NCBI RefSeq assembly: GCF_019695415.1
Contig: NZ_JAIFKJ010000082.1
Location: 1-32,937, forward strand
Origin: Thiohalocapsa sp.
Lineage (GTDB): Bacteria; Pseudomonadota; Gammaproteobacteria; Chromatiales; Chromatiaceae
Direction: 5' to 3'
DNA length: 32,937 nt
Shown here: piece after piece, positions 1 through 32,937 of the stretch
Position numbering within the stretch: position 1 is the stretch's first letter
Layout of the letters: every line of letters starts with the position of its first letter
The notes under the pieces: model-generated
What the model was told of the DNA's origin: nothing
The model's input: the letters and a program-made list of their open reading frames with translations, nothing else
Database searches by the model: none
Made by a program: the position numbers and the translations under genes

Positions 1-273
1 TCCGGTGCCGGGGGGCTGCCCGGGGCCGTGGGGGGGGGGCATGCACGGCTCGGGGGAAAGGGCATCGAGCACCTGGCGCACGCGGACGACGACCTGTGCG
101 AGGTCTGTCTGGCCGGCGCACCCCTGGGCGCCGCGCTCGCAGAGGCCCCGCCGGAGATGGCAGGCAGCGCCGTTGCGCCCCTGCACCGGGCGGACGCGCT
201 CACCCGCCCCGCACTCCCGGTCCCCTTCAATCCGCACCTCCCCCGGGCGCCGCCGGCCGCCGACGCGACCTGA
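1..273 (+). CDS. DUF2946/CruR-like leader (uORF) protein, 5'-truncated by the window edge
   Basis: Frame 1 is open from base 1 and reads ...IEHLAHADDDLCEVCLAGAPLG...PFNPHLPRAPPAADAT*. It has a His cluster, CxxC and a Pro-rich tail with RAPP (244-255), and lies directly upstream of a metal-uptake operon. The first ~60 nt are G-run rich and may be low quality. Confidence 0.75.
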   Translation, partial: SGAGGLPGAVGGGHARLGGKGIEHLAHADDDLCEVCLAGAPLGAALAEAPPEMAGSAVAPLHRADALTRPALPVPFNPHLPRAPPAADAT

Positions 274-401
274 GCCTGGCCAGCGGCGGCGCTGAGCCGC
301 CCGCAGAGCCCGCCCAGTCGAACGAGATCGTGCCGCGCTCACGGCGCCCGCAGGCGCCATGGCGGCGCGGTGGACGGCCCCTGTCCCATCGGAGTGCACA
401 C

Positions 402-2096
402 ATGAACCAGCCCCTCGTGCGGGGCGCCTTGCTCGGCGCCCTGCTCACACCCGCCGCCGCGGTGACCGCCGGCGATGCCGACATCGACGCACTGCGCGCA
501 GAGCTCGACGCCATGCGCAGCCAATACGAAGGCCGTATCCGGGCCTTGGAGTCCCGCCTGTCCGATGCCGAGCAGGCCGCCGAGGTGGCGCGCCAGGCGG
601 CCGGTGCCGATGCGTTGTCGCTGCCCATGACGGCGCCGCGCGTGCTGCGCAGCCAGGGCCAGGCAACCGGCCAGGTGCCCGCGGGCAGCCGCAGCGCCGG
701 GCTGTTCGACGCGGTGACCTCGGGCACCGCCTTCAACCCGCAGATTTCGGTGATCCTGGACGGCAACTACTACCAAGACGATACCGAGGACGGAAACGGC
801 GCCGCGCTGGTGGGCGAGGCCTTCCAGGCCGGCGGTGGCTATGGGCACGACCACGACCATGGCGCGGACGGCCATGCGCATGCCGACGGCGGCCATGCGC
901 ACGCGGTCGCGGAGCCCGGTTTCAACCTGCGCTCGGCAGAGCTCTATTTCAGCGCCACTGTTGACCCGTATTTCGATGCAGCGAGCTATATCACCGTCAG
1001 CGGCGACGGCGACGTCACCCTCGAAGAGGCCTATTTCCAGACCCGTTCCCTGCCCTACGGTCTGCGGGTCAAAGGCGGCAAGTTCCTGAGCGATTTCGGC
1101 TACATCAACAACCAGCACCCACACCAGTGGGACTTCGTCGACCAGAACCTGCCCTATCTGAACCTGCTGGGGTTCCACGGCATTCAGGACACCGGCGTGC
1201 AGCTCACCTGGCTGCCGGAGCTGCCCGTCTATACCCTGCTGGGCGCCGAGGCGCTGCAGGGCGACCAAGAGGTCTTCGGGGCCACGCTGGGCGAGACGGA
1301 GCAGACCGAGCTGAACCTGGGCGACACGGACTCGGGGCCCCGGCTTTTCACCGCCTTTGCGAAGGTGGCACCGGAGCTCGGCCGCAACCATGCGCTGCAG
1401 ATCGGCGTGTCCTATGCACACGCCACCCAGCACCAGGCCATGGAGACGCACACTCACATGGTGGAGACCCATGCGGATGAGCATGCGCACGAGGAGGATC
1501 ATGCCCACGAAGACGAGCATGCGCATGAGGAGGAGCACGCACATGAAGACGGGCACGCAGACGAGCACATGCACGTCCACACCGACGGCATCACCGAGGA
1601 GCTGCATGAGACGGGCCTCGCCGGCGACGCCGACCTCTGGGGCATCGATCTGGTGTACAAATACGACGCCCCCGGCGCCTACGGCCAGGGCGACTTCACC
1701 TTCCAGAGCGAGTACCTGCGCTCCAGCAAGGACCTGACCATCCGCTCCAGCGCCCATCCCGAGCGCATCGGCAGCAACCGCACCTACACCACCGACGGTC
1801 TCTATGCCCAAGCCACCTACGGCTTCCTGCCGAAGTGGAAGGCCGGCCTGCGCTACGACATCCTCGGGCTCACCAACAAGGTCAGCGGCGGACGCAGCGA
1901 GAGCTTCGGCAGCTCAGACCGCTGGACGGCCAATGTCACCTGGAACCTTTCGGAGTTTTCACAGCTGCGGGCGCAGTACGCCTACAACGACATCCTCGTG
2001 GGGGAAGACGAGCATGGGGAGGAGCGGGAGCAGTTCAGCGCCTTCTACCTGCAATTCCTGATGAGCCTAGGGAGTCATGGGGCGCATGAATTCTAG
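402..2096 (+). CDS. His-rich outer-membrane beta-barrel (putative divalent-metal porin/receptor)
   Basis: GGAG at 391-394 precedes ATG 402. The protein has a signal peptide, a coiled coil (IDALRAELDAMRSQYEGRIRALESRL), FNPQISVILDG, amphipathic strands, two His-rich insertions and the C-terminus FYLQFLMSLGSHGAHEF with terminal Phe. The ORF-track start at 96 is an over-extension. Confidence 0.8.
   Translation: MNQPLVRGALLGALLTPAAAVTAGDADIDALRAELDAMRSQYEGRIRALESRLSDAEQAAEVARQAAGADALSLPMTAPRVLRSQGQATGQVPAGSRSAGLFDAVTSGTAFNPQISVILDGNYYQDDTEDGNGAALVGEAFQAGGGYGHDHDHGADGHAHADGGHAHAVAEPGFNLRSAELYFSATVDPYFDAASYITVSGDGDVTLEEAYFQTRSLPYGLRVKGGKFLSDFGYINNQHPHQWDFVDQNLPYLNLLGFHGIQDTGVQLTWLPELPVYTLLGAEALQGDQEVFGATLGETEQTELNLGDTDSGPRLFTAFAKVAPELGRNHALQIGVSYAHATQHQAMETHTHMVETHADEHAHEEDHAHEDEHAHEEEHAHEDGHADEHMHVHTDGITEELHETGLAGDADLWGIDLVYKYDAPGAYGQGDFTFQSEYLRSSKDLTIRSSAHPERIGSNRTYTTDGLYAQATYGFLPKWKAGLRYDILGLTNKVSGGRSESFGSSDRWTANVTWNLSEFSQLRAQYAYNDILVGEDEHGEEREQFSAFYLQFLMSLGSHGAHEF
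1479..1568 (+). repeat. Coding tandem repeat, five 18-nt units (E/D/G-H-A-H/D-E-E/D/H)
   Basis: Units are gagcatgcgcacgaggag / gatcatgcccacgaagac / gagcatgcgcatgaggag / gagcacgcacatgaagac / gggcacgcagacgagcac. Units 1 and 3 resemble each other, as do 2 and 4, giving a 36-nt super-period. Confidence 0.9.
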
Positions 2097-2130
2097 GGCT
2101 GAGGGCTGAGGGGCGAGGAAGTGCTCGCCC
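2094..2130 (+). repeat. Heptamer tandem array with a small hairpin
   Basis: tagggct-gagggct-gaggggc-gaggaag starts at the stop codon. gggcgag (2111-2117) pairs with ctcgccc (2124-2130). Confidence 0.7.
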
Positions 2131-2158
2131 AATGTGAACCTGGAACCGAGGTGATGTC

Positions 2159-3037
2159 ATGAAGAGATGGATGATGGGTGTAGCGGCTTGGCTGCTGCTG
2201 GCGACGCCGGTGCTGGCCTTGGATGTGGTGGCCACGAGTCCGAGCATGGGCGCGCTGGTGCGGGCGGTGGCACCGTCGGCGCAGCTGACGGTGCTGGCGG
2301 GGCCGGATCGGGACCTGCACGCGCTGCAGGCCAAGCCGAGCATGATCCGGGCGCTGCGCGGCGCGGACCTGCTGGTGGCCGTGGGCGCCGAGCTGGAAAT
2401 GGGCTGGCTGCCGGCGGCGTCGGCGAGCGCCGCCAACCCGGACATCCTGCCGGGGCGCGAGGGCTACTTCGAGGCCGCGGCCCAGGTGCCGCTGCTGGAC
2501 GTCGGCGGCCCGGCGGACCGGGCCATGGGCGACGTGCACCCGGCGGGTAACCCGCACGTGGACCTAGACCCGGTGCGCATGGCGCAGGTAGCCGAGGCGC
2601 TGGGGGCGCGCATGGCCCGGCTGGATCCCGGCAATGCCGCGAGCTATCGCGCGAATGCCCGGCGCTTCGCGGAGACGGTCGAGCAGCGGCTGCCGCAGTG
2701 GCAGGCCGAGCTCGCGGGCGCGCCCGGCGCCGTGCTCTATCACCGCGATGCCGTCTACCTGCTGGAGCGCTTCGACGTGCCCCTGCTCGGCACCATCGAG
2801 CCGGTGCCGGGCGTGCCGCCGAGCGGGCGGGACCTGCGGGCGCTGGCCGGCAAGCTCAGCGGGCGTGACGGCGTGATCATCCATGCGCCACACCACTCGC
2901 CGAAGGGCCCGCGCAAGCTGGGCCGTGAGCTGGGCTGGCCGGTGGAGCCCCTGCCGCTGTCGCCGCCGGTGAACGCCGACGGCGACGGCTACCTACAGCA
3001 CATCGACCGTTGGGTGAGCGCCATTGCCGGCGCCTGA
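2159..3037 (+). CDS. Metal ABC transporter substrate-binding protein (ZnuA/TroA-like, cluster A-I)
   Basis: Signal peptide followed by LDVVATSP, DLHALQAKPS, ADLLVAVGAELE, GDVHPAGNPHVDLDP, YH and IEPVPGVPPS. RBS GAGGTG lies upstream. Confidence 0.9.
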   Translation: MKRWMMGVAAWLLLATPVLALDVVATSPSMGALVRAVAPSAQLTVLAGPDRDLHALQAKPSMIRALRGADLLVAVGAELEMGWLPAASASAANPDILPGREGYFEAAAQVPLLDVGGPADRAMGDVHPAGNPHVDLDPVRMAQVAEALGARMARLDPGNAASYRANARRFAETVEQRLPQWQAELAGAPGAVLYHRDAVYLLERFDVPLLGTIEPVPGVPPSGRDLRALAGKLSGRDGVIIHAPHHSPKGPRKLGRELGWPVEPLPLSPPVNADGDGYLQHIDRWVSAIAGA

Positions 3038-3713
3038 CCGGCTGTTCCGGGAGCCGTCGCCCGCCGACGGCCAGCCGCCGGGTGCCGTGCTGGAGCTTGA
3101 GGGCCTGGTCGCCGGCTGGCGGCGGCCGGTGGTGGGTCCGGTGTCGCTCGCCCTCGCCCGCGGAGAGGTGGTAGGCATCTGGGGTGCCAACGGCAGCGGC
3201 AAGTCCACGCTGCTCGCCGCCATCGCCGGGCAGGCGCACCGCTTCGGCGGGCGCCTGCGGCTGACGCCCGGCGTGGGCATCGCGGTGCAGCCGCAGGCAC
3301 CGGTGCGGCTCGACCCGCTGCCGGTAACGGGCCGCGAGCTCCTCGCTGTCGCCGGCGCAGACCCGCAAGCGGCCGGCCTGCCGCCGACCTTGGCGGCGCT
3401 GCTGCCGCAACGCCTCGACCGCATCAGCGGCGGCCAGCACCAGCTGCTCTGTGTCTGGGCGGCGCTCGCCGGCCCCGCGGGCCTGGTGCTGCTCGACGAG
3501 CCCACCAACAATCTGGACCCGGTCCACACCGCAGTGCTGGCCGAGATGCTCGCCGCGCGGCGTGCGGACCGCGCGGTGCTGCTGGTGAGCCACGAGCGCG
3601 CCTTCCTGGAGGCCCATTGCAGCCGCATCCTGGCACTGGACGCAGGCGGCGCGCTGGCCGCAGAGCGCGGGCACGCGGCGGCGCGGACAGCAGGCGATGT
3701 CGAATGGACCTGA
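3024..3713 (+). CDS. Metal ABC transporter ATP-binding protein (start uncertain)
   Basis: Walker A GANGSGKS, signature ISGGQ, Walker B LVLLDEP and H-loop VSH. It overlaps both neighbouring genes. Confidence 0.88.
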   Translation: MPAPDRLFREPSPADGQPPGAVLELEGLVAGWRRPVVGPVSLALARGEVVGIWGANGSGKSTLLAAIAGQAHRFGGRLRLTPGVGIAVQPQAPVRLDPLPVTGRELLAVAGADPQAAGLPPTLAALLPQRLDRISGGQHQLLCVWAALAGPAGLVLLDEPTNNLDPVHTAVLAEMLAARRADRAVLLVSHERAFLEAHCSRILALDAGGALAAERGHAAARTAGDVEWT

Positions 3714-4531
3714 GCGCGCTCGCCGACCCGATCTTCCGCCTGCCCTTCGTCGTCGGCCTGCTGCTCGCCGGCGTGCTGCCGCTGCTGGGGGCACTGCTGA
3801 TGCTGCGGGAAGAATGGCTCGCGGCGCTCGGCTATGCCCACCTGGCCGCCGCCGGCGCCCTACTCGGGCTCGCCGCGGGCCTGCCCGCCGTGGTGGGCGG
3901 CCTCACCGCCGCTGCGGGTGGCGCCGTCGCCAAAGGGGCCGGCGGTGCCCGCGGTAATGCCGTCTACGGCTTCATGATCCTCGGCGGCTGGGCCGCGCTG
4001 CTGCTCGTCGGCGCCAACACGGCCCTGGGCGAGCAGCTGGGCCACGCGCTGATCGAGGGTCAGCTCTACTTCGCCGGGCCCGCCGATCTGACGGCAGCCG
4101 TCGCGCTGGGGTTGGCGGCGGCCATCACCCTGCCCTGGCTGATCCCGCGCCTGCTGCGCGCCCGCCTGCTGCCGCAGCACGATGCGGCCAATCGCTTGCC
4201 CGCGCGGCGCTGGCACCTGGGCTTCGACCTGCTGGCGGCGGCCGGCATGGCGGCGGGCACCGCGAGCATGGGGCTCATGGCCGCCTTCGCGCTGGTGCTG
4301 GTGCCCGCCTGGATCGGTTTTCGTGTCGCGGCAAGCTGGCGCTCGAGTCTGGTGTGGTGCACGATGCTCGGCTGCGTCTGCTACGTCGTCGCTTTCGCGG
4401 GAGCGCTGGTGTTGGATCAGCCCTTCTCGCCGGTGCTCGTGGCGGTATTGTTGGCCGCCGCCACGGGCACCTCCGCCCGGCGCTGCGCACGATCTCTGCG
4501 GCACGGCCAGCGCCCGCAGCGGCGTGCCTGA
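3704..4531 (+). CDS. Metal ABC transporter permease (ZnuB/ABC-3-like)
   Basis: ATG 3704 overlaps the ATPase end. The protein has many hydrophobic helices and the motifs ALGYAHLAAAG and ALVLVPA, and sits in the transporter operon. Confidence 0.8.
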   Translation: MDLSALADPIFRLPFVVGLLLAGVLPLLGALLMLREEWLAALGYAHLAAAGALLGLAAGLPAVVGGLTAAAGGAVAKGAGGARGNAVYGFMILGGWAALLLVGANTALGEQLGHALIEGQLYFAGPADLTAAVALGLAAAITLPWLIPRLLRARLLPQHDAANRLPARRWHLGFDLLAAAGMAAGTASMGLMAAFALVLVPAWIGFRVAASWRSSLVWCTMLGCVCYVVAFAGALVLDQPFSPVLVAVLLAAATGTSARRCARSLRHGQRPQRRA

Positions 4532-4568
4532 CCCATGAGCCAACCCTGACAATGGAGATTTCGAAGCC

Positions 4569-5009
4569 ATGACCTCAGCCCCCTTGCGCTTTCACGGCCT
4601 GCTGCTCCTGGTGGTAGCCTTGATCCTAGCCTCCGCAACCGTCACCGCTGCCGACGAGACAGCCGACGGTGCGCCGCTGTTTATCAATCTGGTCACCGAT
4701 GATCCACACCGCGCACACATGGCGCTGCATTTCGGCCAAAAGCAGCTTGAGCTCGGACATCCGCTGACGGTCTTCCTGAATGACCGGGGCGTGTTTATCG
4801 CCGCCAAGCAGGGTGGCGAGCGCTTCGGTCTGCATCAGGAGATCATCGGCGAGTTGGTCACTGCAGGCGCTAAGGTCATCGTCTGCCCCATGTGCATGCA
4901 GCACTACGGCGTCACCGAGGCGGATCTGCTGGAGGGCCTGAACGTGGGCAATCCGACGCTCACCGGCGGCGCACTCTTCGCACCCGATACCCGTACGCTC
5001 ACTTGGTGA
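4569..5009 (+). CDS. Exported DsrE/DsrF/YchN-like protein with CxxC
   Basis: GGAG RBS, a hydrophobic signal peptide ending VTA-AD, then LFINL, LTVFLNDRGV and GAKVIVCPMCM, matching the DsrE-fold pattern. Confidence 0.75.
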   Translation: MTSAPLRFHGLLLLVVALILASATVTAADETADGAPLFINLVTDDPHRAHMALHFGQKQLELGHPLTVFLNDRGVFIAAKQGGERFGLHQEIIGELVTAGAKVIVCPMCMQHYGVTEADLLEGLNVGNPTLTGGALFAPDTRTLTW

Positions 5010-5141
5010 GCACGGGCTGAGCGCACAGTCGGCCAGCGCCGCTGCGGGGGCCAAAGCCTGCAGCCGTGTTGCCGGCCCCCCTTGCAGCACCAGGGCGGCG
5101 TCCCTAGCATCATCCGCTGACCTGCCACCCGAGGTGTTTCC

Positions 5142-6035
5142 ATGCCCTTCGACCCGACCCGGGCGCCCGTCGTCTTCGGCGAGGCGCTGTTCGACTGCTT
5201 CCCCGACGGCGCCGAGGTGCTGGGCGGCGCGCCCTTCAACGTCGCCTGGCACCTGGCGGCATTCGGCGCCGGCCCAGTGTTCGTGAGCCGCGTTGGCGAG
5301 GACGCCCTGGGGGCGCGCATCGAAGCGGCCATGCAGCAGCAGGGCATGACCACCCTGGGCCTGCAGCACGACCCACAGCACCCCACCGGCCGGGTGAAGG
5401 TGACGCTTGCGGGCGGCGAGCCGAGCTATGACATCGTCGCCGGCAGCGCCTACGATTTCATTGACGCTGCGGCGCTGCCGACGCGCCCGGGCGGCGAGCT
5501 GCTGTACCACGGGACGCTCGCGCTGCGGAAGGCGGGCTCCGCGGCGGCGCTCAAGCGCCTGCGTGAGGACACCGACGCTGTATTCCTGGACGTGAACCTG
5601 CGCCCGCCGTGGTGGTCCGAGGCGCAGGTGCAGGCCCTGCTCGACGCCGCCCGGTGGGTGAAGCTGAACGAGGACGAGCTGGCCCGGCTCGCCCCAGCCG
5701 GCGACAGCCCGGAATCCCATGCCGCCGCGCTCATGGAGCGTCATGGGTTGGAGCGCGTCTATGGCACCCTCGGCGCCGCCGGCGCCTTCGCCCTCGACAC
5801 CGACGGCACGCTGGACCGGGTGAGTCCCGGTGCCGGTGTCCAGGTCGTGGACGCCGTCGGCGCAGGCGACGGATTTGCCGCTGTGCTCATCCTGGGGCTG
5901 CTGCGGGGGTGGTCCGTGGGCGACACGCTAGAGCGCGCTCAAGGCTTCGCATCGGCCATCGTCGGGCGGCGCGGCGCCACCATCGACGATCCTGCCTTCT
6001 ACGCCAACTTCAGCGAGCTTTGGGGGAGCGTCTAG
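5142..6035 (+). CDS. PfkB-family carbohydrate kinase (probable fructokinase)
   Basis: FGEALFD, GGAPFNVA, DVNLR, KLNEDE and the C-terminal signature DAVGAGDGF. It is adjacent to sucrose synthase. Confidence 0.9.
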   Translation: MPFDPTRAPVVFGEALFDCFPDGAEVLGGAPFNVAWHLAAFGAGPVFVSRVGEDALGARIEAAMQQQGMTTLGLQHDPQHPTGRVKVTLAGGEPSYDIVAGSAYDFIDAAALPTRPGGELLYHGTLALRKAGSAAALKRLREDTDAVFLDVNLRPPWWSEAQVQALLDAARWVKLNEDELARLAPAGDSPESHAAALMERHGLERVYGTLGAAGAFALDTDGTLDRVSPGAGVQVVDAVGAGDGFAAVLILGLLRGWSVGDTLERAQGFASAIVGRRGATIDDPAFYANFSELWGSV

Positions 6036-6135
6036 CGAGAGTGGCCGCCGCCGGTGGCCCGTGCCGGTGCTGTTCCGGGGCCGGTTGAAGTCTCTGTGGT
6101 GGGCTCAGTGCGGGTCTCGTCGTCCATAGATGCGT

Positions 6136-6230
6136 CGATGCCGAGCCCGGTCCCGACATCGCTCGCGTTACCGATACCGCTTTAGATCCCGATGGCCCGC
6201 CTGAGCTTGGCTCGACCGGGCTCGGGATCG
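6136..6230. repeat. Inverted repeat (16 of 17 bp) with a 61-nt spacer
   Basis: ccgagcccggtc (6141-6152) pairs with gaccgggctcgg (6214-6225). After one mismatch it is extended by cgat/atcg. Confidence 0.7.
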
Positions 6231-6277
6231 CGCGGCCGGGCATGTGCCCGGCTGCAATATCCACCGGAGTCATGCCG

Positions 6278-8683
6278 ATGGAGACTGAAATTCCGAATGC
6301 CCGTATTCCGGCACTGGCAGCGTTTCTTCAGGAGCACCGCAGCCAGGCGCACCGGGTGCTGCACCACATCATCGGCCTCAACCGGCCGTTTCTGCTGCGC
6401 AGCGACCTGACCGATGCTGTCGACTATCTGTGTGCCGATGAGCCGGCGCTCGCTGACACCGCGCTCGCGCGTGCGCTGCACCAATGCGAGGAGGCGGCCA
6501 TCGATGCCTCCTGGATCTATCTGGCGCTGCGCCGGCGGGTAGCGCGCTGGGATTATCTTCGCATCCACCTGGAGGCCATGGATCTCCAGCAGGTGAGCGT
6601 CGGGGAGTACTTGTCTTTCAAGGAGCATTTGGCCACCGGCGGACACGAGGATCCCTTCGGCCTGGAGATCGATCTGGCGCCCTTCTATCGGGATCAGTAC
6701 AAGCTCAAGGAGTCGAGCTCCATCGGCCGCGGGGTCGAGTTCCTGAACCGCCGACTGTCCAGCCGCCTGTTCGAGGAGATAGGCAAGGGCGACCAGCGCC
6801 TGCTGAATTTCCTTCGCATGCACAGCTACCGCGGCCAGCAGTTGATGCTGAACGACAGCATCACGAGCGTCGCGGAGCTGCGCAACGCGCTCCGCCAGAT
6901 GCTGATCCCGCTGCGCCGCCGGCCCACGCACACGCCCTATGAAGACGTCGCCGCAGAACTCCGCAGCCACGGCTTCGAGGCCGGCTGGGGGGCGGACGTA
7001 GAGCGCATCCGCGACACCATGGGACTCCTGCTGGACATCCTAGAGGCGCCCTCACCCCGGGCGCTGGAGGAGTTCCTGGGGCGGGTCCCCATGATCTTCT
7101 CAATCGCCATCCTGTCGCCCCACGGTTGGTTCGGCCAGTCCAATGTGCTGGGGCGCCCGGACACCGGCGGGCAAGTGGTCTATATCCTGGACCAGGTGCG
7201 GGCACTGGAGCGCGAGATGCACCGGCGTCTGGCGGAGCAGGGTATCGACATCGAGCCACGGGTGATGGTGCTGACGCGCCTGATCCCAGAGGCCGAGGGG
7301 ACGCTCTGCAACCAGCGCCTGGAGCCCATCGCAGGCACCCGCAACGCGGCCATCTTGCGGGTGCCGTTTCGCAATGCCGCCGGCGAGGAGATGCCTCACT
7401 GGATCTCTCGCTTCCACATCTGGCCCTATCTGGAGCGCTATGCGTTAGATGCGGAGCGTGAGCTGCTGGCGGAGCTGGGCGGCCGCCCGGACCTGATCAT
7501 CGGCAACTATTCAGACGGCAATCTTGTGGCATCACTCATGTCGCAGCGGCTCAACGTGAGCCAATGCAATATTGCCCATGCGCTGGAGAAGACCAAGTAT
7601 CTGTTCTCGGACCTCTATTGGCGGGACAACGAGGACCGCTATCACTTCTCCGCCCAGTTCACCGCGGACCTGATCGCGATGAACACGGCGGACTTCATCA
7701 TCACCAGCACCTACCAGGAGATCGCCGGCACCGACGACAGCGTCGGCCAATACGAGAGTTACGCCCGCTTCACCATGCCCGGGCTGTTCCGGGTGGTCGC
7801 CGGCGTGGATGTCTATGACCCCAAGTTCAACATCGTCTCGCCGGGGGCCAACGAGGACATCTATTTCCCGTATACCGATGAGGAGCGGCGCCTCACCCAC
7901 CTGCATCCCGAGATCGAGGACCTGATCTACGGCGGCGAGCGCCCCGGCGAGACCCGCGGCGTGCTGGCGGCACGGAACAAGCCGCTGCTGTTCACCATGG
8001 CGCGTCTGGACCGCATCAAGAATATCACCGGGCTGGTGGACTGGTACGGGCGCTCACCTGCGCTCAGGGAGCTTGTGGACCTGGTGGTGGTCGGCGGCCA
8101 TGTGGATGCCGGGTGCTCGGGTGACGACGAGGAGCGCGAGCAGATCGGGATCATGCATCATCTGATGGGCGAGCACGGACTCGACGGGCAGGTTCGTTGG
8201 CTCGGCATCCATCTGGAAAAGCAGCTGGCGGGAGAGCTGTATCGTTACATTGCCGACCGCCGCGGTGCCTTCGTGCAGCCGGCGCTGTTCGAGGCCTTCG
8301 GACTCACGGTCATCGAGGCGATGAGCTGCGGTGTGCCCACCTTCGCCACCTGCTTCGGCGGGCCGCTGGAGATCATCGAGGACGGGGTCTCGGGCTTCCA
8401 CATCGACCCGAATCACGGCGACGCCTCCGCCGAGACCATCGCCGACTTCTTCCGCCGATGCGGCGAGAACCCGAGCCACTGGCAGGCGCTGTCCGACGCT
8501 GCACTCGCCCGCGTCGAAGCGCATTACACCTGGCGGCGCTATGCAGAACGCATGATGACCCTGGCCCGCGTCTACGGCTTCTGGAAATATGTCACAGACC
8601 TGGAGCGCGCCGAGACCCGGCGATATTTGGAGATGCTCTACGGGCTCCAGTATCGGCCGCTGGCGGCGGCGATGGAGAGCTGA
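6278..8683 (+). CDS. Sucrose synthase (GT4)
   Basis: About 800 aa with [77 protein letters not shown] and [16 protein letters not shown] at 6266-6269 favours ATG 6278. Confidence 0.96.
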
Positions 8684-8696
8684 GACCGGGGCAGTG

Positions 8697-9281
8697 TCAG
8701 CCCGGTCCCGCCGCCTCGGCTGCGCCCGTGCGCAGCAGGGCTTCGGCGCGGTAGAGGCCGATCAACGTCTTGGCATCGGTGATGGTTCCGTCGGCGCAAC
8801 GAGCGATTGCGTCTGCCAGTGGCAGCCAGTGCACCTCAATGACCTCGTCCGCCTCGTGGCCCAGGTCCACTTCGCTCAGTCCCTGGGCCAGAAACAGATG
8901 GATCACCTCGGCGAAGACACCGGGGGATGAGTGCATGCGCCCGAGCGAGGCCCAGCTGGCGGCCACCAGACCCGCCTCTTCGGCCAGTTCCCGCTCGGCT
9001 GTTGCCGCCGGCGGCTCGCCGACATCGATCTTGCCCGCCGGCAGCTCCCAAAGCCAGCCACCGGCCACATGGCGATACTGCCGCAGCAGGCAGACCCGTC
9101 CGTGGTCGTCGATCGCGACGGCGGCGGCGCCACCGGGATGGCGGATGACCTCCAATTCCACATCACGGCCAGTGGGCAAGCGCACGCGCTCCAGACCGAC
9201 GTCCACCACCTTGCCCTGAAACACAGTACGGCGGTTCTCGTCGGCGCCGAGATCAGTGGCGGGAGTGTCGATAGGCGCCAT
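8697..9281 (-). CDS. Nudix hydrolase (ADP-ribose/ADP-sugar pyrophosphatase, NudF-like)
   Basis: Nudix box GKIDVGEPPAATAERELAEEAG, plus RQYR, SSPG and ITDAKT. A GGAGGT RBS precedes ATG 9281. Confidence 0.9.
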   Translation of the reverse strand: MAPIDTPATDLGADENRRTVFQGKVVDVGLERVRLPTGRDVELEVIRHPGGAAAVAIDDHGRVCLLRQYRHVAGGWLWELPAGKIDVGEPPAATAERELAEEAGLVAASWASLGRMHSSPGVFAEVIHLFLAQGLSEVDLGHEADEVIEVHWLPLADAIARCADGTITDAKTLIGLYRAEALLRTGAAEAAGPG

Positions 9282-9330
9282 AGGGACCTCCTGCGTCCCG
9301 TGGGGGAAGGTTGCGAGACGCAGCCCCATG

Positions 9331-10152
9331 CTACCAGCCTACGGCATCGGGTAGTGACGAAGGTGCCGCGGCGGCCGTCTCGTCGTGGCCATCCTGCACC
9401 ACAGGCGCCATACGCCTGGGCCGCTGTTCCAGCGCAAAGCGCTCGCCGGAGCGTGCAATGCGCAGACCCTGCGCGGCGAGCTCCGTACCCGCCTCCGGCG
9501 ATTCGTAGTGGTAGAGGACCATTCGCACGAGCTGCTCCGGCTTATATTCGCGCCGCAGGTCTTCCAGCCCGGTGTGGGACGGATTGCTGCGTAGAGCGCA
9601 GTCGTGGAAGATCCACTCGCCGCGGGCCGCATAGCGATTCAGGATTTCCGGGATCGGCCTCGTATCCCCGCTGAACAGAAAAAGGCCTTCCAGGGCCAGC
9701 CCAAACGCTGACAAGTGCTGATGGTGGCGCACCGGAAAGACGCTGAACTGCAGCTGGCGGTGCCAGAAGCTCTCGGAGACCGGCACCAATTGAAAGACGT
9801 CCCAGAAATTGCTGCCACCCTCCGCCAGCAGATTCGGATAGTCCGCCAAGCGTCGCTGCAGGGTCGGAAGCAGCGGTACCGGCACGTAGAGCTTGACCGG
9901 CGCCGTCGCTGGACCGGTGGCGAGCTTGTAGTACAACCCCTCAAGCCCGCCGATGTGGTCCAAATGCGCATGGGTGATAAACAGCGCAGGGGGCAACCGG
10001 CGGTAAGTCGCCGTGAACGCATCGAGCGTCGCCGGGCCACAGTCGATAAGCAGCTCCGGCGCGCCAGCCATCTCGAGCACGGCGGCGGAGGAGCCGAGCG
10101 ACAGGGCGCGGGCATTGCCCACGCCAAGGAAATTCAGAGCGAGGTCCATCAT
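9331..10152 (-). CDS. MBL-fold metallo-hydrolase (RNase Z / phosphodiesterase-like); start may be 10149, 10152 or 10236
   Basis: FLGVG, LLIDCG, THAHLDH (HxHxDH), VRH, FSGDT, FHDC, SHT and LYHY. Confidence 0.85.
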   Translation of the reverse strand: MMDLALNFLGVGNARALSLGSSAAVLEMAGAPELLIDCGPATLDAFTATYRRLPPALFITHAHLDHIGGLEGLYYKLATGPATAPVKLYVPVPLLPTLQRRLADYPNLLAEGGSNFWDVFQLVPVSESFWHRQLQFSVFPVRHHQHLSAFGLALEGLFLFSGDTRPIPEILNRYAARGEWIFHDCALRSNPSHTGLEDLRREYKPEQLVRMVLYHYESPEAGTELAAQGLRIARSGERFALEQRPRRMAPVVQDGHDETAAAAPSSLPDAVGW

Positions 10153-10237
10153 GGGTTGAAACAGCTTGCGGCGGTAAGCGCGCTCGTCCCGCTGCGGCGG
10201 GATCTGAAGTCGGGCCGGAAATGCGTAGGAGACCATT

Positions 10238-10437
10238 ACCTGCCCGATGACCTAGGGAAGCGCCGATTTATTGGTGCTTCCCGTGCGGGGCAGGACGCCC
10301 CGCCATTTTCGGCGACGCAAGTCGCTGAAAATGAGGGAGCCGGGAAACCGCCCAACCTCTGCACAAGCCCGGCTCCGTCTGATTTTTGGGCAAAATGCCC
10401 CGGAAGTCAGTCTCACCCTAGGTTAGATGGGGCCGGT
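10238..10437 (+). ncRNA. Candidate structured non-coding RNA (five hairpins closed by a long-range helix), family unassigned
   Basis: Helices at 10255-10282, 10285-10303, 10304-10333, 10336-10376 and 10379-10410 are enclosed by 10248-10257/10416-10425. The element has a GCAA tetraloop, and its non-Watson-Crick positions are G-U on the + strand. Confidence 0.6.
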
Positions 10438-10536
10438 TTACACGTCATCGATGGCTGAGACCCCGGCGAGGCCGCTGGGTGCCCCGGCAAGCGTGGCGTG
10501 TGTCATCCCGCCCCCTGGGTTTCGGCTACTTTGGGA

Positions 10537-10570
10537 AGCATACTGGGCGGAGATGACAGGGAGGTTGCGG
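10537..10570 (-). promoter_or_regulatory. Candidate leftward Pho box with -10 element
   Basis: The minus strand reads CCGCAAC-CTCC-CTGTCAT-N10-TATGCT, with one perfect CTGTCAT half-site. Confidence 0.4.
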
Positions 10571-10595
10571 CGCGCTCATCGTGGCCAAGAGCCGC

Positions 10596-10629
10596 AGGTA
10601 ACCTATCCGTAACGGGCCGGCAATAAAAT
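10596..10629 (+). promoter_or_regulatory. Pho box with -10 element of phoBR (autoregulatory promoter)
   Basis: AGGTAAC-CTAT-CCGTAAC has GTAAC repeated at an 11-bp period. It is followed by exactly 10 nt and then TAAAAT (10624-10629), the geometry of E. coli PhoB promoters. Confidence 0.7.
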
Positions 10630-10666
10630 CCGCTGCCGACACGGCATCAGCTTGTACGGGAGCGAC

Positions 10667-11347
10667 ATGGCCACGGTACTGATCGTCGACGACGAGCCCG
10701 ATATCCGGGAAGTGATTCGTTTTGCGCTGGAAGAAAGCAGCTTTCGCGTGCTCGAAGCGGGCCACGCAGACGATGCACGCAAGCTCCTCGCCGAGCAGCC
10801 AGATCTGGTACTGCTGGACTGGATGTTGCCGGGACGCTCCGGCCTGGAGCTCGCCGAGCAGCTAAAACAGAATCCGAAGACCCGCAGCGTGCCCATCATC
10901 ATGATATCGGCACGCGGCGAGGAAGAGGACCGCATTAAGGGACTCGATACCGGTGCCGATGACTACATCACGAAGCCCTTCTCACCGCGGGAGATGGTTG
11001 CGCGGGTTAATGCGGTGCTGCGGCGTGCCAAACCGGGCGAGATCGCCGACGAGATCGAGATTGCGGGGCTCACCATCGACAACGTGAGTCACCGCGTCAG
11101 CGCCAATGGCAAGCCCATCGAGATCGCACCCACGGAGTACCGCTTGCTGCACTTCTTCATGACCCATGCCGACCGCGCCTTCAGCCGCTCACAGTTGCTG
11201 GACCAGGTTTGGGGCGACCGAGTCTACGTGGAGGAGCGCACGGTGGACGTCCATGTGCGCCGACTGCGCAAAGCGCTGGAACAGACAGGGCACGAAAACC
11301 TGTTGCAAACCGTGCGCGGCGTGGGCTATCGGTTCTCCGGCAAGTGA
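10667..11347 (+). CDS. phoB: Phosphate regulon response regulator PhoB
   Basis: LIVDDE, LLDWMLPGRSG, GADDYITKPFSPRE, PTEYRLLHFFMTH and VWGDRVYVEERTVDVHVRRLRKAL. GGGAG RBS upstream. Confidence 0.95.
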   Translation: MATVLIVDDEPDIREVIRFALEESSFRVLEAGHADDARKLLAEQPDLVLLDWMLPGRSGLELAEQLKQNPKTRSVPIIMISARGEEEDRIKGLDTGADDYITKPFSPREMVARVNAVLRRAKPGEIADEIEIAGLTIDNVSHRVSANGKPIEIAPTEYRLLHFFMTHADRAFSRSQLLDQVWGDRVYVEERTVDVHVRRLRKALEQTGHENLLQTVRGVGYRFSGK

Positions 11348-11437
11348 GGACGCCGCACACCGCCGCAGACCCTCCGCCGATCAGGCCCGAGCCGACGACG
11401 GAAACCCACCCCGCACGGCCGCGGAGCCACGGCTGAG

Positions 11438-12766
11438 ATGCGCGCGGGGGCCGTCGGCTTCGAGCTCAGCGTGCTGCTCGCCGGTGTTTTGCTGGCAGGC
11501 ATGCTGCACCTGGTTGGTATGGCGCTGGCGCAAGCGCTGCTCTTGGTGATCGCGGTCTATTTGGCCCGCCACATCTACCTGCTCTGGCGGCTGGCCCGGT
11601 TCATTCAGCGTCAGCATCGGCTGGCACCGCCCTTCCCTCTCGGCCTGTGGGGCGAGCTCTATCGCGCCGTTGGGCGCTACCAGCAGCGCTCACGCAAGGG
11701 TCGCAAGCGCCAGCTCCGCTTTCAGCGGCGCTTCCGTGAGGCGGCCAATTCGGTGCCGGACGCCCTCGTGGTGCTTAGTAAGAGTCAGCGCATCGAATGG
11801 GCGAACCCCGCCGCCGCCATATTGCTCGGTGTGAATTGGCCCGAGCACGAGGGACGGCTCCTCACCGAGGTCTGCAACCAAAGTGGTCTCCGCGACTACC
11901 TGGATACGGGCGACTATGGCCGCCCCCTGGAGGTGGCCGCAGAGCACGACCAGTCCACCATGCTCTCCATCCGGGTGGCACCCTTCGGCGAGCGTAAGCG
12001 TCAGCGTCTAGTGGTGGGCAGGGACATCACGAAGATCTTCCACCTCAACATGATCCGGCGGGACTTCGTGGCCAATGCTTCCCACGAGCTGCGCACACCG
12101 CTGACCGTCATTGCGGGCTTCGTCGAGAACCTCGCGAGCTCTGCGCTGACGCCTGAGCCGCATCGCCGGCCGCTAAGCTTGATGGAGAAGCAGACCAACC
12201 GCATGCGCAGCATCATCGAGGATCTGCTGACGCTGTCACGGCTGGAGTTGGAGGACACGGCGGGCAACGTGGCGACCGTGAATATGCCGCAGGAGATCGA
12301 CCAAGTTGTGGCAGACGCCCGCACGCTGAGTAACGGCGGCCACGAGATCGCCTTAGATCTCGACCGAGATCTGATGCTGATCGGCAACCAGTCCGAGCTG
12401 CGCAGCGCTGTCTCGAACTTGGTTTTCAACGCAGTCAAGCATACGCCCGCCGGCAGCCATGTCCATGTGGCTTGGGAGGATGACTCGGCCGGTCCGGTAT
12501 TCCGTGTCGCAGATGACGGCCCCGGAATCGACCCTGAGCATATCCCGCGAGTCACCGAACGTTTCTACCGCGTGGACAAAGCGCGCTCACGGGAATCTGG
12601 CGGCACCGGACTTGGGCTCGCCATCGTTAAACACGTCCTAAATCATCACGGCGCCGTCCTGAGCATCGCGAGCGAGCCCGGCAGCGGCAGTACTTTTACC
12701 TGCCGTTTTCCGCCGGAGAGCCGACTCAGGCGCCAGCAGCAACCGCATTCGGCGCAGGCGCTCTAG
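11438..12766 (+). CDS. phoR: Phosphate regulon sensor histidine kinase PhoR
   Basis: N-terminal transmembrane segment, PAS (IEWANPAA), H-box DFVANASHELRTPLT, NLVFNAVKH and ERFYRVDKARSRESGGTGLGLAIVKH. Confidence 0.95.
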   Translation: MRAGAVGFELSVLLAGVLLAGMLHLVGMALAQALLLVIAVYLARHIYLLWRLARFIQRQHRLAPPFPLGLWGELYRAVGRYQQRSRKGRKRQLRFQRRFREAANSVPDALVVLSKSQRIEWANPAAAILLGVNWPEHEGRLLTEVCNQSGLRDYLDTGDYGRPLEVAAEHDQSTMLSIRVAPFGERKRQRLVVGRDITKIFHLNMIRRDFVANASHELRTPLTVIAGFVENLASSALTPEPHRRPLSLMEKQTNRMRSIIEDLLTLSRLELEDTAGNVATVNMPQEIDQVVADARTLSNGGHEIALDLDRDLMLIGNQSELRSAVSNLVFNAVKHTPAGSHVHVAWEDDSAGPVFRVADDGPGIDPEHIPRVTERFYRVDKARSRESGGTGLGLAIVKHVLNHHGAVLSIASEPGSGSTFTCRFPPESRLRRQQQPHSAQAL

Positions 12767-12873
12767 AGACGCCGTGCCGGCATTCGGCAGCGTGCTTGCT
12801 TCAGGCGGCGCCACAGCAACGGCCACGTCACACTCCTGCAGCGCGCCCCTGTCGGCCGGCTTTGCAGCGCTGT

Positions 12874-13107
12874 TTAGCCGCTCGCTTGAGAAGGGGTCAG
12901 GGCCTTGATGGACAGCGCATGCAGCTCGCCGCTGGCGATCTGCGGCTTCACGGTATCCATAACCATGCGCTGCTTCTTGATGGGCGTCAGACCGTCGAAG
13001 GCGTTGCTCACGACGACGGCCTCGAAATGCGCACCGTCACCGGTGACTGAAACCTCAGCACCTGGGAGACCGGCGCGGATGAGGGCTGCGACTGCTTCTG
13101 GCTCCAT
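12874..13107 (-). CDS. ibaG: BolA/IbaG family protein
   Basis: 77 aa with VTGDGAHFEAVVVSNAFDG, KKQRMV and IASGELHALSIKALTP. Confidence 0.85.
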   Translation of the reverse strand: MEPEAVAALIRAGLPGAEVSVTGDGAHFEAVVVSNAFDGLTPIKKQRMVMDTVKPQIASGELHALSIKALTPSQASG

Positions 13108-13337
13108 GGAGTATTGTCTCGCTTTGCGGTGGTGGCGGCGGCCGTCCGCCGCTGTCGAGATCGCAACATGGGGCAGGTGGAGCGCGGCTCCAAGCGCGCC
13201 TCGCACTCTCAGATCACAGCTCCGCGATGGTAGCGGCGGCGCGCCCATGCAAGCAGGTCTGTGCCGTACAGTCTCGCCTGCACAGGTCGCCGCGGGCGGG
13301 AGGAAATTCGGTCGACGCGGGCGGCGCCCAACGCCAG

Positions 13338-13373
13338 AGATCTCCGGCCCGCCGCGGTGGCGACCGGAGATCT
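13338..13373. other. Stem-loop downstream of the hns-like gene (possible terminator or stabiliser)
   Basis: agatctccgg (13338-13347) pairs with ccggagatct (13364-13373), with an inner cgcc/ggcg stem. There is no U-tract. Confidence 0.45.
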
Positions 13374-13429
13374 AGGTGACTTGATAGCTGCGGCGCTGAC
13401 AGACTGCGCGCGCGGCGGGCTGACTGGGG

Positions 13430-13825
13430 TCAGTCTTTGAGGGCCTGCAGATAATTGGCTTTGAACGCCTCACGATCCTCCCTGACGGACGGGTCGTAAC
13501 CCTGCGCCGACATCTTTTCCTTCATCCATTTGGGAAGGACGCCACGAACATACACGTTCTCGGGATTTTCCGGATCAACGTAGCGGACGTAGTTGCGGTT
13601 GCCCTTCTTGGCAGCCGTGGCACGACGACGCTTCGGAGCGACCAGATCCAGGATTTCGTCCACATCGTAGCCGCGGCTTTCGACCAACTGCCGTATTTCC
13701 TGAGCAAGCTCCGCCTTGGCCTCGTGCCAGCGCTGATAGAGCGCCTTTTCGAGATCCACCTTGCTTTGCTCGACCTGCTGCAACTGCGCCTGCAACTCCT
13801 CAACACTGAGATTCTTGTACTCCAA
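13430..13825 (-). CDS. H-NS family nucleoid-associated protein with an atypical DNA-binding motif
   Basis: LSVEEL coiled-coil N-terminus, basic linker PKRRRATAAKK and C-terminal YVDPENPENVYVRGVLPKWM. GGAGGT (13835-13830) favours a TTG start at 13825. Confidence 0.8.
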   Translation of the reverse strand: MEYKNLSVEELQAQLQQVEQSKVDLEKALYQRWHEAKAELAQEIRQLVESRGYDVDEILDLVAPKRRRATAAKKGNRNYVRYVDPENPENVYVRGVLPKWMKEKMSAQGYDPSVREDREAFKANYLQALKD

Positions 13826-13980
13826 AATAACCTCCAACTACGAATGCACTGAATATTGGTAAGCGTGCTGGGATGAGTGTGTTGGCGCTTGTGCTGCGCC
13901 TTGCACACACCGGTGAGCCTTTGGGAGTCGACAACGAAAGTGAGCACGCTTGCTCCGGATGTTGCCGACAAGTGGCCGAG

Positions 13981-14008
13981 ACTTTATAGCAAGCAAAAAA
14001 AAAGTCAA
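13981..14008 (-). promoter_or_regulatory. Sigma70-type promoter upstream of the hns-like gene
   Basis: The minus strand reads TTGACT-N16-TAAAGT with an overlapping extended -10 (TGcTATAAA). The spacer is T-rich and lies in a locally AT-rich patch. Confidence 0.55.
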
Positions 14009-14252
14009 TAGCCACCATCACCGTCAAAAGTCAAGTTGCGCTGCGTGTGCTCGTCAGTCTGACGCGCCACCTCGGTCAATGCAAAGCTCATCGACGCCAT
14101 GGAGAAGAAACTGCTCCAACCACCCCGGCATAGTACTGGCAAGCCTGGCTGCCGGCTGGATCAGTCGTTGCTAGGCTGCACGCCATTCATGGAATGAGCG
14201 TCGGCATGACAGGCTCAGTATGCGGGGGATTACAGCACCCGCTGCGTTCCCT

Positions 14253-15614
14253 TCAGAGCAGAAAGAAGGTCGCCAGCCCCAAAAAGGCGAGGAAACCCAC
14301 AACATCGGTCACCGTCGTCAGAATGACACCCCCAGCAAGTGCCGGGTCGATACCGAGGCGATCGAGCAGCAATGGCAGCAGGGCACCTGAGAAGGTTGCG
14401 GCGAGCAGGTTGATGGTGATCGCGGCGGCGATGATGAGCGCGATATCGGTACTGCCGAACCAGTACCATGCGACGGCCGCCACCACCAATGACCAGACGA
14501 CGCTGTTGATCACTGAGACAGCCAGCTCCTTGGTCAGCAGCCAGCGCATGTTCTTGGCGCTGAGATGACCCAGCGCAATACCACGGATTGCAAGCGTCAA
14601 GGTCTGAGTCCCCGCGATGCCGCCCATGCTGGCCACCACCGGCATCAGCACGGCCAGCGCAACGACCTGCTGGATGGTGGCTTCGAAACGGCCGATGACC
14701 CAGGCGGCGAGGAAGGCGGTCAGTAGGTTGACGCCAAGCCACAAAGCCCGCCGACGCGCGCTGAGGAGCACCGGCGCGAACATGTCCTCCGTTTCGCTGA
14801 GACCGGCCTGTCCCATGAACTGATGCTCTGCCTCTTCACGGATCAGATCCATGACGTCATCCACCGTGACGCGGCCGAGCAAGAGCCCGTCTTCATCGAC
14901 CACAGGCGCCGACACGAGGTCAAGCTGCTCGAAGCGGTTGGCCACGTCACGCGCGTCCAGGGTTGCCTGCATGGGCTGCACCTGGAGCGTCATGACCTCG
15001 GCGACGGAGTCGTCCAAATCGTTGGTGAGCAAATCAGTGAGATAGAGCACGCCCAGATAACGGCCCTGTCGATTGACGACGATGAGGTTGTCGGTGAGAT
15101 CGGGCAGGCCCTCCTTAAGCCGCCGCAGGTAACGCATGACCACATCCAGGGTGACCTCCGGGCGCACGGTCACCATATCCGTATTCATGAGGCCGCCCGC
15201 GGTGTCCTCCGGGAAGGCCAGTGCAGTCTCCAGGCGCTCGCGGCGCTGCTCGTCGAGCGAGCGCAGCACCTCGCGCGTGATGGTCGCCGGCAGGTCCTGC
15301 ACCAGATCGGCGAGATCATCCGTCTCCAGCCCATCCAGCGCTGCGAGAATCCGGCTGGGGGCCATATCCCGTAACAGCTCGTCCCGCAGGTCATCATTCA
15401 GGTAGAGGAGCACCTCGCCCTCGACCTCGTCGTCCACCATTCCCCAGACCACCTTGCGCTGCTGCGGGGGCAGGGATTGCAGCACGTGGGCCATTTCGGC
15501 CGGGTGCAGAGCATTCAGCATGCGCGTAGCCTTCACCACAGAGCCGGACTTCAACACCGCATGCAGGGCGTCGAGGCGGTCTGTCTCCGGGGCGGTCATG
15601 GCTTCGGCGTTCAT
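14253..15614 (-). CDS. mgtE: Magnesium transporter MgtE
   Basis: LHPAEMA, EDTAGGLM, a CBS pair, GRVTVDD, MPVVASMGGIAGTQT and DPALAGGVILTTVTDVVG. The start could be 15614 or 15599. Confidence 0.95.
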   Translation of the reverse strand: MNAEAMTAPETDRLDALHAVLKSGSVVKATRMLNALHPAEMAHVLQSLPPQQRKVVWGMVDDEVEGEVLLYLNDDLRDELLRDMAPSRILAALDGLETDDLADLVQDLPATITREVLRSLDEQRRERLETALAFPEDTAGGLMNTDMVTVRPEVTLDVVMRYLRRLKEGLPDLTDNLIVVNRQGRYLGVLYLTDLLTNDLDDSVAEVMTLQVQPMQATLDARDVANRFEQLDLVSAPVVDEDGLLLGRVTVDDVMDLIREEAEHQFMGQAGLSETEDMFAPVLLSARRRALWLGVNLLTAFLAAWVIGRFEATIQQVVALAVLMPVVASMGGIAGTQTLTLAIRGIALGHLSAKNMRWLLTKELAVSVINSVVWSLVVAAVAWYWFGSTDIALIIAAAITINLLAATFSGALLPLLLDRLGIDPALAGGVILTTVTDVVGFLAFLGLATFFLL

Positions 15615-15744
15615 GGCGGCTCCGACGGCGGCGGCAATAGAGAAAGGCAGGCGCAAGGGCGCCTGCGCGGGCGGCCGCGCAGTTTAGCAGCCCGACTGCC
15701 GCGCCCGCAGCGCAGCGCGGTGCATGCCTTCGTGGAGAACGCTG

Positions 15745-17490
15745 TCAGCGGTTGGAGCAGGCTTCCAGCTGGTCCAGCAGCGCCTGTCCGGGCATCTCAT
15801 CCAGCTGGTCCATGAGGTCGCGGACAGCGTCGGTCAGCGCGCCGACATGGCAATGCCGCACGCGGTCCTTGACCTCCAGCAATGAGCCTGGCTGCATGCT
15901 GAGCTCCCGCAGCCCAAGGCCGAGCAGTAGCGGCGTGTAGCGGGGCTCGCCGGCCATCTCGCCGCACATGCTGACCCGGGTCCGGGTACTGGCTGCGGCG
16001 TCGATGACGTGCTTGATGAGCCGGATAACTGCCGGATGCAGCGGGTCGTAGAGGTAGCTCACCGTGTCGTCGACGCGGTCGATGGCGAGCGTGTACTGGA
16101 TAAGATCATTGGTGCCGATAGAGAGGAAATCGAGTCGCCGCGCCAGGGCACCGGCCATCAGTGCCGCCGCCGGCACCTCGATCATGCCGCCGACAGGCAT
16201 GAGCGGATCGAAGGCGAGGCCATCCCGGCGCATCTGGCGCCGCGCGTCGTTGATGAGCCCGAGCACGGTGTTGACCTCTGCCATCCCAGAGATCATCGGG
16301 AGCATGAGCCGCACGGGTCCATGCGCCGACGCGCGCAGGATGGCCCGCAGCTGCGGCAGGAAGAGCGCCGGTTCCTGCAGGCAGAGACGAATCGCGCGCA
16401 GGCCGAGTGCGGGGTTATTGCGGGCGGGGTGGAATCTCGTATCCGGGATTTGCTTGTCGGCGCCCAGGTCGAGGGTGCGTATGGTGAGAGGAATCCCGTC
16501 CAGGCCGCGGATGATTTCAAGATAGGTCTCAAGATGTTCCTCTTCGTCCGGCAGCGCATCGCGGTTCATGTAGAGGAACTCTGTGCGATAGAGGCCAACG
16601 CCCGCCGCACCATTATCGCGGGCCGCCGACACATCCTCCGGCAGCTCCAGGTTTGCAAGCAGAACCACGGGTACGTTGTCACGGGTGGCTGAGGGCTTGC
16701 GTACGAGTCGCCGGAGCTCCCGGCGGTGCGCATCGAAGCTCGCAAGCCGCCCTCGGTAGTGCTCGAGGATCTCCGGCTCAAGCTCCGTGAGCACCGTGCC
16801 CGTCTCCGCATCCACTACCAGCAGCTCGCCTTGGCGCAAGCGCTGCACTGCCCGGTGCACCCCCATGACAGCCGGAATATCCAGACTGCGCGCCAGGATG
16901 GCGGTGTGCGACATTGGCCCGCTATGCTCGACCACGAACGCGGCGACCCCCCGATGGCGCAGCAGGATGGTGTCGGCCGGGGCTAGATCCTCGGCGACGA
17001 TAACGCGGCCAGCCACGTCGGCATCTGCAAGCAGGTCTGTGTCTGCATTGTTGCCGAGAAAGAGCTGAATTTGGCGCACCACGTGGTCCACATCGTCGCG
17101 GCGGGTGCGCAGATAGGCATCTTCCATGCGGTCGAAGATTTCCACCAGCGTGTCGCGCTGCGACTGCAATGCCCAGCTGGCGTTCACCGAGCGCTCGCGG
17201 ATCAGATCGCGGGTGGCATCCACCAGCGCCGAATCCGTCATCATCAGGAGGTGCGCATCGATGAAATCGGCAATGTGCTTGGGTGTGCCTGCCGGGATCT
17301 GCGCACGGACGTCTTCGAGGTAGCGACGCGCGCAAGCCAGCGCCGCGTCCAAGCGCTCAAGCTCCCTGGATACCTCGTGCGACGGAATTTCCGCCGGTGC
17401 CAGCGACGGCTCCCGGCTCAGCAGGAAGGCATCACCAATGGCCACGGGGCGCGACCCATCGATGCCGACCCCATGGAGCGACAGGGTCAT
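15745..17490 (-). CDS. ptsI: PEP-protein phosphotransferase (PTS enzyme I, no GAF domain)
   Basis: SHTAILARS (phospho-His), GVGLYRTEFL, IRTLDLGADK, NPALGLRAIR, SIGTNDLIQY and CGEMAG. Confidence 0.93.
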   Translation of the reverse strand: MTLSLHGVGIDGSRPVAIGDAFLLSREPSLAPAEIPSHEVSRELERLDAALACARRYLEDVRAQIPAGTPKHIADFIDAHLLMMTDSALVDATRDLIRERSVNASWALQSQRDTLVEIFDRMEDAYLRTRRDDVDHVVRQIQLFLGNNADTDLLADADVAGRVIVAEDLAPADTILLRHRGVAAFVVEHSGPMSHTAILARSLDIPAVMGVHRAVQRLRQGELLVVDAETGTVLTELEPEILEHYRGRLASFDAHRRELRRLVRKPSATRDNVPVVLLANLELPEDVSAARDNGAAGVGLYRTEFLYMNRDALPDEEEHLETYLEIIRGLDGIPLTIRTLDLGADKQIPDTRFHPARNNPALGLRAIRLCLQEPALFLPQLRAILRASAHGPVRLMLPMISGMAEVNTVLGLINDARRQMRRDGLAFDPLMPVGGMIEVPAAALMAGALARRLDFLSIGTNDLIQYTLAIDRVDDTVSYLYDPLHPAVIRLIKHVIDAAASTRTRVSMCGEMAGEPRYTPLLLGLGLRELSMQPGSLLEVKDRVRHCHVGALTDAVRDLMDQLDEMPGQALLDQLEACSNR

Positions 17491-17756
17491 TCCGGCTCTC
17501 CGAACCGGTCGGCGACGAGCTGCGTCAGCGCCGCGATGGCGGCTTCCTCGTCCGCGCCGCTCACCTCTACCTGGATCGTGGTGCCAAAGGCGGCGGCAAG
17601 GGTCATGACGCCCATAATGCTCTTGCCATTGACTCGACGGCCGTTGCGCTCGACGGCGACTGCGCTTGCGAAGCCGCCCGCGCAGCTGACGAACTTGGCC
17701 GCTGCTCGCGCGTGCAAGCCGAGCCGATTGACGATTTCGAGCTCTTTGCTGATCAT
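17487..17756 (-). CDS. ptsH: HPr/NPr phosphocarrier protein
   Basis: 89 aa with NRLGLHARAA (His15) and NGKSIMGVM (Ser46). Confidence 0.9.
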   Translation of the reverse strand: MISKELEIVNRLGLHARAAAKFVSCAGGFASAVAVERNGRRVNGKSIMGVMTLAAAFGTTIQVEVSGADEEAAIAALTQLVADRFGEPE

Positions 17757-17763
17757 CGCAGTG

Positions 17764-18213
17764 TCAGCTCCAGCCGGTTCTGCCGGCGCCACCCGGCACC
17801 GCATGCGGCAGCGCTTGACAGCCAACCCCCGGACACTCCAGCACGCCGTCCCGGGCGCCGCTCAGCGCCTTGTCTGCCAGGGCGTCCAGCGACAGCTCAG
17901 GATAGTTCAGCACCCGCACCAGCATCGGCAGATTGACGCCACTTAGGATGCGCGTATGGCCGGCATCGCACAATCCGGCAGCAATATTCGCCGGGGTCGA
18001 GCCGAACAGGTCGGTCAGGACCAGCACGCCGTCGCCACTGTCCAGTGCCTCGGCACAGGCCCGCGCCCGCGCACGCATGCGCTCCGGATCGTCGGCATTG
18101 CTCACGGCCAAGGACTTGGCCTGCAGTGGGCAACGCCCCAGCATACGGGTGGCGGCGGCCAGCAGCTCGGTGCCGATGCCGGCATGGGTGATCAGTAGCA
18201 GGCCGACGCTCAC
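17764..18213 (-). CDS. PTS EIIA component, mannose/fructose family
   Basis: The GTG start overlaps the rapZ stop. Motifs are LLLITH, GVLVLTDLFGSTPAN and SGVNLPML. Confidence 0.9.
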   Translation of the reverse strand: MSVGLLLITHAGIGTELLAAATRMLGRCPLQAKSLAVSNADDPERMRARARACAEALDSGDGVLVLTDLFGSTPANIAAGLCDAGHTRILSGVNLPMLVRVLNYPELSLDALADKALSGARDGVLECPGVGCQALPHAVPGGAGRTGWS

Positions 18214-19073
18214 GGCAGCTCCCGGTGGCGCATCAGTACCCGGTGGCCGGTCTCTGTCAGGTGCCGGCTGAGCGCTTCGACGATATAGACGGAGCGGTGC
18301 TTGCCGCCCGTGCAACCAACAGCGATGGTGAGATAACTGCGGCCATCGGTCTCGAAGCGCGGAATCCAGCGGTCCAAAAAGACCTGAATGTCAGCGCACA
18401 TCTCCCCCACCTCAGGTGCCCGCTCCAGAAATTCGATCACCGGTGCATCCCGCCCCGAGAGCGGGCGCAGCGCCTCTTGCCAGTGCGGGTTTGGCAGGCA
18501 GCGGACGTCGAAGACGAAGTCCACACCTTCCGGTACACCGTTCTTGAAGCCGAAGGATTGCAAGAGGACCGACGCCTGCACAGCACCGCCGAGACGCTCG
18601 CGCACGAGATCGCGCAGCTCGTGGACGTTGGTATGCGTGGTGTCGATCCGAATCTCAGCGATGCGACCCAGCGGCTCCAGCAGCTCGCGCTCGCGCTGAA
18701 TGGCCTCCTCCAAGGATAGTTGGCCGCCGGTGAGGGGATGCTTGCGCCGCGTTTCGCTGAAGCGCTTGATCAGGGTGTGGGTGTCTGCGTGCAGGAAGAT
18801 GATGCGGCACTCGATGCCCTGCTCGCGCAGCTCATCGCTGAGCCGCGGCAGATCCGACAGAAAATCTGGTTGGTTGCGGGCGTCGATGCCCACCGCAGCA
18901 GAGTGCCTGATCTCCCCAGGGGCACCCAGATGCGTACGACGGAGACCCAGAGCCAGCTCCCGCAGCAGGAACAGCGGCAGGTTGTCGATGCAGTAGTAGC
19001 CGATGTCCTCCAGCGTGCGCAGCGCCACGGTCTTGCCGGCACCCGAAAGGCCACTGACGATCAATAAGTCCAT
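18210..19073 (-). CDS. rapZ: RNase adapter RapZ
   Basis: SGLSGAGKT, IDNLP, RFSETRRKHPL, SFGFK, FDVRCLPNPHW and GCTGGKHRSV. Confidence 0.96.
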   Translation of the reverse strand: MDLLIVSGLSGAGKTVALRTLEDIGYYCIDNLPLFLLRELALGLRRTHLGAPGEIRHSAAVGIDARNQPDFLSDLPRLSDELREQGIECRIIFLHADTHTLIKRFSETRRKHPLTGGQLSLEEAIQRERELLEPLGRIAEIRIDTTHTNVHELRDLVRERLGGAVQASVLLQSFGFKNGVPEGVDFVFDVRCLPNPHWQEALRPLSGRDAPVIEFLERAPEVGEMCADIQVFLDRWIPRFETDGRSYLTIAVGCTGGKHRSVYIVEALSRHLTETGHRVLMRHRELP

Positions 19074-19133
19074 GGGCTCGATACGGTCTGGAGTTTGGTG
19101 CCTTGCGTATCCTGCCCGCGCGGGCTGCGCCCA

Positions 19134-20093
19134 TCAACCGCCATATCGCTCTCGGCCGCCGGCAATGGCGCGCGCCTGCCGATCTTCCAGATCCACACCC
19201 GCGTCATAGCCACGGATGCGCAGGATTTGATTACGCACAGCGGTCTCCAGCAGCACGGCGAGATTGCGACCGGGTGCCACCGGCAGGGTGATCTCGGGCA
19301 CGGCCACGCCCAGGATGGTCCGCGTCGACAGACTGCCGCGCAGACGATCGATACTCGCAAGGCCTTCGTTATCGAAAGACCGCATGTGCACAATGAGGTT
19401 CAGCATCTCGTGCTGGCGCACGGCACCCTCGCCGAACATGGCCCGCACATTGAGTACGCCGAGTCCGCGCACCTCCAAAAAATCTCGCAGCAGCCCCGGA
19501 CAGCTGCCCTCGAGCACCTCTGGTGCGATGCGCGCCAGCTCCGGCGCGTCGTCGGCGATGAGCCTATGGCCGCGGGCAATCATTTCCAGTGCCAATTCGC
19601 TCTTGCCCACTCCCGGATCGCCGGTGAGGAGCACGCCGAGGCCAAGCACCTCCAGCAGCACACCATGCACCGTGGTGCGCTCGGCGAGCGCATGGGTCAA
19701 GAAGTGCTGGAGTCGATCGACAATCTCCGCATCACGAGCTGAGGAGCCAAGCAGCGGGGTGCCGGTGCGCGCCGCGTGATCGAAGAAGACCGGCTCCGGC
19801 TGGATATCGGAGGCGAAGATGATCGCCGCCGGACGGGCCGAGAACAACCGCTCAATGGTTTCCTCGTAGGCGGGCTTGCTCAAATCAGCCAGGTGCAGCA
19901 TCTCCGCCTCGCCAAGGACCTGGAGCCGGTTCGGGTGGATGCAATTGAGCGAGCCGACGAGACTCTGCGCGGTTTGCGCGCCCTGCTCTCTCAGCAGCGG
20001 GCAGCTCTGCGCGGGCGGTGGCGTCAGCCAGCGAAGCTTGAGCCGCGGGCCGATGTGCTCCACCAGGCCCTGCAATGAGTGAATCGGATTCAT
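19134..20093 (-). CDS. hprK: HPr(Ser) kinase/phosphorylase, full length
   Basis: HGVLLEV, GDPGVGKSELALE, GHRLIADD, LEVRGLGVLN and PVAPGRNLA. The N-terminal domain is present. Confidence 0.95.
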   Translation of the reverse strand: MNPIHSLQGLVEHIGPRLKLRWLTPPPAQSCPLLREQGAQTAQSLVGSLNCIHPNRLQVLGEAEMLHLADLSKPAYEETIERLFSARPAAIIFASDIQPEPVFFDHAARTGTPLLGSSARDAEIVDRLQHFLTHALAERTTVHGVLLEVLGLGVLLTGDPGVGKSELALEMIARGHRLIADDAPELARIAPEVLEGSCPGLLRDFLEVRGLGVLNVRAMFGEGAVRQHEMLNLIVHMRSFDNEGLASIDRLRGSLSTRTILGVAVPEITLPVAPGRNLAVLLETAVRNQILRIRGYDAGVDLEDRQARAIAGGRERYGG

Positions 20094-20131
20094 CAGCAGG
20101 CTGCGCGCCACGGGCGTCCATGCGCTCGCAA

Positions 20132-20593
20132 TCAAGCGGTGAAGACCCGGTGCCGAAACACTCCGAGCAGCTCTGCGCTACCGGCGGCTTCGCGCAGGGC
20201 ATTGCGCACGGCCGCATCATCGAAGGCGGCAGCGAGCGTGGCGAGCAGCTGGAGGTGCTGCTCGTCGGTGGCATCCGGCACCAGCAGACCGAAGGCGAGA
20301 TCCACCGGCTTGTCGTCGATCGCATCGAACGCGACTGCATCGCGCAGCTGCACGAAGGCACCGATGGGCGCCTGGATACCGTGCATGCGCGCGTGCGGCA
20401 ATGCCACGCCCATACCCAGCCCCGTGCTGCCTAGGCGTTCACGCTCCAGCAGCCGATCGAACACATACGTCCCGGAGAGCAGACCATCGCCCTCTGCAAG
20501 CAGTCCGGCCAAGGTTTCCAGCAGACGTTTCTTGCTGGCCACCTCGCAGCGGCTCAGCACTCTCGACTCCGTAATCAGGTCTGCTGGCACCAT
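20132..20593 (-). CDS. ptsN: PTS IIA-like nitrogen regulatory protein
   Basis: SKKRLLE, RERLGSTGLGMGVALPHAR and FDAIDDKPVDL, located downstream of hpf. Confidence 0.93.
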   Translation of the reverse strand: MVPADLITESRVLSRCEVASKKRLLETLAGLLAEGDGLLSGTYVFDRLLERERLGSTGLGMGVALPHARMHGIQAPIGAFVQLRDAVAFDAIDDKPVDLAFGLLVPDATDEQHLQLLATLAAAFDDAAVRNALREAAGSAELLGVFRHRVFTA

Positions 20594-20787
20594 TGCCTAA
20601 GGAACCCCGCGCGTGCTCTTTATGTGCTTGTTGTGATGATGGTCCCGGCGCCCGGATCACGTCATCCTGTGATCGGCGCCGTTCGGAAAAAGGCCCTCTG
20701 CCATCGTCCTGTGGCGGCACCACCGGAGCAGGCGGTGCTTGGCTCCGGTACGCTTCGGGCCTGCGAGCCGTCGTGGCGGGGTGCGTG

Positions 20788-21135
20788 TCAGCCAGGCTGC
20801 TCCTCGTCCGCCGGAGGCTCGATGCCCGCCTTGGCGTTGTTGTTGCCGCGGTGGCTCTGGCGCTTTTCCTTGTACTTGATCACTTGCCGGTCGAGCTTGT
20901 CGATCAACCCGTCGATGGCCGCGTACATATCCTCGTGCACCGCATCGGCAAACACGTTGGCGCCATTCACATGGATAGTCGCCTCCGCCTTCTGCCGCAG
21001 CTTCTCGACACTGAGGATGACATGCACGTTTATCACGTCGTCAAAATGGCGCGCCAGACGGTCGAACTTGGTGTCGACATAATCCTTCAGCGGCTCAGTG
21101 ATATCGACATGGTGGCCGGTCAGGTTGATTTGCAT
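20788..21135 (-). CDS. hpf: Ribosome hibernation promoting factor
   Basis: MQINLTGHHVDIT, HVILSVEK and DMYAAIDGLIDKLDRQ, located downstream of rpoN. Confidence 0.95.
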   Translation of the reverse strand: MQINLTGHHVDITEPLKDYVDTKFDRLARHFDDVINVHVILSVEKLRQKAEATIHVNGANVFADAVHEDMYAAIDGLIDKLDRQVIKYKEKRQSHRGNNNAKAGIEPPADEEQPG

Positions 21136-21377
21136 AGCGTCACTCCAGTGTTATCAGGCGCCCCGCATGGGCAGCCGGCGACGGGACGTTTCCGGCCCTT
21201 CGGACAAGCGGCTCGCAACACGCTGTTGCCGAGCGGCGCCGCCCGGATGGCCGGGCGACGGCCACGTGACGTCTGGCGTTGTCCCGACACCCAGCAGTAA
21301 TACGCCTAGAGGTGCGGCCGGCTTATGCCGGCCGTTCCCGAAGCTCGGTCCATCTGATGGTGCTCTTGCCGCGGCGC

Positions 21378-22859
21378 TCATGCCAGACGCTTGCGCTCGT
21401 TGGACGGAGGTATCCCCATCGCTTCACGATACTTGGCGACAGTGCGGCGGGCGACATTGATGCCTTGCTCCGTGAGGATGCCCGCGATTTTGTTATCGCT
21501 GAGCGGCTTGCTCGGCGTCTCGGCGGCGACCAGCTTGCGGATGAAGGCCCGTATCGCCGTGGACGAGCACTCGCCGCCGGAAGCGGTGTTCACATGACTC
21601 GAGAAAAAATATTTGAACTCGAAGGTTCCGCGGGGCGTGTGCATGTACTTCTGCGTCGTCACACGCGAGACCGTCGATTCGTGCAGCTCCAGTGAATCGG
21701 CGACGTCACGCAAGACCAGCGGCCTCATCGCCTCCTCGCCGTAGTCGAAGAAGTTCTGCTGCAGTTCCACAATCTTGGTCGCCACCCGTAACACCGTATC
21801 ATTCCGGCTCGCCAAACTTTTGATGAACCAACGGGCCTCCTGCAGGTGCGTCTTCAGACACGAGTTATCCGGCCCGTCGTCGGCCCGGCGGATCAGCTTC
21901 AGATAGCCGGGGTTCACTCTCAGTCTAGGCGTTGTTTCCGGATTCAGCTCGACCGTCCAGCTGCCGTTTCGCTTCTGCACCACCACGTCGGGGATGACGT
22001 ATTCCGGGCGAATATCAGCCACCAGCGAGCCGGGCCGGGGGTGCATCGAGCGGATCAGGGCCAAGGCCTCGCGCAATAGCTCCGGCGCGAGCTTGGTGTG
22101 GCGGCGCAGCTCGTCGAGGTCGTTGCGCGACAATGCGGCGAAATGGTGTTCGCAGATGGCAAGGGCCTCGCCTCTATACGGTTGATCCGTGGGCAAATAC
22201 CGCAGCTGCAGCGACAGGCACTCGCGCAGATTACGCGCACCGACGCCGGGCGGATCGAACGCCTGAATGCGGTGGAGGACGGCCTCGACCTCGTCCGGCT
22301 CCACGGCCTCGTCGCCGATGGCGTCAGGGTCCGCGATGGCCTCGACCAGCTCGTCGATGTCGGAGCGCAGGTAACCGTTGGCATCGATGGCGTCCAGCAG
22401 CGCCTCGGCAATAACCCGGTCTCGGGGCTGGAGTCGGGACAGGTTCAACTGCCACTCCAGGTGGTCATGCAGCGTCTGCGGGCGCGAGTGCTGCGCGAGG
22501 GTGTCGAGCTCCGCGGCACCCTCGGACGCCCCGCTGCCCGCGCCTGTGCCGCCGGCGGTATAACTGTCGTAGGTGTCACTCCAGTAACTGTCGACCGGCA
22601 GTTCCTCGGGCATGGAGGCCTGCTCAGGGCGCACCTCGCTGTCCACCTGGGCGTCCTGGGCATGGCGGTTGGCTTCGTCCCCTGCGTCGACCTCGGCCTC
22701 CGCCTCGTCTGCGGACTCCAGCATCAGGTTCGATTCCAGGGCTTCCTGGATCTCGCGCTGGAGATCGAGCGTGGACAGCTGCAGGAGCTTGATCGCCTGC
22801 TGCAGCTGCGGCGTCATCGTCAGCTGCTGGCCGAGGCGGAGTTGGATGGTCTGTTTCAT
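21378..22859 (-). CDS. rpoN: RNA polymerase sigma-54 factor
   Basis: QQLTMTPQLQQAIKLLQLS, HESTVSRVTT and the RpoN box ARRTVAKYRE. Confidence 0.98.
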   Translation of the reverse strand: MKQTIQLRLGQQLTMTPQLQQAIKLLQLSTLDLQREIQEALESNLMLESADEAEAEVDAGDEANRHAQDAQVDSEVRPEQASMPEELPVDSYWSDTYDSYTAGGTGAGSGASEGAAELDTLAQHSRPQTLHDHLEWQLNLSRLQPRDRVIAEALLDAIDANGYLRSDIDELVEAIADPDAIGDEAVEPDEVEAVLHRIQAFDPPGVGARNLRECLSLQLRYLPTDQPYRGEALAICEHHFAALSRNDLDELRRHTKLAPELLREALALIRSMHPRPGSLVADIRPEYVIPDVVVQKRNGSWTVELNPETTPRLRVNPGYLKLIRRADDGPDNSCLKTHLQEARWFIKSLASRNDTVLRVATKIVELQQNFFDYGEEAMRPLVLRDVADSLELHESTVSRVTTQKYMHTPRGTFEFKYFFSSHVNTASGGECSSTAIRAFIRKLVAAETPSKPLSDNKIAGILTEQGINVARRTVAKYREAMGIPPSNERKRLA

Positions 22860-23049
22860 CGCACCCGATGGTGGGGTGGTACGGGAATTGTATGCTGATT
22901 TGATTCTAGCCCAAATCCAGCCCCCGATATTGGCGCAGCCCCGCAGATGCGTCCAGCACTGACGCCACCCGCCAGTGACGCCTGTCAGCGCTTGCGGTCA
23001 AGCAGCGACCGCTCGTCGGATCATCTGGGGATCACGCTGCGATTGGACC

Positions 23050-23775
23050 TCAGAGCCGAAAATCCTCGCCCAGATAGACAGCGCGCACGCGGTCGTTCTG
23101 CAACAGATCGTCAGGTGTGCCTTCGGCAATGACGCTACCCTCGCTGATGATGTAAGCGCGGTCGCAGATGTCTAGGGTCTCACGGACATTGTGGTCCGTG
23201 ATAAGCACGCCGATGTTGCGCCGGCGCAGGTGGGTGATGATGGCCTTGATCTCGCCGACGGCGATGGGGTCGACCCCTGCGAAGGGCTCATCGAGGAGCA
23301 TGATCTTTGGCTCCACGGCGAGTGCGCGGGCGATCTCCAGGCGCCGGCGCTCGCCGCCGGAAAGGCTCATGGCCAGCGAGCCTGCCACATGCGCGATACC
23401 GAGCTCGTCAAGAAGCTGGTCGCAACGCGCATATCGGGTGCTGCGGTCGAGGTCGCCGCGGGCCTCCAGCACCGCCAAAAGGTTATCTCTGGCGGTGAGC
23501 TTGCGGAAAACCGACGGCTCTTGGGCCAGATAGCTCAAACCGCGACGGGCGCGGGCATGCATCGGCCGCAGCGTGATGTCTTCGCCGTCGAGGAGGATTC
23601 GGCCGGCATCTGCCGGTACCAGGCCGACGATCATGTAGAAGCTCGTGGTCTTGCCGGCGCCGTTCGGCCCAAGCAGACCCACGACGCCGCCGGCGTCCAC
23701 CCCAAGGCTGACGTCATTGACCACCCGGCGGCGGCGATAGCGTTTGGCCAGGCCCTCGGCTAGCAGGGTGGTCAT
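23050..23775 (-). CDS. lptB: LPS export ABC transporter ATP-binding protein
   Basis: [35 protein letters not shown] and [10 protein letters not shown]. Confidence 0.96.
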
Positions 23776-24350
23776 TGGTCCGCGCTGGTGCCCCCGGGGT
23801 CGGGCTCGGTGGACCCCGGCTCGATGCGGATCTTGACACGCTCACGACCGCGTGCGCTGGTGCCCGCGGTGAGGCGATCCGTGGTCCGGTTGTAGACGAT
23901 GCGGTCGCTCGCAAAGCGGTCTTCGCCCTGAATCAGCACGGCGTCATCGATGAGCGTGATCTCCTCACTGTCCGCTGCATACTCCATCCGCCGCGCCCGC
24001 GCGCGGACTTCTTCGGGATCGCCGTCGAGAAGCTGCTGATAACGCACCGGGTTACCGATGGCAATGATCTTGCGCGGCTGCCGGTTGGGCGCATGATGCA
24101 CCAGGACCTCGTCGGCGCGAATGCGCATGCTGCCTTGCTGTACCTCGACATTTCCCAGGTAGAGACTGATGGACTGCTTTTCGTCGAGCTCCGCCGCGTC
24201 CGCCTCGACGAACATCGGCTGCTCGCGGTCGGAGTCCAGCGCGATGGCGCCCGGTGCCGCCAGCACAGCAACCGCCGCCAACACCGAAGCAAGCAGTGCT
24301 GCGGGGCGCGAAGCACAGCTGCATCGACGATACTCAGGGTCTGCGCTCAT
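23772..24350 (-). CDS. lptA: LPS transport periplasmic protein
   Basis: Signal peptide followed by [18 protein letters not shown] and IGNPV. ATGA overlaps with both lptC and lptB. Confidence 0.9.
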
Positions 24351-24961
24351 GGTGCCTCCGCACCGTCGGCAGCACCCGCACCGGCGGCCTGGGCAAACGC
24401 GAAGCGCTGGCGCACACGGCCGAAAAAACGGCTGCGCATCGGGGTTTTGAACCACAACTGCATGCCGTCCACCGCCGTCAGCCAGTCCTCGCCTCGCTCC
24501 AGCTCGACAGCGCGATCGGTCTCCGCATAGCCGGCGTCGTCCAGCACCAGAAGCTCACTCGTGAAGATGCGCGTGGGCGGCGCACCAGCATTCGCGGCGC
24601 GATCGGCAAGCACTCGGCCCTCCAGCAGAACCTCGTCGCCTTCGGCAGAGACCCAGGCGCGCTCGGCACGGATCACCCAGTCCGGCTGTGCCGGCTCCAG
24701 CAGCCGGAGCACGGGCGCATCGAGCTCGCTGCCGGTGTCGCCGGGAAAGTGACGCAGCTCTCCGGACCAGAGCCGCCGGATTGGCTCACCGTGCTCGGAC
24801 ATGGTGACCACGGCAACCTGCTCCACGACATAATCGGGCCGACCATGCTGGGGCACCGCCGGGCCAACGTCCGGTCGATGAGCGCCGCGATACCACCAGG
24901 CCGCGAGTCCAGCGGCAGCGAGGAGCAGTGCAATCAGCACCTCCCGCCCGGACAGGCTCAC
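24347..24961 (-). CDS. lptC: LPS export protein LptC
   Basis: Single N-terminal transmembrane segment, PDY, WVIRAERA and YAETDRAV. The GTG start overlaps the kdsC stop, and synteny fits. Confidence 0.85.
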   Translation of the reverse strand: MSLSGREVLIALLLAAAGLAAWWYRGAHRPDVGPAVPQHGRPDYVVEQVAVVTMSEHGEPIRRLWSGELRHFPGDTGSELDAPVLRLLEPAQPDWVIRAERAWVSAEGDEVLLEGRVLADRAANAGAPPTRIFTSELLVLDDAGYAETDRAVELERGEDWLTAVDGMQLWFKTPMRSRFFGRVRQRFAFAQAAGAGAADGAEAP

Positions 24962-25500
24962 GCTGACGCACCTGTCGTGCCGAGATAGGTCTGGACCAGC
25001 GCATCCAGCTTGCCTTGCGCTCGCAGGATCAACTCGCAAAGATCCCGGGCGGCACCGCGCCCGCCGCCGCTCGGGGTGCACCAATGGGCATGCTCACGCA
25101 CCACCGGGTGGGCATCGGCCACCGCCACCGCAAGCCCGACGCGACGCATCACGGGCAGATCCATCAGGTCGTCGCCCATGTAGGCCACCGCCTGATGCGG
25201 GACACCCAGCTCCCCTGCCAGCGCCAGGAAGGTCGGCAGCTTGTCGGGGCAGCCCTGGTGGACGTGCTCGATCCCCAGACTCTGCATCCGGATCCGCACG
25301 ACCTCCGAGCGCCGCCCGGTGATGACGCCGAGGGTCACCCCGCTGTCGCGCAGCATGGCCATCCCGTGGCCGTCCCGGGAGTTGAAGGCCTTGTATTCCT
25401 GGCCGTCATCTCCGAGGTAGAGACTGCCGTCGGTGAGGACGCCGTCAACGTCGAAGATGACGACCCGAATAGCTTTCGCGCGTTCAAAAATATCCTGCAT
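24958..25500 (-). CDS. kdsC: KDO-8-phosphate phosphatase
   Basis: FDVDGVLTDG, KAFNSRDGHG, ITGR, YMGDDLMD and GGRGAARDLCE. Confidence 0.95.
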   Translation of the reverse strand: MQDIFERAKAIRVVIFDVDGVLTDGSLYLGDDGQEYKAFNSRDGHGMAMLRDSGVTLGVITGRRSEVVRIRMQSLGIEHVHQGCPDKLPTFLALAGELGVPHQAVAYMGDDLMDLPVMRRVGLAVAVADAHPVVREHAHWCTPSGGGRGAARDLCELILRAQGKLDALVQTYLGTTGASA

Positions 25501-25601
25501 AGGAAATCACCGCCCCGGGGCAAGATCGCCTGCTGTCGGCCGGCAAGCGTACCATAGGCATTCCGGGTCACCCGCCCACACCATGACCAGCCTGCCCAGC
25601 C

Positions 25602-26168
25602 TTGCCAACCGCAAACGCCCGCAACACCACCAACGCTGCCGTCACCGTTGTCGCAGATGGCTGGTGGGCGCTCAGCGACAGCGCCAGCTACTATCCAGAC
25701 GACTTGCCCGCTGACTGGCAGCTCGGCTACTTCGCCAACGAGCATCCAGGTGCCTACATCAGCGCTGCCGACTGGTGCGCCGACGCCGTCCTTCTGCTTC
25801 ACGAATGGCGGGATGCGGTGCCGGAGAGCTTCCGCTTCTTTCTCGAGTGCCCGCCCGCCAATGCCCCGAAAGACCTTCTGCAGCAGGCGATCGCAGCCTT
25901 GCACGGGCAACTCGGCGGCTGGGTGCGCTGGACGGCTCCCGGCGCGCCGGGGTTACTGCTGCGGCCGACTGCGGATGAGGCCGCCGTGTGGGGACGCGCG
26001 GTTAATTGCCCACAGACACTCATGGCCGATCTGCGCGCCGGCGCTCGTTGGCTGCGCGAGCAGGCCGCCGCAGCACCGGCGACGCTGGTCATCCTGCCGC
26101 AACCGCGCACCGCGCAGCTCGCGGCCTGGCGACAGATGCAGCAGCTGCTCGGCCTGGCGGAGATTTGA
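25602..26168 (+). CDS. Hypothetical protein with a DUF72-like N-terminal half (start uncertain)
   Basis: GW...YYPDDLPADWQLGYFANE...W.DAVPESFRFFLE resembles the DUF72/YecE N-terminus. At ~188 aa it is shorter than typical DUF72 proteins. Confidence 0.6.
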   Translation: MPTANARNTTNAAVTVVADGWWALSDSASYYPDDLPADWQLGYFANEHPGAYISAADWCADAVLLLHEWRDAVPESFRFFLECPPANAPKDLLQQAIAALHGQLGGWVRWTAPGAPGLLLRPTADEAAVWGRAVNCPQTLMADLRAGARWLREQAAAAPATLVILPQPRTAQLAAWRQMQQLLGLAEI

Positions 26169-26264
26169 GCGCCTGCGTATGCGCGCGCAACCCTTGCTTG
26201 ACGCTTGCGGCTGACCTTCAAGAGAATGCCGGGCTGTTTCAACCACTCCTGAGGGATCAAGCCC

Positions 26265-27167
26265 ATGGGGAAAGGCGTCCCCGCCCAGTTCGCGCGCGCC
26301 GATGCGCAAGGCGACGAGCGTCTCCAGCAACCAGGCAATGGTGCTGGAGCTGAGCCGCTTGTGCGCATTCGCGGCTTGCATTTCGCGCACGGTGGCAAGG
26401 TTATCTTCGACGGCATCGACTTGGACATTCAACGCGGTGCCGTCACCGCCATCATGGGCCCCTCCGGCACCGGCAAGACGACCCTGCTCAAGCTCATCAG
26501 CGGCCAGCTCAAGCCGAACGCAGGCAGCATCGAGGTGGACGGCGAGGCGGTACACCATCTGAATCGCCAGCAGCTCTGCGCGCTGCGCAAACGCATGGGC
26601 ATGCTGTTCCAGAGCGGGGCGCTCCTCGGCGACCTGAGCGTCTTCGAGAACGTCGCCTTCCCGCTGCGGGAGCACGCTCGGCTGCCGGAGTCCCTCCTGC
26701 GCCGGCTGGTGCTGATGAAGCTCGAGGCCGTCGGGCTGCGCGGTGCCGCCGCACTTATGCCCAGCCAGCTGTCCGGCGGCATGGCAAGGCGCGTGGCCCT
26801 TGCCCGCGCGGTGGCGTTGGACCCCATGATGGTGATGTACGACGAGCCCTTTACCGGCCAGGACCCCATCTCCATGGGCGTGCTGGTGCAGCTGGTGCAC
26901 CAGCTGAACGACGCCGGCGGCATCAGCAGCATCATCGTCTCCCACGACGTGCCCGAGACCCTTGGCATCGCTGACCACGCGTATGTGATCGCCGAAGGTC
27001 GCGTCATGTGCAGTGGTACGCCGGAGCAGGTGTCGGCTCACGCAGATCCGCGCGTGCGTCAGTTCCTTGATGGCGCGCCGGATGGACCCGTGCACTTCCA
27101 CTACCCGTCGTCCGTGCCCCTCGCCCAGGACATGCTTGCCAGCGGAGAACATCGCGGGTGGTGGTGA
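26265..27167 (+). CDS. mlaF: Phospholipid ABC transporter ATPase
   Basis: [42 protein letters not shown] and DGPVHFHYP. Confidence 0.95.
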
Positions 27168-27943
27168 CCGATGCACTGGCCCGTCTGGGACGCGCCGGCC
27201 TGACCGCGCTCGCGGGCGTCGGCCGCGCGCACACGCTGCTTGCGGCCATCATCGTCGGGCTGCCGGCGCTGCTGCCGCGGCCGCGGCTGCTGATCGCGCA
27301 GATCTTTAACATCGGCGTGCTCTCGGTGTTGATCATTGCCGTCTCCGGACTCTTTGTCGGCATGGTGTTGGGCCTGCAGGGCTACTACGTGCTGAACCAG
27401 TTCGGCGCCGAGGAAAGCCTCGGTGTCATGGTGGCGGCGTCACTGGTGCGCGAGCTCGGGCCCGTGGTTACCGCGTTGCTGGTGGCGGGGCGCGCCGGCT
27501 CCGCCCTCACCGCCGAGATCGGCCTGATGAAGGCCACCGAACAACTGTCTGCGCTAGAGATGATGGCCGTCGATCCGGTACGTCGCGTCCTCACGCCGCG
27601 CTTCTTCGGCGGCTGCATTGCCATGCCCCTGTTGGCCGCCATGTTCAGCATGCTGGGGGTGTTGGGCGGCTGGTTCGTCGGCGTCGGACTCCTCGGCGTC
27701 GACGACGGCGCCTTCTGGAGCCAGATGCAGAGCAAGCTGGATTTTCGCGAAGACGTCATCAACGGCGTGATCAAGAGCCTGGTATTCGGCGTCGTGGTGA
27801 GCTGGATCGCCCTGTTTCAGGGCTATGACGCCACCCCGACCGCCGCCGGCGTCAGCCAGGCCACCACCCGCTCGGTGGTGCACGCGGCACTCGCGGTGTT
27901 GGGTCTCGATTTCATCCTCACCGCTCTGATGTTCGGGGAATGA
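27158..27943 (+). CDS. mlaE: Phospholipid ABC transporter permease
   Basis: [39 protein letters not shown] and DFILTALMF. Confidence 0.96.
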
Positions 27944-27946
27944 CAC

Positions 27947-28417
27947 ATGGGTACGACGCGCACGACAGAGATTCTGGTGGGCGCCTTCATGGCGGCGGGC
28001 TTCCTTGCGCTCTTCTTCCTCGCCATGCGGGTCAGCAACCTGAGCGCCGCAGGTGACGGCGATGGCTACGCGCTCATTGCCCGTTTCGATAACATCGGCA
28101 GTTTGAAGGTGCGCGCACCGGTGAGCATGGCCGGCGTGCGGCTCGGGCGCGTGGAATCCATTGCCTTCGACGAGGCCGCCTATCAGGCGGTGGTGACCCT
28201 GCGCATCGACGCGGCCTACGACCAGCTGCCAACTGACACCTTCGCCAACATCTACACGGCGGGGCTCCTCGGGGAGCAATACGTGTCGTTGGATCCTGGC
28301 GGCAGCCCGGACTATCTCGGCGACGGCGACCAAATCGAGCACACCCAGTCGGCACTCGTGCTCGAGCGCATGATCGGGCAATTTCTGTTCAACCAGGCAC
28401 AGGAGGATTCGGAATGA
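27947..28417 (+). CDS. mlaD: MCE-domain lipid asymmetry protein
   Basis: EILVG transmembrane segment, FDNIGSLKVRAPV, GLLGEQY and TQSALVLE. Confidence 0.95.
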   Translation: MGTTRTTEILVGAFMAAGFLALFFLAMRVSNLSAAGDGDGYALIARFDNIGSLKVRAPVSMAGVRLGRVESIAFDEAAYQAVVTLRIDAAYDQLPTDTFANIYTAGLLGEQYVSLDPGGSPDYLGDGDQIEHTQSALVLERMIGQFLFNQAQEDSE

Positions 28418-29046
28418 GCATCGGCACGGCAAGAGCACGCGGCATCGCGCCAGCACTAACGGCAATTTGCGCGGTGCTGCTGCTGGCGTTGCCGCCGGCG
28501 GCCGCCGCCGATGCTGACGCGGAGGCGCTGGTGCGGCGCACGGCAGAAGACACACTGCGCACCCTGCAGAGCCGCCGCTCCGAGCTCGACGGCAACCCCT
28601 CAGCCATCTACAACCTCGTGGGCAACAAGCTCGCCCCGCATTTCGACTTTGAGCTCATTACCCGCTCGGCGGTGGGCCGCGACTGGGGCAAGGCCAGCGC
28701 CGGCCAGCGCAGCCAATTGGTCTCGGCGTTTCGCGAGCTCCTGATCAGCACCTATGCCAAGTCGCTCGCAAAGTACTCGGGCGAGCAGGTGATCTACAAA
28801 CCGTCGCGGCCCGGCACACGAGACGGCACCGTGGTGGTGCCGACGGAGGTCACAGGTGCCGGCGGGCCGCCGATCCCCATCGACTACCGCATGCACAAAG
28901 AGAGCGGCAGCTGGAAGGTCTACGACCTGGTCATCGACAACGTCAGCATGATCTCCAGCTATCGCGGCCAGTTCCGCGCCACCATCGTCCGCTCAGGCAT
29001 CGATGGGCTCATCCGGGAGCTGGAAGCCAAGGCCGCCGGCGCCTAG
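28414..29046 (+). CDS. mlaC: Periplasmic phospholipid shuttle
   Basis: Signal peptide, PHFDF and WKVYDLVIDNVSMISSYRGQF. Confidence 0.93.
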   Translation: MSIGTARARGIAPALTAICAVLLLALPPAAAADADAEALVRRTAEDTLRTLQSRRSELDGNPSAIYNLVGNKLAPHFDFELITRSAVGRDWGKASAGQRSQLVSAFRELLISTYAKSLAKYSGEQVIYKPSRPGTRDGTVVVPTEVTGAGGPPIPIDYRMHKESGSWKVYDLVIDNVSMISSYRGQFRATIVRSGIDGLIRELEAKAAGA

Positions 29047-29047
29047 C

Positions 29048-29410
29048 ATGACCCAAGCTCAGCCAGCCGCCGCAGCACAGCTGACGCACGCGGGCGCCGA
29101 CCGCTGGCGGCTGGACGGCGACCTCACACTCGCCGTTGTCGCGACGCTCGCCGCCACACCGCCGACGGCCGGCACTGGTGCGCGTGTCCATCTGGACCTC
29201 GCCGGTATTCACCGGCCGAGCAGTGCGGGTGTCGCCTTGCTGCTCGAGTGGCAGGCGCAGTTGCGCGAACAGGGGCTGACGCTGGTGCTGCACAACACTC
29301 CCGCCGCTATGCGGCGGCTCGCAATGCTCGCCAACGTTCAGGCGCTGCTCGGCCTAGGCGACTCTGCCCAGCCGACCGCAACCGCATCTAGGGCGGCCGA
29401 CGGGTCTTGA
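29048..29410 (+). CDS. mlaB: STAS-domain protein MlaB
   Basis: LDGDLT, LDLAGI..SSAGVALLLEW and a position directly after mlaC. Confidence 0.85.
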   Translation: MTQAQPAAAAQLTHAGADRWRLDGDLTLAVVATLAATPPTAGTGARVHLDLAGIHRPSSAGVALLLEWQAQLREQGLTLVLHNTPAAMRRLAMLANVQALLGLGDSAQPTATASRAADGS

Positions 29411-29549
29411 GTGCGATGCACACCGGCCCGCGGCGGGCGGCCCTATGCACAGCCCGTGCCGCTCAGCACCCTATCGCGCCTGTCCTATCGGTAGCCCCCT
29501 TTTTTCATTCCCACCCGACAGCCCGATCTCAACTCACCCTGCCAATTGA

Positions 29550-30815
<1,266 letters not shown>

Positions 30816-30825
30816 CCAGCGGATC

Positions 30826-30897
30826 GAGTTTCGAGGGGCGAGGTTCTAGGAAGACCCGCACCGCCCCTCGCCCCTCGCCCCTCGACACTCGACACTT
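30826..30897. repeat. Two inverted heptamer tandem arrays forming a hairpin in the murA-hisG spacer
   Basis: Left arm gagtttc-gaggggc-gaggttc-taggaag (30826-30853). Right arm gcccctc x3, gacactc, gacactt (30863-30897). Confidence 0.85.
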
Positions 30898-30901
30898 CCC
30901 A

Positions 30902-31558
30902 ATGTCCGACACCTTGACCATCGCGCTGTCGAAAGGCCGCATCTTCGAGCAGGCCATGCCCTTGCTCGCGGCGGGCGGCATCCGCGCGACGGAAGACCCC
31001 GAGCAGAGCCGTAAGCTGATCCTCGACACCAATGACCCGCAGGTGAAGCTTGTTATCATCCGCGCTAGTGACGTCCCCACCTACGTGGAGTATGGCGCTG
31101 CCGATCTCGGCATCGCTGGCAAGGACGTGCTGCTGGAGCACGGCGGCGACGGGCTGTACGAACCGCTGGACTTGGGCATTGCCCGCTGCCGGATGATGGT
31201 CGCGGGTAAGCCCGATGCGCGCCTCGACGGCCGCACTGACCGCCGCCGCCAGCGCATCGCCACTAAGTACGTGCACTGCGCTGAGCGTCACTTCGCCGCC
31301 AAGGGGCAGCAGGTGGAGATCATCAAGCTCTACGGCTCCATGGAGCTGGCGCCCCTGGTGGGCCTTGCCGACCTGATCGTGGACCTGGTGGAAAGCGGCA
31401 ATACGCTCAAGGCCAATGGCCTGGTGCCGCTGGAGCATATCTGCGACATCAGCTCGCGGCTGGTGGTGAACAAGGCGTCCTGGAAGATGAAGCACGCCAG
31501 CGTCACAGCGCTGTTGGAGGCGTTGCGCGGTGCCGTCGCCGAAAAGCAGGTTGATTAG
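30902..31558 (+). CDS. hisG: ATP phosphoribosyltransferase, short (HisZ-dependent) form
   Basis: [32 protein letters not shown] and [13 protein letters not shown]. At 218 aa it lacks the C-terminal regulatory domain. Confidence 0.96.
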
Positions 31559-31602
31559 GCTAGCAATCACTCTGCCATCGCCCAGCGCACGGGAGCATCA
31601 CC

Positions 31603-32901
31603 ATGCCCGACATCGCCCGACTCAGAACCACCGACGCCGACTTCGCCGCGCGCCTGGACGCGCTGCTCGCCTGGGATTCCGTATCCAACCCTGCAGTGCA
31701 GCGCACCGTCGATGACATCATCGACGCCATCCGCAGCCGCGGCGACTCGGCACTCCTTGAGTACACCGCCCGCTTCGATCGCTGGCAGCCCGGCAATGCG
31801 GCGGCGCTGACCATCCCGGCCGCCCGCCTCGCGCAGGCTGCGGAGCTGATCCCGGTGGAGCAGCGTGATGCCTTGGCCGCCGCCGCCCAGCGCATCCGCG
31901 CCTACGCCGAGCATCAGAAGCTGCAGAGCTGGGACTACCGCGAGTCGGACGGCACCCTGCTCGGGCAGAAGGTGACACCGCTGGACCGCGTCGGGCTCTA
32001 TGTCCCCGGCGGCAAGGCGGCCTATCCGTCGTCGGTTCTCATGAATGCTATCCCGGCCAAAGTCGCCGGCGTGCCGGAGCTGGTGATGGTCGTGCCGACG
32101 CCGGAGGGCAAGCTGAACGAGCTGGTCCTGGCCGCCGCCCACATCGCCGGCGTGGATAAGGCCTTCGCGATCGGTGGGGCGCAGGCCGTCGCCGCGCTGG
32201 CCTACGGGACGGAGAGCGTGCCCGCGTGCGATAAGATCGTCGGTCCCGGCAATATCTATGTCGCTACGGCCAAGCGCGCGGTCTTCGGTCAGGTGGGCAT
32301 CGACATGGTGGCAGGGCCGTCGGAGATCCTGATCCTGTGCGACGGCGGCACGGACCCGGACTGGATCGCCATGGATCTCTTCAGCCAGGCCGAGCACGAC
32401 GAGGATGCCCAGGCCATCTTGGTATCTTGGGACGCGGATTACCTGGACCGGGTCGCTGCAAGCATTGACAAGCTGCTGCCTTCGCTGGAGCGCCGGGATA
32501 TCATCGCCAACGCGCTGAAGGACCGCGGCGCCTTGATCCTGTCGCGGGACATGCACGACGCCGCGGCCGTGGCCAACCGCATCGCGCCGGAGCACCTGGA
32601 GTTGTCGGTCGAAGATCCGGAGGCCCTGGCCGCGAAAATCCACAACGCCGGCGCCATCTTCATGGGCCGCCACACCGCAGAGGCCCTTGGCGATTACTGC
32701 GCCGGACCCAACCACGTGCTGCCCACCTCGGGCACCGCACGCTTCAGCTCACCGCTCGGCGTCTACGACTTCCAGAAGCGCTCCAGCCTTATCATGGCGT
32801 CGAGCGCTGGTTCCGCTGCGCTCGCCAAGACCGCCTCGGTGCTTGCGCGGGGCGAGGGGCTGACGGCGCATGCGCGGTCGGCGGAATATCGGGGGGAGTG
32901 A
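31603..32901 (+). CDS. hisD: Histidinol dehydrogenase
   Basis: [47 protein letters not shown] and [13 protein letters not shown]. Confidence 0.98.
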
Positions 32902-32930
32902 CGAGTGGCGAGGGACAAGTATCGAGGCGG
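32896..32930 (+). repeat. Degenerate heptamer tandem array starting at the hisD stop (possibly cut by the window end)
   Basis: gagtgac-gagtggc-gagggac-aagtatc-gaggcgg. Confidence 0.65.
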
Positions 32931-32937
32931 GAAGGCT

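What the first reader, a model, noticed from the sequence alone, without database searches (positions are those of the whole stretch)
10238..10437. Unassigned ~200-nt six-way-junction structured element between the MBL hydrolase gene and phoB
Seen by manual pairing: H1 10255-10282 (12 bp, 2 G-U, UUUA loop); H2 10285-10303 (7 bp, AGGAC loop); H3 10304-10333 (13 bp, 1 G-U, C-GCAA-G GNRA tetraloop); H4 10336-10376 (9 bp, 23-nt loop); H5 10379-10410 (12 or more bp, 3 G-U). The hairpins are separated by only 0-2 nt. They are enclosed by ugaccuaggg (10248-10257) pairing with cccuagguua (10416-10425), extended by 10238-10245/10430-10437. The GGG at 10255-10257 is shared between H1 and the closing helix. 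All seven non-Watson-Crick positions in these helices are G-U on the + strand and none is A-C. Several stems are AU-rich in a very GC-rich genome. This points to selection on a + strand single-stranded molecule. I could not match it to tmRNA, RNase P, SRP, 6S, TPP or cobalamin riboswitches, or a group II intron. Inference: a candidate novel ncRNA at the Pho locus. No + strand promoter was evident to me.
Basis: partly seen in the sequence, partly recalled or inferred. Interest (0 to 1): 0.85.

Follow-up and report, generated by a model that had tools for sequence, protein, structure and literature searches.

The report
Five-hairpin mini-transposon with CsrA-type loops
The folded stretch is one of roughly a hundred copies of a 162-base non-coding repeat, likely a hitch-hiker transposon moved by IS5-type enzymes rather than a phosphate-regulon RNA, and its family keeps two hairpin loops predicted to bind the RNA regulator CsrA, which is untested.

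Summary
The five hairpins are real (z -9.3 on +, -4.9 on -; no Rfam hit), but they are not a Pho-locus ncRNA. Window 10256-10417 is a 162-bp element between CTAG direct repeats. It has 196 hits in its own genome and is missing from the MBL-phoB spacer of 8 of 8 relatives examined. Its ends duplicate a 4-bp YTAR target, and its 17-bp terminal repeat matches IS5-group insertion sequences (16/17 to an Aromatoleum IS5; in another genome, MITE and resident IS5 share 16 terminal bases). The closing helix is target duplication plus chance flank. The more interesting part lies at family level. The same five-hairpin layout occurs, mostly multi-copy, in 19 of 140 other families of the class, with covarying stems, and hairpins 2 and 5 keep C-A(N)GGAN-G loops, the CsrA/RsmA site. 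This copy has lost the second site. Private mutations among copies show no strand bias, csrA co-occurrence is not enriched, and RNA data were uninformative. Verdict: an IS5-type MITE with an unusual conserved fold; CsrA binding is plausible but unshown.

The parts
10252..10255 (.). Left copy of the 4-bp target-site duplication (CTAG, a YTAR site)
   Evidence: Sequence; left and right 4-mers identical in 15 of 29 paired copies, shuffled mean 4.5, max 11; no excess at 1, 2, 3, 5 or 6 bp
10256..10417 (+). 162-bp non-autonomous element (MITE), 14 differences from the consensus of the 162-bp class
   Evidence: depth about 300-1000 times the flanks and loose ends at 10251-10255 in 4 of 4 DNA runs
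10256..10272 (+). Left terminal inverted repeat (17 bp); also the 5' arm of hairpin H1 (10256-10281)
   Evidence: 16/17 identical to the end of an IS5 element on an Aromatoleum plasmid (L207); 14/17 to an IS5 in a same-genus genome (L181)
10285..10303 (+). Hairpin H2 with an AGGAC pentaloop closed by C-G: a predicted CsrA/RsmA site of the lower-affinity A-GGA-X class
   Evidence: loop motif intact in 102 of 120 copies; site class from PMC4005645 passages; binding not tested
10304..10333 (+). Hairpin H3, 13 bp
   Evidence: 7 of 9 and 9 of 9 modelled pairs change on both sides in A1 and A2
10336..10376 (+). Hairpin H4; long-loop form of the 162-bp class (the 150-bp class has a short loop)
10379..10410 (+). 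Hairpin H5; the family's second GGA loop is lost in this copy (10393-10394 read AA)
   Evidence: motif intact in 89 of 102 copies
10401..10417 (+). Right terminal inverted repeat, decayed in this copy (10 of 17 match the family consensus), so the copy is likely immobile
   Evidence: 7 of the 14 differences fall here
10418..10421 (.). Right copy of the target-site duplication (CTAG)
10598..10629 (+). Conserved phoB upstream motif (GTAAC twice at 11-bp spacing, then TAAAAT): likely the phoB promoter or Pho box, lying downstream of the element
   Evidence: Visible, with variation, in all 9 aligned spacers; function inferred; Pho-box spacing recalled
9331..10152 (-). MBL-fold hydrolase gene, divergent from phoB (context)
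10667..11347 (+). phoB (context)
   Evidence: TIGR02154, 346 bits over cut-off 296

Best explanation
The feature is one aged copy of a dispersed 150-162-bp repeat with 17-bp terminal inverted repeats and a 4-bp YTAR duplication, likely a MITE mobilised in trans by an IS5-group DDE transposase, that landed at a CTAG site between the divergent MBL hydrolase and phoB genes. Shown: copy number, ends, duplication, absence from the spacer in relatives, and end identity with IS5 elements. Inferred: the transposase recognises the ends, inserts at YTAR and duplicates it; copies persist between genes, often at stop codons because YTAR contains TAA or TAG. The five-hairpin fold is inherited from the family master and says nothing about phoB. 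When a + strand transcript covers a copy, hairpins 2 and 5 would display A(N)GGAX loops to a CsrA dimer (about 0.35 that this is real and selected). This copy keeps only one such loop and has no evident + strand promoter.
For: 178 and 196 non-overlapping hits in G000; 123 with a left end, 96 with a right end, 102 touching contig ends. Copies in 13 of 15 same-genus genomes. Duplication 15 of 29 against 4.5 shuffled; 36 of 49 against 10.5 in same-end elements of other taxa. The exact 21-mer precedes an IS5-type transposase start in 6 of 80 GTDB loci from 3 genomes and in plasmid locus L207. In G165 the MITE (L252) and the resident IS5 (L276) share CTAA plus 16 terminal bases. IS5 targets YTAR (PMC5009759 passages). 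8 of 8 orthologous spacers lack it; the excised sequence aligns across the junction to L031 (score 61 against 55 filled, shuffle max 34). 1 of 196 hits lies inside a predicted gene; 25 of 219 ends share their YTAR with a stop codon.
Against: No IS5 transposase with matching ends in the G000 assembly; it is 96% complete in 661 contigs, so a partner could be unassembled or extinct. No same-species empty allele was seen: no joint skips the element in 4 DNA and 4 RNA runs. Only 1 of 8 relatives gave an alignment crossing the empty junction above chance. This copy keeps its + strand stability better than random decay predicts (1 of 400 simulations), which pure neutral decay does not explain well.
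Confidence: 0.92

Rival explanations
1. On the role of the fold (compatible with MITE identity): the + strand RNA of the element binds CsrA/RsmA through the H2 and H5 loops, so transcribed copies would titrate CsrA or gain protection, and this selects the fold over long times.
For: 25 of 42 pairs covary in A1 and 38 of 42 in the held-out A2, with 0 of 500 shuffles as high and slid controls far lower. G-U against A-C cells 64:9 and 61:15; pair types 20:8 and 21:13. + strand more stable in 20 of 21 and 23 of 27. CA(N)GGA(N)G 43 on + against 5 on -. GGA positions deviate from consensus in 3.7% against 12.8% for other interior unpaired positions. 155 of 226 hairpin sites of this form in G000 lie in copies. 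csrA present in G000 and 15 of 15 same-genus genomes.
Against: Private variants: G-U 16 against A-C 22 (56 against 64 at count <=3); stems 2.6% against loops 2.8%; private GGA 1.9% against 3.2%, p 0.11. The 162-class consensus folds equally on both strands (-93.2 and -93.0). csrA in 16 of 19 carrier genomes against 113 of 140 overall: no enrichment; G157 (88% complete) has 12 matches and no csrA found. Read-through from a near upstream gene would give the + strand at 40 of 123 left ends but the - strand at 47 of 96 right ends (crude gene calls). A1 was chosen by eye and A2 by the model, so both lean towards the structure; related sequences are not independent.
Confidence: 0.35
2. On the role of the fold: the hairpins matter as DNA or not at all. 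Inverted repeats are kept symmetric by template switching or act during transposition on one DNA strand, and the GGA loops are inherited modules with no CsrA function.
For: No strand or stem constraint among private mutations. All 49 closed same-end rows from other taxa are hairpin-rich whatever their core (z < -2). Internal deletions, 62-bp fusions (6) and 26-bp single-hairpin minis (14) occur. H1's 3' arm tracks the terminal repeat as it changes (11 of 11 pairs covary).
Against: Loop sequence is conserved while stems turn over, and the variable loop positions are exactly N and X of A(N)GGAX. Symmetric double-stranded DNA would not favour G-T over A-C on one strand.
Confidence: 0.45
3. This particular copy has been domesticated as a + strand structured RNA or regulatory element for phoB or the MBL gene.
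For: It keeps -91.7 kcal/mol on + despite 14 changes (1 of 400 random-position simulations; asymmetry 5 of 400 one-sided, 22 of 400 two-sided). 9 of the 14 changes are at positions unpaired in the consensus, and most stem changes stay paired. RNA-run contigs cover both flanks into the element.
Against: It was picked for looking structured and is 1 of 13 copies simulated; several of its variants are shared with other copies. A derived A-C mismatch in H5 is common in other strains. No + strand promoter; the conserved phoB promoter-like motif lies downstream; the MBL transcript would read the - strand. Contigs give no strand, and DNA may be present in the RNA libraries.
Confidence: 0.07
4. The element is mobilised by an IS1380-family transposase (also YTAR-targeting) or by a Y1/RAYT tyrosine transposase, not by IS5.
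For: G000 encodes IS1380 and Y1 transposases; the IS1380 on C166 also ends at a CTAG.
Against: No end-like word within 5 mismatches near those genes, except one ordinary MITE copy on C90 about 4.7 kb from the Y1 gene. The C166 terminus begins CCCGC and is unlike the element's GGAAG. The ends match IS5 elements directly.
Confidence: 0.03

Closest known systems
MITEPsy1 of Pseudomonas syringae pv. phaseolicola and its presumed parent ISPsy2 (IS5 family); PMC3189936, passages read
   Same: Non-coding, terminal repeats starting GGAAG, 4-bp duplication of CTAG or YTAA, presumed mobilised in trans by an IS5 transposase (mobility was shown for MITEPsy1).
   Different: MITEPsy1 is 100 nt with 6 copies and a different inner repeat sequence; no five-hairpin core or GGA loops appeared in the passages read. 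This family has about 100 copies here and a conserved fold across many families.
IS5-group insertion sequences (NCBIfam NF033581; for example L207, L208, L181, L272, L276)
   Same: Terminal repeat sequence and YTAR target.
   Different: No transposase gene; 150-162 bp instead of about 1.2 kb.
TwoAYGGAY RNA (Rfam RF01731); PMC4333381 and bioRxiv 10.64898/2026.09.22.753630, passages read
   Same: Multi-copy intergenic structure with two GGA-loop hairpins proposed as Csr/Rsm sites; the preprint calls the mobility mechanism unresolved.
   Different: No RF01731 match in G000 or in 12 family loci. There the two GGA hairpins are adjacent on a basal stem; here two other hairpins separate them. 30 real RF01731 loci from 7 genomes showed no such ends within 130 nt, judged by eye.
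TD-2 RNA motif of Treponema denticola (Rfam RF03162); PMC1950547, passages read
   Same: Multi-copy; the consensus has two AYGGAU loops around a middle hairpin and a last hairpin resembling H5.
   Different: Best score 28.2 bits against a gathering score of 48.7; three hairpins in 98 positions; whether TD-2 copies have IS5 ends was not tested.
CsrB/RsmY/RsmZ sponge sRNAs
   Same: A(N)GGAX loops on short stems (PMC4005645 passages).
   Different: Those are single-locus sRNAs with their own promoter and many sites (recalled); this has two sites per copy, transposon ends, and no shown transcript.

Membership tests
MITE (prokaryotic) | Short, no transposase gene | tested here: met
   162 bp; no transposase
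MITE (prokaryotic) | Terminal inverted repeats | tested here: met
   17-bp imperfect repeats in the consensus; right one decayed to 10/17 in this copy
MITE (prokaryotic) | Target-site duplication | tested here: met
   4 bp; 15 of 29 against 4.5 shuffled
MITE (prokaryotic) | Many dispersed, mostly intergenic copies | tested here: met
   196 hits on 161 contigs, 1 inside a predicted gene
MITE (prokaryotic) | Empty orthologous site | tested here: inconclusive
   Absent from 8 of 8 relatives' spacers; junction alignable in 1 (L031); no same-species empty allele
MITE (prokaryotic) | Mobilisation in trans | not testable with these tools
   Needs an entrapment or mating-out assay
IS5-group derivative | Ends match an IS5-group element | tested here: met
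   L207 16/17, L181 14/17; G165 MITE and IS5 share 16 bases
IS5-group derivative | YTAR target | tested here: met
   PMC5009759 passages
IS5-group derivative | Cognate transposase in the same genome | tested here: inconclusive
   Not found in G000, 96% complete in 661 contigs; found in G015, G148, G165
IS1380-derived MITE | Ends match an IS1380 element | tested here: not met
TwoAYGGAY (RF01731) | Covariance-model score above 43 bits | tested here: not met
   No match in the window or G000; the model did ring in 7 of 141 genomes
TwoAYGGAY (RF01731) | Two adjacent AYGGAY hairpins on a common basal stem | tested here: not met
   GGA hairpins are H2 and H5, separated by H3 and H4; no conserved basal stem
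TD-2 (RF03162) | Score above 48.7 bits | tested here: not met
   28.2 bits at best
CsrA/RsmA-sequestering RNA | A(N)GGAX loops on stems, in pairs | tested here: met
   Family: H2 102 of 120, H5 89 of 102 intact; this copy has H2 only
CsrA/RsmA-sequestering RNA | Transcribed on the GGA strand | tested here: inconclusive
   Only unstranded contigs available
CsrA/RsmA-sequestering RNA | Binds CsrA and changes its activity | not testable with these tools
   csrA is present; binding needs experiment

The most novel reading that the evidence does not exclude
A widespread gammaproteobacterial IS5 MITE lineage has kept a fixed five-hairpin RNA with two CsrA/RsmA sites while swapping its terminal repeats to follow whichever IS5 is resident. 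Its roughly 100 copies supply about 70% of the genome's ideal hairpin CsrA sites and act together as a mobile, dispersed CsrA sponge. This would give a concrete mobility mechanism for one class of multi-copy GGA-hairpin RNAs.
Probability: 0.25. Interest if true: 0.75.

Novelty: new variant of a known kind. Interest (0 to 1): 0.4.

Why it matters
As a Pho-locus ncRNA the finding falls: it is a transposon copy, and such repeats are a known source of false ncRNA calls. The family is still worth a note. A September 2026 preprint on TwoAYGGAY RNAs says the link between mobility and Csr/Rsm regulation is unresolved. Here is a family with two Csr-type loops whose mobility mechanism can be read from its ends, which makes the link testable with one binding assay and one transposition assay. 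If binding is real, transposon copy number would tune a global post-transcriptional regulator. I found no paper describing this family in ten searches; the library lacks most subscription journals and ISfinder was not available. Three earlier AI reports of this scan describe what looks like the same family in other genomes.

Tried and rejected
Rfam scans of the window and of 12 family loci: nothing near a gathering score. No second copy within the window. No significant plasmid match to the element. Promoter scan: none. Y1/RAYT and IS1380 as partners: ends do not match. Search for an autonomous IS5 in G000: only a partial, 45%-identical transposase on C64 and another IS5-family gene on C117, neither with these ends. 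The L207 transposase is frameshifted, so L208 and L181 were used for family assignment. DNA and RNA runs were contigs only: element-to-flank depth was high in both kinds, so no strand, start or level could be read, and no joint skipping the element was seen. The idea that all TwoAYGGAY RNAs are this MITE: not supported in 30 loci, by eye. csrA co-occurrence: no enrichment; the 113 of 140 baseline includes G075, an unpublished genome, and no other claim rests on it. Family-wide strand selection among private mutations: not seen. Rows dropped: 7 of 44 candidates were short forms wrongly extended into flank, leaving 37; one search closed 49 rows from 80 loci, L131 twice; A1 holds 23 sequences picked by eye; one search used 27 of the 30 loci, leaving out two own-genome loci and the weak L261. 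Gene calls come from my own simple codon-usage finder (3172 genes).

Full report
Observation. The 200-nt stretch folds as described: five hairpins and a closing helix, -116 kcal/mol, z -9.31 on the + strand and z -4.91 on the - strand. Rfam has no match inside it. The neighbours are an MBL-fold hydrolase on - (start 10152 by homology) and phoB-phoR on +.

It is a dispersed repeat. blastn of the own genome gave 178 non-overlapping hits with the window copy and 196 with the family consensus. Of these 123 have a left end, 96 a right end and 102 touch a contig end, so about 100-130 copies is a fair estimate. 13 of 15 same-genus genomes carry it. In four metagenome DNA runs depth over the element is several hundred to a thousand times the flanks, with loose ends at 10251-10255. 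Full copies fall into 162-bp and 150-bp classes; 62-bp fusions and 26-bp single-hairpin forms also occur.

Ends and target. The element is 10256-10417, between CTAG at 10252-10255 and 10418-10421. Left and right 4-mers are identical in 15 of 29 paired copies against 4.5 when shuffled (max 11), with no signal at other lengths; the consensus is YTAR, the IS5 target (PMC5009759, passages). In 6 of the 80, from 3 genomes, an IS5-type transposase starts about 100 bases later. The same 21-mer opens a frameshifted IS5 on an Aromatoleum plasmid, and a same-genus genome has an IS5 with a 14/17 end. In genome G165 the MITE and the resident IS5 share CTAA and 16 terminal bases; G148 shows a looser match. 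No matching transposase is in the G000 assembly. An earlier scan report warned that YTAR also fits IS1380; the IS1380 ends in G000 do not match.

Not a Pho-locus feature. Eight relatives with both MBL and phoB in the fetched locus lack the element, and with the element removed in silico the spacer aligns across the junction to one of them. What is conserved upstream of phoB is a GTAAC direct repeat and an AT-rich hexamer at 10598-10629, downstream of the element; I read this as the phoB promoter (inference). The closing helix is the palindromic duplication plus flank; 12 of 33 other full copies get as many flank pairs from unrelated DNA. Copies are intergenic (1 of 196 in a predicted gene), enriched between convergent genes (16 of 69 against 10% of YTAR sites, p 0.003) and depleted between divergent ones (11 of 69 against 31%, p 0.01), and 25 of 219 ends overlap a stop codon.

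Is one strand selected? Within G000, no: the 162-class consensus folds equally on both strands, private changes give G-U 16 and A-C 22, and stems change as often as loops. The + strand is more stable in 24 of 37 full copies, mostly through the 150-bp class. The window copy is an outlier: 14 changes, 7 in the right terminal repeat, with + strand stability kept (1 of 400 simulations). It was, however, selected for looking structured, and other strains carry an A-C mismatch in H5. Between lineages the picture differs. The same five hairpins appear in Halothiobacillus, Immundisolibacter, Thiotrichales and Mariprofundus records. A model built from 23 sequences found the family in 19 of 140 other families of the class, usually in many copies. 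In the 27 held-out hits 38 of 42 pairs change on both sides, G-U outnumbers A-C 61 to 15 cells (21 to 13 pair types), the + strand is more stable in 23, and the duplication is exact in 11 against 2.7 shuffled. These sets lean towards the model and are not independent, so this is suggestive, not proof.

The loops. H2 and H5 carry C-AGGAY-G here and C-ANGGAY-G in many relatives. This is the A(N)GGAX loop bound by CsrA/RsmE; the form without N binds more weakly (PMC4005645, passages). The GGA bases deviate from consensus in 3.7% of cells against 12.8% for other interior unpaired bases, though not significantly on private changes alone. 155 of 226 such hairpin sites in the genome are in copies. 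csrA is present but not enriched among carriers, and nearby genes do not preferentially read the GGA strand. This copy has lost the H5 site. RNA runs were unstranded contigs and decide nothing.

Mechanism. DNA level (about 0.92): an IS5-group transposase acting in trans inserts the element at YTAR and duplicates 4 bp; this copy's right end has since decayed. Fold level: either a CsrA-binding RNA (about 0.35) or DNA-level or inherited symmetry (about 0.45); domestication of this copy for phoB is unlikely (about 0.07).

Comparison. It works like MITEPsy1 (PMC3189936, passages) and the IS5-ended MITEs of Porphyromonas (PMC4596501, passages); stable folds are typical of MITEs (PMC10969869 and PMC3184786, passages). 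It resembles but is not a member of TwoAYGGAY or TD-2 (PMC1950547, passages). CsrA binding has been proposed for TwoAYGGAY but was not validated in that paper (PMC4333381, passages), and a 2026 preprint leaves its mobility unexplained (abstract and passages; its supplement was closed and may show variants like this one). PMC2864571 (one table passage) and PMC4383904 (passages) added only background. The host is probably a Chromatiaceae-like bacterium, since Thiohalocapsa marina carries the same H1 and start of H2 (L077); this is inference.

Verdict. Real structure, wrong category: an IS5-type MITE copy. It is a new variant of a known kind because of the conserved five-hairpin, GGA-loop core. 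Interest 0.4.

Noticed in passing
L067-L146 (GTDB scan): The identical 21-base IS5-type end brackets many unrelated hairpin cores of 42-334 bp in Gamma-, Beta- and Zetaproteobacteria, spirochaetes and Firmicutes; all 49 closed rows fold better than shuffles, and some cores look like REP-type repeats (likeness recalled).
   Followed up: partly
G000 C97, C288, C525, C564, C589 and others: 14 minimal 26-bp forms made of hairpin H1 alone with YTAR-like 4-mers on both sides, and 6 forms of 62 bp; H1's 3' arm may serve as an internal right end.
   Followed up: partly
L252 and L276 (G165); L243, L263 and L272 (G148); L253, L270, L271: The same five-hairpin core carries different terminal repeats in different genomes, matching the resident IS5 where one was found, and H1's complementary arm changes with them.
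   Followed up: partly
L029, L030, L033, L036, L037, MBL-phoB spacer: Relatives share what looks like a small conserved ORF in this spacer that is missing from the window's genome.
   Followed up: no
window 10598-10629: Conserved GTAAC direct repeat with 11-bp period and an AT-rich hexamer upstream of phoB: probable Pho box and promoter.
   Followed up: partly
window 1470-1600 and 2004-2032: His/Glu/Asp-rich codon repeats in the 96-2096 ORF, upstream of a zinc ABC transporter-like operon; the ORF had no NCBIfam hit.
   Followed up: no
window 5142-8683: Sucrose synthase (TIGR02470 over cut-off) next to a PfkB-family kinase.
   Followed up: no
G000 C64, C117: Short contigs with IS5-family and other transposases whose ends are unlike this element; may be contamination (4% estimated).
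   Followed up: no
L212-L241: Genuine TwoAYGGAY matches in G087, G136, G156 and G164 are themselves multi-copy repeats with other architectures and no IS5-type ends seen.
   Followed up: partly
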